A stretch of 63,910 nucleotides of DNA, counting the filler. It is 5 parts of 5 records of this genome, joined end to end, with 100 filler letters (N's around TTAATTAATTAA, not from the genome) between each part and the next. Parts side by side here need not be neighbours in the genome. Positions count along the whole stretch, not along the records: positions 18,729 to 33,319 come from SRR31156797_268; 4 more parts are not named here. One strand, 5' to 3'. The notes beneath the pieces are model-generated. The model was given only the letters and a program-made list of their open reading frames with translations. It did no database searches and was not told where the DNA came from. Of the stretch, positions 1 to 63,910 are shown one piece after another (position 1 is the first letter of the stretch; each line of letters opens with the position of its first letter). A program made the position numbers and the translations under genes.

Positions 1-1
1 T

Positions 2-436
2 TATAATAAAGATATGCAGGAAGATAAAGAGCCTGTTTTCGATGCGATCGATACTATCAAAGCTTCCCTCAAAATCTTCTCACCTATGATAGAGAAGATG
101 AAGCTCCGCACAGAAAATATGGAAAAGTCAGCGGGCAACGGTTTCTCCACTGCTACAGACCTTGCAGACTACCTTGTACGCAAGGGTGTACCTTTCAGAG
201 AGTCACACCATATTGTTGGCTCTGCTGTGGCTTACGCCATAGAAAAAGACTGCGACCTTTCAGACCTTTCGCTGGATGAATTCGGCAAATTTACTGATGT
301 AATCACTGATGACATCTATAAATATATCACTGTGAGGGCTTCCGTTAACAGCCGTACAGCTTTCGGCGGAACAGCAGACAAGTCAGTAGATACACAGCTT
401 ACATCAGCTAAGAAGTTTTTAGATGAAATACTTTAG
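2..436 (+). CDS. argH: argininosuccinate lyase, C-terminal part (5' truncated by window)
   Basis: YNKDMQEDKE, ATDLADYLVRKGVPFRESHHIVG and GGT motifs. Confidence 0.95.
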   Translation, partial: YNKDMQEDKEPVFDAIDTIKASLKIFSPMIEKMKLRTENMEKSAGNGFSTATDLADYLVRKGVPFRESHHIVGSAVAYAIEKDCDLSDLSLDEFGKFTDVITDDIYKYITVRASVNSRTAFGGTADKSVDTQLTSAKKFLDEIL

Positions 437-1259
437 TTTCCTAATACTACTCCTGATAGTCCTTGCTGCCTGCGGGAAAAAGACTGACCCTATCCCTAGA
501 GAGTCTCTGGAGAATGTAGCTCCTCCTGAAAAGGTTGTGATCAAAGCTACTCCTGAGGGATTTTTTATCGCTAACAACGAAGACGCTGTACTTCTTATAG
601 CGAAAGGTGAGCGTGTTGGTGACTCATGTCCGGAGTTCACTAAGTTAAAAGTGCTAGCTCCTAAAGCTGACTTCATCGACACTGACGTTAAAGAAGGGCA
701 GGGTTACAGCTATCAGATCATTAAGCGTACGATAAAATATAAGCTCACTTCTGAGCCGAGAATTTTTCCTGTAACTTACTCCGTACCGCCAGTGGTGGAG
801 AGTGCGACGGTTATAGACAACAAGGTGACTATCAAACCATCTGGCAAATTCATCAGGCTTGATGTTATTTCTGGCGGCAAAAGTATCATTCAGACTGGTA
901 AGACATTCTTTGAAATTTCTCCAGACTTAAATAATTTTTCAGTTACTCTCACAGATAGATACGGCAACTCAGGCACACCATACTCAGTAGAAGTAAAGCG
1001 TGAAAAAACAGCGACTCTTGGCAAGCTTACAGGGCTAACAGCAGCATACCTAGGCGGTTCACTCCGCATAGTATGGGACACAGTTGAAAACGCAGATTCA
1101 TACATAACAGAAGTTTGCGAAGAAAACTGTACAGCACTTAAATCAAATTTACCTTTCATCAATTATCAGAAAGCATTTGACAAGTGTGTAGATATTACTG
1201 TAAAAGCTTTGAACTCCAACGCCACTTCAGAAGCTAAAACAACCAGATATTGCAAATAA
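423..1259 (+). CDS. lipoprotein with LptM/YifL-like N-terminus and fibronectin type III-like beta domains
   Basis: Lipobox LAAC followed by GKKTDPIP; FIDTDVKEGQGYSYQI and LRIVWDTVENADSY look like FN3. Confidence 0.65.
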   Translation: MKYFSFLILLLIVLAACGKKTDPIPRESLENVAPPEKVVIKATPEGFFIANNEDAVLLIAKGERVGDSCPEFTKLKVLAPKADFIDTDVKEGQGYSYQIIKRTIKYKLTSEPRIFPVTYSVPPVVESATVIDNKVTIKPSGKFIRLDVISGGKSIIQTGKTFFEISPDLNNFSVTLTDRYGNSGTPYSVEVKREKTATLGKLTGLTAAYLGGSLRIVWDTVENADSYITEVCEENCTALKSNLPFINYQKAFDKCVDITVKALNSNATSEAKTTRYCK

Positions 1260-1271
1260 AAGGATAATAAC

Positions 1272-2627
1272 ATGTTTACAGTCGGAATCATCGGCAGACC
1301 AAATGTCGGCAAATCGACACTTTTCAACAGACTTGCGGGGAAAAGACTCGCCATCGTAGACGACATGCCCGGTGTCACCAGAGACAGAATAGAGTTTACC
1401 TCTGAATGGCAAGGCGAAAGATTCAGCATTGTAGACACAGCAGGTTTCGACCTTAAAGAAGAGCTTGTAAAGAAAGAGATGCAGCAACAGTTTTACTCTG
1501 CTCTCGATGAAGCAGACTTCTTTATCCTTATGTCTGACGGAACGGAAGGGATCCATCCGCTTGATGAGATCGTAGTTGATATGCTCCGCCAGAAGGAAAA
1601 GCCTTATGTGCTTGTTGTAAACAAGGTCGATTCAGATTCACGTGAAGACCTTATTTTCGAATTTTATAAACTCGGTTGCGAAAAGATCATCTCTATCAGT
1701 GCGACCCACGGGCGTAATGTTGATGAGCTTCTCGACGAAGTTATCAGCCATATCCCGGAAGGGCACGACGCTTCTGACCCGTATAAAGGACGTATAAAGC
1801 TTGTTATCACAGGTCGTCCTAACACTGGTAAATCGAGCATGATCAACAAGTGGCTCGGTGAAGAGCGTCTCATCGTTACACCTATCCCCGGCACTACCCG
1901 TGATGCTGTTGATACATTTTTTGAGATAGACGGGGACAAATATGTCCTTATCGATACAGCAGGAATCCGTAAAAAGAAGTCTATGTTTAAAGACAAGATA
2001 GAAAAATACGGCTACTACCGCTGGAAGGACGCTGTTGAGCGTGCTGACGTTTCTGTTTGTATCATTGATGCAGTCGAAGGGCTTACTGAGCGTGACGTAA
2101 AGGTTATCGCTGATACTTGGGAAGCGGGAAGACCTGTTATCCTCGTTATCAACAAATGGGACCTAATCGAAGAGAAGGACGAGCAGGCTAAAGCGTTTAT
2201 GAGCGACATAGACTATAAGCTCCAGTTCCTTAATAATCCTCCGATCATCTTCACATCTACTATCACAGGTAAGAACATTTATAAGATTTTTAAAGCTGCG
2301 AAAGAGCTTTACATAGAATCTGAGAAGAGAATAAGCACTCACAAGCTTCAGCACATCATTGAAGAAGCTGTCTACAGACATCAGCCGCCTGTTGTTAAAA
2401 ACAGACGTATCAAATTTTACTACATCACTCAGGTGAGCATTCTGCCGCCAGAGTTTATCGTATTTGTTAATTACCCAGATTCAGTTCACTTCTCTTACCA
2501 GAGGTTCCTGAAAAACCTCATCAGAGAATTCCACGGATTTTCCGGTGTGCCTATCAAGCTGCACCTTCGAAAACGTGGTGAGAGTAAAGGTGGGCTTATG
2601 GGTGAGGATATGAATAAACAACATTAA
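1272..2627 (+). CDS. der: ribosome biogenesis GTPase Der (EngA)
   Basis: Two G domains (GRPNVGKS/DTAG/NKVD; GRPNTGKS/DTAG/NKWD) and a KH-like tail. Confidence 0.97.
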   Translation: MFTVGIIGRPNVGKSTLFNRLAGKRLAIVDDMPGVTRDRIEFTSEWQGERFSIVDTAGFDLKEELVKKEMQQQFYSALDEADFFILMSDGTEGIHPLDEIVVDMLRQKEKPYVLVVNKVDSDSREDLIFEFYKLGCEKIISISATHGRNVDELLDEVISHIPEGHDASDPYKGRIKLVITGRPNTGKSSMINKWLGEERLIVTPIPGTTRDAVDTFFEIDGDKYVLIDTAGIRKKKSMFKDKIEKYGYYRWKDAVERADVSVCIIDAVEGLTERDVKVIADTWEAGRPVILVINKWDLIEEKDEQAKAFMSDIDYKLQFLNNPPIIFTSTITGKNIYKIFKAAKELYIESEKRISTHKLQHIIEEAVYRHQPPVVKNRRIKFYYITQVSILPPEFIVFVNYPDSVHFSYQRFLKNLIREFHGFSGVPIKLHLRKRGESKGGLMGEDMNKQH

Positions 2628-2844
2628 GCACCTCAAAACTCGCTTAATCTATGGTCTGTGTTTTATTTTTAATGAAATATTGTAAAATCACTTATAATAT
2701 TTAAAAATACCGCTGTACCTGTTCATTTCTACTGGAAATCTCCGATAAGTTGTAATATAACCGTTAACTTATACTCTTTTTGCGTCGCAACAAAAAGTAG
2801 TCTAACAATAACGGGTGAGACCCCCGAATAATAAAGGTGTAAAA

Positions 2845-4158
2845 ATGCGCTATGATTTAGCCAAGAGCGGAAATGGGTTAACCTATGAAATCCGCAACAT
2901 TGTCACAGTAGCTAACCTACTGGAGAAACACGGAGTCGAAATATGTTACGAAAACATAGGCGACCCTGTGGCGAAAGGTGAAGTTATACCAACATGGATG
3001 AAAGAGACCATCGCGGATATCGTTGTAAACAACGACCTCTCCTTCGCTTACTGCCCTACTAAAGGTGTCGATGATGTACGTCAGTTTCTGGCCGATAAGA
3101 ACAATGCCAGAGGCGGTGCCCAGATATCTAAAGAGGACATTATATTTTTCAACGGACTTGGCGACGCAATAGCACGAGCGTATAGCTCAATCAGAGTAGA
3201 TGCCAGGATAATGCTTCCTGAGCCGACCTACTCAACACACCTTCTGGCGGAGGTGCTACACGCATCATATCCTCCAAACACTTATAGAATGAATCCTTAC
3301 GACAACTGGAAGCCTGACCTTAATGAGCTTGAGCGTAAGGTTAGAAGCTCTAACTCTGTTGTTGGTATCCTCGTTATCAACCCTGATAATCCGACAGGAT
3401 ACGTGCATACAGAGGAAGACCTCAGAAGAATTGTCGAGATAGCTAAAGAGTACGAGCTTATGCTTGTGTTCGACGAGATATATCTGAATATGGTTTACAA
3501 CGGCAAGAAGACACTTGCCCTGGCTGACATTATAGGTGATGTGCCTGGTATATCTATGAAAGGTATCTCTAAAGAGTACCCTTGGCCTGGCGCCAGATGC
3601 GGCTGGATAGAGGTTTATAACGCTGATAAGGATGAGCAGTTTGCTCGCTTTGTTAACGCTGTGCTCAATCAGAAGATGTCTGAGGTTTGCTCAACGACAC
3701 TTCCTCAGCTCACTATACCAGAGATAATGGGGCACGAGAATTATGACGGATACCTTAATGAGAGACTCAGACATTATGAGAATCTCTCTAATATCGCATA
3801 CAACATCCTGAAGGACTGCCCATACGTTGTTGTTAACCGCTCTGATGGCGCTTTCTATATGTCTGTTGTATTTAACGAAGCTGTGCTAAACGATCAGCAG
3901 ATGCTGAATATCGACATACCTGAGGTTAAGAAGATTGTTGAGGATCTCACTACTTCCCGTGTAAATAGCGATATGAGATTTGTATACTACCTTCTCGGAG
4001 CTACGGGCATATGTGTTGTTCCGCTAACATCGTTCTTCACATCTACTCCTGGGTTCCGTATGACTTTACTGGAGAAGGACGTAGATAAGTTTGAGCAGAC
4101 AGTTAAAACGCTTAAAGATAAGATTGTTGAGTATGTAGAATCAGGTAAATGCTACTAG
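2845..4158 (+). CDS. PLP-dependent class I/II aminotransferase (AlaA/AspC-like)
   Basis: NIGDP, INPDNPTG, DEIY, ISKEYPWPGARCGW; ATG at 2845 follows an AAAGGTG RBS. Confidence 0.9.
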   Translation: MRYDLAKSGNGLTYEIRNIVTVANLLEKHGVEICYENIGDPVAKGEVIPTWMKETIADIVVNNDLSFAYCPTKGVDDVRQFLADKNNARGGAQISKEDIIFFNGLGDAIARAYSSIRVDARIMLPEPTYSTHLLAEVLHASYPPNTYRMNPYDNWKPDLNELERKVRSSNSVVGILVINPDNPTGYVHTEEDLRRIVEIAKEYELMLVFDEIYLNMVYNGKKTLALADIIGDVPGISMKGISKEYPWPGARCGWIEVYNADKDEQFARFVNAVLNQKMSEVCSTTLPQLTIPEIMGHENYDGYLNERLRHYENLSNIAYNILKDCPYVVVNRSDGAFYMSVVFNEAVLNDQQMLNIDIPEVKKIVEDLTTSRVNSDMRFVYYLLGATGICVVPLTSFFTSTPGFRMTLLEKDVDKFEQTVKTLKDKIVEYVESGKCY

Positions 4159-4183
4159 GCAGCTTAATGGAATAATTAATTAT

Positions 4184-4222
4184 AAGTCTCCGGTGTCTCT
4201 TGGGGTGCCGGAGATTTTTTTT
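4184..4222. terminator. probable bidirectional intrinsic terminator
   Basis: TCTCCGGTGTCTC/GGGGTGCCGGAGA stem plus T-run between convergent genes. Confidence 0.7.
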
Positions 4223-6488
4223 ATTCAGCTTTAAGGATCTGCTCTATTGTTCTCACTAGGTCTTTGATCATCAGGGGCTTAATCATAATAGTGTGATCTT
4301 CTTCATTAAATCCGTCTTTTCTGTGTGCTTCGCCTACATATCCTGTAGTAAAAATAAATTTCTGATCAGGCTTTTTAGCTATTATCTCATTATATGCTGT
4401 AATTCCATTCATCACAGGCATAACAATATCTGTAATGACCATATCTATTTCGCCTTTTTTCTCATCAAAAATATCTACTGCTTCCTTACCGTTTACCGCT
4501 TCAAGAACATTATATCCATATATATCAAGCGCATGTGCGAGTGATTCTCTAACTATCTTCTCGTCTTCAGCTAAAAGTATCGTTATATCCTGCGACGAAT
4601 CCTCTATCTCTGCATCTGAAACAGTCTCTTCTACAGTCTTATCGGTGGAAGGTACTTTGATAATAAATTCTGTCCCCTCACCCGGCACAGATATGCAGTC
4701 GATATCACCTTTATGTCTGCCTATTATATCAGTCACAATGTAGAGACCGAGCCCTGTCCCTTTCCCCGACTCTTTTGTGGTGTAGAACGGCTCAAAGACC
4801 TTGTCCAGTGTCTTCTTATCCATACCGCAGCCATTATCTTTTACACTGATGACAGCATATTCTGTGAATCCGCCTACCGACCCTTCGTCACTCACCATAG
4901 ACCTGTCAGTTTTAATGGTTAGTACACCTTCCGCCTCTATAGCATCACGTGCATTAGTCGCAAGGTTTATTATAACCTGCTCAAGCTGAACAGGGTCACC
5001 CATAATATTTATGTCATCTTCCATAAGCTCCAAAACCAGCTCTATCCTGCTCCCGATGACCATAGTGAGAAATTCTCCCACTGATTTCACCAGTGAATTA
5101 ACACTGACCGGTCTCTCTGCTTCCATCTGTTTACGTGAAAAAGTCAGCAGGTTTTTTGTGAGGTCTCTAGCCCTGACTGTCAGCTCTGATATCTTCTCAG
5201 CATAGGTATAAAATCGGCTCTCCTTATCCATCTTGCGCTTCATAATAGATGAAAACCCGCCTATTGCAGTGAGCATATTAGTGAAGTCGTGCGCTATACC
5301 GCTTGTAAGCTCACCCACTGTCTCCATCTTTTGTGCGTGGAGCAGCTGGGTTTTAATGTGCACACTTTCAGTGATATCCTCTTCTACTATAATAATATTT
5401 GCTACCTTGTAACCATCTCCTATAACGGGTGAAATCGAACCTAGAACTATATACTCCTCACCATTATGCCCTGTTTTCTGATATTCCCCTATCCAGCTTT
5501 CGCCATTTTTGCAAGCTTCGATAGCGTCCAGAAACTCTTTCCCGCTCTTTTCATACATTAGCTCTTCAGTGAGGTCACTCCCCACTAGAAATGTTTTACT
5601 CTTCCCTGCGGTTTCTATCTGCTTTTTATTCACATATATTATTTTGGATTTATCATCAATAACTGTTACAGAGGAAGCACTTGCATCAATTGCTTTATTT
5701 AGGACAAATGCGTGCTGCTTAACACTCTCTTTCTCTGTGCTGTCGTGGACAATTGCGAGTATAGAGACGCTTCCCTCTGTTTCTGCTGTCTGAAATACTG
5801 CTTCAGCCGGATACTTTGTTCCGTCTTTCCTTATAAACCGTGTCTGAAACATCACTCTGTTCTGGCTGTTGTCTTTCCCGTCAACAGTGAGCGGAAGTAT
5901 CTCTTCTGCTATCTTTTCAATACTCATTCCGTACAGTTCGCTAATGCTATACCCTAAATTTGTAAGTGCTTTCTTGTTAGCAAATTTTACCTTGTAGCTG
6001 TCACCGCCGAGAACATACACCTCATCTTCAGCTGAATCTATTATTTTCATCAGCTCTTTGATCTCCTGCCTAGCTCTCTTCCCTGCAAGAATCTCTTCGT
6101 AAGCTCTCTGTTCCCTTCTGATAACCGGTCCGAGCCTCTTCATGTTGTCCAGGGTGATATAATCTTCTACTCCTGATTCGAGGAGGTCGCCAGCTTCATC
6201 CTGTTTATCTTTTTCTGTGATCAATATTAGAGGTGCTTCTTTGTCATAGATATCGAGAATTTCTAGTGCTTTCTCAACACAATCAGTACCCAGCTTGTGA
6301 TCGACCATAACTATCCGACCGCCAGACGCAACGAGACTGTCCTGTAATACACTGGTATTATTTAAGATTATTAACTCTTTGTCTGAATTAATCGATTTTA
6401 GATATTCTTCTACAGTACAAATTACCTGACCGTTGTCAGATATAAGTATGATCGCTTTTTGATTGTACGGGTACATCTCTATCAACAC
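4221..6488 (-). CDS. cytoplasmic hybrid sensor histidine kinase (REC-like, PAS, PAS, HisKA, HATPase, REC)
   Basis: H-box GIAHDFTNML, N-box QVIINLATNARDA, DNGCG, FYTTKESGKGTGLGL, C-terminal receiver (ITDIVMP, KP). Confidence 0.9.
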   Translation of the reverse strand: MLIEMYPYNQKAIILISDNGQVICTVEEYLKSINSDKELIILNNTSVLQDSLVASGGRIVMVDHKLGTDCVEKALEILDIYDKEAPLILITEKDKQDEAGDLLESGVEDYITLDNMKRLGPVIRREQRAYEEILAGKRARQEIKELMKIIDSAEDEVYVLGGDSYKVKFANKKALTNLGYSISELYGMSIEKIAEEILPLTVDGKDNSQNRVMFQTRFIRKDGTKYPAEAVFQTAETEGSVSILAIVHDSTEKESVKQHAFVLNKAIDASASSVTVIDDKSKIIYVNKKQIETAGKSKTFLVGSDLTEELMYEKSGKEFLDAIEACKNGESWIGEYQKTGHNGEEYIVLGSISPVIGDGYKVANIIIVEEDITESVHIKTQLLHAQKMETVGELTSGIAHDFTNMLTAIGGFSSIMKRKMDKESRFYTYAEKISELTVRARDLTKNLLTFSRKQMEAERPVSVNSLVKSVGEFLTMVIGSRIELVLELMEDDINIMGDPVQLEQVIINLATNARDAIEAEGVLTIKTDRSMVSDEGSVGGFTEYAVISVKDNGCGMDKKTLDKVFEPFYTTKESGKGTGLGLYIVTDIIGRHKGDIDCISVPGEGTEFIIKVPSTDKTVEETVSDAEIEDSSQDITILLAEDEKIVRESLAHALDIYGYNVLEAVNGKEAVDIFDEKKGEIDMVITDIVMPVMNGITAYNEIIAKKPDQKFIFTTGYVGEAHRKDGFNEEDHTIMIKPLMIKDLVRTIEQILKAE

Positions 6489-6516
6489 CCCGCATCATCA
6501 CCTTAAAAGTGATTGT

Positions 6517-7308
6517 TTATTCTGGAGCTTCGTACTCTCTGTATCCGAACTTTTTAGAAAGAACTCTTGCAGCGTCATCAACGATAGGTGCGATAACCTC
6601 GTGTATATGTTCTATAGCCATCCTCTCAGATGGAGCAGAAACCGATATACCTGCTATCACGTTCCCCATAAAGTCTTTGATCGGTGCTCCGACACATCTA
6701 ACCCCGAGCTCGTACTCTTCGTTATCTATTGCATAGCCAAGGCGCTTTATCTCTGTGAGCTCTTCTTTCAGCTCATCAAAACTGCCTATTGTGTTAGGTG
6801 TGATCTTCATAAAATCACCAGAGTATAGCTTTTCAAGCTCGAATGAATCGTAGTAGGCGAGCTGTGCTTTACCTGTTGCAGTAGCGTAAGCAGGACCTAC
6901 GTTACCTATTCTAGGGAGCACTCTTACAGCCTGATCTGTCTCTATGACGTTAAGGTATACAACATTACCGTCACGAAGTACGCTGATATATGCAGACTCA
7001 TTTGTATCGTGCTTGAGCTGCTGAAGGACCTGAATTGATATCTCGATGATATTAAGCTTATTAATGTATGCCTGAGAAATCTGGAACGTTTTAACACCAA
7101 GGCGGAAGTTGCCTGTGTATCTGTTATGCTCCACATATCCGAGCAGTTCCAAAGTAGCAAGAAGCTTATTTACGTTACTTCTAGTGAGTCCAAGATCACC
7201 TACAACATCAGTGATGCTGAGCTCGTGATCCTTCTCTCCAAGGAGTTCTAATATATCTATCGCGTTGCTTACTGCCTGGACGGCGTATTCAGATTTTTCT
7301 CTTTTCAT
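6517..7308 (-). CDS. IclR family transcriptional regulator
   Basis: N-terminal HTH; ATGKAQLA and GYAIDNEEYELGVRCVGAPI. Confidence 0.93.
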   Translation of the reverse strand: MKREKSEYAVQAVSNAIDILELLGEKDHELSITDVVGDLGLTRSNVNKLLATLELLGYVEHNRYTGNFRLGVKTFQISQAYINKLNIIEISIQVLQQLKHDTNESAYISVLRDGNVVYLNVIETDQAVRVLPRIGNVGPAYATATGKAQLAYYDSFELEKLYSGDFMKITPNTIGSFDELKEELTEIKRLGYAIDNEEYELGVRCVGAPIKDFMGNVIAGISVSAPSERMAIEHIHEVIAPIVDDAARVLSKKFGYREYEAPE

Positions 7309-7454
7309 TATATCACCTTTTAGTTAATGACTGATGTTCAAAACAGTGTTTAGAAATCAGCCACCCGTTCTAATATTTACACAAAAAACCTTACTGTCGT
7401 CAATAGTATATTTACTAGTTTTTCAATTAATACAATAAATGTTACAAATACTTA

Positions 7455-8690
7455 TCAACAGTTTCCATCTAAGCTGCATGCAAAGTTGAAACTATCCTGC
7501 ATTATCTCATTAAAAATATGAAAGTCTATATTTAAAGTTTTGAAATGCTGATTCATTGCCATAACATCATCTTTCTCATAATCCTGTACGGTTTTTAGTA
7601 CAACTCCGAGTTGCCCCTCTTTATAAATTACTGCTTTTTTGATCTCATCATCTATATTAAAATCATCAATTACTTCTTTAAGTTCTCTATTAAACACAGC
7701 ATCCATAAGTGACAATATCCCCACGAGGTAGGCTTCACCAGCTTTTTCTTTAGCAAAATTTGCTTTAACGCAAATATTCTCCATAGCTCTCCCTCTCACC
7801 TGTGCTGTTATCAATAGCGGATTATCAAAACTATCCCCTTTCGGTCCAGCGTATAGTATCAGGTACAGCCATTTCGCAAGATTATCCCTGCCGAGCAGTG
7901 CCATAGCGTGCTTGATTGATGTAACGGTTCCCCTTGTACCAAAAGCTGCTGAATTCATAAATTTCAGCATATTTATATATAAGTCAGGGTAGTTTTTTAT
8001 CACCTTTTCCAAATCACTCGCCTCAGCTTCCTGCCTCAGCATATTTATAAGCTGCACAGTCGCCGCTCTGGATGGATCTACTGATTTTTGTGATATAACC
8101 ACTGGCTTAGCAAAAAAGTACCCCTGAAACAGATCGAAACCAAGCTCTTTGCATATCTCATAATCTTCCTGAGTTTCTACCTTCTCTGCTAACATCTTAC
8201 ATTTCAGCTTCTTAAAGATTAACATATTTTTCTTAAGCTGCTCTTTATCACAAAACATATAGTCAACTTTGATCACATCAACCATCTGGAAGAGCTTACT
8301 AAACATCGCATAATATTCTTTCGACAACACTAAGTCATCAAGTGCAAATGTATACCCTATCTCCTGATAATCAGCTACCTTATTAATCAGCTCTTCTGTA
8401 ACTTTAGTTGTTTCCAGAATTTCAATTACCAGATTTTCCTTAGGCAATATGTCTAGTGCACCGTCCATTATTGTGCTTTCATCAGCGTTTATGAACCCTT
8501 TTTTATTCCCAAGTAACCCTTTCAGCCCTATATTTTGTATAGCATTAATGAGCACTCTAGCTGTTGCCGCAGAGTTATCCACAACATTTGCTTCACTCTC
8601 ACCTGCCTGTCTAAATAGTAATTCATAAGCGTAGATGCGACCCTTGCTGTCTATTATCGGCTGTCTACCTATGTAGAATTCACTGCTCAT
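7455..8690 (-). CDS. EAL + HDOD domain protein (YuxH/CdgJ-like c-di-GMP phosphodiesterase)
   Basis: RQPI, AYELLFR, IEILE, ALDD, LAEKVET, FQGYFF; HDOD motif NSAAFG...SIKHAMALLG. Confidence 0.88.
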   Translation of the reverse strand: MSSEFYIGRQPIIDSKGRIYAYELLFRQAGESEANVVDNSAATARVLINAIQNIGLKGLLGNKKGFINADESTIMDGALDILPKENLVIEILETTKVTEELINKVADYQEIGYTFALDDLVLSKEYYAMFSKLFQMVDVIKVDYMFCDKEQLKKNMLIFKKLKCKMLAEKVETQEDYEICKELGFDLFQGYFFAKPVVISQKSVDPSRAATVQLINMLRQEAEASDLEKVIKNYPDLYINMLKFMNSAAFGTRGTVTSIKHAMALLGRDNLAKWLYLILYAGPKGDSFDNPLLITAQVRGRAMENICVKANFAKEKAGEAYLVGILSLMDAVFNRELKEVIDDFNIDDEIKKAVIYKEGQLGVVLKTVQDYEKDDVMAMNQHFKTLNIDFHIFNEIMQDSFNFACSLDGNC

Positions 8691-8698
8691 GTTAATCC

Positions 8699-9205
8699 TT
8701 AGATATACTTAACAATATCTTTTACTTCTTCTCTTTTCCTCTCTCTTGTCACACCTTCTTTTGCGTAACCGAGAGGGGTCATCAATAAAATTTCTTCGTC
8801 ATCTTCCAGCTCAATAGCTTGTTCAGCTATCTCTTTGTCAAATGCTGCGATATAGCACGTACCAAGCCCCTGCTCTTCTGCCGCCAGTATGAAGTAGTCT
8901 GCAATTATTGTTACGTCACATAGAAGATAATCAGCTCCGTCCTGCCTTTTCCAGCTCTTGTTTCTCTTTCCTGTAAATATAATAATTATCGGTGCTTCTG
9001 CAAACCATTCTCTGTCATAACTTTTTACAACTCTTTTTTTCGTATCAACATCTTTGACTATATAAATTCTCCACGGCTGCCTGTTTGCAGCACTCGGAGC
9101 AAGTCTGCTACATTCTAATATGTAATCTATCTTCTTCTGCTCAACATCTTTATCGAGATATCCTCGATGACTGTATCTTTTTTCAGTCAACTCCTTGAAT
9201 TTCAT
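8699..9205 (-). CDS. nitroreductase family protein
   Basis: RYSHRGY, APSAANRQPW, AAEEQGLGTC; likely ATG at 9205. Confidence 0.9.
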   Translation of the reverse strand: MKFKELTEKRYSHRGYLDKDVEQKKIDYILECSRLAPSAANRQPWRIYIVKDVDTKKRVVKSYDREWFAEAPIIIIFTGKRNKSWKRQDGADYLLCDVTIIADYFILAAEEQGLGTCYIAAFDKEIAEQAIELEDDEEILLMTPLGYAKEGVTRERKREEVKDIVKYI

Positions 9206-9257
9206 CGTCTCTCCGTTTATCATTGTTTTACCAATTATACCAAATAAGGAGACACAA

Positions 9258-10325
9258 ATGTCATCAGAAGTTTTCTTTTCTACAATAGATAGTAAAAAAC
9301 ACAAGAGCCCGCTTTTAAAGATTAAAAAGCTTATTAATAGATGTGCTCCTGAGGCACTCTTTAAAAAGGGTGATCTTCTCGCTATAAAAACTCATTTCGG
9401 TGAACTTGGCAATACTGCTTTCACACGTCCGATATTTCTCAGACCTATTATAGATAAATTAAACCATATTGGAACTAAACCATTCCTAACTGACACTAAC
9501 ACTCTTTACGTCGGCATGAGAACTAATTCTGTTGATCATCTCCTCAATGCGACTATGAACGGTTTTAACTTCTCTACTTTGCAGGTACCTGTTGTTATTG
9601 CAGATGGATTACGTGGTGATAACGGTACGGATGTTGATATACAAGGCGATGTTCTCTCTTCTGTTAAACTCGCAAGTGACATAGCTTCTTCCGACGGGAT
9701 GGTTGTGGTTTCACATTTCAAAGGTCACGAAGTCTCCGGCTTTGGCGGTGCTATTAAAAACCTTTCTATGGGCTGTTCCTGTAGGGATGGTAAGCTGGCT
9801 ATGCATTCTGATTCTAAGCCGGGTGTTCACCATGACAAGTGTACATCCTGTGGCAGGTGTCTCAGCTTTTGTGCCTCCAGCGCCATAGATATGACCCCTA
9901 AAGCAACAATCAATACAAACTGTAGCGGATGTGCCATGTGTATCTCAGTTTGCCCTGAGGGGGCTATAAACATCAACTGGGACGCTTCATCAGCTTCTAC
10001 CATGACCAAAATGGCTGAGTACGCTTCCGGTGTCACCAAAGCTCTTGATAATAAACTTATTTATCTGAATGTAATTCTCTCTGTCTCCCCTGCCTGTGAT
10101 TGCTATCCGGGTAATGACAGACCTGTCGTAGGTGACATAGGCTTCGCTGCTTCTCTCGACCCTGTGGCTATAGATAAAGCCTGTCACGACCTTGTGATCA
10201 AAGCATATGGTGGCAGCGACCCTTTCAAAGAACGCTACCCGCAGGTTGACTCAGACATACAGCTGAGCCATTCTGAAAAGATGGGGATAGGAACTAAGGA
10301 TTATAAATTAATAACAGTTGAATAA
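9258..10325 (+). CDS. DUF362 domain 4Fe-4S protein
   Basis: KTHFGE, HFKGH..GFGGAIKN, two CxxCxxCxxxC ferredoxin motifs, CDC; AAGGAG RBS before ATG 9258. Confidence 0.88.
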   Translation: MSSEVFFSTIDSKKHKSPLLKIKKLINRCAPEALFKKGDLLAIKTHFGELGNTAFTRPIFLRPIIDKLNHIGTKPFLTDTNTLYVGMRTNSVDHLLNATMNGFNFSTLQVPVVIADGLRGDNGTDVDIQGDVLSSVKLASDIASSDGMVVVSHFKGHEVSGFGGAIKNLSMGCSCRDGKLAMHSDSKPGVHHDKCTSCGRCLSFCASSAIDMTPKATINTNCSGCAMCISVCPEGAININWDASSASTMTKMAEYASGVTKALDNKLIYLNVILSVSPACDCYPGNDRPVVGDIGFAASLDPVAIDKACHDLVIKAYGGSDPFKERYPQVDSDIQLSHSEKMGIGTKDYKLITVE

Positions 10326-10326
10326 T

Positions 10327-11757
10327 CTAGTTAACCAGTTTCCTGATCTTTTTCCTTGTTACTATTTTATATGCTTCCATCTCTCTGACAGTGCGTCCCT
10401 CTTCGAGGCTTTTGATTCCTGTCAGATATTCCGACATATATGAAGGATTCATTATCTTTTCCATGAAAAGAACTATGTCGTAGCCCAGCATATCTTTTAT
10501 TGTAGGGAGTGCTGTGTAATCGTTATAATAGTCTTCATTAAATCTTTCTACGTGTGGTTTTCCAAGTTGGAGAACCTCAGTTACCACGTATGAACCTTTG
10601 AAATATTCCACGTATTCCGGGCTGAAAAACTGCTTTCCAAATCCCTCAACAGCGCAAGCGATAATAGTCTTATCAGGTTTGTTCGAGTAAAATCTCAGAA
10701 ATGGCACTACCTTTACAAGCTGAGCTTCTGAACCTGCTACAGCAAATGATATAGTCGCATCCTCTCCCAGCTCATCTTTTACTGTCCTAAGAGTTGACTG
10801 AAAATTCTCGTCTGTAACGCTGAACTTGTAAATTTTTATATCTGAATTTTTATACTTCTCTTCTATCTCTAGTGCTTTATCATAAAGATCATCTGTATAT
10901 CCGAGCACCAGATTAAGCCCGCCATTTAACATCGCAAGGTTTACCGCTTCTTCAAAAACTTTCTCCATCTCAAGGTCAAACTCATAAAGGTTGGTTTTTG
11001 AAGTCAGAATCTTACTATATGCATCAAATGTAAAATCATAGTCTTCCTTTTCACCGCTAAAATCCAGCTCCACATCTATACCAAGCTTACTAATTGTATA
11101 GAGCATCGCCTCAAGAAGCTTAGGGTCACTTTCAGATGATTTCACATTGACCTTTATCTTCTCCATCAGCTTCGCCCCTTTATCAGGCACTTCATCAACC
11201 TTTTTCGGCTCTTCAAAAATCTCTATCTCAATTTCCTGCTCATCTTTCACTATCTCATCTGTTGCACACTTCTTTACATCACCATTAATTATAGCTCTCC
11301 CTTCCTGAGCGCAGTAATGTTTAAAAGCTTTCTCTGCTTTTGCATCGATATCCACTGCTTTGAGATACTCAAGCTGCTCATCCATCATGGCTATATCATT
11401 GCTTTTATTAGCCGCATCATAGAGCCATAGATGTCCGGATATTCTTGTGAATCTATCAAAATAACTGTCATCCATATTCTCTTTTAGAAGTCTATACCCC
11501 TGCTCTACATCTCCGTTGCGCACATAATGACGCCCCAATATTAACCCTGCTGTTTTAGCAGCAGACTTATCACTGGATTGCATCATCTCTTTCATCTTGC
11601 GTATGTCAGCACGAGTCAGGTTTTTTACAGCGTAATACTCTCTGTTGAAAATTCTTATCGGTTCAGGCTTTTGTACCTGCTCAATACAACCTGTCAGCAG
11701 CACCAGCACGGCTAAGTATAGTATAAGTCCTTTGAATCGGTTCTTCATATCTGACAT
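10327..11757 (-). CDS. hypothetical lipoprotein (TPR-like N-half, periplasmic-binding-like C-half; possibly LpoA/LppC-like)
   Basis: Lipobox LLTGC; long ORF; family assignment is inference. Confidence 0.6.
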   Translation of the reverse strand: MSDMKNRFKGLILYLAVLVLLTGCIEQVQKPEPIRIFNREYYAVKNLTRADIRKMKEMMQSSDKSAAKTAGLILGRHYVRNGDVEQGYRLLKENMDDSYFDRFTRISGHLWLYDAANKSNDIAMMDEQLEYLKAVDIDAKAEKAFKHYCAQEGRAIINGDVKKCATDEIVKDEQEIEIEIFEEPKKVDEVPDKGAKLMEKIKVNVKSSESDPKLLEAMLYTISKLGIDVELDFSGEKEDYDFTFDAYSKILTSKTNLYEFDLEMEKVFEEAVNLAMLNGGLNLVLGYTDDLYDKALEIEEKYKNSDIKIYKFSVTDENFQSTLRTVKDELGEDATISFAVAGSEAQLVKVVPFLRFYSNKPDKTIIACAVEGFGKQFFSPEYVEYFKGSYVVTEVLQLGKPHVERFNEDYYNDYTALPTIKDMLGYDIVLFMEKIMNPSYMSEYLTGIKSLEEGRTVREMEAYKIVTRKKIRKLVN

Positions 11758-12298
11758 TTAGATACCCCATCTTATTCGTTTTCATCAGTTCGTTGGCTAC
11801 CTCAAGCTCGTCAGCAACATTCTGCCCCTTGTAAAGCACCCAGACACTGTCTATATCGGCTAAATTCATCGTATAGTTAATCATTTGTTCCACTTTGGCA
11901 ACCCCACGTGACAAAATGGTTTTAAATTTTCTATCCTTAATATTTTCACACCTTGATGTGATAACTTCAACATTTTCTAAGCCAAGTTCTTTCGTAGCAT
12001 CTTCTAGGAATTTACACTTCTTTGCAACACTGTCTATTAATGTAAATTTCATTTTCGGATACATTATAGCGAGTATAACTCCTGGGAATCCACCACCTGT
12101 ACCTATATCCGCTACATCACCTTTAAGCAGCTCTCTCTTCTCAGTATAAAGCAGGAAACTATCCAGTACGTGCTTCAGGTAGAATGTTTCTTTATCCTTT
12201 ATCGCAGTCAAGTTCAAGGTAGCATTCACATGCATCTGATAAAACTGCTCTATAAGGTTCAATTGCTTTTCATCAAAATCGTAATAATCATTTATCAT
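11681..12298 (-). CDS. rsmG: 16S rRNA m7G527 methyltransferase
   Basis: NLTAI, KHVLDS, DIGTGGGFPG, LIDSVAKK; directly after mnmG. Confidence 0.93.
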   Translation of the reverse strand: MINDYYDFDEKQLNLIEQFYQMHVNATLNLTAIKDKETFYLKHVLDSFLLYTEKRELLKGDVADIGTGGGFPGVILAIMYPKMKFTLIDSVAKKCKFLEDATKELGLENVEVITSRCENIKDRKFKTILSRGVAKVEQMINYTMNLADIDSVWVLYKGQNVADELEVANELMKTNKMGYLNVRYEEPIQRTYTILSRAGAADRLY

Positions 12299-14156
12299 TT
12301 TTTGCTCTTATATGTATGTGAAGTAGTGATATTGCCGCCGGTGTCATACCTTTAATACGGCTCGCCTGACCTAATGTTGCAGGTTTTATCTCTTTCAACT
12401 TCTCTTTGTACTCTCTGCGAAGTCCCTCTATCTCATCTATATTTAAGCTGTCGGGTATCTTCACATTTTCTATCTTATTAAATTTCTCAATCTCAAGTTT
12501 CTGCTTCGATAGATATCCTTCATATTTTACAGCGATCTCTACCTGCTCTGATATCTTCTCATCATCAAGACCTCCACCGAACATATCTTTAATATCCTGA
12601 TATGTCAGCTCTGGTCTGCGTAATATCTCTTTAGCATTTGTCTTATTTCTAGGCTTTATGTTGTACTTTTCAAGTTTTACCAGATTCTCTTTGCAAGGAG
12701 TAATCTCTATACTTTCAAGCCTTGCTACTTCCTCTTCGAAAACCTTCTTCTCCGCATTATACCTGTCATACCTAGCCTTAGATATCAACCCGAGCGAATA
12801 TCCTTTATCTATCAGCCTGTGCTCCGCATTATCTTCTCTCAGCCAAAGCCTATATTCTGCCCTTGATGAAAACATCCTATAAGGTTCATCTACACCCTTA
12901 TTTACAAGATCATCACACATTACCCCTATATAGCTCTCATCACGCTTAATAATCATTGGTTCCTTGCCGTCGATAGCCAACACTGCGTTTATCCCGGCTA
13001 CTAGCCCTTGCGCTGCTGCCTCTTCATATCCACTTGTCCCGTTCAACTGCCCTGTAAAATAAAGTCCCTTAATTTTTTTGGTCTCCATTGTTGGGTTCAG
13101 AGCTGTCGGCTGTACAAAATCATATTCTATCGCATACGCCGGACGCACAAACTCCACATTCTCAAGACCAGGTACAGACCTGTACATCGCTATCTGTACA
13201 TCAACCGGTAGCGACGATGAAAATCCGTTTGCGTAATACTCTCTCGACTGAAGCCCTTCCGGCTCCAAGAATATCTGATGCCTGTCCTTATGTGGAAATT
13301 TTTTTACTTTATCCTCTATGGACGGGCAATACCTCGGACCAACCCCTTGTATCACCCCGCTATACAGAGGTGATCTATGCATGTTCGCCCTGATAATATC
13401 ATGAGTCTCTTCGCTAGTGTATGTCACAAAACACGGTACTTGCGGAAGGTGTATCTCTTTTGTTTCAAACGAGAATGGCTTCGGCGGGAAATCCCCCGGC
13501 TGTTCTTCCATCTTACTAAAATCTATAGTCCCAAAGTCTAGCCTAGCCGGTGTTCCTGTTTTTAAGCGCTCTGTCTCAAACCCTAATTTATGCAGTGCAC
13601 CCACTAAATTGATTGAAGCAAACTCATTCATGCGCCCTGCGCTATAGTTGCAATCACCTATGTGTATCAGCCCTTTCAGAAATGTACCCGTAGAGAGAAT
13701 CACTTTCCTAGCTCTATACAACATCCCCGTATCACTTACTATACCAACGACTTCGCCATCTTTTGCTTCAATATCCTCAACCATCCCCTGCTTGAGATCC
13801 AGGCTTTCCTGTTTCATAATCACTTCAAGGATGCGTTGTCGGTAAAGCTCTTTGTCCGCCTGTGCCCTACTTGAACGTACCGCAGGTCCCTTTTTCATAT
13901 TAAGCACACGGAATTGTATCCCTGTCTCATCTATATTCTTAGCCATCTCTCCACCAATGGCATCAATATCTTTAACGATATTACCTTTGGCTAGCCCACC
14001 TATAGCTGGATTACAGCTCATCTGTCCCAGTGATTCTATAGATATCGTAAACAGAAGTGTACTTGCACCCATACGTGCCGCAGCTAGTGCCGCTTCACAT
14101 CCTGCATGTCCACCACCAACAACAATTACGTCATATGTCTTTTCGTACTCTAACAT
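12288..14156 (-). CDS. mnmG: tRNA uridine 5-carboxymethylaminomethyl modification enzyme
   Basis: GGGHAGCEAA, SCNPAIGG, RLKTGTP, GPRYCPSIEDK, GQLNGTSGYEEAAAQG. Confidence 0.98.
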   Translation of the reverse strand: MLEYEKTYDVIVVGGGHAGCEAALAAARMGASTLLFTISIESLGQMSCNPAIGGLAKGNIVKDIDAIGGEMAKNIDETGIQFRVLNMKKGPAVRSSRAQADKELYRQRILEVIMKQESLDLKQGMVEDIEAKDGEVVGIVSDTGMLYRARKVILSTGTFLKGLIHIGDCNYSAGRMNEFASINLVGALHKLGFETERLKTGTPARLDFGTIDFSKMEEQPGDFPPKPFSFETKEIHLPQVPCFVTYTSEETHDIIRANMHRSPLYSGVIQGVGPRYCPSIEDKVKKFPHKDRHQIFLEPEGLQSREYYANGFSSSLPVDVQIAMYRSVPGLENVEFVRPAYAIEYDFVQPTALNPTMETKKIKGLYFTGQLNGTSGYEEAAAQGLVAGINAVLAIDGKEPMIIKRDESYIGVMCDDLVNKGVDEPYRMFSSRAEYRLWLREDNAEHRLIDKGYSLGLISKARYDRYNAEKKVFEEEVARLESIEITPCKENLVKLEKYNIKPRNKTNAKEILRRPELTYQDIKDMFGGGLDDEKISEQVEIAVKYEGYLSKQKLEIEKFNKIENVKIPDSLNIDEIEGLRREYKEKLKEIKPATLGQASRIKGMTPAAISLLHIHIRAKNDK

Positions 14157-14227
14157 TAACCTATTATCCCTGCACCTGAGCAGTCTTCAACTGCAGTTGT
14201 GCCATTTTTCCACTGGACAATGCCCAG

Positions 14228-14243
14228 TGTTTCACGTGAAACA
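14228..14243. promoter_or_regulatory. parS centromere-like site
   Basis: Perfect 16-bp palindrome TGTTTCACGTGAAACA, the canonical ParB/Spo0J consensus. Confidence 0.9.
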
Positions 14244-14270
14244 TAAACTTTTCCACAATTTTTAATTAAT

Positions 14271-15584
14271 TTATTTTCCAATACAGAAGTTATCAAAAAT
14301 ATTAGACAATATATCTTCTGTATATGATAATCCAGTGATTTCAGACAATAATCTCAGAGAAGAATTAAGTTCATACTCAAAAATATCAAAATCAATTTCA
14401 GAATATACACGCAACTTTTCAACAGACTTCAATATTTGGTCGAAATAATGCTTTTGCCGCTCAGTCACCATTACAGATTTACTATAAGAGTCCGAATCTA
14501 CCACCGCAACCTTTTCAGCACATAAATTGATTAAACGATCCATATCTGTGCCGTGCTTTACTGATACAAAGCAGTCAACAGCATCAAAACTAAGCTTATT
14601 CTGAGCATCACACTTATTAGCGACAATAAGCCTATCTAAATCTTTTGTAATGCTTAAAACATTCTCATCTTCATGATTTAACGGTTCAGAATTGTCGAGC
14701 ATAACAAGTACAAGGTCAGCATCATTAATAAGTGCCACAGTCTTCTCTATCCCGGCCTTCTCAATCGCATCATCAGTGAACCTCATCCCTGCTGTATCCA
14801 CCAATGATATAGGTATACCATTCAAGGTAAAAGATGACTCTATATAATCTCTTGTTGTACCAGCTACTTCTGAAACAATAGCCCTGTCTTCTTTAAGAAT
14901 AAAATTCATAAGTGACGACTTACCTGTGTTAGGCTTGCCTACTATAGCAACACGAAATCCGTCACGGAGAACTTTATGAGATGAATACGAATTAAGAATA
15001 TCACTCACTGCAACCTGAAGCTTCCCAAGCTCATCGAAAACAATCTTCTCATGAGCCTCTTCGATATCCTCTTCAGGGAAATCGATATGAGCTTCAATGA
15101 TGGTAAGCGCATTTATAAAAATATCACGTATACCCTCTATTTCCAAGCGCATAGAGCCTTTTAGCTGGCTGTAAGAATAGTCTATACCCTTACGGGTTTT
15201 CGAATCGATAAGCTCAGCTACAGATTCAGCCTGAGTAAGATCCATCTTGCCATTAAGAAATGCTCTCTTGGTAAACTCACCAGGTTCAGCACCCTTAAAG
15301 CCAAGTTTCTCAAAGTCTGAAAAAGCTGATGAAATGATTAAAGGATTACCGTGGAAGGATATTTCAACAACATCCTCTCCGGTATAAGAAGCGGGTCCAG
15401 CGAAAAATGTGACCAGCACATCATCCGAAACAGACCCGCAATATTTGGTATAACTTACTTTCTTATGCTCCAGCACATCTAATTCCAAGAGGCTAGTAAC
15501 TAACTTAGCCCCGGAGCCGGAGATGCGGACAACAATAACAGCTGATGGTATCAGCGGGCTCAGCGCCGCATAAATGGTTTCCAT
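14271..15584 (-). CDS. mnmE: tRNA modification GTPase
   Basis: SYTGEDVVEI, GEFTKRAFLNGKMDL, GKPNTGKSS, GTTRD, FCIGK terminus. Confidence 0.97.
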   Translation of the reverse strand: METIYAALSPLIPSAVIVVRISGSGAKLVTSLLELDVLEHKKVSYTKYCGSVSDDVLVTFFAGPASYTGEDVVEISFHGNPLIISSAFSDFEKLGFKGAEPGEFTKRAFLNGKMDLTQAESVAELIDSKTRKGIDYSYSQLKGSMRLEIEGIRDIFINALTIIEAHIDFPEEDIEEAHEKIVFDELGKLQVAVSDILNSYSSHKVLRDGFRVAIVGKPNTGKSSLMNFILKEDRAIVSEVAGTTRDYIESSFTLNGIPISLVDTAGMRFTDDAIEKAGIEKTVALINDADLVLVMLDNSEPLNHEDENVLSITKDLDRLIVANKCDAQNKLSFDAVDCFVSVKHGTDMDRLINLCAEKVAVVDSDSYSKSVMVTERQKHYFDQILKSVEKLRVYSEIDFDIFEYELNSSLRLLSEITGLSYTEDILSNIFDNFCIGK

Positions 15585-15588
15585 AGTT

Positions 15589-16437
15589 TTAAAGTGTAGC
15601 TTCGAAAGCCTTCATAGTGTTGGCAAGAAGCATAGCGATAGTCATTGGTCCTACACCGCCAGGCACAGGTGTTATATAGCTAGCCTTCTTTTCAACTTCT
15701 TCGAAAGCAACGTCACCACAAAGCTTTCCATCGTCTTTACGGTTCATTCCAACGTCAATAACCACTGCACCCTCTTTAACGAAATCAGCAGTGACATATT
15801 CGCCTTTACCTATCGCCGCAACGATGATATCTGCACCTTTACAAACCTCAGCGATATTCTTTGTGCGTGAGTGACAAACAGTAACAGTACAATTAGCTTT
15901 AGTAAGCAGTGATGCCATAGGTTTACCAACAATATTACTGCGTCCTATGACTACGGCTGATTTGCCGGAAGTTTCGATACCGTACTCTTTAAAAAACTCC
16001 ATACAGCCAAATGGTGTGCAAGGGAAGAGTGTATCGTCACCGATGTTCATAAGCCCCACGTTAAATGGGTGGAAACCGTCTACATCCTTCTTAGGATCTA
16101 TAGCGTAGAGAACTTCGTTCTCCTTGATCTGATCCGGAAGCGGGAGCTGAACAAGGATACCATTAATAGTATCATCGTTATTATACTCCGCAACCTGAGC
16201 GAGAAGCTCCTCAGTCGTAGTTGTTTCCGGCATACGGTTAACGATGGACTTGTATCCAGCCTCTTCGCACGCTTTATTTTTCATACGGACATAAACCTGA
16301 CTAGCTGCATCCTCACCAACGAGTATTACAGCGAGCCCAGGAACTCTGCCAGTATCTGCCTTATATTTGTCTACCTTAGTCTTCAGTTCCGCTCTGACCT
16401 TCGCCGCCAGTGCTTTCCCGTCCATCAGTGTCGCCAT
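15589..16437 (-). CDS. folD: methylenetetrahydrofolate dehydrogenase/cyclohydrolase
   Basis: [37 protein letters not shown]. Confidence 0.97.
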
Positions 16438-18628
16438 TGATATTCCCCTCTTTAATTACTGCAAAAGCTATGATGTCGTCGTCGTTAGTATCCATAAGCT
16501 TAACGCCCATAGTGTCACGACCCATCTTAGAGATGCCTTTAACCTCTGTTCTGATAGTTTTCGCAGACTTAGTTATAATCATTACATCATCATTTTCAGT
16601 TACCTGTTTAGCACCAACTACAAAGCCGGTCTTAGGACTCACTCTGCAAAGCTTAAGCCCCTTACCGCCTCTGGTCTGTACACGGTATTCACCAACAGGT
16701 GTTCTCTTACCAAAACCGAGAGATGTAACAGAAAGGATGTAAGGCGCTCCGGTGAGAACCTCCATACTCATAAGCTCATCTCTATTCTCTAAAGTAATAC
16801 CTCTGACTCCGCTAGTGCTTCTACCCATAGCTCTTGCATCAGTAGATGAGAACTGGATAGTTTTACCACCTTTGGTGGAGAGGATAATTGTATCTTCGTC
16901 AGTTGTGATATCCGCAGTGAGGATCTCGTCACCCTCACGAAGTTTGATAGCTACAATTCCGCTTCGTCCTGACTTGAACTCTTCGAGGCTTGTCTTTTTA
17001 ACAACACCCTCTTTAGTAGCGAAGAAGAGATATTTACCTTCTGTCTCCTGAGGTACAGCAACAACAGATGCAACGAATTCATCGTGCTCAAGTGTCAGCA
17101 GGTTAGATATATGTCTGCCTTTAGCATCACGAAGAGCTTCCGGCAGAGTGTAAACCTTAAGGTAATGAACCTTACCAGTGTTGGTAAAGAACATAAGCCT
17201 TGTATGGTTAGTGGTTACAATCAGGCGCTCAACAAAGTCTTCCTCTTTGCTTCCTGCACCGGTCTTCCCTTTACCGCCACGCTTCTGCGCTACATAGCTT
17301 GAAAGAAGTGTGCTCTTCACATAGCCGTTATGTGTCATAGTTACAACTTTTTCTGTATTAGGGATAAGGTCTTCGTCTTCGAATTCCTGAAGCCCTGGTG
17401 CTATCTCAGTTCTTCTTTCGTCGCCGTATTTATCAAGAACTTCCTCAAGCTCATCTTTGATGACGCCCATCATAACCGCACGGTTACCGAGGATGCTCTT
17501 GTAATATTCGATATCTTTAAGTGTAGCTTCGTACTCTTCCTTCAGCTTTTCAATCTCAAGACCTGTAAGCTTCTGGAGTCTCATCTCAAGGATAGCTTGT
17601 GACTGAATGTCAGAGAAACCAAACTTTTCACAAAGGTTCTTTTTAGCATTAGCAGTATCTTTAGAAGCCTTAATCGTTTTGATCACTTCATCGATATTTT
17701 CAACTGCTTTAATAAGACCTTCTAAGATGTGAAGTCTCGCCTCAGCTTTATTAAGGAGGAACTGTGTCCTTCTCGTAACAACGGTTACACGGTGCTTGAT
17801 GAATTCCTCAAGAATCTGTCGAAGGTTAAGTGTTTGAGGCTTACCGTCAACGATCGCAACCATGTTGAAACCGAAAGAAGTCTGGAGCTGAGTAAATTTA
17901 TAGAGTCTATTAAGGACAACGTCTACATTCTCACCCTTTTTAAGCTCAATAACCACTCTGATTCCGTCTTTGTCAGATTCGTCCCTAAGGTCAGTGATAC
18001 CAGTAACCTTCTTATCAGCAACCAGCTCAGCGATCTTTTCGATCATATTCGCTTTATTTACAAGGTAAGGGATTTCATTTACTACAATTACAGGTTTACC
18101 AGACTTAGTCTCCTCGAAAGAGACCTTAGCTCTGATAGTGATTGATCCACGCCCAGATCTGTAAGCAGTTTGAATATCTTTGCTGCCCATAATAATCCCA
18201 GCTGTAGGAAAATCAGGACCCTTAACAACTGAGAGTATGTCCTCAGTAGTGTATTCAGTGTTATCGATCATAAGCTTTAAGGCAGATATAATCTCAGTGA
18301 TATTGTGCGGCGGAATGTTAGTCGCCATACCAACAGCAATACCGGAAGTACCGTTCACAAGGAGCGCAGGTACACGGGTAGGGAGCACAAGAGGCTCCAT
18401 CATAGAACCATCGTAGTTCTCTCCGAAATCTACAGTGTCCTTATCAAGGTCTGCAAGCAGATCATCAGATATTTTTGAGAGCCTTATCTCAGTATATCTC
18501 ATAGCCGCAGCAGAGTCGCCATCTACAGAACCGAAGTTACCCTGACCATCCACAAGCGGATATCTGAGTGAGAAGTCCTGAGCCATACGCACTATAGTAT
18601 CGTAAACAGCAGAGTCACCGTGCGGGTG
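16376..18628 (-). CDS. gyrA: DNA gyrase subunit A (5' truncated at contig end)
   Basis: [18 protein letters not shown] active site, GyrA-box QKRGGKG, beta-pinwheel repeats. Confidence 0.97.
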
Positions 18629-18728
18629 NNNNNNNNNNNNNNNNNNNNNNNNNNNNNNNNNNNNNNNNNNNNTTAATTAATTAANNNNNNNNNNNNNNNN
18701 NNNNNNNNNNNNNNNNNNNNNNNNNNNN
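18629..18728. other. artificial contig spacer
   Basis: N-run, TTAATTAATTAA, N-run. Confidence 0.98.
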
Positions 18729-18839
18729 TCGTGGCTGTATAAGAAACTAATTAAATTTATATAGTTAACAAAAAATTAAAAAAGCAGAAACCACTGTTTC
18801 TACTTTTTTATAATATATTGATTTTTAATTCTTATAATT

Positions 18840-19235
18840 TTACTTAAGATTATTTTCTTTCAAAATCTTTAGAGCTTTTTCATTATCAGAAAATTGAAAT
18901 ACTGTTACAGCTTGTCCATCTTCTTTCGAAAATGCATACATATACTCAATATTTACATGTTGCTCAAATAACGGCTTTAATACTGACGTCAGTCCTCCGG
19001 GAGTATCTGAAATATTAACTTCTATTACATCTTCAACTGTTGCCACAATATGTTTATTCATTAATAGCTGCCTAGCTTTTTTTATATCAGAACAAAGTAA
19101 CCTAACAATTCCATGTCCGGATGATTCGGAAATTGTCAAAGCATGAAGGTTAATATTGGCCTCCGCTAATGCCTCTGTTACTTCATATATTATTCCCGGA
19201 GTATTCTCAAGTTTTATACTGATCTGTTTTAACAT
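18840..19235 (-). CDS. tandem ACT domain protein
   Basis: KQISIKLENTPG...NIEYMYAF pattern; AGGAGG RBS. Confidence 0.85.
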   Translation of the reverse strand: MLKQISIKLENTPGIIYEVTEALAEANINLHALTISESSGHGIVRLLCSDIKKARQLLMNKHIVATVEDVIEVNISDTPGGLTSVLKPLFEQHVNIEYMYAFSKEDGQAVTVFQFSDNEKALKILKENNLK

Positions 19236-19406
19236 AATATCCCTCCTAAAACTTCTACATTTTTACTTACCATTATATTATATACCATTTTCTCTTTAAG
19301 TTAAAGAGAATATTGATATCTAAAATAAAAGATGGTATTATACTTTATAAGATAAAAGATACTATACACTTTAGAAATATTGATTTACGAAAGGAGAATT
19401 TTATCT

Positions 19407-21173
19407 ATGAAACATTTTATTAAATTTATATTTAAACTTATATTTAGTACCTTAAAAAAAATAATCATGTTTATTCTCTCAACTGTCTTGATGATTGCAT
19501 TAATTTTTTATTTTTTTAATTTAGTTGTAACACAAAAAATGGAGGAGATTATACCTGAAAAAAAATTCGAATTGAAAGCCAATTCCTATATTGAACTCTC
19601 ATTCCCAGAGGGTTTAAGAGAAAAATCAAGAGGAAATCAACAATTCATGAATTTCTTTGAAGAAGCACCAGCTACACTTTATTCGGTTATCAGATCACTT
19701 GAAAATGCTAAAACAGATGAAAAGATAAATGGCCTGTATATCGATCTTGATAAAATCAGACTCTCTGCTGCACATACCGAAGAGATCATTGAAAAAATAG
19801 GAGATTTTAAATCAAGTGGTAAAAAAGTTTATGCCTTCGGAAATTTCATTCATACAGGTAATGTTAAATTTGCTTTGATTGCTGATGAAACTGCTATGAC
19901 TCCATCTCATTCAACAAATTTTCATTTAACTGGTTATTCTTATGCAACTCCATATTTTAAGCCATTATTAGATAATTTAGGAGTTGAATTCCAAGTTGTT
20001 CATATTGGTGACTACAAAACTTATGGTGAGCATTTGGTAAAAGATGAAATGAGTATGGAAAGAAAAAGTGAAATAACTAGAATATATGACAAAAGATATA
20101 GTGAACTAAGTAATAATATTGCTGATAAATTAAATCTTAATAGCTTCGATATTACTGAAGATATTTTTAATGGTGATTATGCAAGAAACGATGCTTTTGA
20201 TGCAAAAGAAAAGGGAATTATTACTTCAGTGGAGTATAAAGAAAACTTTATATCAAAACGTGATCTTAAAAACAGAGTTAGTATCTCAAAATATCAAAAT
20301 TACGTACCTAATAAAGATTCAGAAAATAAAATTGCATTAATATATGCAGAAGGAAATTTAATTTACGGAGAAGCTGTAAATTTATCAGAAAACGTTATTA
20401 GTCCTTCTGTTTTAATTGACGAAATTGATAGAGCTCTAAAAAATGATTCTATTAAGGGAATTGTATTAAGAGTTAATTCCCCCGGTGGAGTTGCGTTATC
20501 AGCTGAAATTATCTCTGAAAAATTAGCTGAAGCAAAAAGTAAAAAACCAATCTATATATCAATGGGAAGTTCTGCTGCTTCAGGTGGTTATTATATCTCA
20601 GCAAATGCTGATAAAATCTTTGCTGACAAAGCAACCATTACAGGTTCTATTGGTGTAGTAAGTATGATTTTTAATTTAAATGAGTTCTTTGAGAATTTAA
20701 ATATTAATATTGAATCTATCTCAAAAGGAAAATATTCTGATCTGTATTCTCTTCAAAGAGCTCTTACCGAAGAGGAACTAAATCTTATGCTTCAAACACA
20801 GTTAAATATTTATGATGAATTTAAACAAAGAATTATCGATGGTAGAAAAATTGATCCAGATTCTTTAGAAGAGATTGCTCAAGGAAAAATTTGGCTTGGT
20901 GATGAAGCTCTTAAAAATGGATTAATTGATCAAATAGGTGGTCTGGATACAGCTATAGAGGAGCTTGCCCTGAGTCTTTCTTTACCGGAATATCAGGTTG
21001 TAGAAATAGTAAAACCATTAGATCCAAAAGAGTTATTTAATAAAATCGCAGGCAGAATGACAACAAATACATTTTTAAATGATTTAAATACACTTGATCA
21101 AAATATTGAATATATAAAATCAAATCATAAACAAGCGTTAACACTAATGCCATATGATCTTGAGCTTAAATAA
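19407..21173 (+). CDS. sppA: signal peptide peptidase SppA (67-kDa type)
   Basis: N-terminal TM; GDYKT, RVNSPGG, SAASGGYYI, TGSIGV, AQGKIWLG. Confidence 0.92.
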   Translation: MKHFIKFIFKLIFSTLKKIIMFILSTVLMIALIFYFFNLVVTQKMEEIIPEKKFELKANSYIELSFPEGLREKSRGNQQFMNFFEEAPATLYSVIRSLENAKTDEKINGLYIDLDKIRLSAAHTEEIIEKIGDFKSSGKKVYAFGNFIHTGNVKFALIADETAMTPSHSTNFHLTGYSYATPYFKPLLDNLGVEFQVVHIGDYKTYGEHLVKDEMSMERKSEITRIYDKRYSELSNNIADKLNLNSFDITEDIFNGDYARNDAFDAKEKGIITSVEYKENFISKRDLKNRVSISKYQNYVPNKDSENKIALIYAEGNLIYGEAVNLSENVISPSVLIDEIDRALKNDSIKGIVLRVNSPGGVALSAEIISEKLAEAKSKKPIYISMGSSAASGGYYISANADKIFADKATITGSIGVVSMIFNLNEFFENLNINIESISKGKYSDLYSLQRALTEEELNLMLQTQLNIYDEFKQRIIDGRKIDPDSLEEIAQGKIWLGDEALKNGLIDQIGGLDTAIEELALSLSLPEYQVVEIVKPLDPKELFNKIAGRMTTNTFLNDLNTLDQNIEYIKSNHKQALTLMPYDLELK

Positions 21174-21266
21174 GTTTCATTTTAATTTTGTGTATTGAAA
21201 ATTCCTGTAAAATAAACTATACTTAAATTGTATATTGGTTACGCAAATTATCCGGAGGTGTTGTTT

Positions 21267-21776
21267 ATGCTGAAATTTGAAGAAGCTTGGGATTACAATG
21301 AATATCTTATATCATCACTGAAAGAGTACCATGTGAAGCAATCTAAAATTTATGACAAAATATCTTTAGATCCGGAAGTTATTAAAAAAGTTAAAGGTTT
21401 GCGCATTAATACCAATATAATTGTATTTGCGGAAATTTACTGTCCTGACAGTAGAGTTGTCATTCCTATCCTGGAAAAAATACGATTAGAAAATGACAAA
21501 ATAAATCTGTATATTTTTCCAAGAACTGGTAATGAAAAATATATGGAGCTTCATACTGAAAACTCAAGAATCCCCTCTATTATGATTGAGGATATTGGCT
21601 TGGGGGAAGATGAACTTGTTCTGATATATGAAGAGTTTCTGCCGAATTTTAAGAAGATGCTTGAATCATTAGAAACAGATAAAAAAGATGATTTAATCTA
21701 TCAATATAGGACTGGAAGTCATAATGAAAAGATTCAGCATTTTTTAATTGATGAAATCTTGAAAATCACTAGATAA
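21267..21776 (+). CDS. thioredoxin-like protein (CPDS variant)
   Basis: FAEIYCPDS..VIP and SRIP cis-Pro region; GGAGGTG RBS. Confidence 0.75.
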   Translation: MLKFEEAWDYNEYLISSLKEYHVKQSKIYDKISLDPEVIKKVKGLRINTNIIVFAEIYCPDSRVVIPILEKIRLENDKINLYIFPRTGNEKYMELHTENSRIPSIMIEDIGLGEDELVLIYEEFLPNFKKMLESLETDKKDDLIYQYRTGSHNEKIQHFLIDEILKITR

Positions 21777-21782
21777 GTATGG

Positions 21783-21835
21783 CAGAATAATATTGGAGTT
21801 ATTATTTTAGTTTCTCCAATATTATTCTGTTTTTA
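21783..21835 (+). terminator. intrinsic terminator / long inverted repeat
   Basis: CAGAATAATATTGGAG...CTCCAATATTATTCTG followed by a T-run. Confidence 0.7.
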
Positions 21836-22030
21836 TTTTATATAATTTAAATTTTAATTAGTCAAATTATGTAATCATAAATTTGGCTCTGTTTTTCTTT
21901 ATATACTTAAAAAAATTACTAATTAATTATTTAAAAATCACTTTTACTGTGTTATAATTATTAAGGTGTCAATGCAATGATAAATTTTTCGCTTGATATC
22001 GCGATCGTTATAGTTTTAGGAGGACTTATT

Positions 22031-22570
22031 GTGAATATTGATGATTTGTGTGTTTATAAAAAAGCTAACAATATATCAAATACTTTTATTACCTTTACAG
22101 GTCCCTTTTCTCAAGGGATTATTGTTGAATTAGGCTCGGCTATTAAACAATATATTTCTGCAAAGGAAAAAAACAAATCAAAAACTTATGATGTCTTTTC
22201 TGTCTTTATAGAACAAGCGCAAAATATAAATGAGTATCTACACTCTAAAAAAGATAATCCTTCGATATATAAGAAACTGTTTAATTCAGGAATAATTACT
22301 ATTGACGAAGTGGATAATCATTATGCAGTAACATCAGGTAATTTAGTTGAAAAAAGTGATGTTGATATCTTAAAAACAAAACTAGATAAACTAAATCAAT
22401 TAGATTATTCTGAAATAAAAAATCTACATAAAGAAATTCTTAAAAAACCTTTAGCCGATAAGGGATTGGGACTAGTTGAAATGATTAGAAAATCTAAATC
22501 TAATTTGGTATTTTCATTTACCGAAATTGATAAAGAATATTCTTTTTTTCAATTAGAAGTTCAGATATAA
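22031..22570 (+). CDS. siaB: SiaB family (DUF6272) kinase-like protein, copy 1
   Basis: FTGPFSQGII, VFSVFIEQAQNI, SGNLVE, KGLGLVEMIRK; GTG start after AGGAGG. Confidence 0.8.
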   Translation: MNIDDLCVYKKANNISNTFITFTGPFSQGIIVELGSAIKQYISAKEKNKSKTYDVFSVFIEQAQNINEYLHSKKDNPSIYKKLFNSGIITIDEVDNHYAVTSGNLVEKSDVDILKTKLDKLNQLDYSEIKNLHKEILKKPLADKGLGLVEMIRKSKSNLVFSFTEIDKEYSFFQLEVQI

Positions 22571-22672
22571 AGTTCAACAAATAACCATTTATATTATTTA
22601 ACTATAATTGATCTTAAATATACATAAAACCGAGATATTCGGTTATTTTTATTAAATTAAGGGGGGGGTAAA

Positions 22673-23224
22673 GTGAACGAAGGAAGATTATACGAACTAA
22701 AAAAGATTCAGGATAAATTTGGAGTCTTGATGAGTTTTGCTGGTCCTTTTTCACAAGGTATAATTGAAGAGTTTGGTGATGCAACAAAGGCATATATTGA
22801 TTTTGAAGAGGGGAATAAATCAATAAACTATAATGTCTTTTCAATTTATATTGAACAAACTCAAAATATTAGGAAATACATCGAATCAAAACTGAGTAAA
22901 CCTGATATTTATAGTGAAATTAACAAATCGGGAATTGTCACGATTAGCAAAAGAAATAATTATTTTGCAATTTGCTCTGGTAATTTAGTTGAAAATGCAG
23001 ATATTGACAATCTTCAAAGCAGTCTGGATCGAATTAAAGATCTTGATAGAACTCAACTAAAAGAACTATATAAAACTCAAAGAAAAAAAATTCTTGCTTC
23101 TGATGCTGATGGAGCCGGATTAGGTCTTATTGAAATGGCTAGAAAAGCCAGTACAAAAATTGAGTTTTCTTTTCAAAAGCAAGATGACAATTTTTCTTTT
23201 TTTTGCTTAGAAATTCTTGTTTAA
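22673..23224 (+). CDS. siaB: SiaB family kinase-like protein, copy 2
   Basis: FAGPFSQGIIEEFG, VFSIYIEQTQNIRKY, SGNLVE, GAGLGLIEMARK. Confidence 0.88.
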   Translation: MNEGRLYELKKIQDKFGVLMSFAGPFSQGIIEEFGDATKAYIDFEEGNKSINYNVFSIYIEQTQNIRKYIESKLSKPDIYSEINKSGIVTISKRNNYFAICSGNLVENADIDNLQSSLDRIKDLDRTQLKELYKTQRKKILASDADGAGLGLIEMARKASTKIEFSFQKQDDNFSFFCLEILV

Positions 23225-23256
23225 TTAACAGTATAAATTATTAGGAGGGATTCATT

Positions 23257-23640
23257 TTGAAGAATTTATTTATAGAAGCCACGAAATCAACACCGAAAGT
23301 TGAATTTTTAGTAGAGGAAAGTTTGTTTAGAATTGAAGGTCAATCTTATCCTGAAAATTCATTTAAATTTTATCAGCCAATTATTGAATGGCTGGAAGAT
23401 TATTTAGACCTTTCAAAAAACAAATCAACATTTGAATTTAATTTTTTATATTTAAATACAAGCAGCTCTAAATGTATAATGAATATCATCGATATCCTTG
23501 AGGATGCCCATAGTGATGGAAAGGATTTTGTTCTTAACTGGTATTACGATGAAGAAAATGAAAGTTTAGAAGAAGTAGCGGAAGAATTTAAAGAGGATAT
23601 AGAGTTTAATTTCAATATTATTCCTGTGAGAATAGACTAA
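23257..23640 (+). CDS. siaC: SiaC family (DUF1987) phosphoprotein
   Basis: ATKSTP, GQSYPEN, YLNTSSSK phosphosite motif, LNWYYD, AEEFKED. Confidence 0.9.
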   Translation: MKNLFIEATKSTPKVEFLVEESLFRIEGQSYPENSFKFYQPIIEWLEDYLDLSKNKSTFEFNFLYLNTSSSKCIMNIIDILEDAHSDGKDFVLNWYYDEENESLEEVAEEFKEDIEFNFNIIPVRID

Positions 23641-23683
23641 AATATTGAGTTTAACTTTTTCCTAAACGAAAGAAGGAGATTTA

Positions 23684-24379
23684 ATGTCATCTGATTTCCA
23701 ACGTGAACATGAAATTATTGATAAAGCAATAGAATTAATTGATAATACAGACAAATATAGCGAAATCGATTTTCCCGCGGAATATAAACTATTAACCAAA
23801 AACTACAAACGTTTATTACGACAAATTGTTAAATTGACAAATATTAGTGATAAATTACAAAAAAAATTAATCACTGCTCAAGATGATTTGAAAGAATTAA
23901 TTATCACTGATAGTTTAACGAAATTAAATAATAGAAGAAAACTTGACGAAACTCTCGCTCAAAAGGCTAAAATTTCCAATAAGAGCTTAGATCCATTTTC
24001 TGTTATTATTTTAGATATAGATAAATTCAAAGAAGTTAATGATTTCTATGGTCATCATATTGGAGACTCTGTTTTAGTTGAGTTCTCAAGACTTCTTTGT
24101 GAGAATATGCGGCCACGCGACATCCTAGGTAGATGGGGTGGAGAAGAGTTTATGGTTATTACTCCGGGATACACTTTAGAAGAAACTGCTGAATTTGCCG
24201 AACATCTTAGAGACCAAATTGAAAATTTCAATTTCTCAGTGGTTGGCAAAAAGACTGCGAGCTTCGGAGTTTCCCAGTTTAATAGTGGGGACGCCGTCGA
24301 AGAACTAATTATTCGTGCCGACGAAGCACTATATATTGCAAAAAAAAGCGGTAGAAATCGTGTAGAAACTTCACATTAA
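23684..24379 (+). CDS. siaD: SiaD-like diguanylate cyclase
   Basis: N-terminal helix LLRQIVKLTNISD, then TDSLT, DIDKFK, I-site RPRD, RWGGEEF; directly after siaC. Confidence 0.85.
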   Translation: MSSDFQREHEIIDKAIELIDNTDKYSEIDFPAEYKLLTKNYKRLLRQIVKLTNISDKLQKKLITAQDDLKELIITDSLTKLNNRRKLDETLAQKAKISNKSLDPFSVIILDIDKFKEVNDFYGHHIGDSVLVEFSRLLCENMRPRDILGRWGGEEFMVITPGYTLEETAEFAEHLRDQIENFNFSVVGKKTASFGVSQFNSGDAVEELIIRADEALYIAKKSGRNRVETSH

Positions 24380-24413
24380 GTATACTGAACTTAAGCAAGA
24401 AAGGAGAAGAAAC

Positions 24414-26465
24414 TTGGATAATTTATATATAGAAAGCACTAGTACAACTCCGGAAGTTTATTTTAATAAAAATAAAAATGTGCTAAAAATTGAAGGTCAG
24501 TCTTATCCTGAGAACGCTTTTAAATTTTATCAGCCTATTCTAGAATGGATAGAACGATACCTAGATGAATTAAATGAAAGAGCTATTTTTGAATTCTCTT
24601 TTCATTATTTAAATACAAGCAGTACAAAATGTATTATGAATATTATTGATCTCCTTGAGGACGCTTATGAAGAAGGAAGAGAACCAGTATTAAATTGGTA
24701 TTATGATGATAGCAATAAAGACATGCTTGAAATTGCACAAGAGTTTAAGGAGGATATTAGATTTAATTTTAATATTATTTCTTTAAATCAAAAATTGAAA
24801 GTACCAATGGAATTTAAAACTGAAAATGATACATTAAGTAATATTGAATATGTATTAAAAAAATACTCTAAAGAAAAGGAAACATCTCCTTTATTTACAG
24901 AATACCTGAAACTTGGAAAGAGTTTTAAAAAATTATTGAGACAAATTGTTAAGCTAACACATATTAGTGATAAACAGCAAGAACACTTGATTAAAACCAA
25001 AAAAGAATTAGAGGATAAAACTGCTTCATTAAGTACTCTACTCGATCACGCAGGACAGGGGTTTTTATCTTTTGGAAAAGATTTGATTATCAATAACGAA
25101 TACAGTATTGAGTGTGAGACAATTCTTGATTGCAATCCATCAGGTAAGAATTTCGTTGAACTTGTTTTTACTGATGATGAGAGTGAAAAGGTTTTGATAC
25201 ACAAATCATTGCTTAATATCATTGAATCATTCAAAACAAAAAATAAGCTTAAATTAAGTGTTTACTTGTCTTTATTACCTGAATTGACTATTATTAACAA
25301 CAAACATATTAAGCTAGAATATAAATTATTAGAAAAAAGTAGTAAAATAATGGTTATCTTAACGGATATATCTGAGAAAATTGAGTTTGAGAAAAAACTT
25401 GAAGAAGAAGATAGAATCTTAAGAGTTACAGTTAATTTAATCGCAAATCAATCAATTATCAAAGAGTTATTTCAAGCCTACAAAAACTTCTTTTGTAAAG
25501 CTGCGGAGAAATCTAACATAACTAAAGATGAGCTACAGGAACTTTATAGAACGATTCATACTTTCAAAGGTACATTTGCGCAACACTACCTATTTTTTAC
25601 TTCAAAAGCGTTACACAACCTTGAAAGCGAATTAAAAGAACTTGTCTCTAATTTTGAAGTAACTGAAACAAACAAGATTATTGAAACTTTTAAAACTTTT
25701 CCATTTCAAGAAGAGTTTAAACGAGATCTTGTGGAATCAGAAAAACTTTTAGGTGAAAATTTCTTTAACTTAGAAGATAATAAAAAATTAATTTTAATTG
25801 ATAAATTAGAGATTGCTCAAATAAAATCAATGATCAAACCACATATGACATATGAAGAGCTGCTTGAACTTAGAGGCAATTTAGATAAGTTGACTTTTAT
25901 TTCATTAAAAGAGACTCTAAAAACTTTTTCCAGTTACATTCAGTCTCAAGCAACCTATTTTGAAAAAGATCTTGAGGATTTAAAGGTTATTGGCGATGAT
26001 ATCAAAGTTAATTCTGAGAAATATCGGCCAATCCTTGACGCAATCGGTCATCTGTTTAGAAATTCAATTATACATGGAATTGAAACACCTTATGAAAGAA
26101 TTGCAAAAGGAAAATCTGAAAAGGGGCAAATTACTTGTTCATTAAGTATGGAAAAAGAAAATATATGCCTTTCTATTTCTGATAATGGTAAAGGAATTGA
26201 TTCGGAATTAATTAAAAATCGGCTGTTTGATGAGGGCAATTTAGAAACATCTGTTATAGAACAAATGACAAAGCAAGAGTTAATAGATTATATTTTTGTT
26301 GAAGATTTTTCAACTTCAGAAAACGTTACTGATATTGCCGGTCGAGGTGTTGGTTTAACAGAAATCAAGTCAAAAGTCGAAAACTTTGGTGGAAGTGTTG
26401 AAATAAACACGGAGAAAGATAAGGGAACTGAGTTTAAACTAATTCTTCCATTTTATCAAAATTAA
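24414..26465 (+). CDS. fusion of SiaC domain + SiaD-like N-helix + PAS-like + Hpt + CheA-like HATPase
   Basis: aa 1-125 SiaC (GQSYPEN, YLNTSS); LLRQIVKLTHISD; LYRTIHTFKG (Hpt His); HLFRNSIIHGIE, DNGKG, FSTSENVTDIAGRGVGL. Confidence 0.88.
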   Translation: MDNLYIESTSTTPEVYFNKNKNVLKIEGQSYPENAFKFYQPILEWIERYLDELNERAIFEFSFHYLNTSSTKCIMNIIDLLEDAYEEGREPVLNWYYDDSNKDMLEIAQEFKEDIRFNFNIISLNQKLKVPMEFKTENDTLSNIEYVLKKYSKEKETSPLFTEYLKLGKSFKKLLRQIVKLTHISDKQQEHLIKTKKELEDKTASLSTLLDHAGQGFLSFGKDLIINNEYSIECETILDCNPSGKNFVELVFTDDESEKVLIHKSLLNIIESFKTKNKLKLSVYLSLLPELTIINNKHIKLEYKLLEKSSKIMVILTDISEKIEFEKKLEEEDRILRVTVNLIANQSIIKELFQAYKNFFCKAAEKSNITKDELQELYRTIHTFKGTFAQHYLFFTSKALHNLESELKELVSNFEVTETNKIIETFKTFPFQEEFKRDLVESEKLLGENFFNLEDNKKLILIDKLEIAQIKSMIKPHMTYEELLELRGNLDKLTFISLKETLKTFSSYIQSQATYFEKDLEDLKVIGDDIKVNSEKYRPILDAIGHLFRNSIIHGIETPYERIAKGKSEKGQITCSLSMEKENICLSISDNGKGIDSELIKNRLFDEGNLETSVIEQMTKQELIDYIFVEDFSTSENVTDIAGRGVGLTEIKSKVENFGGSVEINTEKDKGTEFKLILPFYQN

Positions 26466-26519
26466 ATATTTGTCTTGATATTTGTTTCTTTTCAAAGCTA
26501 TAAAAGGGATGATGTTGGT

Positions 26520-27599
26520 ATGAATGAAAAAATTCTTGAAGAGAATAAAAATTTAAAAGAAAAAGTAAATTTATTAAAAAAAGAGATGTTAAAAAATAAA
26601 CTTGAATTTGAAACTAAAAATGGTAATTTGAATAGAATTATGGATCTGTTTAATTTAATTAGCTCTGAAACTAATTTAAAAAAAATAATTCAAACTGTTT
26701 TTAATTATTTAAATAATATCATTCCTTTTGATACTGCCACATTAGTTCTTAAGAGTAATGATGATCGTTTTTTATATCAAACTATAATTAAAAATGAAAA
26801 AAAACTTTTTAGTACACCAAAACATGAAAATAAGTTATCTGAATTTTTATTAGATTTAGTTTATAATAATAAACAATCTATTTTAGCAAAAAATTTTGAT
26901 GAGCTTCTACAATTAACAGAAAATAACGTTGCTCTTCAATCAACATCTTCATGTTTTGCAATCCCCGTATATTACGAAAATACAGAGGAAAATTTTGTTT
27001 TAGTTTGTGAAAGTAAAACTAGTGAAGTATATACAGAAAAAGAAGTATTTGAGATAATTAATCTCTTAAACGGAATAAGCGGCGTTATTAAGAATGCGCT
27101 TGAATTTTCTAATATGAATGAACGAATTACTAAAGACGAACTTACTAAAGTCTTTAATAGAAAATATTTTTTACTCTCTCTTGATAAAGAGATTAAGCAC
27201 GCTAATGAAACCGGCGCTGATTTTACAGTAGTAATTACTGATGTTGACTGCTTTAAAAATATTAACTCTAAAAACACTCATTTTTTTGGTGACAAGGTTC
27301 TTGAGCACATTTCCAGACTCTTAGCCAGAACTTTACGTAGTATGGATATTTTAGCCAGATACGGAGGAGAGGAGTTCATAATTCTTTTGCCAAATACAAC
27401 AGCTAAAACAGCACAATCAATTTGCGAAAGACTTAGAAGACTAATAGAAAACAAAACACGTTTAACTTTAAGTTTTGGTATTGCAACATATCACTCTAAA
27501 CGATCCGATATAGACATTGTTTCCAGAGCTGATTTGGCATTAGCTGAAGCTAAAAAAAATGGAAAAAATAAAGTTATTTATTATGAGAATATAATATAA
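26520..27599 (+). CDS. GAF-GGDEF diguanylate cyclase
   Basis: Coiled coil, GAF-like region, DELT, I-site RSMD, RYGGEEF. Confidence 0.87.
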   Translation: MNEKILEENKNLKEKVNLLKKEMLKNKLEFETKNGNLNRIMDLFNLISSETNLKKIIQTVFNYLNNIIPFDTATLVLKSNDDRFLYQTIIKNEKKLFSTPKHENKLSEFLLDLVYNNKQSILAKNFDELLQLTENNVALQSTSSCFAIPVYYENTEENFVLVCESKTSEVYTEKEVFEIINLLNGISGVIKNALEFSNMNERITKDELTKVFNRKYFLLSLDKEIKHANETGADFTVVITDVDCFKNINSKNTHFFGDKVLEHISRLLARTLRSMDILARYGGEEFIILLPNTTAKTAQSICERLRRLIENKTRLTLSFGIATYHSKRSDIDIVSRADLALAEAKKNGKNKVIYYENII

Positions 27600-27628
27600 A
27601 AAAAATCAGCCAAGGGCTGATTTTTTTT
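27598..27628. terminator. bidirectional intrinsic terminator
   Basis: AAAAATCAGCC-AAG-GGCTGATTTTT between convergent genes. Confidence 0.8.
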
Positions 27629-28364
27629 ATATTAAAATGCTATTTTTTTGAATATACTCTCTTACAAATTCTAAATCTTCTGCTGTATCTACACCAATAA
27701 TTTTTTCTGTTGTTTCTATAACTTTAATTTTATATCCATTTTCCAGAACTCTTAATTGCTCAAGTGATTCAGATTTTTCATTTGGAGTTTGAGCTAATTT
27801 TGAATACTCTATAACAAAATCTCCTTTGTATCCATATACTCCAACATGCCTAAAGTAATTCTTGATATCTTCATGTCTAGGATATGGTATCGGACTTCTT
27901 GAAAAATAGATTGCATAATCATCTTTATCGGTAATTACTTTTACTGCATTTGGATTATTAACTTCTTCCATATTATCAATTTTATGTTTTAGCGTCCCCA
28001 TTTTGAGTTCAGGTTCTTTTACAAATACATCAATAAGTGAATTGATTATTCCAATTTCAATTAATGGTTCATCTCCCTGTACATTTATAATTACATCATA
28101 GTCAGGATATTTTTCAGCAACTTCCGCTATCCTGTCAGTACCTGTATTATGATCAGCTGAAGTCATAACTGCTTCTCCACCGAAACGTTCAATTTCATCA
28201 AAAATTCTAATGTCATCAGTTGCAACTACTAATTTATCTAAGTTAGATTTCAAAGCTCTTTTATATACCCATTCTATCATTGAATGACCACATATGTCCT
28301 TTAAAGGTTTTCCTTCTAATCTGGTTGAACCATATCTTGCAGGTATTACTCCTAAAAATTTCAT
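27627..28364 (-). CDS. kdsB: CMP-KDO synthetase
   Basis: IPARYGSTRL.GKPL, GTDRIAE, NVQGDEP, YFSRSPIP, LEQLRVLENG. Confidence 0.95.
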   Translation of the reverse strand: MKFLGVIPARYGSTRLEGKPLKDICGHSMIEWVYKRALKSNLDKLVVATDDIRIFDEIERFGGEAVMTSADHNTGTDRIAEVAEKYPDYDVIINVQGDEPLIEIGIINSLIDVFVKEPELKMGTLKHKIDNMEEVNNPNAVKVITDKDDYAIYFSRSPIPYPRHEDIKNYFRHVGVYGYKGDFVIEYSKLAQTPNEKSESLEQLRVLENGYKIKVIETTEKIIGVDTAEDLEFVREYIQKNSILI

Positions 28365-28366
28365 AA

Positions 28367-29221
28367 TTACTTCCTCCATCTCTTATGAAACCACATCCAC
28401 TGTTCCGGATATTTTGTCATAATTTCTTCAAATCTACTTACCATTTTGTCTATGTTTACTTCCATGTCTTTTTCTTTATCACCTGTTTTTTCCACTTCGA
28501 AACCTTTTTCAAAGTGAAGTGAAACAGTATTATCTTCATTAATTTCATTATATAGGAAAATAACCGGTGCTCCGTATCTTAATGCCAGACTTACTGCACC
28601 AGGTGATACTTTCGTTTTTCTACCAAAGAAATCTGTTTCTAGCCCTTTCATATCATAATGATCAGACACCAGATAAACGGATTCTTTATTCCTAAGAGCT
28701 TTTACAATAGTTCTCATGCTCTTATCACCACGGTATACAACATGATATCCAACACTTTCTCTGATATCTTGCAGGTACTGACTCATCAACGGATTTTTTT
28801 GCTTTCTGGCAACTGAATTAATTTTTACTTTTTCAGTGGTTCTTACACTTGCATCCAGACATCCCATATGCATGGATATTATTATTAAACCTTTATTTTG
28901 GGCTAATGCTTCATCTATTACTTCTTCATTAACAAAACTAGCTTTTTCAGGACTTTTGAAATCCTTTAGCCAAAATGTCATTACAAAACCTTTTAATACA
29001 TTTTTATATGATGCTATTGAAATTCTTTCTAACTCATCAGCTGAAATATCCGGGAAAGCTATTTTTAAATTTTTATGAGTTATCTCTCTTCTGGATTTTA
29101 ATGTTTTATAAGTTAGTACAGCTATTCCTTCTATAAGCTTATATCTTAATTTTTCGGGAATTGCTCTTAGTAAGTTAACTAATATTTTAATAATAGTCAT
29201 CTCAAATTTAAATTTAAACAT
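28367..29221 (-). CDS. lipid A late acyltransferase (LpxL/HtrB family)
   Basis: H-x4-D motif HMGCLD, FFG, PEQWMWFHKRW. Confidence 0.85.
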   Translation of the reverse strand: MFKFKFEMTIIKILVNLLRAIPEKLRYKLIEGIAVLTYKTLKSRREITHKNLKIAFPDISADELERISIASYKNVLKGFVMTFWLKDFKSPEKASFVNEEVIDEALAQNKGLIIISMHMGCLDASVRTTEKVKINSVARKQKNPLMSQYLQDIRESVGYHVVYRGDKSMRTIVKALRNKESVYLVSDHYDMKGLETDFFGRKTKVSPGAVSLALRYGAPVIFLYNEINEDNTVSLHFEKGFEVEKTGDKEKDMEVNIDKMVSRFEEIMTKYPEQWMWFHKRWRK

Positions 29222-29415
29222 ACTTTCAACTCCTTATTTTTGTCAATATATAATAGCATATTTATATTATTAAATCAATTAATCTCAAATTAGAATAAAC
29301 AGCAATTTTTTAAAATTATCCCACTCAAATGTGTTAATAAATAGTGATGAAACTTGTAATTGTGAATTAAATAAAGTATAATAACATTAGAAAAATTAGG
29401 GGAAGGTGTTGTACT

Positions 29416-30834
29416 ATGAAAAAATTGTTACTATTCTTAATAATTCTTACTCTTTACTCATGTCAAAGAACTCAACCGGTTCAAGTTGAATCTACAGATG
29501 TCGAGAAAAAAGTCATGATTGTATCACAAGTAGGTCTAGAAGATCTCGGTATCAAAGAGGTTAAAAAAAGTAAAAAAGCTGATTGGTATAAAAATTTCAG
29601 TGGTTTTAGAGAAAATTTTAAACAAATAAAATTAAATTCTGACGTTTTCCTCGGTATTAGTGGTGTTTACCTTAATCAAGAAGATGCTATGAATGCAGCA
29701 AGACAAAATGGTGAAGCAAATATCAAAAATAGTTTAGCTATATCAAGTTCAACAAAAGAAAACTTTGGAAACATCATTGATTCTGTATTAGAGATCCATA
29801 AAGTTAAGTATAATGGTGAAGTTACAACAGGTTATAAATATAACCTGCTTTTAGAAGTTAATAAAGTTAGTGCTTTTCAAGTAATTGATGAAAAAAATAA
29901 ACAGATTGAAGAAGCAAAACAAGCTGTTCAAAAAAAAGTAAGACAAGCTGAAGAACATGAAGTTGATGGTGATATCGCTCTTAAAACTAAATCTTATGCT
30001 AAAGCTATAATTCATTACAAAAATGCCCAGGCAATTTATGAAGAAACAGATAGTGTTGAGCAAGAAGAAAAAGTAAGAGAAAAAATCTATATGACAAAAG
30101 AGCTTCAAGCTAAAGAAAAAATGTTATTCGAAGCAGAAAGAAAAAATAAACTTAAAGAGATTAACGAACTTGAAATCAAAAGATCGTTGAATGAGTTTGA
30201 ATTAGCCCAATTGAAACAACTTTATCTTGATACCAGACAACTTAAAAAAGCTGAAGAAACAGAAGAGAGATTACAAAAAGTTTTAACAAGAAAAGATATT
30301 GCGAATAAACAAGCCACTATGAGAGAATATATTAGAAGTATTACCGGTAATGCTTATGAAGAAAATAATTATACTGCTTACTATAATAACTACAAAAAAT
30401 ATTTTCCAAGCGAGGATTTGGACTCTTTACTTCTAAAAAATGACATTATAGATGAAATATCTGAAGGCTCACTAGTTGTTCTATTCGATAAGAGTTATTT
30501 CCGAAATAAATACTTAAATTTATTTACAAATGTTTTAGCATATAAGTATGGTAAATTTATTAAAATGGAAGTAAAAGAGGATAATTTTGATACGAATCTG
30601 ATTTATAAATATAAGTCATGGAATATTATTTCAGTTAATTCAATTAATCTAGTTGCTGAAAAAGGTCGATATGGTTATCGTGGGGTGTTTGCAGTTACAT
30701 ATAATTATGCTGACTTTAAAAATGGACTATCTAATCTAATTAACGTTCCGGCAACGAGAAGTCGACACACTGATCACGAAACACCTGAACAAGCACTAAC
30801 TCAAGTAATAGACAATGAATTAAGTGGAAGGTGA
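29416..30834 (+). CDS. hypothetical lipoprotein (LPP20-like region, TPR/coiled coil)
   Basis: Lipobox LYSC; GISGVYLNQEDAMNAARQNG; TPR-like YAKAIIHYKNA. Confidence 0.6.
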   Translation: MKKLLLFLIILTLYSCQRTQPVQVESTDVEKKVMIVSQVGLEDLGIKEVKKSKKADWYKNFSGFRENFKQIKLNSDVFLGISGVYLNQEDAMNAARQNGEANIKNSLAISSSTKENFGNIIDSVLEIHKVKYNGEVTTGYKYNLLLEVNKVSAFQVIDEKNKQIEEAKQAVQKKVRQAEEHEVDGDIALKTKSYAKAIIHYKNAQAIYEETDSVEQEEKVREKIYMTKELQAKEKMLFEAERKNKLKEINELEIKRSLNEFELAQLKQLYLDTRQLKKAEETEERLQKVLTRKDIANKQATMREYIRSITGNAYEENNYTAYYNNYKKYFPSEDLDSLLLKNDIIDEISEGSLVVLFDKSYFRNKYLNLFTNVLAYKYGKFIKMEVKEDNFDTNLIYKYKSWNIISVNSINLVAEKGRYGYRGVFAVTYNYADFKNGLSNLINVPATRSRHTDHETPEQALTQVIDNELSGR

Positions 30835-30838
30835 TAAC

Positions 30839-31534
30839 ATGAAAAAATTATTTCCAATACTATTTTTAATCACTACAATTTTGTGTTTTGGAATAGAAAT
30901 CAGAAGTAATGAAATCAATGATAAATTTAAAGACAGTATAGAAAAAGTCGGAGAGTTATTAATAGTTAAATTTAAATTTGAACATTTTGAAAAAAAGGAT
31001 TTAGATATCGGTTTTCATTCACTTGAATATGAAGAAGATGAAGATGAAAACGAAGAGATCAATGAGAAAATTACTGATTATCTGAAAGAGTATCTAACTT
31101 TAAATGGAAAAGATCTCGAATTAAATATTATCAATGAAGATTATGACGAGATCACTGAAGTTTTAGCGAAAGAACGAGACGAAAAGTATGAGGATGTAAG
31201 ATTATTTGGAGATTTGAAAAAAACCAAATATCTAATCACAGTTAAAACAAATGATTTTGAATATAGTAATAATTTTTATCTAAAAGAGGAGTTAGAATTT
31301 GATTTAACTGTCGAGTTAACAAACGTCGCAACCGGTGAAGTAATGATTACTAAAACTGAGAACTTTGATTTTGCTCAAAAAATAGAAAAAATTTATGTAA
31401 TAATTATTTCTGTTATCATGTTTTTAATAGGAATCTTCATCTCCTTTTTGACGCACAAATACTATACACTAAAAATCATGTTTTATGATATAATCCTAAT
31501 TACTATATTGAATTTATACTATTATATGATCTAA
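30839..31534 (+). CDS. hypothetical exported protein with two C-terminal TM helices
   Basis: Signal peptide; LTVELTNVATGEV resembles CsgG/FlgO-type strands; hydrophobic C-terminus. Confidence 0.6.
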   Translation: MKKLFPILFLITTILCFGIEIRSNEINDKFKDSIEKVGELLIVKFKFEHFEKKDLDIGFHSLEYEEDEDENEEINEKITDYLKEYLTLNGKDLELNIINEDYDEITEVLAKERDEKYEDVRLFGDLKKTKYLITVKTNDFEYSNNFYLKEELEFDLTVELTNVATGEVMITKTENFDFAQKIEKIYVIIISVIMFLIGIFISFLTHKYYTLKIMFYDIILITILNLYYYMI

Positions 31535-31595
31535 TATCTTAATTTATAAAAAAAATCTTCAAGTTTATACTTTCCCAATACATAAAATAAAAACG

Positions 31596-31628
31596 ACCCC
31601 TTTAAAAATCAAGGGGTCAATCTTTTTT
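31596..31628 (+). terminator. intrinsic terminator-like hairpin
   Basis: GACCCCTT...AAGGGGTC followed by a T-run. Confidence 0.55.
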
Positions 31629-31658
31629 CAATAACAAATTATTCCTACGGAGGATTTA

Positions 31659-32774
31659 ATGAAACTTAAAATCAATACATTTATATTAATGCTATTTGCT
31701 CTATTTATTACTTTTAACATAATTAGTTTTTCTTCAGAAGAAGTTTACTTACGTGCAAAAATCACAGAAGAAATTACCAAAATTGAAATTAATGACCCCG
31801 AAAGTGGCCTACTATATTCAGTTGAGTATAGTGCAATTATCAAAACCGGAGTTAATAAAGGAAAAGAAGTTTATCTGCAGAATTTAATATATGAAAATAG
31901 CATTTACAACACACCAGTAAAAGTTGGCGATAATATTATTCTTTATCAAGACTTTTCTACTGATGAACCGGAATATTATATTTATAGTCAGAATAAGTTA
32001 CCGCAACTCTTTTCACTTTTGATAATTTTTATTGTATTAGTTGTAAGTATTTCAAAAATGAATGGTCTAAAAGCAGTTATTGCACTTGGAATAACAATTT
32101 TATTAATCTTTAAAGGTCTGGTACCTTTAATACTAGCTGAATATTCACCAATTCTTTTAGCAATTGGATTCTGTATAATTTCAACAATTATTACTATATT
32201 GCTAATCACACAGGTTAAAGAAAAAATTATAATATCAATTCTTGGTACATCAGGAGGAGTTGTTATAGCAGGTCTCCTTTCATACCTGTATATAGATTTA
32301 ACCGGTGTCACAGGATATATCAATATGGAAGTTGTTAACTTCTCATATCTATTGGGAAATATTAGTTTAAGAGAACTTGTTGCTGCCGGAATAATAATCG
32401 GAAGCTTAGGTGCGGTTATGGATGTTGCTGTCTCTATCACTTCATCACTTTATGAATTAAAAGAAGTTAATAATGATATTGATTTTAAAACACTTGTTAA
32501 TTCTGGTTTTAATATTGGTAAAGATATTATTGGTACAATGGTAAACACTCTTGTTTTTGCCTATTTAGGAAGTTCACTTTTTACTATTTTACTTTTTTTA
32601 ATACAAAAAGATGACTTTCCTCTAATTAGAGTATTTAATACTGAGTTTATTATTGTCGAAGTATTGCGTGCATTGTGTGGTAGTTTTGGTATAATCGTTG
32701 TGGTTCCGATAACTACTCTGCTTGGAGGACTTATTTTATCGAAAAAATCAAAACATACTAAAGAAAATATATAG
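31659..32774 (+). CDS. YibE/F family membrane protein
   Basis: GIIIGSLGAVMDVAVSI, IGKDIIGTMVNTLVFAY.G, multiple TMs. Confidence 0.9.
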   Translation: MKLKINTFILMLFALFITFNIISFSSEEVYLRAKITEEITKIEINDPESGLLYSVEYSAIIKTGVNKGKEVYLQNLIYENSIYNTPVKVGDNIILYQDFSTDEPEYYIYSQNKLPQLFSLLIIFIVLVVSISKMNGLKAVIALGITILLIFKGLVPLILAEYSPILLAIGFCIISTIITILLITQVKEKIIISILGTSGGVVIAGLLSYLYIDLTGVTGYINMEVVNFSYLLGNISLRELVAAGIIIGSLGAVMDVAVSITSSLYELKEVNNDIDFKTLVNSGFNIGKDIIGTMVNTLVFAYLGSSLFTILLFLIQKDDFPLIRVFNTEFIIVEVLRALCGSFGIIVVVPITTLLGGLILSKKSKHTKENI

Positions 32775-32889
32775 TTTCTTGGAGAATAGTTAGTTAAAAT
32801 TAGAACCAAGATATTTTGACTCCTTCTTGTTTTTAATGTATAATTTCTTTAATGAATATAACATATATCTAATTATACTGGGAGGAAAT

Positions 32890-33270
32890 ATGCAAAACAT
32901 AATAATTGAACAAAAAAAAGACACACTGGGAATTACCTGTAATTTTGAAACAGAATCAATTATAATAAAAGGAACTTCTTACCCTGAAAATGCTCTTTTG
33001 TTTTTCGAGCCCGTTTTCAAATGGTTAGAGGAATATACAGCTTCTTCTAAAAAAAATATTAATCTGGAATTAAGCATTAATTATCTTAATACCAGTTCAT
33101 CTAAATGCATACTAGACTTACTTGAAATACTTGATGAATATTACGAAAAAACTGGTTTTGGAAATATTATTTGGTTTTACAGTTCAGGTGATAGAAGCAT
33201 GTTTGAAACAGGTGAAGAGTTTAAAGACTATTTATCAGTTCCGTTTAAGATAGTTGAAAAAAAATTATAA
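32890..33270 (+). CDS. SiaC family (DUF1987) protein, detached copy
   Basis: GTSYPENA, YLNTSSSK, WFY, GEEFKD; GGAGG RBS. Confidence 0.85.
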   Translation: MQNIIIEQKKDTLGITCNFETESIIIKGTSYPENALLFFEPVFKWLEEYTASSKKNINLELSINYLNTSSSKCILDLLEILDEYYEKTGFGNIIWFYSSGDRSMFETGEEFKDYLSVPFKIVEKKL

Positions 33271-33319
33271 TGAAATAAAATAATTATAAAGATAAATTTT
33301 AGTTTCTTTTTGATACATC

Positions 33320-33419
33320 NNNNNNNNNNNNNNNNNNNNNNNNNNNNNNNNNNNNNNNNNNNNTTAATTAATTAANNNNNNNNNNNNNNNNNNNNNNNNN
33401 NNNNNNNNNNNNNNNNNNN
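33320..33419. other. artificial contig spacer
   Basis: N-run with TTAATTAATTAA. Confidence 0.98.
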
Positions 33420-33448
33420 GAAAGGCACTATTTTACGGGAGGGTTACA
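33420..33448. mobile_element. terminal inverted repeat of an IS3-family element at contig start
   Basis: GAAAGGCACTATTTTACGGGAGGGTTACA shares its first 16 nt with the IS3 end at 47691-47719 and ends in CA. Confidence 0.75.
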
Positions 33449-33450
33449 AT

Positions 33451-33594
33451 ATGTTAGAGTATCTGAGTTCTATAAACAAAATTATGAAAAAACCAGTAGG
33501 TAGAATGTCTTTTAGTGAGTATTATTCGCTAGGTTTGTATTATTTTATCTTCTTCGCTTTATTAAATGCTCTGGTATTTGTTGTTTCTAGATAA
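33451..33594 (+). CDS. 47-aa small membrane peptide (not in ORF track)
   Basis: MLEYLSSINKIMKKPVGRMSFSEYYSLGLYYFIFFALLNALVFVVSR; similar to the next ORF. Confidence 0.5.
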   Translation: MLEYLSSINKIMKKPVGRMSFSEYYSLGLYYFIFFALLNALVFVVSR

Positions 33595-33625
33595 AAAATA
33601 ATGATATTTAAAAGAGAGGTGCGGC

Positions 33626-33796
33626 ATGATTAAATTTTTTCGTGAACTTAATAGTCTCATGGACAAACCACGTTACAAAATGACATACAGAGAGTATTGT
33701 TATGTGAGATACGCATTACCACTGCTATGTATTATGACAATCTCTATAATTAGCATAGTGGTGATTATAGCGACGGAGCTTAAAAGCATTTTATAG
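33626..33796 (+). CDS. 56-aa small membrane peptide (not in ORF track)
   Basis: MIKFFRELNSLMDKPRYKMTYREYCYVRYALPLLCIMTISIISIVVIIATELKSIL; GAGAGGT RBS. Confidence 0.55.
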   Translation: MIKFFRELNSLMDKPRYKMTYREYCYVRYALPLLCIMTISIISIVVIIATELKSIL

Positions 33797-33947
33797 TGGC
33801 TCTATAATAGCATGTATGGCTTAGTGTGGCTAATTGCGTCGCAAGATTGTGTATGATTTGAGATATTTTATGCCTATATTAGGCTCTATGTGGATTGATT
33901 CGTCCAATAATGATTCGAAATACAGATGAGAAAAGATCTAAGGTTAA

Positions 33948-34118
33948 TTATTTATTACAGGTTCCGTTTTTGTCTTTACCCTGGCACTCATTGCAGAGTT
34001 CGCCAGATGTTGGTTTTGAGTGCTTTACGTCATAGCCACTTTTTGGATCATTGGAACAGTTTCGGCAGAAGTGCCATGTGTCGTATTGAATTCCTTTTCT
34101 TTTTCTGTATTCAGCCAT
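33948..34118 (-). CDS. 56-aa Cys-rich putative metal-binding mini-protein (not in ORF track)
   Basis: MAEYRKRKGIQYDTWHFCRNCSNDPKSGYDVKHSKPTSGELCNECQGKDKNGTCNK; TAAGGAG RBS. Confidence 0.7.
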   Translation of the reverse strand: MAEYRKRKGIQYDTWHFCRNCSNDPKSGYDVKHSKPTSGELCNECQGKDKNGTCNK

Positions 34119-34234
34119 ATTTTTTCTCCTTACTTAGACTTTTCTCATTCTGTAAATCTAGTTATAATGTATAATATTGTGTAGCAACTAATAAGTGAGT
34201 TAATTCAGTTATAACTGACCTAATAGGTGAAATT

Positions 34235-34681
34235 ATGAAAAATAATAATTTAGCTTTAATGGTAACAAAGTGTTTAGTGCGGGAATTGAAGAAAGAAAAT
34301 AAGACAAAATCAATTGCACGTATATGTGAAATTGATGAGAATTACGTTGAACGTTTGGCATATGCGCAGGATAAGAAGCTTACCTTGGAAAGTTTCCTGC
34401 GGTTACTTGCTGAATATCAGCCTGAAAAAACGTATGAGCTTTTAGGCGAGATGTCTAACTGTATCATTGTACCTTTGCCTGAAGCTGAAAGGTTTGCCTC
34501 AAACGTTGCTTTAAAGAAGGCTACAGAAGTTATGAAAGAAGCTATTGCCACCTTCGAAATAGTACAGGAAGCTATTGAAGATGAAGTGTACACTGAAGAG
34601 GAGAAGCGTGAAACGTGTTTAGAAATAAATAAAACAATACAGGTCCTATCTGAGCTTAAGAGCATAGTTTACTCCTGTTAA
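34235..34681 (+). CDS. phage regulatory CII (CP76)-like protein
   Basis: N-terminal HTH-like region, hinge CIIVPLPE, C-terminal helices AIEDEVYTEEEKRE. Confidence 0.6.
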   Translation: MKNNNLALMVTKCLVRELKKENKTKSIARICEIDENYVERLAYAQDKKLTLESFLRLLAEYQPEKTYELLGEMSNCIIVPLPEAERFASNVALKKATEVMKEAIATFEIVQEAIEDEVYTEEEKRETCLEINKTIQVLSELKSIVYSC

Positions 34682-34689
34682 AATAAATC

Positions 34690-35224
34690 ATGTTGAGGCA
34701 TATAGTGCAAAATGTAATCACTGATAAAATTCTGAAATTGACTAAAGCTGATCAACCCTTTGTAGCATCTATTAATGGTGAATGGGGGTGCGGTAAGACA
34801 TATTGCTGAGATAGAAACTGAGTTTTCTTTGCAAGTAACTAAGTACATTGGTGATGGTGTTTTGTCTGATGAAGGGAAGGCACTCAGGAACGGTCTTTTC
34901 AAAAAGCTTAGAGTGGGCTTGTCATCTGTATTAACATTTTTGGAGCTTGAGGATTTAAGTAGTGTCGTTGTTTGTTTTGACGATTTTGAGAGACTATCAG
35001 AGAAAATTGCTTATCGGGATTTTATAGGTTTGCTTAGCCTGCTAAAAGAACAGAAAAGGTGTAAAGTTATTCTTATTCAAAACAGTAATGCAATTGATTT
35101 AGATAATGAACGTAAGGAAGAGATTAATACCTACCTAGAAAAAGCTGTTGATTATGAATTTATGTATAAATCTGCTGAGGGTCTGTTTAAAATTGTTAAA
35201 CCTGAATCGCTCCTAGTTTTATAG
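34690..35224 (+). pseudogene. KAP-family P-loop NTPase remnant
   Basis: Walker A INGEWGCGKT in a short ORF 34690-34809; Walker B VVVCFDDFERL and YLEK in another frame; far shorter than a full KAP. Confidence 0.75.
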
Positions 35225-35230
35225 AGACTT

Positions 35231-36709
35231 TTAGTTTATATATTTAGTTAAGGAGTGGATATCTTGTTCTTTAGCCATCCTGAGGCTAAAAAAGCCCTTT
35301 CTATTGGTCAGTATATAATCATAGATCTTTATGTTTTTCTGTTCAAGTCTATATGCGAGGATATCCAGTATTGTCATGTCATTTTGGGAAGGGATTAGAT
35401 TGCCTGAGTAGACGTTATGTATAACGATAATACTATCAGGCTCCCGTTTAGCTATATCTGTCATGATTTTGCTTATCAGTGTGCTAAGGTCAGTATTGTC
35501 ATCAGCGATCTTTTCTGCAGGAACGAATATGCTAAGTCCATTAATGAATCCGAGCATATAAAATTCAGTATTAAAAAGATTTTGGTTTCGCATTTTTTCT
35601 ACGCTTTGTTCAATAAAAAAATCAAGTGTCTGTTTTTTTCCAAATAAAAAATTTCTTGCAGACTGCAGTCCATCCAGTAAAAACTCCTGTAAAAAACCAG
35701 CGGTCTTGTCACTGATTTCAGGCATCTCAATTTTTTTGGAGGAGCTAAACGTTATCTTTGGAACTTCCAGCGAAGGTGACTTTTTGCTCCTGTTTGTGCT
35801 TTCATTACCTTGATATTCTTTCTTTGACTCCGGTGGGAACTCATAGTGTGAGCTCACTTGTTGTCGCTTCTCGGTTTTATCGATGGCAATAACGATCCTG
35901 TCTGGATTTTTTAACATAGAAGTTTTAAAAGTTTTTGATGAAAGATTGTCCAGCACAACTCTGAAAGTTCCCGGAGTGTTTTCTGCCCATCTGATTGCTT
36001 TGATAGATGAGTTTTCGAGTTCGATGCTTCCTCTTTTTTCTGTGATTGAAGCGATATCAACGTAGTATCTATCTATATTATTTTTATTTCTTGGAGCAGA
36101 AAGGCTACCTTCTAAATATATTGTATGGCGTGAAAGCGGAATAACCACTTTATCAGTTTTTTCATCAAAGTATATTTTGCCAACTGTTGCATTTTGACTA
36201 TCGTAGGCAGCGGCAGTTGCATCTTTATTTATTATATTCAATTTTTTTTTGGCCGTTATGGCATCTTCAGAATCCGGGAACCTGTTCATAACTTTTTTCA
36301 GCATATATATAGCTGATGGGGTATCATTATGTTCTAGATATATTTGTGCGCTTTGCAGGTATGCGAGTGATGCCAGTCGTGTATTGTAGTTTGATGCTAA
36401 TATTTTAAGATATTTTAATGTGTTCTTGATGTCCTGTTTGTTATGGAATCTCTGATATTTCTTGTAATAAGTTTGAACTGTATAATGTAAAGAGTCATCT
36501 GCCAGTTTTCCTTTCGGGTCTTTTCTATATACCTGATTGAGCCTCGATGCCACTATATTGAACTGGTTTTCAGTTGGTTTTTCTAACTTTGTAAGGTAGG
36601 AAAAGTCAGCTTTTGCTTTTATATAGTCAGAAGTATCAGCATATGCCGTAGTGGGTACTAATATCATACAGAAAATAAGATATTTTATATAAATTGATTT
36701 CAATACCAT
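35231..36709 (-). CDS. exported TPR + AMIN-like protein with C-terminal degenerate RadC/JAB-like domain
   Basis: Signal peptide AYA|D; TPR helices; AMIN-like DRYYVDI, FRVVLD, NPDRIVIAI; C-terminal IIVIHNVYSGNLIPSQND...IKIYDYIL...FFSLR. Confidence 0.75.
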   Translation of the reverse strand: MVLKSIYIKYLIFCMILVPTTAYADTSDYIKAKADFSYLTKLEKPTENQFNIVASRLNQVYRKDPKGKLADDSLHYTVQTYYKKYQRFHNKQDIKNTLKYLKILASNYNTRLASLAYLQSAQIYLEHNDTPSAIYMLKKVMNRFPDSEDAITAKKKLNIINKDATAAAYDSQNATVGKIYFDEKTDKVVIPLSRHTIYLEGSLSAPRNKNNIDRYYVDIASITEKRGSIELENSSIKAIRWAENTPGTFRVVLDNLSSKTFKTSMLKNPDRIVIAIDKTEKRQQVSSHYEFPPESKKEYQGNESTNRSKKSPSLEVPKITFSSSKKIEMPEISDKTAGFLQEFLLDGLQSARNFLFGKKQTLDFFIEQSVEKMRNQNLFNTEFYMLGFINGLSIFVPAEKIADDNTDLSTLISKIMTDIAKREPDSIIVIHNVYSGNLIPSQNDMTILDILAYRLEQKNIKIYDYILTNRKGFFSLRMAKEQDIHSLTKYIN

Positions 36710-36710
36710 A

Positions 36711-37460
36711 TCAACTAACTATCCCTGCCCTGAAGGCTTTGCTTAAGAGTTCATGGTAATTTTTGGTATCAAGCTTATGCATTACATTTTTTAAATGTTT
36801 ATTGACTGCACCGTTGGTTATGCCCATCATTACAGCAACCTTGTGTGAGTTATGAAAACGAGTGAAAAGTACGAGTGCTTCGTATTCTCTGTCTTTGATG
36901 TTATAGACATGTCTGGTCATGCTACTGCCAAGAGCGTGGGCTGTGTTCAGATAGCTGTATGCATGGGCGTGTAGAGCACGTTTAATACTATGAGGCTCTG
37001 TGTATACTTGATCATTAATAAAACTGACTAATAATACATGGTCACAAAATTCTTTTCTGTAAGTGAAAGCGTCGACGATACCGTATTTTTTAGCTTCCAT
37101 GTTTAGATTTATAGTTTCAGGGGTTAATAGGAATTTATTCCAGTCAGAAGCCCAGTGATACGGAGAAGGCTTATATAGCATTCCATAGAAAATTGGATCT
37201 ATCTCATACAGTTTCAATTTTTCATATTTATTTAAAAATTCTTCATTATATCCATTGTTGACTAACATTTTGAATTTTTTGTATTTTGGATTTATGGCTA
37301 TTATTTGAGAAATATTATGCGGGATTAAGCAGTTAGCATCAATTAAAGCATTCTTGACATCAATGATGTGATTCGCATCTTCCAGCTTCCGCTTTATTAC
37401 TAATATCCCATCGCTCATAGTTTTCGGTAGGGGTTCGTATGCCATATATATCTGTTCCAT
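36711..37460 (-). CDS. LuxR-family regulator with autoinducer-binding domain (solo)
   Basis: YNEEFLNKY..YEIDPI..YHW..AKKYG ligand domain; C-terminal HTH REYEAL...VNKHLKNVMHKL. Confidence 0.8.
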   Translation of the reverse strand: MEQIYMAYEPLPKTMSDGILVIKRKLEDANHIIDVKNALIDANCLIPHNISQIIAINPKYKKFKMLVNNGYNEEFLNKYEKLKLYEIDPIFYGMLYKPSPYHWASDWNKFLLTPETINLNMEAKKYGIVDAFTYRKEFCDHVLLVSFINDQVYTEPHSIKRALHAHAYSYLNTAHALGSSMTRHVYNIKDREYEALVLFTRFHNSHKVAVMMGITNGAVNKHLKNVMHKLDTKNYHELLSKAFRAGIVS

Positions 37461-37503
37461 AAAAAAATATACCAGAAAATTTATATATTTGACAGTGAGG
37501 TTG

Positions 37504-37532
37504 ATCCTGGTACCCCTCTGGGGTACTAGGAT
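37504..37532. promoter_or_regulatory. palindromic operator candidate between divergent LuxR genes
   Basis: ATCCTGGTACCCC-TCT-GGGGTACTAGGAT, 12/13 arm match, GC-rich in AT-rich DNA. Confidence 0.55.
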
Positions 37533-37677
37533 ACCTTATTGTAGACACCGTATTTAATTTAAACTATTTTTCTGCAACGTAGATGAACTGCATGCTTTTA
37601 TAGGAAAGATGTCCCTGGGACAGGTGTACGATTTCAAACTGTAAATTATAGGTTATAAAACGAATCGGGTGGGTTGT

Positions 37678-37902
37678 ATGCAAATAGCAAACATGAAACT
37701 GACAAAGCGGGAATACGAAGTTGCACTTTTAGTTGGTGATGGTCTTACCAATATTGAGACTGCTGAAAGGCTGAATGGGAGCAAGCATACGGTCAAGCAT
37801 CATCTTACTGTTATTTATCAGAAGCTGGATATTACTAATAGGTATCAGCTTATTAAGTTAGTTGCTAACGGTCAGATCCATGAATTTTACCAAGAGAAAT
37901 AA
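37678..37902 (+). CDS. stand-alone LuxR/GerE-type HTH regulator
   Basis: LTKREYEVALLVGDGLTNIETAERL...TVKHHLTVIYQKLDITNR. Confidence 0.85.
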   Translation: MQIANMKLTKREYEVALLVGDGLTNIETAERLNGSKHTVKHHLTVIYQKLDITNRYQLIKLVANGQIHEFYQEK

Positions 37903-37918
37903 ACTAGAGAGGTAGGAA

Positions 37919-38965
37919 ATGAAAAATGTATTAGTGGTTATGGTTATGCTTGTTATTCTGACAGGCTGTATTGGAGGAAAGGGTGTTAAGGATATGAAGG
38001 ATTCTGCCAGATCAAAGCTGAGAGGTAGTTATCTTTCATATAAAGACAGCAGACCTGAGATTAGTAAGGATGTTATCCAGTTTGATGAAGTTAAGCTGGC
38101 AGCTATACCTACACTGGATGCGAAGAAAATATCTGATATCAATTTTGCAGCGGCATGTCTTTCACAGGTTTACGAAGCGTCTGCTCTTTTGACTGATTTT
38201 TACTTTGAAGATGCAGAGGTACAGAGTTTTATAAAAGAAAGTCAGGATATTTGGAAACAAAAAGCTCCTGAACTGCTGGTAAATGCTAATTCAGAAGAAG
38301 GCGTGAACAAAACTTTTGCCACTTTTATGGATGAGCGTTTTGAAACCAAAGAATATGAAGAGATCATAAAACGCTACATTGCTCAAAGAGCCCTCTATGA
38401 TGACCGTGTAAAGAAGATGAGCGTTGATGCCGCAAAAACCCTTATTAAGAAATATCTGAACATTGACCTATTTAAGCAGGCAAAGGCTCCTGCCAGCTCC
38501 AGCATGATGCAGAAAATAAGCTTTACTAAAGAGATGGCAAAAGAGGGGACGAAACTTAAGACTCTAACTGAACAAGCTGTGGCAACAGGAACAGGGCTTG
38601 GACTGATCTCTGCGTCTGCGGTTTCAGAGATTAGTTTTGTAGCTATTGAGGTGGGCGAGTATACGCTGAATATCAGTGTCGCATTCGCACAGAATGCTGC
38701 TTCTACAGTTGCGACATTTGCAATTGTTGTTGTAGATAAAGCTGGAAATGCAGTTAATACAGTCATTAAAAATGGTCAAGTTGTTATAGCAGCAACAGGC
38801 GAGGTCGTTTGTGATGTCTCTGTAAACACTATGTATGCTGTTCTGGACACCATCTCGTACTTGGCTACTAATGGAATAGCTATGGCGACTGGTGAGCAAG
38901 GGTATTTTGACCAGTATGGTGTTATTCGACCTGTAGAAATACGATTTGTAATAGCGAAAGGTTGA
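37919..38965 (+). CDS. hypothetical lipoprotein
   Basis: Lipobox ILTGC; GAGGTAGG RBS; helical N-half, Ala/Val/Gly-rich C-half. Confidence 0.75.
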   Translation: MKNVLVVMVMLVILTGCIGGKGVKDMKDSARSKLRGSYLSYKDSRPEISKDVIQFDEVKLAAIPTLDAKKISDINFAAACLSQVYEASALLTDFYFEDAEVQSFIKESQDIWKQKAPELLVNANSEEGVNKTFATFMDERFETKEYEEIIKRYIAQRALYDDRVKKMSVDAAKTLIKKYLNIDLFKQAKAPASSSMMQKISFTKEMAKEGTKLKTLTEQAVATGTGLGLISASAVSEISFVAIEVGEYTLNISVAFAQNAASTVATFAIVVVDKAGNAVNTVIKNGQVVIAATGEVVCDVSVNTMYAVLDTISYLATNGIAMATGEQGYFDQYGVIRPVEIRFVIAKG

Positions 38966-38968
38966 TAA

Positions 38969-40204
38969 ATGCGTTTCATAATTATTATATTAACGCTTGT
39001 TTTTTCCATAACGGGCTGTGTCACTATCGACACAGCTCTAAAAATAAAAACAAGTGGTTCGGGAAGTACTTTTAAAGTAGAGATACCTTCTGACGTTAAT
39101 ATTAAGCAGTTAAAGATAAAAGTAGATTCTACTGAAGCTATCAGGACAGCATTAGTAATTAAATATGGTGATTCTTATCAGCGTTATCTCGATTATCTGA
39201 AGGGGCTACATATTGATTCAAAAGAAAATACTCTCCAGAACTCAGAAATCACTGTTGCTGCTCATGACAGTTATAACGGTTCGGTTAGTGAGAGAATATT
39301 TGAGCATATTTTGGAAAAATACAAGCCGATAGGGTTTAGCAATAGTGCAACTTATAATCGGCTTATAAAGGATGAGAAAGTCATTTTCGGACATAGCAGA
39401 GTTATGTTCAAAGATTTTGATGTTCTGCTTGTTATAGGAATTAACTCAAATTGCGATGGAAAACCACAATTTGATGTTCTAAAAGCATATGGAAACATTG
39501 TATGCGAGAACAAAGTAAAATTTACATTTGCATATCCGATGGTGAATAAAGACAAAGTCAGAAAAGTATTCGTCAACACAAAAGAATCTACAAGCGCAGA
39601 GGGAATTTCCAAAAGAAGTGCTCTTTTCAGATACATACGCAAACGTAATCAAGCGACTAAGCTGATTCTTGTTCAGGGTGATCAAATATTCTCAAAGGAA
39701 CAAAATAATACTTATACAATGCGGCAGGGAGACCTGTTGAAAATTCTCAAGGAAAGAGCATTCCAGCTCATGTCAGAAGAAAAACAAGCAGATTCAACTG
39801 CAGATACTCTGATCAAGCAGGCAATATGCCGTTCAGCTTTCATGACACTTGATAAAATCTCAAAACTCTACCCATCAGGTGGAAAAGTTAGTGCCGTTGC
39901 TGGAAATGATATCACTGTCGAAGGCTTGGATAATATTGGGTTCATGAATGGGCAGGATGCTGTGATCTTTGAAAGCAATGGTGCCCAAGATGTTCCACTG
40001 GCTTTGGCTAGTGTCACTAATGTCTCATATCTGCCAGGTCTAATCCATGCTGATCTCAGGGTCTATAAGTACTCTAATGAGGCAGCAGAAGACCGTTTGA
40101 AAGCTTATGAGGTTGGTAGTGTAGAAGGTACAGAGCTTTATGCTCTTGGGCTTGGTGTGACAAAAGAGTTCGTGAATGAAGGGGGACTCTGCAAAGTTGA
40201 ATAG
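38969..40204 (+). CDS. hypothetical lipoprotein, FlgT/CsgG-like C-terminal region
   Basis: Lipobox ITGC; C-terminus paralogous to 40354-41475. Confidence 0.7.
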   Translation: MRFIIIILTLVFSITGCVTIDTALKIKTSGSGSTFKVEIPSDVNIKQLKIKVDSTEAIRTALVIKYGDSYQRYLDYLKGLHIDSKENTLQNSEITVAAHDSYNGSVSERIFEHILEKYKPIGFSNSATYNRLIKDEKVIFGHSRVMFKDFDVLLVIGINSNCDGKPQFDVLKAYGNIVCENKVKFTFAYPMVNKDKVRKVFVNTKESTSAEGISKRSALFRYIRKRNQATKLILVQGDQIFSKEQNNTYTMRQGDLLKILKERAFQLMSEEKQADSTADTLIKQAICRSAFMTLDKISKLYPSGGKVSAVAGNDITVEGLDNIGFMNGQDAVIFESNGAQDVPLALASVTNVSYLPGLIHADLRVYKYSNEAAEDRLKAYEVGSVEGTELYALGLGVTKEFVNEGGLCKVE

Positions 40205-40213
40205 GAGCACGAT

Positions 40214-40357
40214 ATGAAACATTTAGTGATTTTGGTGATATTGATGACTTTTTTGTCGTCGTGTGGGCAACCTGCTGGTGATTCTATCGCCAGACAGCAA
40301 GCAGAATTAATGAGGCAAATTATGTCAGAAACTCAAGCTACGGGGATGGAACCATGA
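40214..40357 (+). CDS. 47-aa lipoprotein (not in ORF track)
   Basis: MKHLVILVILMTFLSSCGQPAG...; AGGAG RBS; ATGA overlap with the next gene. Confidence 0.7.
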   Translation: MKHLVILVILMTFLSSCGQPAGDSIARQQAELMRQIMSETQATGMEP

Positions 40358-41475
40358 GATATTTCATACTCATAATTGCTACATCTCTGTTACTTTCTGG
40401 TTGTATTGGCAAGATAGATACATCAGTTCATATGAGCACCACTAAGATGCAGAACGGCGTCCCTCTGAGGATGCCTCAGAACTATAATGCAGCTATCACA
40501 GAGAGTGGGCAGGCTGTGATAACTAGGACATTTGTGATTTTTATGAATCAGGATGAACTCACACAGCTTGCCATGAGTGATGGTGTTACAGATAAAGCTT
40601 TAAGCAGAAATCAAAAGTCAGTATCGGCTCAGCAGCTTCATAAGGTTAAAGATGTTTTGGACGTTCATAAAGGCCTGCATATTGGCAAGAGAAATGACAT
40701 AAAGCAGAAGTCGAGCTATTTCATGAATGAGTCACAGGACAATATTAAGGCGTATTCCCACGTTTTAGGTCTAGACATCCTGAGCAGCTGTGAAATCAAA
40801 ATAAACGAGACTCTTATGTCTGGGCACGAGGGAACTGTTTTCTGCACATCTACTGTTCCATATCAATTTATTCAGCTGAATGGAGGAAATCTGTTGGGGA
40901 ATAATGAAAAGCATCCGGTGATTGTAGACAAAGGGTATGTAAATGGAATGTCTAAAAGGTATTTTAAGATGGAGCAGGATGACAACGGCAATATGGTGAT
41001 AACTGATGGTGGTGGACTGTTCAAAAAAGGTAAATATTTCAGCTCTGAAAAGTATCAGAAGTTTCAGCCACAAAGCCTGCTTGATGAAGCCTTTTGTAAT
41101 GCAAATTTAGAGCTGTTGAAAAAGCTTACTAAGAACCTACCTCTGAATGTTACTGTCGACAGTTTTATGGGAGGAGTAGTCAGGTTTAATCATAAAGGTG
41201 AAAAAGACGGTGTGCAACTTGGGCAGTTGTTTACAATCTACTCTGTGGACACTAAGTTCGCAAAACCGATTGGACTTGCAAAAGTCTATAGCACTCTTCC
41301 GCATATGGCAGAGCTTAAGGTCGTTTCATGGTCAGACAATTCACTGGTCAAGAAGGATATACAGAGGTTTAAGCAGGATGCCGCAGGCATCTTCAGGGCT
41401 GTGTCAATGGGGCTATCTGATGATTATGTCAAAGAGCAACAAACTGGGGGCATGTTTACATGTGGTTTAAATTAG
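40354..41475 (+). CDS. hypothetical lipoprotein, FlgT C-terminal-like domain
   Basis: Lipobox LSGC; GEKDGVQLGQLFTIY...PIGLAKV...AELKV. Confidence 0.7.
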   Translation: MRYFILIIATSLLLSGCIGKIDTSVHMSTTKMQNGVPLRMPQNYNAAITESGQAVITRTFVIFMNQDELTQLAMSDGVTDKALSRNQKSVSAQQLHKVKDVLDVHKGLHIGKRNDIKQKSSYFMNESQDNIKAYSHVLGLDILSSCEIKINETLMSGHEGTVFCTSTVPYQFIQLNGGNLLGNNEKHPVIVDKGYVNGMSKRYFKMEQDDNGNMVITDGGGLFKKGKYFSSEKYQKFQPQSLLDEAFCNANLELLKKLTKNLPLNVTVDSFMGGVVRFNHKGEKDGVQLGQLFTIYSVDTKFAKPIGLAKVYSTLPHMAELKVVSWSDNSLVKKDIQRFKQDAAGIFRAVSMGLSDDYVKEQQTGGMFTCGLN

Positions 41476-42608
41476 CGATTATAGCCTTGTTGGCTGTGAA
41501 TGTGTCAGCTCACGCAGAGTCTGTTATATCAGAAGGGATAGGTATGAACTGCGATGAGGCACTGAGAAATGCTCAGTATGAAGCCCTTATGAATAATAAT
41601 GTTGTCATGGAGATACAGGGCGAATATGTGAACTCGTCAGAGCTCAATGAAAGAGTTGCCGCTAGTGCAAACCACATAATATTGGGCACACAAGTAGTGA
41701 GCACACAAGATATGTTTGGCGGTAGGTGTAAAGTAGTAGCCAGAGTGGATATCTCACCTCAGGGTTTACGTAGTACTATCGAGAGCATCATGTCCAACAA
41801 GGCTCGGCTGAAAAATTTTCAGAAAAATGAGTTTGAAAAGCGTGAAATTCTTATTGTTTATAACGAAAATAGTGCAGATAAAACACTTCTTCCTAGAAGT
41901 TTTCCTGCTGTAGAGAGATTTCTTAATCTTTTGCGAACAGAACTCAGGCACAATCAGTTTGAAATTATTCTGATGGAAAGACCTGTCAGTTCGCCATATT
42001 TTAGCGAGGCTGTGAGGCAGGTTGATTTTACTGGTGGAGGTGATGTTGGGGTTATGGTTTCATTTTTCGCTAAAAGGAAGTGTTATAGCCAGAATGATTG
42101 TAAATATACAGGAGAAGTTGCTTTGGAAATGTTTGATCAAAAGAGTAAAACATCCTTGAGTGACAGAATTATTTATAGCGACACCACTTTTGGCAACAAG
42201 AACGATTCTCATCCTATTGCAAAAAACTTGGCTGCGAAACTCGCTCCGGTAGCATCACAAAATCTCTCAAAATCGGTAATAAAATATTTCAAAGTGAACA
42301 GAGCCGAATCAGGAAGCAATTACACCGTGGGTGTGTATGGCCTGAGTTCAAAAGCAACCACCGACTTTAAATATATGCTTTTGAAAAAGAATATGCTTGG
42401 TAACACTTGCAGAATGAGCGGAGATCAGAAGGTGGGGGATATGAGATTTACCTGTGACCTTGGTCAGAAATCTGTAGATATGTTTCAGGTAGAGATGGAA
42501 ATGATGCTTCAGAACGAACTACCTGATTTTTCAAAGAATGTTATGGAGTGCGAAATTAATAAAGATAAAAAGGCAAATAGATATATGTCTGCTTTTGTAT
42601 GTAAATAA
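41460..42608 (+). CDS. secreted protein with LPP20/FlgT-N-like N-terminal domain
   Basis: Signal peptide AHA|E; VISEGIG...DEALRNAQYEAL; several Cys pairs. Confidence 0.7.
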   Translation: MWFKLAIIALLAVNVSAHAESVISEGIGMNCDEALRNAQYEALMNNNVVMEIQGEYVNSSELNERVAASANHIILGTQVVSTQDMFGGRCKVVARVDISPQGLRSTIESIMSNKARLKNFQKNEFEKREILIVYNENSADKTLLPRSFPAVERFLNLLRTELRHNQFEIILMERPVSSPYFSEAVRQVDFTGGGDVGVMVSFFAKRKCYSQNDCKYTGEVALEMFDQKSKTSLSDRIIYSDTTFGNKNDSHPIAKNLAAKLAPVASQNLSKSVIKYFKVNRAESGSNYTVGVYGLSSKATTDFKYMLLKKNMLGNTCRMSGDQKVGDMRFTCDLGQKSVDMFQVEMEMMLQNELPDFSKNVMECEINKDKKANRYMSAFVCK

Positions 42609-42623
42609 GCCTAGGAGGATATT

Positions 42624-43019
42624 ATGAAGAAACTTATTGTATTAGCTGTTTTTGCTTTTAGTGCTGTTTCAGGGGTTGCATTTGAGAACCATGAAACAGA
42701 GCACGGAACATTTATAATTGAGGCGTCTGGTTCTGCCTGCCTTGAGGATTTTAGTAACCACAGAAACAAAACCATGCGTGCTGCAAAATACGAGATCAAA
42801 GCAGACTGCATAGAATCTACGAAAGCATATGTAAATAGTGCTGGTAAGTATGATGGTGATTCTCTGGAGATGCTTATTACAAGTATCGCAAAGGGGATGG
42901 TGAGGGTCTTGGAGACTAAGGAGAAGCACTGGGAGCAGGAGAGTTTAGGTGGTGCTGTTAAAAACTGCTATTACATTGACGTAATCTGTGAAGTCGCACC
43001 TCTTACGAAGGAGAGATAG
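42624..43019 (+). CDS. small secreted LPP20/FlgT-N-like protein
   Basis: Signal peptide; IIEASGSAC...MRAAKYEIKADCIE; AGGAGG RBS. Confidence 0.65.
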   Translation: MKKLIVLAVFAFSAVSGVAFENHETEHGTFIIEASGSACLEDFSNHRNKTMRAAKYEIKADCIESTKAYVNSAGKYDGDSLEMLITSIAKGMVRVLETKEKHWEQESLGGAVKNCYYIDVICEVAPLTKER

Positions 43020-43020
43020 C

Positions 43021-44160
43021 ATGAGATATCATAGGCTTTTTTTGCTGGTAGTTTTACTGGTCAGTTTTAATGTGTCGGCTCGAGATGTTTTTTCAGACTT
43101 TGATCGTTTCGAGAAAAAGGTTGATTCGGATTTTAAGACAACCAGTAGCGACTATGAAAAAGCTTATGATGATGCAGTAACGAAATATAATAAAACATAT
43201 AAGAGCTTTACAGATAAAATAGATAGCATGTGGGGAGATAGGCAAACCACTGATACTAAAAAGTGGGTGCAATATTCCCCTGATCTTTCAGACAGGGCTG
43301 TTGTTGATTTTGAAAATGGTGTTATCAATATTGAGACTGTCAGCAGCAGTAGCAATCCCGATATAAACGTAATGAAAGACCGTCTGAATAGTATCCTGAG
43401 TGATACATTTGCAACTGCTCAGTCTAAGGATCCGGTTCTTTCGGTATTTAATAATTCAAAAGGTAAGACTGACAAGGGTAAGCTCCTGTCAGCTTTTCTT
43501 AATAATGACGGCGGTAGTGTTAAAAAAAATCTGGCAAACAACAAAGTGCATACCTCCAAACTTGTCCAAAACAAATACAAGCACACAGTAAAAATAAAAC
43601 TTCCAAAAAATATTTACCTCAACAAAGCAGAAGCTTTAAAAGAGACAGTGCTTGCTTTCTCCAAAATGTACTCATTGCCGCCGTCACTTATCTATGCTGT
43701 GATTCATACTGAAAGTGCCTTTAATCCTATGGCGACATCTCACATTCCTGCCTTTGGGCTGATGCAAATTGTGCCCAAGTCAGCAGGTTTAGATGTGTCT
43801 GTATTTCTTACAGGCAATAAAAAGATTTATTCACCAGATTATCTTTACACAGAAGATAAAAATATTGAGGTTGGAGCAACATATCTTCATATTCTGAATT
43901 CGAGATACCTTCGGTCAATATCAAATCCAGAAAGCAGAATATACTGTATAATATGCGCCTACAATACAGGAGCAGGTAATGTCGCAAAAGCATTTATCGG
44001 TAGCTCAAATATCAAGAAAGCAGCAGTAGTGATCAATAAGCTGTCTCCCGAACAGGTTTACAACACTTTAATCAAAAAACTGCCTTATGAAGAAACAAGA
44101 AAATATCTGAAACTGGTATCATCCAGAAAAGATAGCTACTCTAATACCATTTCAAATTGA
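43021..44160 (+). CDS. MltC-like lytic transglycosylase (DUF3393 + SLT)
   Basis: WVQYS..DRAVVDFENG (DUF3393); IHTESAFNP, FGLMQIVP, AYNTG, ETRKYL. Confidence 0.9.
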   Translation: MRYHRLFLLVVLLVSFNVSARDVFSDFDRFEKKVDSDFKTTSSDYEKAYDDAVTKYNKTYKSFTDKIDSMWGDRQTTDTKKWVQYSPDLSDRAVVDFENGVINIETVSSSSNPDINVMKDRLNSILSDTFATAQSKDPVLSVFNNSKGKTDKGKLLSAFLNNDGGSVKKNLANNKVHTSKLVQNKYKHTVKIKLPKNIYLNKAEALKETVLAFSKMYSLPPSLIYAVIHTESAFNPMATSHIPAFGLMQIVPKSAGLDVSVFLTGNKKIYSPDYLYTEDKNIEVGATYLHILNSRYLRSISNPESRIYCIICAYNTGAGNVAKAFIGSSNIKKAAVVINKLSPEQVYNTLIKKLPYEETRKYLKLVSSRKDSYSNTISN

Positions 44161-44542
44161 ACTTAAAATTGTCCTTGTCACAACGAAGGCGGTCGTGAGT
44201 AGATATGAGCGGTGAGAAACCCTTTAAAGCAAGGTGCTCAAGACCGTATAAGGGTGTAGTAATTGCAATTAAAGTTGTCCATCTATAAATATAATTTTTA
44301 AAGGATTTGTTGCTTGGTAAAATCTTAATACGTAAAATGTTTATGTTGCTATAACTGTGAAGGATTTCGTAACGTTTTCAAAGTAAAAGCTCTTATGGAT
44401 AAAACTTATTATTACCACTGAGCAGGATAGGTATATTCTAATATACGAAGGATAGGACGATAAGAATGAAATTCTACAAAAGCAAATTATACATTTGATT
44501 TCGGCTTATTCAAGTTGAAATGATTTCTCAGAATCAGTCAGG

Positions 44543-45619
44543 TTAAAAATACTTTGAGATCAGTTTTTTATATTTTCCATCCTTAACATAATCTATAACA
44601 TTTTTTCCTGTAGAATCGGTAAGCTTTATATCTGCATTATTATCTAAAAGGGCTTTTACAACCTCATACCTATCAGCCTTTAAAGCCTTAATAAGTGGTG
44701 TTGCTTCAGTTTCTAACTCTCTGGCATTAACATCACCTCCGAGCTTGATAATCTTAGATATATGGTTTGCTGTGATGCTCGTATTCTCTGCGGCTGCTAT
44801 AAGAGAAGGTATTTTTGAAAATTTATCGTCTATGATTAAATCTTTACTAAGGAAGTGGTCTATGGTATCTTGCCTAGCTCCTTTGCTGAGTGCTTCTGAG
44901 AATATATGATTCCCATTAACTGTTTTTGTATTTATATTAGTTTTTTCTAGAATTTTATCAGTTAGATTATGATGTTTGTACTCAATTGCATCAATGAGAT
45001 ACCTCTCACCTTCGTCGATTGGGAATCCTTCCTTTATCATAAAGTTGGCTTTGGAATGACGTCTACCTTTTCTCAAGGCCAGATTGAGAAGGTCTATATC
45101 ATTTCCATTTTCATCTTCAAATGTTTCATAAATATCAGCACCCATATCGATAAGTTGCTTTGTGGAAGAAAAATTACCATACTCTATGGAAAGACGAAGA
45201 AGAGAGTTGTTATATATATCTTTATTATTAATTCTTTCAGGAAACTTTTTTAAATAGGGTTCTAGATTAACAGGAATTCCCGATCTGAGTGCTGTGTGCA
45301 TTATGGTTCCATCTAAATATTTTTCTAGATAATTTGTTGAGTCTCTATCTATTTTTTCTAAAAAATTACTCCAACTCTCTTTAGTCAGGTTATTAGGGTC
45401 AATTTCAGCTTCCATTAACATTTTTTTGAGATTATCGGGGAGTGAGCACTCGTTATTTGATTCATCGCCAGAAACAACTCGATACTCAATAAGTGGTTTT
45501 GGCGGAGCTTTTGATTCTTCAGCTTCTGACTTGGTAGTTTTTTGTCTCTGTTTGAGCACTATCCCTGCTGAGAAGGATATTATAAACAAAACTAAAAATA
45601 CTAATATATTCTTGTGCAT
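44543..45619 (-). CDS. membrane-anchored ankyrin-repeat protein
   Basis: N-terminal TM; repeats such as TPLIKALKADRYEVVKALLDNNAD. Confidence 0.82.
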   Translation of the reverse strand: MHKNILVFLVLFIISFSAGIVLKQRQKTTKSEAEESKAPPKPLIEYRVVSGDESNNECSLPDNLKKMLMEAEIDPNNLTKESWSNFLEKIDRDSTNYLEKYLDGTIMHTALRSGIPVNLEPYLKKFPERINNKDIYNNSLLRLSIEYGNFSSTKQLIDMGADIYETFEDENGNDIDLLNLALRKGRRHSKANFMIKEGFPIDEGERYLIDAIEYKHHNLTDKILEKTNINTKTVNGNHIFSEALSKGARQDTIDHFLSKDLIIDDKFSKIPSLIAAAENTSITANHISKIIKLGGDVNARELETEATPLIKALKADRYEVVKALLDNNADIKLTDSTGKNVIDYVKDGKYKKLISKYF

Positions 45620-45628
45620 TATTCTCTC

Positions 45629-46711
45629 TCAATTATAACTGTCAAGTATTTTGGTGAATTCTTCTCTTTCAAATTTGCTAAATCGGCGATCCTTTAGAAT
45701 AGAGTAAACATCCTCTCCTTTCCTGTTAAGAGTGTACTTATCAGCTCCATTTTTTAAAAGCACTTTAACAACATCCAACTTTTTATATTGAATGGCATCG
45801 AAAAGAGGTGTTCGCCCCATGTATCCGACAGCATTGACATCTGCACCGAGTTTAATAAATTCAGCAATTTGCACACTTTCGATGCTACTGTTCATGACAG
45901 CAGCATGCAGGGGAGGAAAAGCATTATGTCCTATGTCCAAGTTGATCTTATGATCAATAATATGTTTTATTCCTATTCCTGTTTTATCGTGTTGTATAAC
46001 GGCTAATACAGAAGGCGAAACCATTTTGCTTTTACTGTAAGTATCAGGTTCAGATAAATCTGTATTTTTTAGAATTAGATTAAGATATTTATTATTTTTT
46101 TCTGAGTTAGCGAATGCCGCTTTAATGTAATCATTACCATTTTCAAAAGATAGTCCCTGCTCAATCAGTAGATCCATTATTTCTAAACTTTCTTTTGAGG
46201 ATGATTTCAATGCAGCTGTAAGAAGATTATTTTTGTGATCAAAAACAAGGTTTGCTCCATGTTTGATTAGCAGTTCTACACTATCTAAATGCCCCTCTCT
46301 TACTGCGTAATATATGGGGGTAAAACCTTTCCAGTTTGTACTGTTTATCTGGTCTGGATATTCATTTAGCAGAAACTCATTTTTCTTAAGCTCTCCAGTT
46401 GATGCTAAAAGATGAATAAATCCAATATGTGAGGGGGTATTGTAGTTGTCAATTGTTTTCAAAGCAAAAGCTTCAACGGTGTCTTCGTAATTACTTTTTA
46501 TAGGCAGTTTATCATCAGCTAGGCTTTTTGATATGAAGTATGGGATGCATTTCTCTTCATTGTCTCTATTCTGCTCTTTAGTTATAATAATTACTTCCGG
46601 TTTTTTGATATCAGGTTTAATTTCTCTCTTATGAATTTTGTCAGAAGTAGGAATGTAAAGACCTGATAGAAAACCAATAATGATGATTGAGACTGATATG
46701 ATATATTTCAT
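45629..46711 (-). CDS. membrane-anchored ankyrin-repeat protein
   Basis: N-terminal TM; GFTPIYYAVREGHLDSVELLIKHGA, GRTPLFDAI. Confidence 0.85.
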   Translation of the reverse strand: MKYIISVSIIIIGFLSGLYIPTSDKIHKREIKPDIKKPEVIIITKEQNRDNEEKCIPYFISKSLADDKLPIKSNYEDTVEAFALKTIDNYNTPSHIGFIHLLASTGELKKNEFLLNEYPDQINSTNWKGFTPIYYAVREGHLDSVELLIKHGANLVFDHKNNLLTAALKSSSKESLEIMDLLIEQGLSFENGNDYIKAAFANSEKNNKYLNLILKNTDLSEPDTYSKSKMVSPSVLAVIQHDKTGIGIKHIIDHKINLDIGHNAFPPLHAAVMNSSIESVQIAEFIKLGADVNAVGYMGRTPLFDAIQYKKLDVVKVLLKNGADKYTLNRKGEDVYSILKDRRFSKFEREEFTKILDSYN

Positions 46712-46895
46712 TAATAATCCAAAGTTTAGTTTGTAATAGTTATAAATTCACATTTTTTAATCAGATTAATACTTTAAACTCTTATTCACATGGCTTAAAT
46801 ATTATTTTCACAAATCAAATATAGATACTCATTAAGCATACAGTGTTATTAATAGCTAACTTGATAATATATTTGTTAATTGATGCTGTCAATAT

Positions 46896-46914
46896 GATAA
46901 TGATAGTCATTATA
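46896..46914. promoter_or_regulatory. Fur box 1, next to a minus-strand sigma70 promoter (TTGACA 46892-46887, 17 nt, TATTAT 46869-46864)
   Basis: GATAATGATAGTCATTATA, 17/19 match to GATAATGATAATCATTATC. Confidence 0.7.
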
Positions 46915-47021
46915 GATATTGTAATCTGATTTTGTTAAATTAATAGCCTTACTAATAGATATTTATGCTAATTATATAAATTAAAGTATTATTTATCTAT
47001 TGACAAATGGACAATTGTTTT

Positions 47022-47040
47022 GATAATGATAATCAATATA
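47022..47040. promoter_or_regulatory. Fur box 2, overlapping the -10 region of a plus-strand promoter (TTGACA 47000-47005)
   Basis: GATAATGATAATCAATATA, 17/19 match to consensus. Confidence 0.75.
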
Positions 47041-47112
47041 ATGTGTCTAGTTAGAGTGTCCGGTTTTGAGATCACGCATAGTGATAAATTGTATGGGTTA
47101 TGGAGTTTGTTT

Positions 47113-47270
47113 ATGGATAAGTTTAAAACATCACGCAGATCGTTCATCAAAAGTTCAGCAGCTATTCTTGCCACAACAGCTGTGGGGGGGGGCGGAGCTA
47201 TGGACTTAGTAGTTAGATTAACGGGATCTGGTCGTGGAGGAGTTGTATGGATTACAGACGAATGTCATAT
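47113..47270 (+). pseudogene. truncated Tat-exported protein (twin-arginine signal only)
   Basis: MDKFKTSRRSFIKSSAAILATTAVGG; GGAG RBS; reading runs into the IS remnant. Confidence 0.6.
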
Positions 47271-47719
47271 AATAAAGGCTATCACTCATGAAATCTATAG
47301 ACCAGCACTGGTTAATAGATTCTGGAACATATAAAGGGCTAGTATACCTATCAGAAAGCCTTCTTTTACCCTTATGCCTTATATTTAGTTTCAGATTATA
47401 ATAAACCCTATGAATCCGCTTATGATTCCTCGCTTCTCTAAGCTGAGATTGGCAAAACATCTGCTTCATCTTCCAGTTTTTTTAATTTCTTCACATCAGA
47501 GGCTTCCATACCTCCGTATTTAGACTTCCAATTAGGGTATGTACCGTCACCTATACCATATTCCCGACAGAAATTTTTGACCTGTCTGCCAGCTTCGGCT
47601 TCTTTCAGTATTTTTACTATTTGTGTTTCTGAAAATCGACTACGTTTCATCGAGTCCTCCTAAAATATTTTATCGAAGAACGCTAATTATGAAAGGCACT
47701 ATTTTATAGGAGAACGTCA
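47270..47719 (-). mobile_element. IS3-family (IS407-group-like) remnant with internal deletion
   Basis: OrfA MKRSRFSETQIVKILKEAEAG...WKSKYGGM; OrfB fragment NHKRIHRVY...NQCWSIDFMSD; left IR TGACGTTCTCCTATAAAATAGTGCCTTTC. Confidence 0.88.
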
Positions 47720-47886
47720 TTGTTTGTTAAATAACATAACTTATTTCTGGCGGTTGTGTTTATCGCACTTATTTTGTGATGGATGCTGATACTCGGTTTC
47801 AATCCATAATAAATATAAAAATGTTATGTTTATTATTTGCACTATAACTTACACTTTGTTAATGTGGAGATGGGGAGGGTCCCATT

Positions 47887-48765
47887 ATGAAAATATCTAG
47901 TTATTTTGCAAAGTTATTTTTCAGACGTTCATTTCAATTACCTTCAATTGTTCTATTTATTTATTTTTTATTTGCTACGATTTTTTTGAGTGCTAATGCA
48001 CATGCTCAATTGTTGAATAGCTATGGGTTTGAGGAGAATTTTGATGGTACAACCAATAGGCTTGGAGGCACCTTGACCTACAGCGATGGCGTATCAGGAT
48101 TCTCCGCAGTCTTTGATGGCAGTGATGCTTATGACATTACAAAGAGTTTTCAGGGTGATTTTACAATACTTTTCTGGATGAAAACCACTCAGGCTGGTGT
48201 CGGAAATACTGATGAATGGTACTTAGGTGCCGGTTTGGTCGATAATGACGCAGACGGTGATCAGAATGATATGGGGATTTCCCTTACTCAGAATAAGGTT
48301 AGCGTAGGTGTTGGTGCTTTCGCAGGTTACACTAATATCTCTTCTGCAAGTGATGTAAACACAGGAAACTGGGTTCATGTCGCTGTTACTAGGGTGCAAT
48401 CAACAGGTTTGTTTAGACTTTTCATCAACGGAACCATGGAGGCTGAAGCCTTTGGGTATACCGGCTTATTAGACTCAAATGATTTACTGACAGTTGGGCT
48501 GGTTGCAACTCATCCAGACCAAACTGCCTATGTTGGAGAGCTGGATGAATTAGAAATCTATGACGAAGTTATTTCAGATGCTGATATTCAAGCTGACTAC
48601 GATAGTGCTGATTACGGCAATGATGCACCTGCTATAACGAGTACGGCAGGCACAACAGCAACAGAAGATACATTATATACATACACAGCGTCCGTGAGTG
48701 ATCCAGACGACTCAAACGACGGGACTGAGCTTACGTGGAGCCTTTCAAATGCTCCATCCGGCATG
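47887..48765 (+). CDS. large secreted adhesin-like protein, LamG + Ig/cadherin-like repeat (3' truncated)
   Basis: FTILFWMKT, WVHVAVTR, LFING, GELDELEIYD; NDAPAITST...YTYTASVSDPD. Confidence 0.82.
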
Positions 48766-48865
48766 NNNNNNNNNNNNNNNNNNNNNNNNNNNNNNNNNNN
48801 NNNNNNNNNTTAATTAATTAANNNNNNNNNNNNNNNNNNNNNNNNNNNNNNNNNNNNNNNNNNNN
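48766..48865. other. artificial contig spacer
   Basis: N-run with TTAATTAATTAA. Confidence 0.97.
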
Positions 48866-48866
48866 T

Positions 48867-48901
48867 AGAAAGCTCAGCGTAATGCTGGGCTTTCTCGTTT
48901 T
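48867..48901. terminator. intrinsic terminator
   Basis: AAAGCTCAGC-GTAAT-GCTGGGCTTT followed by a T-rich tract. Confidence 0.65.
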
Positions 48902-48937
48902 GTGTTTTGAGAAAATACATTCGAACAGAATGGAGCG

Positions 48938-49810
48938 TTAGTAAAATAAGCAATCGGCCTTTTTGCTTTGATTGGCTTGAATGGTTTTAAACCCTTTCTC
49001 TTGCAGGAGCTCTATGACGTTACCGTCACCAATGAGATGGAGAGCTCCGACGATCATGACGTACTTTCCGTCCGGTTTTGGTAGAAAGTGTTCAGAGCTC
49101 AGTTTTTGAGCCCAATCTTGGTTGCGAGAATGAACAAAAGCTTGCTCCATTTCAGGAGACATTTCGGTTAGGTGCATCATTTTTTCTAAGTTGTTGCTGT
49201 CACCTGCTTTCCAGCTATCAATCATACATTGGGTCATCTCTTTATTTGTTTCCCAATCATCGATGATACTCACGAGTAGCTCTTTGCCATCTTCTGGTTG
49301 ATGCGTTAACAAATCGATTTGAAATTGCATCGTTTCAAAAGGGATTAAAGGGATTTGCTTTTTTTTGGCTAAAGACATTAAGTGAAGATCAACGCCATCT
49401 TCAGTGTGGTATCCAAGCTTCTGAAGTTGCAAAAATTGCAACGAGAGTGCTGCACTCCATGGCGGTAGTGCATGAATCTTTTCTGAATTGAGTCCAAACT
49501 CCGTCGTAATTTTATCAAGGTTGAAAAGTTGCTCTGGGGAAAGCACCTGCTTTGAAGTGAGATTTTTTGTAGGGTATTGAATGTTCTGTGGCTGAGAGGT
49601 ATCGGACTCAACAATCAATCCATCACTGGTGACTAAAGCTTGGTAGATAGCATTGGGAAGAGGATACATTGATGGATGTCCAACATGCACTGAGCCAATA
49701 ATCGTGAGTTCAACTTTACCGTTTGTTACATGCCAGTACAAAGGCTCTGCTTGAGCACTAAAGACAACAAAAGGAACTATCCAGCGAAAGATTCGCGATA
49801 ATGGCAACAT
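48938..49810 (-). CDS. TraB/GumN family protein
   Basis: IIGSVHVG, GVDLHL, FETMQFQ, RNQDW, IVGALHL; likely ATG at 49810. Confidence 0.88.
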   Translation of the reverse strand: MLPLSRIFRWIVPFVVFSAQAEPLYWHVTNGKVELTIIGSVHVGHPSMYPLPNAIYQALVTSDGLIVESDTSQPQNIQYPTKNLTSKQVLSPEQLFNLDKITTEFGLNSEKIHALPPWSAALSLQFLQLQKLGYHTEDGVDLHLMSLAKKKQIPLIPFETMQFQIDLLTHQPEDGKELLVSIIDDWETNKEMTQCMIDSWKAGDSNNLEKMMHLTEMSPEMEQAFVHSRNQDWAQKLSSEHFLPKPDGKYVMIVGALHLIGDGNVIELLQEKGFKTIQANQSKKADCLFY

Positions 49811-49932
49811 GTTACAACCTTGCTCTTCTATAAATAACGCAATGAATGAGCTGAGATTAGCTGATTTCATTGCGATTAGCCATTGAACGAAGGCTGCGCC
49901 TCTTTCGACTGAGGCGCAAAAATTAATATTAA

Positions 49933-52863
49933 CTATGAATGGAAGCGGGTTTTCACTAACCGTAGTCGGTTAGCGTTACTTACCACGGTGATGGACGATA
50001 AAGCCATGGCAGCACCTGCAACCACAGGGCTGAGTAAAAAGCCAAACGCGGGGTAAAGCACGCCTGCCGCAATTGGAATCCCAAATGAGTTGTAAACAAA
50101 AGCCCCAAACAAATTCTGTTTCATATTTTTGATGGTGGCCTTAGACAGCTCAATAGCACTGACGACGGACAGTGGCGATGAATTCAATAGCGTCATTTGA
50201 GAGCTTTCAATTGCGACGTCACTACCACTGCCCATTGATATACCGATATTGGCTTGGGCCAGCGCTGGAGCATCGTTAATACCATCCCCGACCATGGCGA
50301 CGACTTTTCCGCTTTGTTGCAGTTGTTCAATATGCTGAGCTTTCTGATCTGGCAATACTTGAGCAATAACCTGAGCGATACCCAGTTGCTTCGCGATGGA
50401 GTCAGCAACACTTTGGTTATCTCCGGTCAGCATTACTGTGTGAATGCCCATCTCATTTAGAGCTTTAATTGCTTGTGGTGCAGTTTGTTTGATTGGATCT
50501 GCAATGGCAATTAAACCAATCAGTTGGTTATCAAGCGCGATGGCAACGGGAGTCCAGGCATTGTTCGCAAACTCGTCGATAGCTTCTTGGCCTGAAGAAA
50601 GATCCATATCCAGAGATGCTAGATAATTGAGCGAGCCTATATTCACCTCCTGAGACTGATAGCGTGCCTGTATACCTTTACCTCGTAAGTTGGTGAAATC
50701 TGAAACGTCAGCCGGTTGAATCTGATTGTTTTGAGCAAACTGACAAATCGCTTTGGCCAGCGGATGCTCTGAATGTTGTTCAAGAGCGTATGCAAGACTG
50801 AGTAACTTCTGCTCATTATTATCGAGACTGACAACGTTCTGTACACTCGGTTTGCCTTCAGTCAGTGTTCCTGTTTTATCAAACACCACGGTGCTCACTT
50901 TGCTGGCTGATTGAAGTACGTCTGCATCACGAATCAGTATTCCCATTTCCGCTGCTTTGCCGACCCCCACAGTAACGGACAGTGGCGTTGCCAACCCTAA
51001 TGCACATGGGCAAGCAATAATCAGAACTGTTGTTGCGATGACTAACATGTAGCTCACTTTGGGTTCTGGACCGAACCAGTACCAAATCGCTGCTGAGATA
51101 ATCGCAATTAACACCACCGTTGGTACAAATACAGAAGAAATCTGGTCGGCCATTTTGGCAATGGCGGGTTTACTGCTTTGTGCCTGACGAACCATTTTGA
51201 TAATGCGCGCCAACATGGTTTGTGAGCCAATACCTGTAGCCTCAATGATTAAGCTACCATCTTGGTTAATTGTCCCTGCTGAAATGCTGCTTCCTGCCGA
51301 TTTAGCCACAGGGATGGGCTCACCGGTTAGCATTGATTCATCCACATAGGAGTCACCTTGGATAACGACGCCATCAACTGGCGACTTTTCACCAGGTTTA
51401 ACGCGTAGCTTCATCCCCTTGGTTATCTCTGAAATGGCGACATTTTTATCGCCACTTTCCAAGACCTGAGTTGCGTGCTGCGGTTGCAAACTGATGAGAG
51501 CTTGTAATGACTGAGTGGTTTTTGCTTTGGCTTTGGCTTCAATAAAATGCCCTAACGAAATTAAGCCGATAATCATTGCCGTTGCTTCAAAGTACACATG
51601 TCTCGCGGTTTCAGGAAAACCGTTAGGCGCGACGACAACCAAAATAGAATAGAGCCATGCAGCACCTGTTCCGAGAGCAACTAAAGTATCCATGGTTGCT
51701 CTACCGTGAGTAAGCGCTTGCCATGCACTGGTAAAAAAGCCTTTTCCTGCTGTTGCTAATAACGCTAAACATACTATTCCGACGACACCCCAAGCGATTT
51801 GATCGCCCGATGATTGGATCATCATACTGCCACCGAAAACGCCCCAAGCCATTAAAGGGACACCCAAAACTAAACCTAATATCGCGTTACGTTTATGTTC
51901 TTTTTTGATGGCTTCTAAGTGGAAGGTTTGCTTTTTCTGTTGCTCTTCGGGGTCATCGACCCAATCGGCTTGATAACCCGCTGACTGAACAGCATCGATT
52001 AGCTCTGACGTTACATCGTGAGTCGAGATAACCAAAGCGCTTTGCTCTGCAAGGTTAACTTGTGCTTTTTCAACGCCAGCAACCGAGAGTAGAGATTTTT
52101 CAACGGAAGAAACACAGCTCGCACAGGTCATCCCTTTGACCAGTAAGTGAGTATTGATTAAATCATCGTGCTCGAGAAGTGGTTCCGGTTGAGTGGATTT
52201 ATCTTCACTTCTTGCTTCACTATTTATCGGTGTCGTATCGGCTTTATTTTCAATACCATTCTCTTTTGGTATCGCTTGATAATTCACTTCTGAAACTCTT
52301 TCAACGATAGTTTCCTGTGAAGCCGTAGTGGTGACAGACAACGTCGTTTTGCTCACCTCTAGATGAGAAATATCGTCAAATTTCTCTAAGTGCTGAGTTA
52401 ACTTGTTTACGCACTTACCACAATTTAAGCCTTGTAAATCAAACTGTAGTTGAGCCTCGGGAAGTACATCGTTGTTTAGAGGAGTGGCAACATAGCCAAC
52501 TTCTGCCACTCTTCCAACCATACTCTCTATAGAAGCTGTGGTAATAATAGACAGCGAAGTTTTGCTCACCTCAAGGCGAGCAATGTCATCAAACGTTTTC
52601 AGGTGTTCAGTCAGCTTGTTAACACACTTGCCGCAATTCAAACCTTGTAAGTCAAACTGTTGCAGTTGACCAGCCTGATAACCTAACGACTCAATACTAT
52701 CGAGCACTTTGTCTAATGAAGAATCGACGTCTAATTCAATAAATGTTGGTGAGAGATCCTTTATCTGAATAGAGAAGTCCGAGTGAAGTTGACGCTCAAC
52801 TTTTCGAGCACAGCCCATGCAGCTCAATCCCGATAACGGTAACGCAAAGTGGTTCATGATCAT
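49933..52863 (-). CDS. copA: copper-exporting P1B-type ATPase with four N-terminal HMA domains
   Basis: CMGC, CGKC x2, CASC; TGE, CPC, DKTGT, HP, GDGIND, YN, MALSS. Confidence 0.96.
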   Translation of the reverse strand: MIMNHFALPLSGLSCMGCARKVERQLHSDFSIQIKDLSPTFIELDVDSSLDKVLDSIESLGYQAGQLQQFDLQGLNCGKCVNKLTEHLKTFDDIARLEVSKTSLSIITTASIESMVGRVAEVGYVATPLNNDVLPEAQLQFDLQGLNCGKCVNKLTQHLEKFDDISHLEVSKTTLSVTTTASQETIVERVSEVNYQAIPKENGIENKADTTPINSEARSEDKSTQPEPLLEHDDLINTHLLVKGMTCASCVSSVEKSLLSVAGVEKAQVNLAEQSALVISTHDVTSELIDAVQSAGYQADWVDDPEEQQKKQTFHLEAIKKEHKRNAILGLVLGVPLMAWGVFGGSMMIQSSGDQIAWGVVGIVCLALLATAGKGFFTSAWQALTHGRATMDTLVALGTGAAWLYSILVVVAPNGFPETARHVYFEATAMIIGLISLGHFIEAKAKAKTTQSLQALISLQPQHATQVLESGDKNVAISEITKGMKLRVKPGEKSPVDGVVIQGDSYVDESMLTGEPIPVAKSAGSSISAGTINQDGSLIIEATGIGSQTMLARIIKMVRQAQSSKPAIAKMADQISSVFVPTVVLIAIISAAIWYWFGPEPKVSYMLVIATTVLIIACPCALGLATPLSVTVGVGKAAEMGILIRDADVLQSASKVSTVVFDKTGTLTEGKPSVQNVVSLDNNEQKLLSLAYALEQHSEHPLAKAICQFAQNNQIQPADVSDFTNLRGKGIQARYQSQEVNIGSLNYLASLDMDLSSGQEAIDEFANNAWTPVAIALDNQLIGLIAIADPIKQTAPQAIKALNEMGIHTVMLTGDNQSVADSIAKQLGIAQVIAQVLPDQKAQHIEQLQQSGKVVAMVGDGINDAPALAQANIGISMGSGSDVAIESSQMTLLNSSPLSVVSAIELSKATIKNMKQNLFGAFVYNSFGIPIAAGVLYPAFGFLLSPVVAGAAMALSSITVVSNANRLRLVKTRFHS

Positions 52864-52885
52864 CTCTCCCTTAGTTTATGAATTA

Positions 52886-52916
52886 AGCATAAACCTTCCC
52901 CTAAAGGTAAGGTCAA
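52886..52916 (-). promoter_or_regulatory. CueR-type (MerR family) copA promoter
   Basis: -35 TTGACC, 19-nt spacer, -10 TATGCT; dyad ACCTTCC-N7-GTAAGGT at 52893-52913. Confidence 0.85.
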
Positions 52917-53089
52917 GAGTCGAGTTGGAATGTTTTTATTCAATTATTCCGCTGTTACGAGTCTCTAAGTTGAATATGAAATAATCCGCCATTGTGGATT
53001 TAGTCATCGGTGGTAAAATGGCGCCAAATTTAATGCTTTCCATCGCAGTGGGGAACAACCGCTGCTATTTCTATCTTTAAGGAAGTCAA

Positions 53090-54517
53090 ATGACGGTTAA
53101 AACTCGTTTTGCCCCAAGTCCAACGGGCTATCTTCATGTTGGTGGTGCACGTACTGCTCTTTACTCTTGGTTATATGCAAAAAGCCAAGGTGGTGAATTT
53201 GTTCTGCGTATCGAAGATACCGACCTAGAACGTTCAACTCAAGAAGCGGTAGATGCGATCCTTGAAGGTATGACGTGGTTAGGTTTGGATTGGGATGAAG
53301 GTCCATACTACCAAACTAAACGTTTTGACCGTTACAACGAAGTGGTTGATCAGCTGCTAGCGGAAGACAAAGCTTACAAATGTTATGCATCTAAAGAGCT
53401 GCTGGATGAAATTCGTGCAGAGCAAGAAGCGAACAAAGAGATGGCTCGTTACGATGCGAACCATCCAAAAATCAAAGCGGCAAATGAAGCGGCGAAAGAG
53501 GGTGATCCTTGTGTTATCCGCTTCCGCAATCCAAAAGAAGGCAGTGTGGTATTTGAAGATCAAATTCGTGGTCGCATTGAAATTCGCAATGACCAGTTAG
53601 ATGATCTTATCATTCGCCGTACAGACGGCTCACCAACATACAACTTCTGTGTGGTAGTTGATGATTACGATATGGGGATTACCCACGTTGTTCGTGGTGA
53701 AGACCACATCAACAACACGCCTCGTCAAATCAACATCTATGAAGCGATGGGCGTAAAAGTACCAACATTTGCACACTGTGCAATGATTCTAGGTGATGAT
53801 GGTGCGAAACTTTCTAAGCGTCATGGTGCGGTTTCTGTCATGCAATACCGTGATGAAGGTTACCTGCCAGAAGCATTGATCAACTACCTAGTTCGTCTAG
53901 GTTGGGGCCACGGCGATCAAGAGATTTTCACTCAACAAGAGATGATAGAGCTATTTAGCCTAAACGCTATCTCTAAGTCGGCTTCAGCGTTTAACACTGA
54001 CAAGCTACTTTGGTTGAACAACCACTACATCAAGACTTCAGAGCCATCACATGTTGCTAAGCACCTTGAGTGGCATTTTGAGCATCAAGGCATTAACAAG
54101 GCGAATGGTCCAGCGCTTGAAGCGATCGTAACGCTGGTGGGTGAGCGTTGTAATACACTGGTTGAACTTGCTCAACAATCTCGTTATTTCTACGAAGACT
54201 TCTCAGAGTTTGAAGCTGGCGCGGCGAAGAAACACCTACGTGGTGTAGCAAAAGAGCCATTAGCGCTTGCACTAAGCAAAATTGAAGCTTTGACTGAGTG
54301 GACAACGGAAGCACTGCATCAAGTGATTGCACAAGTGTGTGAAGAGCTTGAAATTGGTATGGGCAAAATCGGTATGCCACTGCGTGTAGCGGTAACTGGT
54401 GGCGGTCAATCCCCTTCAGTTGATGCTGTGATGCAGTTAATCGGTAAAAAGCGCGTAGTTGCTCGTATTCAAATGGCCATCGCCTTTATTGAAGAGCGCG
54501 AAGCTAACGCTCAATAA
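53090..54517 (+). CDS. gltX: glutamate--tRNA ligase
   Basis: [24 protein letters not shown]. Confidence 0.98.
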
Positions 54518-54543
54518 GCCTCATTCAGGCACCTAAATGTAAG

Positions 54544-54573
54544 AAGCTGCAGTGAAATATCTGCAGCTTTTTC
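54544..54573 (+). terminator. gltX terminator
   Basis: AAGCTGCAG...CTGCAGCTTTTT. Confidence 0.7.
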
Positions 54574-54599
54574 ATTTTTGGAACAGACATAAATGCAAT

Positions 54600-54900
54600 C
54601 AATGGATATGTAACTCCGGTTTGAACTTGGAACGTTTAACTGTGGTTAGATTTATATGCTCTAACCATAAGCTTTACGCCAACAGTTCTAACGGACAACA
54701 GAGTCACGGCGATTATCAATTGAGTGGAATAACATCTCAGCTCGCACTGGAAAGGGAGTTTGCGCTATCTCCGTCATTACTTTTCTCACTAGAAGGGAAG
54801 GTGACTTACTCCTACGCTCAAATCGACCGTAGATTACGGTAAAGTGACAGTCCCCAATACCGCTTTACATCTTATTGCGCAGCTGAAGTTCATCCTTTAA
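54600..54900 (+). pseudogene. frameshifted remnant of a probable outer-membrane beta-barrel gene
   Basis: YQLSGITSQLALEREF...LFSLEGKVTYSYAQID continues after a 1-nt shift as VDYGKVTVPNTALHLIAQLKFIL*; no start or signal peptide. Confidence 0.45.
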
Positions 54901-54922
54901 TGGTGTACAGTGGCAGTGTTGG

Positions 54923-55441
54923 TTACTTCAAATCAACACTGCTCAATCGTCCCATGTAAACGAGAATGTCTAGGCAATCTTTGTGGGCGTCGAGCAACGC
55001 TTTTTTCGTTTTCGTGTAAGCGGCAAGCTTACCGTGTTTGTTGATTGAGCAAACCACACTTTTGAATGTGCAGTGGCCTTTACTGTCATAGTTACGCCAG
55101 GCGGCAATATAACAGGCGTCTCTGCTATCTGGGTTATCGCTGGTTGGGCGTGGTTTATAGATAATCTTGGGCTCTAAGCTATGAGGTAAGCGAGTCATCA
55201 AATAAGGATCTTTGAGAATTCTTCGCCAGTGTTTTCCCCACATCTCTTTACCAAGCTCATTACGTAGCCGGATGGCTTTTTTTAATCCTTTTTCTTCCCC
55301 TATACGAATATATCCAACAGAGCGGTGCATGACATTATCGTCAGGAGTATGGATATGAATCTTATAGGCTGTCTTAGCTTTTGAAATAAATCGATGGCCT
55401 GTATTTGTTTCTAGGTTACTGTTCTTCATAGGCATAATCAT
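54923..55441 (-). CDS. conserved basic hypothetical protein, possibly tandem AP2-like DNA-binding
   Basis: Lys/Arg-rich; GEEKGLKKAIRLRNE and CSINKHGKLAAY; no signal peptide. Confidence 0.7.
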   Translation of the reverse strand: MIMPMKNSNLETNTGHRFISKAKTAYKIHIHTPDDNVMHRSVGYIRIGEEKGLKKAIRLRNELGKEMWGKHWRRILKDPYLMTRLPHSLEPKIIYKPRPTSDNPDSRDACYIAAWRNYDSKGHCTFKSVVCSINKHGKLAAYTKTKKALLDAHKDCLDILVYMGRLSSVDLK

Positions 55442-55778
55442 ACCGTTTTGACCCTAAGTACCACTGGTATTACCCAGAACTACTCACCTCATTGTAGAGC
55501 TAGCCTAAGGAATACGGATTCACTCAGGTGCCGATAGCTTGTTGTATAACATTTGCTATATCGACATTTTTGTTAATAGTAATTTTAGATGAAATCCCGA
55601 ATAACGAGAATAAAGAGTCTAGTTGATTCTCGATTTGCTTTATCAAAATAGCGTCAGAATTGGACGAAATGAGGGTTTGTTTCCTAGAATGAAAATGCAA
55701 CCAGTTGGTTAATTATTAACCAGCCCATTTTAGTGTCATTGGTTGTTGATGTATCAAATGCAATACACCTTATGGTTA

Positions 55779-55794
55779 TGTGATCTTTTTCACA
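55779..55794. promoter_or_regulatory. CRP-binding site upstream of the Aer-like MCP
   Basis: TGTGA-TCTTTT-TCACA, perfect core consensus. Confidence 0.75.
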
Positions 55795-55944
55795 CTTGTG
55801 GCTATAAGTCTTACCGTACGTCAAATTGTAACGAGAATGTTACTATTATGTTTTTTATAAATAGGTAAGCTTTGTAAAGGGGTGTTTGGCTTAATATCCC
55901 TATAGATAACAAGTGTTTATATAACAAAATAAAAGGAATGCGAT

Positions 55945-57486
55945 TTGGCTAGTTCAACTTCTAAAGGTAAAGAAGTCACTTTTCCGCAATCGGAATTTTT
56001 AGTGTCTACTACCGATACCGATAGCATAATCACTTATGCAAATGATGAGTTTTGCCGAGTCGCCGGATTCAATTCTGAAGAATTGATCGGCAAACCTCAT
56101 AATATTGTACGTCATCCTGATATGCCTAAAGCGGCCTTTGCGGATATGTGGGGCCAACTCAAGAGAGGCAAAAGCTGGCGAGGGATGGTCAAAAATCGCT
56201 GTAAAAATGGTGATTATTACTGGGTAGACGCGTTTGTCACCCCCCTGTACGAAAATGAAAAAATAGTGGGTTATCAGTCTGTAAGACACTGTCCTTCACG
56301 AAAAGATGTAGAGTCTGCTGAGCGGCTGTATAAAAAAATCAATCAAGGAAAAAGCCCATTTCCTCTTCATGAAAGGGTCAATGTTCAGAGAACTGTGGCT
56401 GCCATTATTATACTTGCTTTATCTGGTGCCGCTTATTGGTTAGCTAATTTGTGGATGGTGTTAATCGTTTTATTCGCAATGGCTTTATTATCGACCGTGT
56501 TTTTTAATGAACTTTTTAAGCTTCCCTCTTTTCTAAAAAAACGGTCTGATCTTCTAAATAGTCCTTCGCGCGTTGTGTTTTGTGGTACTGGAACCAGTGG
56601 CAAAGTGGCCTATATGGCTGAAATTCAGCGAGCCAAGATCAGAACAATACTGGGACGCAGTGCCGATTCAGGAAAAACGTTACTCGGTATTTCTGAGCGT
56701 TTAAGTACGACTAGTCAGACATCGCTTAAGAGTTTGCAGGAAGAAGGCGAGTTATTAGAGCAACTCTCTACCGCAACAACTCAAATGAATGCCTCTATTC
56801 AAGAGGTGAACAGTGCAACTACATCCTCTCATGATTATGTGAGAGAAGTGACTTCTAAATGTACGAGTGCTGCGAATACGCTTAAGAATAATGGTAGCAA
56901 CTTAAGTGAGTTAACCCACGATATTGGTGTTGCAGCCAAAAGCTTGTTACAGCTAGTGGAAGATACCAATAATATTTCCAATGTGATGGGCGAAATTCAA
57001 GGTATTGCTGATCAAACCAACCTATTAGCCTTAAACGCGGCGATTGAAGCCGCGAGAGCCGGTGAGCAGGGAAGAGGGTTCGCAGTTGTTGCTGATGAGG
57101 TTAGAACGCTGGCTGGGCGCACACAATTGGCGACGAAGAATATCCAAACTTCAGTAACGAACTTACAAAGTTCGATGCAGACGTGGCAAAAATCTATGAC
57201 AGAGCACCAAGAGAAGTCGCAAAATTGCAACACTGAAGCACAAAGCCTTCAGGCGCTAATGACGAGTGTTATTGATATGATTTCGATGCTAGAAGACCAA
57301 TCCATGCAAATAGCAACAGCGATGGAGCAGCAAAGTCTGGTGACGGAAGATATCAGTCAAAACGTTATTAACGTCCAAAGCGTGGCGATGAAGAATGTTT
57401 CTTTGGCCAGCGAGGCCAATGAAAACGCTTGTGAAGTCCATAAAAGTGCAAGCTACATTAACGCATTAAGCCGTAACTTTGGTTAA
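55945..57486 (+). CDS. Aer-like PAS-domain methyl-accepting chemotaxis protein
   Basis: STTD...[15 protein letters not shown], membrane hairpin, [34 protein letters not shown]. Confidence 0.92.
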
Positions 57487-57519
57487 GTAAGCAGTCTAAT
57501 AGCAAATCGCTTATGAAAT

Positions 57520-57548
57520 AAAAGGCCGTTATTAATAACGGCCTTTTC
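57520..57548. terminator. bidirectional terminator
   Basis: AAAAGGCCGTTATTAATAACGGCCTTTT. Confidence 0.8.
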
Positions 57549-57577
57549 TAATTCTATGTCTTGTTTGTAAACTGAAT

Positions 57578-57991
57578 TTAACGGCGAAAATGACGATTAC
57601 GTGATGAACGCTCTTTATGAGCGGATGCCGCTTTAGCTTGTGACTTCAAAATTGAATCTACCGTGAGAGCCATAGGCTCTTTAGGCTCCAGACCATGCGG
57701 GAATGTACGTGCACGTGGAGAAAGGTCATATTCTTCGCTGGAGGCACGAGGCATACGTTTAAAGCGGTATAGGTAAAAGTTTTCCAGCTTTTCTCGCGCC
57801 CACTCGGTTTTCTTTAAGTATTTGACGCTGCTCGCTATGGATGGATTGGTATGAAAACAATTGAATCGCATCGCTGTATCGAGAATATCCCAACCATAGA
57901 AATCCACGAGCTCTTTCAATAATGTTTCTAACTTAAGCCCGTGCAATGGGTTGTTTTTTTGTAATTCAATTCTTTCTTCATCAGTCATCAT
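57578..57991 (-). CDS. VF530 / DUF2132 family protein
   Basis: NNPLHG.KLE...YGW...NPSIASSVKYLKKTEWAREKLE. Confidence 0.85.
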   Translation of the reverse strand: MMTDEERIELQKNNPLHGLKLETLLKELVDFYGWDILDTAMRFNCFHTNPSIASSVKYLKKTEWAREKLENFYLYRFKRMPRASSEEYDLSPRARTFPHGLEPKEPMALTVDSILKSQAKAASAHKERSSRNRHFRR

Positions 57992-58151
57992 AACGAGTTC
58001 TCAAACCTAGTGGGGTGGTAATTTCCGCTCTAAACAAGATTAGCTCATTTTGTTATAGATTTAGGAAAGGGCGGAGTCTAGCAGAGTTAGCGCGCTTTCC
58101 CTAGTCTGAGGTAGAGGCGTTGAAAATGGGATGGGACTTTGTATGAGAAAC

Positions 58152-58191
58152 AAAAATGCCTTAGCTAGAGTATAAGCTAAGGCATTTTTTT
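58152..58191 (-). terminator. terminator downstream of tRNA-Arg
   Basis: AAAAATGCCTTAGCT...AGCTAAGGCATTTTT. Confidence 0.8.
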
Positions 58192-58194
58192 AAC

Positions 58195-58271
58195 TGGCGC
58201 TCCCGACAGGATTCGAACCTGTGACCTGCCCCTTAGGAGGGGGCCGCGCTATCCAGCTGTGCCACGGGAGC
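58195..58271 (-). tRNA. tRNA-Arg(CCT)
   Basis: 77-nt cloverleaf GCTCCCG...GCCCC-CT-CCT-AA-GGGGC...GGTTCGAATCC...CGGGAGCGCCA. Confidence 0.95.
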
Positions 58272-58347
58272 AGGGGATATACTCAAGTAACCTCAAGATG
58301 CTGATTCAGCGAGAATGTATTCGCTCTTAGGCTAGGCACTGATTTGA

Positions 58348-58447
58348 NNNNNNNNNNNNNNNNNNNNNNNNNNNNNNNNNNNNNNNNNNNNTTAATTAAT
58401 TAANNNNNNNNNNNNNNNNNNNNNNNNNNNNNNNNNNNNNNNNNNNN
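58348..58447. other. artificial contig spacer
   Basis: N-run with TTAATTAATTAA. Confidence 0.98.
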
Positions 58448-58692
58448 TTCCATCACTCCGCGGGACTAAACATCTAGCGCCTCGTTCGATTGGCGAGCCC
58501 CGGTCCGGAAAGCTGGCACTCCCGGCTTCACTTGAGTCGCCTTCCCCGGAGGAGGGCGATTTCATGATCGGATCTGCTGACGCCTCACTGGCGGAATGCG
58601 GGCGGTCGGGCGGGAACAGGGGTGTGGGTCAGGGATTCTGCAGGCTGCCGTGAAGACCGGGCGCTCGCCTGTTCCTTTGCCAATTTCATTTG

Positions 58693-59172
58693 TTACTGGA
58701 TTTGAAGGGGGCGGGACCCCATTTCGGTTTCATTGAGGGAGCGAATAATTTGTTTGGCAACGATGTCATAGCCGATTGGCGAATAATGCGAGTAGAGTAA
58801 TTTTCTTCTGTCAGGAAAATCTCGGAGCGATTCTGTTGTATCGGCAATCGGCAGCCCTTCACTAGAAAATGCTTCAAGCACATATTTTCTTGTAAATTCG
58901 GTAGATGCCTTGCCCGGTTTCAAACCTAAGATTGAGGTTGAACTCGGCAGGTAAATGACCAAGATTTGCCTTCCCCATTCTTCCACGGTTGTCCGAAATT
59001 CCCTGATTACATCTACCAATACACTGATTGCTTCTTGATTAAGTTCAAGAAATTCATTCTCGCTAATCTGCGGCTGTTCCGGTTTAAACCGGATGTCCAA
59101 TTCGGACAATAGTACTTCCGGCGCATCTCGCAAAACTTTCAGCTGCCTATTTATTGACTCGTCCCCAACCAA
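58693..59172 (-). CDS. SGNH/GDSL-like C-terminal fragment (possibly truncated)
   Basis: LVIYLP...PIADTT...YSHYSPIGYDIVA resembles SGNH block V; N-terminal blocks absent. Confidence 0.45.
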   Translation of the reverse strand: MVGDESINRQLKVLRDAPEVLLSELDIRFKPEQPQISENEFLELNQEAISVLVDVIREFRTTVEEWGRQILVIYLPSSTSILGLKPGKASTEFTRKYVLEAFSSEGLPIADTTESLRDFPDRRKLLYSHYSPIGYDIVAKQIIRSLNETEMGSRPLQIQ

Positions 59173-59851
59173 GAAGCTGACGTTCCTTGCTCCATCTGAA
59201 CCACTTGCCCCAAGAATGGGGGAAAGGTGAATGCAAGGTTAGGTCCGACAAAACTTTAATGAGCGGCGATTTCCATGTGGACGGGAGAGGTATGAGGCTG
59301 TGCGTTTGGATATCGGTTAGGCCGTGTATTTTTAGACACTGGCGCAAAGACCGGTCTGCGTATGGCGTACAATGCGTATAAGCATTGTAAAAAGTCGACA
59401 TGCAGTATTTCCAGTCCGGGGTGCTGATGAGAACGATCCCTCCCGGCTTGGTGACGCGCTTCATTTCCGAAAAGTAGTGCTCAAGCTGGAAGAAATAGAA
59501 ATGCTCGATCACCGACTTGCTGATGACCAAATCCGCGACGTTGTCATCAAGGGGAAATCGGTCGACGGAAAGATCGCATCTGTGATGCTCAGTTAACTTT
59601 TCCGCCGGGGGGTCCCGATCAAGGCCTATGGCCCGGAACCCCAAATCTTCAAGCGCAGCAACCTGATCACCACGCCCACAGCCTACGTCGACCACCGTGC
59701 CTTCGGTAATTCCGACCAGGCCATGGGTCAGATGTCGCGCAAATTGGTGCGGATATCTCGTTTTCGGTTTTTCCGAATAGGAATAAGCAATGGAAACGTA
59801 CGAATCCTTGGCGTCCTTTTGATGGGCGGGGTAGTTGCTACGTGTTTCCAT
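59147..59851 (-). CDS. class I SAM-dependent methyltransferase
   Basis: VVDVGCGRG, SVIEH, RVTKPGG, STPD. Confidence 0.88.
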   Translation of the reverse strand: METRSNYPAHQKDAKDSYVSIAYSYSEKPKTRYPHQFARHLTHGLVGITEGTVVDVGCGRGDQVAALEDLGFRAIGLDRDPPAEKLTEHHRCDLSVDRFPLDDNVADLVISKSVIEHFYFFQLEHYFSEMKRVTKPGGIVLISTPDWKYCMSTFYNAYTHCTPYADRSLRQCLKIHGLTDIQTHSLIPLPSTWKSPLIKVLSDLTLHSPFPHSWGKWFRWSKERQLLGWGRVNK

Positions 59852-59854
59852 ATT

Positions 59855-61006
59855 TCAAAACTTCCATTTGACGCGTGGCTGAATGATCTCAGGAAAAACT
59901 CGATCTTTTGATTGCGCCACGCGCTGAATCATTTGATCGAGCGCTTCATCTGTAAGCAGATGGGGTTTTAGCCCGAGTTCGACCAGTTTGGAGTGCTTCG
60001 GGTTGTAGTAGTGCTCTTCCTGTTCGACGCGTGGATTGTCGATGTGATCGATGGCAACTTCGAAGCCATTGCGCTCTCCGGCCGCTTCAACCATTTTGGC
60101 AAGTTCCAAAACGGAAAACAGTTCGGTGAACTGGTTGAAAACGCGATATTCGCCTGACTCTGGAACGTTGCGCACCGCCAATTCGACGCATTGAAGGGTA
60201 TCGCGAATATCAAGATAGCCACGCGTTTGGCCACCCTTGCCGTATACCGTCAGTGGAACGCCCGTTACGGCCTGAATCAGGAAGCGATTGAGCACCGTCC
60301 CGAAGATATCGTCGTAGTGGAAGCTCGTCTTGAGCGCGGGGTGCAATTCAGTTTCATCGGTTCCAATGCCGTAAACCACGCCCTGATTGAGGTCCGTCGA
60401 GCGCTGCCCCCAGATGCGGCAGGCGAAATCGATGTTGTGTGAATCATGCACCTTCGACAGATGGTAGAAACTGCCGGGACGCTTCGGATAAAGGATTGTA
60501 TCGGATCGTCCATTGTGCTCGACTGTTAGGAAACCCTCCTCGATGTCGATGTTCGGGGTTCCGTATTCTCCCATCGTCCCCAGTTTGACCAAATGGGCGT
60601 CGGGACAACGTCCCTGCATGGCAAACAGAAGATTCAACGTGCCAATCACGTTGTTGTGCTGGGTGAAAACAGCGCGCTCGCGACTATGCATGGAATAGGG
60701 TGCGGAAGGCTGTTCGGCGTAATGAATGATTGCCTCCGGCTGAAATTCGGCGAGGACTTTGTCGATCAGGCGTGCATTGAGCAGATCGCCGACGACCACG
60801 TGTATTTCCTTTCCCGTAGCCTCCTTCCAAATAGCGGCACGTTTCTGCAGGGGGGGCACCTCGTTTAGCGGCTCCACACCCTCTTCCAGTTCAATACGGC
60901 GTTTGACAAAGTTATCGAAGGCGACGACCTCGTCGCCGCGGTTCGAAAAATGCATCGCCGTTGGCCAGCCAAGGTAGCCATCTCCACCGAGAACAAGAAT
61001 ACGCAT
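59855..61006 (-). CDS. sqdB: UDP-sulfoquinovose synthase
   Basis: GGDGYLGW, AEQPSAPYS, KLGTMGEYG, YHLSKVHD, VFNQF, NPRVE. Confidence 0.9.
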   Translation of the reverse strand: MRILVLGGDGYLGWPTAMHFSNRGDEVVAFDNFVKRRIELEEGVEPLNEVPPLQKRAAIWKEATGKEIHVVVGDLLNARLIDKVLAEFQPEAIIHYAEQPSAPYSMHSRERAVFTQHNNVIGTLNLLFAMQGRCPDAHLVKLGTMGEYGTPNIDIEEGFLTVEHNGRSDTILYPKRPGSFYHLSKVHDSHNIDFACRIWGQRSTDLNQGVVYGIGTDETELHPALKTSFHYDDIFGTVLNRFLIQAVTGVPLTVYGKGGQTRGYLDIRDTLQCVELAVRNVPESGEYRVFNQFTELFSVLELAKMVEAAGERNGFEVAIDHIDNPRVEQEEHYYNPKHSKLVELGLKPHLLTDEALDQMIQRVAQSKDRVFPEIIQPRVKWKF

Positions 61007-61036
61007 CTACAAGTCTCTTTTTTCTAGGGTTATGAA

Positions 61037-62083
61037 TTAGTTGGATATGGTTGGCCGCCAGTTTCCGATGAACCAACCAATGGTTTCGGCCAATCCATTC
61101 GAAAGCGGGTGGAAACTCAGGTCCGGAAAGATCAGACGCAATCTTTCGATATTCGGTGCGCTGACCTGGACGTCTCCCGGCCGCAACGGCGCCGTTTCGA
61201 CGGTGCAAGCGATTCCGCTTTCACCAAAAACGGTTTGGATTCCGGACGCCAACTCGGCGACGGAAGTGCGAACGCCTGTAGCGACGTTGAGGGGTTGGCC
61301 AAAATACTCATGAGCCTCAAACCCCGACGGCGGGGCCAGGATGATTTCGGCGACAACAGCGGCAAGGTCCTCGATGAAGATGAAGTCGCGAAGCTGTTGG
61401 CCGTCTCCATACACGATGAGCGGTTCGCCCGAAAGGGCGCGGCGACAGAATGTAGCGACAACACTGCCTTTTTTCCAGGAATGCCGTCCGTATACGTTGG
61501 AGAAACGCAAAGAGAGGGTTCGAATCCCGAAGGCGGAGCTATAGGCTGAACAATAAGATTCTCCGGCAGCTTTGCTCGCGCCATAGGGGGAAATGGGCCG
61601 GATCATTGCCGTTTCGACCTGATCGGCAACGGCGCCGCCCAATACGGCTGCCGAAGATGCCATCATGAACAGGCCAACGCCGTTTTGCCGGCAGGCTTCG
61701 AGATAGGTCACGGTGCCGATACAGTTAATTTCGAAATCGCGGGCCGGATTTTCCAGAGACTGCGGGATGCCGGTCTGGGCAGCGAGGTGCACGACGGCGT
61801 TGGCACCTTTCGTTGCTCGCAAAGCGGTATCACAATCCTTTACGTCGGCCTTGAAATGGCGGATGCGGGTGGTACCGGATTTCCCCTCGATACCCCACTC
61901 GTTTTCTTTCCCGTGCCTGGGGATAGGCTCGTGTCCTGAATCACGCAATGCGCCTTCCAGCCATTCCGGGCAGCCGACTGATAAATCGTCCACGATACGG
62001 ACTTCATCAATGCCGCGGGAAACCAGGGCTGAAATTAGGTTGACGCCGACGAAACCATAGCCACCGGTAACCGTTACAATCAT
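61037..62083 (-). CDS. NAD-dependent epimerase/dehydratase (GalE-like)
   Basis: TGGYGFVG, HLAA, SSAA, YGASK, GDGQQLRDF. Confidence 0.9.
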   Translation of the reverse strand: MIVTVTGGYGFVGVNLISALVSRGIDEVRIVDDLSVGCPEWLEGALRDSGHEPIPRHGKENEWGIEGKSGTTRIRHFKADVKDCDTALRATKGANAVVHLAAQTGIPQSLENPARDFEINCIGTVTYLEACRQNGVGLFMMASSAAVLGGAVADQVETAMIRPISPYGASKAAGESYCSAYSSAFGIRTLSLRFSNVYGRHSWKKGSVVATFCRRALSGEPLIVYGDGQQLRDFIFIEDLAAVVAEIILAPPSGFEAHEYFGQPLNVATGVRTSVAELASGIQTVFGESGIACTVETAPLRPGDVQVSAPNIERLRLIFPDLSFHPLSNGLAETIGWFIGNWRPTISN

Positions 62084-63162
62084 TCGATATCCTCGATCTT
62101 TACGGGAGAATCCGGCCCGATAACGATCCGTGCGCGCCGTCCCAGAATTTCTCCCAGACGCGTCGGGTCCAAACCGGTTCCCGGCTTTTTTAAGGTTATG
62201 TTTTCTCTCGTCAAAGTCTCGCCGCGTTCAATCCTGCGGCGGGCGACGATGCTGTTGGTGAAACTTCCGCGCATCTGTTTGGCGTGCGGGCCCAACTCTT
62301 TGGTGCCGCGTCCAAGGGCCTCTTCGCAATCGCGGATGAGGCCAACCAGTCCGGCGGTTTCTTCGGGGATCAGGGATACGTGATGATCGGGTCCCGATTG
62401 TGTCCGGTCGAAAGTGAAATGCACCTCGATGACGCTTGCACCCAGGGCGACGGAGACGGCCACCTGGTGGAAACGCCGGCTATGATCCGACAACCCGACC
62501 GGGCAACCATATCTCTCGGCCAGTGACGGGATCATCCTCAGGTTCATGTTCTCAAGCGCTGTCGGGTATTCAGAAACGCAGTGCAATAAGACAACTCTGG
62601 AGGAGGCCGCGTTGAGGACCGTCATCATCGAGTCAATTTCGGACGTCGGGGACATGCCGCTTGAGGCGATAATCGGAATTCCGCTTTCTGCCACCGTTTC
62701 CAACAGCCAAGGATTGCCGACTTCGCCGGACGGAATTTTGATCCCGTCTGGTTGCAGGCCGGTTACCGCTTCCGCGGTTTGTTCCGAGAAAACCGAGCAA
62801 AGATAGCCAAGCCCCCGACGGGCCGCGTGGTTGCGCAGATGATGATGAACCGGGTCGGGAAATTCTTGAACCCGGCGGATGAAGTTGTAACGGGTTTCAT
62901 CGAAATAATAGGAACGCGTCGAGCGGTCGAAAATCTCCGCATCGGCCCGATGGTACTGGAATTTGACCGCGTCGCATCCGGCTTCTTTGGCCGCATCGAT
63001 CAGTTTTTCCGCAGTCTCAGGCGATCCGTTGTGATTGGGGCCGATTTCCGCGACGACGAGTGCTCGGTGTCCCGGGCCGACAAGTGAGCCTCCCAGGCTG
63101 AGCTCTTGGCGAAAATTGAATTGTGTATTGTCCGTCATCAGGATGTCTGGACTGGAAGCCAA
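62080..63162 (-). CDS. neuB: nonulosonic acid synthase (NeuB/LegI family) with SAF domain
   Basis: AEIGPNHNG, DAVKFQ, KIPSGE, HCVSEYP, GLSDH, EVHFT, KKPGTG. Confidence 0.88.
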   Translation of the reverse strand: MASSPDILMTDNTQFNFRQELSLGGSLVGPGHRALVVAEIGPNHNGSPETAEKLIDAAKEAGCDAVKFQYHRADAEIFDRSTRSYYFDETRYNFIRRVQEFPDPVHHHLRNHAARRGLGYLCSVFSEQTAEAVTGLQPDGIKIPSGEVGNPWLLETVAESGIPIIASSGMSPTSEIDSMMTVLNAASSRVVLLHCVSEYPTALENMNLRMIPSLAERYGCPVGLSDHSRRFHQVAVSVALGASVIEVHFTFDRTQSGPDHHVSLIPEETAGLVGLIRDCEEALGRGTKELGPHAKQMRGSFTNSIVARRRIERGETLTRENITLKKPGTGLDPTRLGEILGRRARIVIGPDSPVKIEDIE

Positions 63163-63178
63163 AGAAAAAATGTCGGTC

Positions 63179-63910
63179 TTAGTAGGTGATACGTTTGCGG
63201 AAAAGTTCCGGAGTCACAACAGCTTCCTTAAGGGCGCTCAGGATGCGTTCGCTTGCTTGACCGTCGCCGAAATGGTTGCTGTCCAATGCCATTGCTTCTC
63301 GGAATGCGTCGGTTTGGCTGGATTCGATCGCCTGGATAATTTGGGCGGGAGAGCCCTCACAGGTGATAACGTTGGCTGCTGTTTCGCGTCCGTCCTGGCG
63401 GAAGCCGACATTGATGAATGGCAATAGCAGGTAAGGAGCTTCGATAATGCCGGCACTGGAATTACCCACCAGGGCCCGCGCGCCTTTGAGCAAACCGAGA
63501 AAGGCGAAGGCGTCGATGCTTTTGAACAGATGGCATCTCGGGTGGTCGCCGTATTCCTCGATAGCCCCGATGACGTCATCGTATCCTGGGTCGGAGCACG
63601 GATAAACGACGATGACGTGCTCGTCGCGATCCTTGAGGGCCTCGAAGATTGCCTTGGTGTGCGGATAGTTGACCTGGGGCCGGTAGGTGTCCGAGTGATG
63701 CAGGACCACGAAATAATCCAAGTCGGCAGGTAAGCCCAGGGATCGCAAGGCGTTTGGTTTTGCCATAACCGGTGTGGCCAGGATGTTGTCGACATAGGGG
63801 GCGCCCGTGTTCCAGACCCGCTCTGGAGCTTCCCCGAGTTTTATAACTCGCTGCCTTTGGGATTCGTTTTGCGAGAAGTGCAAATGTGAAAGCTTCGTGA
63901 TGGCATGACG
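63179..63910 (-). CDS. neuC: hydrolysing UDP-GlcNAc 2-epimerase (NeuC/LegG family), 5' truncated
   Basis: RHAITKLSHLHF, VGNSSAGIIEAP, NVGFRQDGRE, FGDGQAS, RKRITY. Confidence 0.88.
   Translation of the reverse strand, partial: RHAITKLSHLHFSQNESQRQRVIKLGEAPERVWNTGAPYVDNILATPVMAKPNALRSLGLPADLDYFVVLHHSDTYRPQVNYPHTKAIFEALKDRDEHVIVVYPCSDPGYDDVIGAIEEYGDHPRCHLFKSIDAFAFLGLLKGARALVGNSSAGIIEAPYLLLPFINVGFRQDGRETAANVITCEGSPAQIIQAIESSQTDAFREAMALDSNHFGDGQASERILSALKEAVVTPELFRKRITY

Follow-up and report, generated by a model that had tools for sequence, protein, structure and literature searches.

A SiaC partner switch joined to a histidine kinase

The open reading frame described here encodes what we interpret, with a probability of roughly 0.6, as a natural fusion of the partner-switch protein SiaC with its own target, a cytoplasmic CheA-like (class II) histidine kinase. 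The protein consists of a SiaC domain (residues 1–124), a bridge of seven residues and then a complete kinase from Met132 onwards, made up, in this order, of an N-terminus like that of SiaD, a stalk helix, a PAS fold, an Hpt domain and the P3 and P4 regions of CheA. Given that SiaC is fused to a CheA-like kinase here and is paired with kinases, unfused, in other bacteria, the Sia switch probably drives two-component signalling too.

The stretch of DNA analysed (henceforth the window, 63,910 nucleotides) is made of five contigs separated by N spacers, and the genomic context of the fusion gene is limited to the contig at 18729–33319, which is 14.6 kb long, has 28% GC and ends at 33319. The relevant genes on this contig are:

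21977–22570, + strand: siaB paralogue 1, SiaB-family protein kinase of 197 aa (NF038262 SiaB_fam_kinase, 164 bits, cut-off 85; PF19788, DUF6272)
22673–23224, + strand: siaB paralogue 2, SiaB-family protein kinase of 183 aa (NF038262, 183.5 bits; PF19788, 5e-41)
23257–23640, + strand: free-standing SiaC of 127 aa (PF09345, 149 bits)
23684–24379, + strand: SiaD-like diguanylate cyclase with small N-domain, ISDKLQ stalk and GGDEF domain (PF00990, 2e-43; best PDB match 7e6g_A, 1.6e-34)
24414–26465, + strand: SiaC-kinase fusion of 683 aa, TTG start, open frame without internal stop
26475–27599, + strand: diguanylate cyclase downstream of the fusion, its N-terminal domain untyped (GGDEF, 7e-37)
32827–33270, + strand: third SiaC-family gene (PF09345, 120 bits), 49 nt from the contig end

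The two SiaB paralogues share 47% identity, and in the comparison of the SiaD-like protein with P. aeruginosa SiaD (7e6g_A) its stalk aligned to the SiaC-binding motif. The downstream cyclase matched NF041606 (DgcA) over residues 112–368 with a score under the cut-off, and from its start context the ATG at 26520 is the more likely start. Lacking a Response_reg match in Pfam, this cyclase was ruled out as a receiver protein. No receiver gene that could be a candidate for the cognate response regulator, and no siaA, PP2C or SpoIIE gene, was found on the 14.6 kb contig, and a scan for promoters and terminators between 21700 and 27700 gave counts not above those of shuffled sequence.

The frame from 24414 to 26465 runs uninterrupted from SiaC into the kinase. 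Its parts are:

24414–24785, + strand: SiaC domain, residues 1–124, with Thr68 in YLNTSS
24786–24806, + strand: seven-codon bridge NQKLKVP, read directly; at the same place, the unfused loci show a stop codon followed by a ribosome-binding site
24807–25028, + strand: small N-domain and stalk helix, residues 132–205, with ISDKQQ (Ser185, Gln189), from alignment with stand-alone stalk kinases
25029–25448, + strand: PAS-fold domain, approximately residues 206–345, with Ser231 and Cys234 invariant in the family (AlphaFold2, Foldseek)
25449–25763, + strand: helical bundle of Hpt type (CheA P1-like), its phospho-acceptor being His382 (codon 25557–25559), from the family profile and invariant H/K/G
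25791–26465, + strand: CheA P3-like dimerisation helices and P4 ATP-binding domain (4xiv_A, P3P4)

The SiaC domain and the stalk

An earlier note on this DNA had remarked that the first ~125 residues resemble the adjacent SiaC, and residues 1–124 are indeed 62% identical to the product of 23257–23640 (77/124, E 5e-54). The accompanying claim that the similarity is still visible in the DNA stands as far as alignment A1 is concerned, but it amounts to no more than the protein identity gives at 28% GC. PF09345 matches residues 6–123 with 141.6 bits (cut-off 24.5), and P. aeruginosa SiaC (6kko/7e6g) aligns without a gap along residues 1–121, leaving the number of Thr68 unchanged; Y65, N67, T68 and S69 are identical, and the YLNTSS phospho-acceptor motif is intact, as had been noted. 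The AlphaFold2 model of this domain has a pLDDT of 94–97, and Foldseek placed it in the SiaC fold at TM 0.92–0.95 to 6kko_D, 7e6g_D and 6k4f (6kko_D, TM 0.92, rmsd 1.0; 6k4f, TM 0.95). The equivalog model of P. aeruginosa SiaC, NF038265, gave 129.1 bits, below its cut-off of 150; it expects a stand-alone protein of ~125 aa, and here the domain sits within 683 aa. The features of the P. aeruginosa system on which the earlier note relied (SiaB phosphorylates SiaC at this Thr, and unphosphorylated SiaC binds SiaD at its N-terminal stalk and activates it) agree with the portions of PMC7647112 and PMC8457831 that treat this mechanism.

The proposed likeness to the N-terminal helix of SiaD also held, at 55% identity between residues 162–201 of the fusion and residues 32–71 of the SiaD-like neighbour (22/40, E 6e-9), with 13 of 14 residues in common in LLRQIVKLT(N/H)ISDK. 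Met132 falls opposite Met1 in alignments with the stand-alone stalk kinases and with the SiaD-like protein, and the S, D and Q of the stalk motif (Ser185, Asp186 and Gln189 in the fusion), invariant in all nine aligned stalk proteins, correspond to S82, D83 and Q86 of P. aeruginosa SiaD (PaSiaD), the ISDKQQ of the fusion aligning with I81–Q86 by way of the neighbouring SiaD-like protein. In the structural study of the P. aeruginosa complex, S82 and Q86 are described as hydrogen-bonding T68 of SiaC (PMC8457831). As these residues align with ISDKLQ and ISDKQQ, the stalk is the predicted SiaC-binding site. The fusion itself has no PF00990 match in Pfam and thus lacks the GGDEF domain of a SiaD-type cyclase. 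In the full-length AlphaFold2 monomer the pLDDT is 42–61 in the bridge and stalk, with the stalk and PAS regions below 60; owing to this low confidence the monomer is uninformative on docking of the SiaC domain.

The kinase module

Beyond the stalk, each of the domains named in the earlier note was recovered. The PAS-like segment, modelled over residues 187–345, reached a mean pLDDT of 87.9, and its best-ranked Foldseek PDB matches among those listed bear PAS, PAS-like or LOV titles (FlrB, FixL, LOV; E 2e-4 to 6e-3). The Hpt domain gave only a weak PF01627 match from the single sequence (E 0.014, 16 bits, below the cut-off of 24.6), but a 41-sequence family profile matches CheA P1 domains (1tqg, 2.9e-7; 2ld6, 4.5e-7; 1i5n, 2e-4), and the H, K and G at His382, Lys385 and Gly386 are invariant in all 41 rows of the family alignment. 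Profile and His382 invariance together identify a P1/Hpt domain with its phospho-acceptor, in helices (residues 346–446) of pLDDT 76–93, His382 lying within helix 371–390. For the CheA-type ATPase, 4xiv_A was matched at 5.7e-32 by sequence, 2e-60 by profile and 4.7e-17 by fold, with Foldseek TM values of 0.85–0.92 to CheA P4; 4xiv and 1b3q align from P3 through P4, and the N-box and G-box residues are invariant in the family alignment. NF041336 and NF007835 matched the P4 region alone, far under their cut-offs. As had been noted, there is no CheW domain: Pfam gave no PF01584 (P5) match, the protein ends just after the ATPase, and the CheA domains P2 and P5, the latter being the CheW-like receptor-coupling domain, are both missing.

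The ~490-aa module, with invariant GQGF, EYSxEC, HTFKG, FRNxxxHGIE and GRGVG, places the fusion in a kinase family of 1213 representatives at E<=1e-30; over approximately residues 190–680 it is 33–38% identical to all 150 matches listed. The N-terminal sensors of this family are swappable (HAMP, Cache, GAF, PAS, CBS, 7TMR). The family, [sensor]-PAS-Hpt-P3-P4, is unnamed and its members are annotated as 'ATP-binding protein'.

Unfused relatives

The same pairing of SiaC and kinase occurs in separate genes. Among 257 family proteins collected, 16 are stand-alone stalk kinases, with the motif always at residues 27–59 and without any other sensor domain. A metagenome scan with alignment A3 as query gave 41 family loci, three with the stalk and 38 without. 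All three stalk loci (L002, L003 and L004) have siaC directly upstream, at a distance of 8–11 nt in L002 and L003 and of 58 nt in L004, while none of the 38 stalk-less loci had a SiaB or SiaC match. The gene order in L002 is siaA (HAMP+SpoIIE)-siaB-siaC-kinase-REC-REC; L002 and L003 have a single SiaC before the kinase and no cyclase, and in L004 this stalk and PAS precede a GGDEF output. Further CheA-like kinases of the stalk type came from a Syntrophomonas MAG (P0122) and a Fusobacteriota MAG (P0148), and these, like the kinases of L002 and L003, share the PAS-Hpt-P3-P4 module with the fusion at 33–38% identity. In 401 Bacteroidota genomes we found 14 stalk matches, including five stalk+HisKA+HATPase_c proteins (L051–L053, L056 and L058) and three stalk+GGDEF proteins, all eight with siaB-siaC upstream. 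Wherever DNA was available, siaB-siaC lies immediately upstream of the stalk kinases. Some stand-alone stalk kinases carry a C-terminal extension of ~150 aa, which in related family members is annotated as CheX (PF13690).

These siaB-siaC-kinase neighbourhoods lend support to the view that the output of a Sia Thr-phosphorylation switch can be a histidine kinase. The fused form was absent from the 150 best matches among 1.84 billion representatives. A word search for long proteins (375–1196 aa) with a SiaC N-terminus, which detects only sharers of a five-residue word, returned 1419 candidates, none of which scored, and a scan of genome contigs with the whole fusion gave one locus, from a Bacteroidetes MAG, whose TPR-like product contains a divergent SiaC domain. 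We found no relevant description in the literature of SiaC-kinase coupling or of this kinase family. The wiring is not peculiar to this protein, as it occurs unfused elsewhere, and only the covalent fusion is unique so far.

Origin of the fusion and alternative readings

The fusion gene is best read as siaC joined to the neighbouring target gene, and the most likely event behind it is that siaC lost the stop codon separating it from a stalk-type kinase gene next to it. This simpler origin follows from the coincidence of Met132 with Met1 of the stand-alone kinases, from the matching lengths (552 aa for the kinase part, 541–558 aa for stand-alone stalk kinases) and from a FastTree tree of the kinase module, stalk excluded, in which the fusion groups, weakly, with the siaC-preceded stalk kinases of the L002/L003 type (SH-like support 86, with a long-branch warning for P0140). 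The earlier note had instead derived the gene from duplicated and fused copies of siaC and of the 5' part of siaD, with the GGDEF output replaced; this origin is probably wrong, as stand-alone kinases that already bear the same N-domain and stalk exist. We consider such a graft of a local duplicate onto an unrelated kinase unlikely. In its favour, both the SiaC domain (62%) and the stalk (55%) are closest to their neighbours among the loci compared, the stalk label needs 4–6 changes on the tree, so that stalks have been swapped among kinase lineages, and L004 has a GGDEF output behind this stalk and PAS; but a free SiaC, P0258, is closer to the SiaC domain (67%) than the neighbour is, the fusion stalk is by eye about equally similar to that of P0122 and that of the neighbour, and both the Met132 alignment with complete kinases and the tree placement tell against it. 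Since that placement is weak and the label needs at least four changes, other evolutionary routes are left open.

A more radical possibility, which we regard as very unlikely, is that the joined frame is an assembly or sequencing error and that siaC and the stalk kinase are adjacent genes, SiaC acting in trans. Where the genes are unfused, stop and start are 8–11 nt apart, a distance at which changing one base could bring the two frames together; there is an out-of-frame TAA at 24784–24786, no second organism showed the fused form in the 150 best matches or the word search, and the in-frame junction was found identical in one 14591-nt contig of a single matching run, which is probably the source of our contig and hence no independent support; a second run of the same sample gave no match to the fusion stretch. 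Nevertheless, the word depth of the contig is about 40 with no differing letters, and translation signals argue in the same direction: a Shine-Dalgarno sequence precedes each of the five sia genes of the locus (siaB1, siaB2, siaC, siaD and the fusion start, AAAGGAG upstream of the TTG), and Met132 has none in the 21-nt bridge, where a separate kinase gene would need one, as at the siaC/kinase junctions of L002 and L003 (stop plus GGAGG/GAGG). For these reasons, depth and start signals, we take the fusion as genuine. Another reading, as doubtful as the graft, accepts the fusion and gives its SiaC domain a different partner, either the stalk of the SiaD-like protein, tethering kinase to cyclase, or SiaB/SiaA, which it would titrate as a decoy, leaving the kinase stalk to be regulated by free SiaC. 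The presence in one locus of SiaC units, stalks and SiaB paralogues, two of each, would suit it, and stalks identical at 13 of 14 positions make cross-binding conceivable; fusions, however, usually join direct partners, and the single SiaC of L002 and L003 precedes a kinase with no cyclase present. The contact between SiaC residue 103 and stalk residue 91, given as R/D in P. aeruginosa (PMC8457831), is D/K in the fusion and S/T in the free SiaC/SiaD-like pair, while the five Bacteroidota pairs, among which four are near-identical orthologues, have D/R or D/K, and L/K in L002 and L/I in L003 make no charge pair. The difference between D/K and S/T weakly hints at separate cognate SiaC-stalk pairs in the locus, and the covariation, in one contact and about four independent lineages, counts in favour of the preferred reading.

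A proposed switch and its meaning

For the preferred reading, a fusion of SiaC with its own target kinase, we propose by analogy with SiaC-SiaD that the unphosphorylated SiaC domain would clamp the stalk helices, which run parallel in the kinase dimer, either in cis or across to the partner subunit, and so set the output state of PAS, Hpt and P4; our guess is that clamping switches the kinase on, as it does SiaD. Phosphorylation of Thr68 by one of the two upstream SiaB-family kinases would release the clamp, and a PP2C phosphatase, absent from the contig, would reset Thr68. P4 would autophosphorylate His382, from which the phosphoryl group would pass to a receiver protein encoded off the contig.

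SiaC/DUF1987 proteins are widespread, and the cyclase SiaD of P. aeruginosa is, to our knowledge, the sole target studied. The authors of the structural paper went no further than to suggest a modulation of "adjacent proteins" by DUF1987 proteins (PMC8457831). A testable second class of SiaC target is offered by the fusion together with its unfused counterparts, namely histidine kinases of two types, with the short stalk motif as the expected route of coupling. We narrowly favour the broader view that the small N-domain of SiaD and the ISDxxQ stalk form a portable 'SiaC socket' that in several phyla has been placed on at least three, perhaps four, kinds of output enzyme (GGDEF cyclases, classical HisKA kinases, CheA-type Hpt kinases and possibly class III nucleotide cyclases), with SiaABC serving two-component and second-messenger signalling alike as a general input, not specific to c-di-GMP. 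Were this true, the fusion would be a natural demonstration that SiaC and the kinase stalk are direct partners. A kinase target would also link Ser/Thr partner switching directly to His-Asp phosphorelays, and SiaC plus stalk would be a regulatory module small enough to transplant when kinases or cyclases are engineered. Having both partners in fixed stoichiometry, the single chain is convenient for structural and biochemical work.

Comparison with known systems

With SiaABCD of P. aeruginosa, as described in the pertinent sections of PMC8457831 and PMC7647112 (7E6G), the locus has in common the genes for SiaB-family kinases and a SiaC fold whose Thr68 sits in YLNTSS. The targets agree as well, each having a small N-domain followed by a coiled-coil stalk with the S/D/Q residues that contact Thr68 in P. 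aeruginosa. The locus differs in its output, an Hpt/CheA-type histidine kinase in place of a GGDEF cyclase, in the covalent joining of SiaC to its target, in having one SDxxQ motif per stalk where two binding motifs are reported for PaSiaD (PMC8457831/PMC7647112), and in a contig with two SiaB paralogues and no siaA. The likeness to CheA (1B3Q, 4XIV, 1TQG) lies in a phospho-acceptor His on a four-helix bundle of Hpt type, behind which come P3-like helices and a P4 ATPase whose N and G boxes are conserved; unlike CheA, the fusion has no P2 or P5/CheW-like domain, and hence no coupling to receptor arrays, and takes its input through an N-terminal stalk and PAS domain.

Further close counterparts are the kinases of L002, L003, P0122 and P0148 and the stalk-HisKA kinases of Bacteroidota, for which we found no published study in the literature. 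They have the same N-domain and stalk motif but are encoded apart from siaC, and those of Bacteroidota have a classical HisKA/DHp core instead of a CheA-type one. A parallel in design is the RsbRST stressosome of Vibrio vulnificus (PMC9237108, in the parts that concern its outputs), where interaction with a downstream two-component protein could not be shown. There too a Ser/Thr partner switch adjoins, and presumably controls, histidine kinases or cyclases, acting through a portable N-terminal adaptor on the output protein, RsbU_N-like in that case. The two systems are built from families unrelated in sequence (STAS/RsbT and DUF1987/SiaB), and the acting partner, the kinase RsbT in the stressosome as outlined in PMC9237108, would in the Sia locus be the phosphoprotein SiaC.

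Genomic context of the fusion gene

The five contigs of the window differ in GC content (0.41, 0.28, 0.37, 0.43 and 0.54, in order) and may derive from more than one organism. They are joined by spacers of 44 N, 12 bases and 44 N (18629–18728, 33320–33419, 48766–48865 and 58348–58447), the first of which cuts a gyrA ORF (16376–18592) whose N-terminal ~100 residues are absent. The genomic context usable for the fusion was only the contig at 18729–33319 (14,591 nt), on which the genes from the first SiaB-family kinase to the second GGDEF gene all lie on the same strand with short intergenic gaps:

21977–22570, plus strand, SiaB-family kinase gene 1
22673–23224, plus strand, SiaB-family kinase gene 2 (the two kinases share 47% identity)
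23257–23640, plus strand, free siaC
23684–24379, plus strand, SiaD-like GGDEF gene
24414–26465, plus strand, SiaC–kinase fusion ORF
26475–27599, plus strand, second GGDEF gene, 3' of the fusion
32827–33270, third SiaC-family gene, 49 nt before the contig end

The listed TTG start of the third SiaC gene yields an odd N-terminal extension, and translation probably begins at the internal Met ahead of QNIIIEQKK. Neither a PP2C gene nor a response regulator was found on the 14,591-nt contig.

Domain architecture of the fusion protein

The 683-residue frame is open throughout and has a good ribosome-binding site at its start. An earlier note, made from the sequence alone, had described it as a duplicate of the adjacent SiaC followed by a near copy of the cyclase N-terminal helix, a PAS-like segment, an Hpt and a CheA-type ATPase lacking CheW, and every one of these elements was recovered. 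Residues 1–124 form a SiaC domain (PF09345, 141.6 bits; AlphaFold2 pLDDT 94–97; TM 0.92–0.95 on SiaC structures) that is 62% identical to the neighbouring SiaC and retains YLNTSS. Since it aligns with Pseudomonas aeruginosa SiaC without gaps, Thr68 of this motif corresponds to the known phospho-acceptor position. Residues 162–201 share 55% identity with the N-terminal stalk of the adjacent cyclase, a region that was unreliable in the full-length AlphaFold2 monomer. When folded with 40 homologues, residues 187–345 gave a confident PAS fold (pLDDT 87.9) whose Foldseek matches were PAS domains. Within it, Ser231 and Cys234 of the EYSxEC motif (25104–25115, residues 231–234) are invariant in two family alignments of 41 rows each (A5, A8), and for the kinase family as a whole the cysteine may mark a site of cofactor binding or redox activity. 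The Hpt scores under the Pfam threshold as a single sequence, but a 41-member family profile matches CheA P1 structures (1tqg, 2.9e-7; 2ld6, 4.5e-7) and three residues of HTFKG do not vary across that alignment (His382, Lys385 and Gly386 in the fusion). The C-terminus is CheA P3–P4 (4xiv, 5.7e-32; TM 0.85–0.92 to P4), after which the protein terminates with no CheW-like domain.

A family of kinases with exchangeable sensors

The last ~490 residues of the fusion belong to a large family, with 1213 representatives at E≤1e-30 among 1.84 billion proteins and 33–38% identity to the fusion kinase part. Its members share a PAS–Hpt–P3–P4 module behind varied N-terminal sensors (HAMP, Cache, GAF, PAS, CBS or 7TMR-type). 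Among the loci fetched, a receiver-domain gene follows most family kinases within ~1 kb, some receivers carrying GGDEF, and the kinases thus look like working two-component kinases. Such a receiver was seen in L005, L009, L021, L033, L042 and other loci, in several cases with a GGDEF match just behind it; c-di-GMP synthesis may be a frequent output of the family.

In 16 of 257 collected family proteins, a small helix at the N-terminus and a stalk with (K/R)ISDxxQ at residues 27–59 stand in place of the sensor domain. These comprise seven of eight short matches (the eighth, P0169, has no such motif) and nine proteins from the sensor-diverse set; two stand-alone stalk kinases have a named source, a Syntrophomonas MAG and a Fusobacteriota MAG. 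Met132 of the fusion aligns with Met1 of these stalk kinases and of the SiaD-like cyclase, and all 9 aligned rows keep the S, D and Q of the motif. In the SiaC–SiaD crystal structure, as described in PMC8457831, Thr68 of SiaC inserts between the two stalk helices and hydrogen-bonds to SiaD Ser82 and Gln86, and SiaC R103 pairs with SiaD D91. On 7e6g_A, ISDKLQ of the SiaD-like protein falls on I81–Q86, which places ISDKQQ of the fusion (Ser185, Gln189) at the predicted SiaC-binding site. At the positions equivalent to R103/D91 the fusion has D/K and the free SiaC/SiaD-like pair S/T; five Bacteroidota pairs show D/R or D/K, L002 shows L/K and L003 L/I. The pattern is only suggestive of cognate SiaC–stalk pairing.

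Stalk proteins beside siaC in other genomes

Scanning metagenomes with the N-terminal alignment gave 41 loci. Only three carried the stalk, each with siaC directly upstream; the remaining 38, without stalk, had no SiaB or SiaC match. The three are:

L002: siaA (HAMP and SpoIIE phosphatase), siaB, siaC, stalk kinase (708 aa), REC, REC
L003: siaC, kinase (551 aa), separate ORF resembling the extra C-terminal part of the L002 kinase
L004: siaA-siaB-siaC operon, then a fourth gene (2421–3236) with stalk (ISDVQS variant), family PAS and GGDEF

The fourth gene of L004 is a hybrid, part SiaD and part family kinase. The family PAS part also occurs in L018, L026 and L030, with a GGDEF match directly after it in L018 and several kb off in the other two.

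The same profile found 14 stalk matches in 11 of 401 Bacteroidota genomes. Five were joined to HisKA and HATPase_c and three to GGDEF, with siaB-siaC upstream in all (5/5 and 3/3). Three more carried a class III adenylate/guanylate cyclase (PF00211; L055 1417–2400, L057 1474–2454, L063 1441–2388), and neither siaB nor siaC lay within 1.5 kb of these. The last three matches, short ORFs of 82–94 aa directly behind siaC (L059 1516–1800, L060 1486–1734, L061 1474–1731), hold little beyond the N-domain and stalk, and may be stalk-only proteins or remnants. The recurrence of siaC next to stalk kinases in both collections therefore points to histidine kinases as partners of the Sia switch in at least two sets of organisms, with two core types that are unrelated to each other.

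Reality and origin of the fusion

A fusion elsewhere would score its SiaC part on top of the kinase, but none of the best 150 among 1.84 billion representatives (top score 311 bits) covered residues 1–128. A word-based search of proteins of 375–1196 aa with residues 1–200 likewise found nothing, and the 56 SiaC homologues among shorter proteins were all of 122–136 aa (best identity 67%). Another type of SiaC fusion was seen in L001 (2–775), an ORF open at the contig end with a TPR-like region and a divergent SiaC domain, which has YLDKTN in place of YLNTSS and is probably devoid of the phospho-acceptor. The Bacteroidetes MAG of this locus (G001) has 15 SiaC-domain matches, three of them in tandem on one contig (C64:1283–2608; L045, L048, L050), one with an internal TGA.

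That the fusion is an artefact seems improbable. The only run with this sequence is probably its source and is available as contigs; it contains one identical 14,591-nt contig, which is no independent check, but whose word depth of ~40 argues against a random base error. The better argument for a real fusion is that no ribosome-binding site precedes Met132. In both L002 and L003 a ribosome-binding site lies within the 8–11 nt that separate the siaC stop from the kinase start, and each of the five sia genes at the fusion's own locus has one; the same place in the fusion holds seven sense codons (NQKLKVP). From Met132 the protein measures 552 aa, against 541–558 aa for stand-alone short forms. 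In a FastTree of the kinase module without stalk (88 rows: all 18 stalk-type and 70 random from 179 others) the fusion clusters with P0148, P0209, P0138, L002 and L003 at a modest SH-like support of 86, with a long-branch warning involving P0140. The bridge, the length and this grouping lead us to prefer an origin by stop loss between siaC and an adjacent stalk-kinase gene. The earlier note had proposed instead that siaC and the 5' part of siaD were duplicated and fused and the GGDEF replaced by a kinase, which is less favoured because the part from Met132 matches stand-alone kinases in length, alignment and tree. The stalk label changes six times on the tree, at least four of them forced, so stalks have been swapped repeatedly between kinase lineages.

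Proposed mechanism and relation to known systems

The component parts are established, as are the conserved contacts and the repeated pairing of the genes; from SiaC–SiaD we infer the regulatory steps. The unphosphorylated SiaC domain would bind the dimeric stalk and phosphorylation of Thr68 by SiaB would free it; the state of the stalk would travel via the PAS domain to Hpt/P4, and His382 would hand its phosphoryl group to a receiver.

The earlier note knew of no description of the architecture. The fused form is indeed unmatched in these searches, but it surprises less than the note assumed because the unfused arrangement is already present, unstudied, in public genomes. In the literature searched, which lacked most subscription journals, there was no report of SiaC–kinase coupling and nothing specific on the kinase family, and the term DUF1987 occurred in a single paper. 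For signalling specialists, the interest lies mainly in the general wiring that the fusion exposes. The system would work like SiaABCD with a different output. Its kinase is CheA-like but lacks P2 and P5, and so does not count as a CheA. A precedent in concept is the stressosome module RsbRST, which occurs beside two-component proteins with RsbU_N-like N-termini (PMC9237108).
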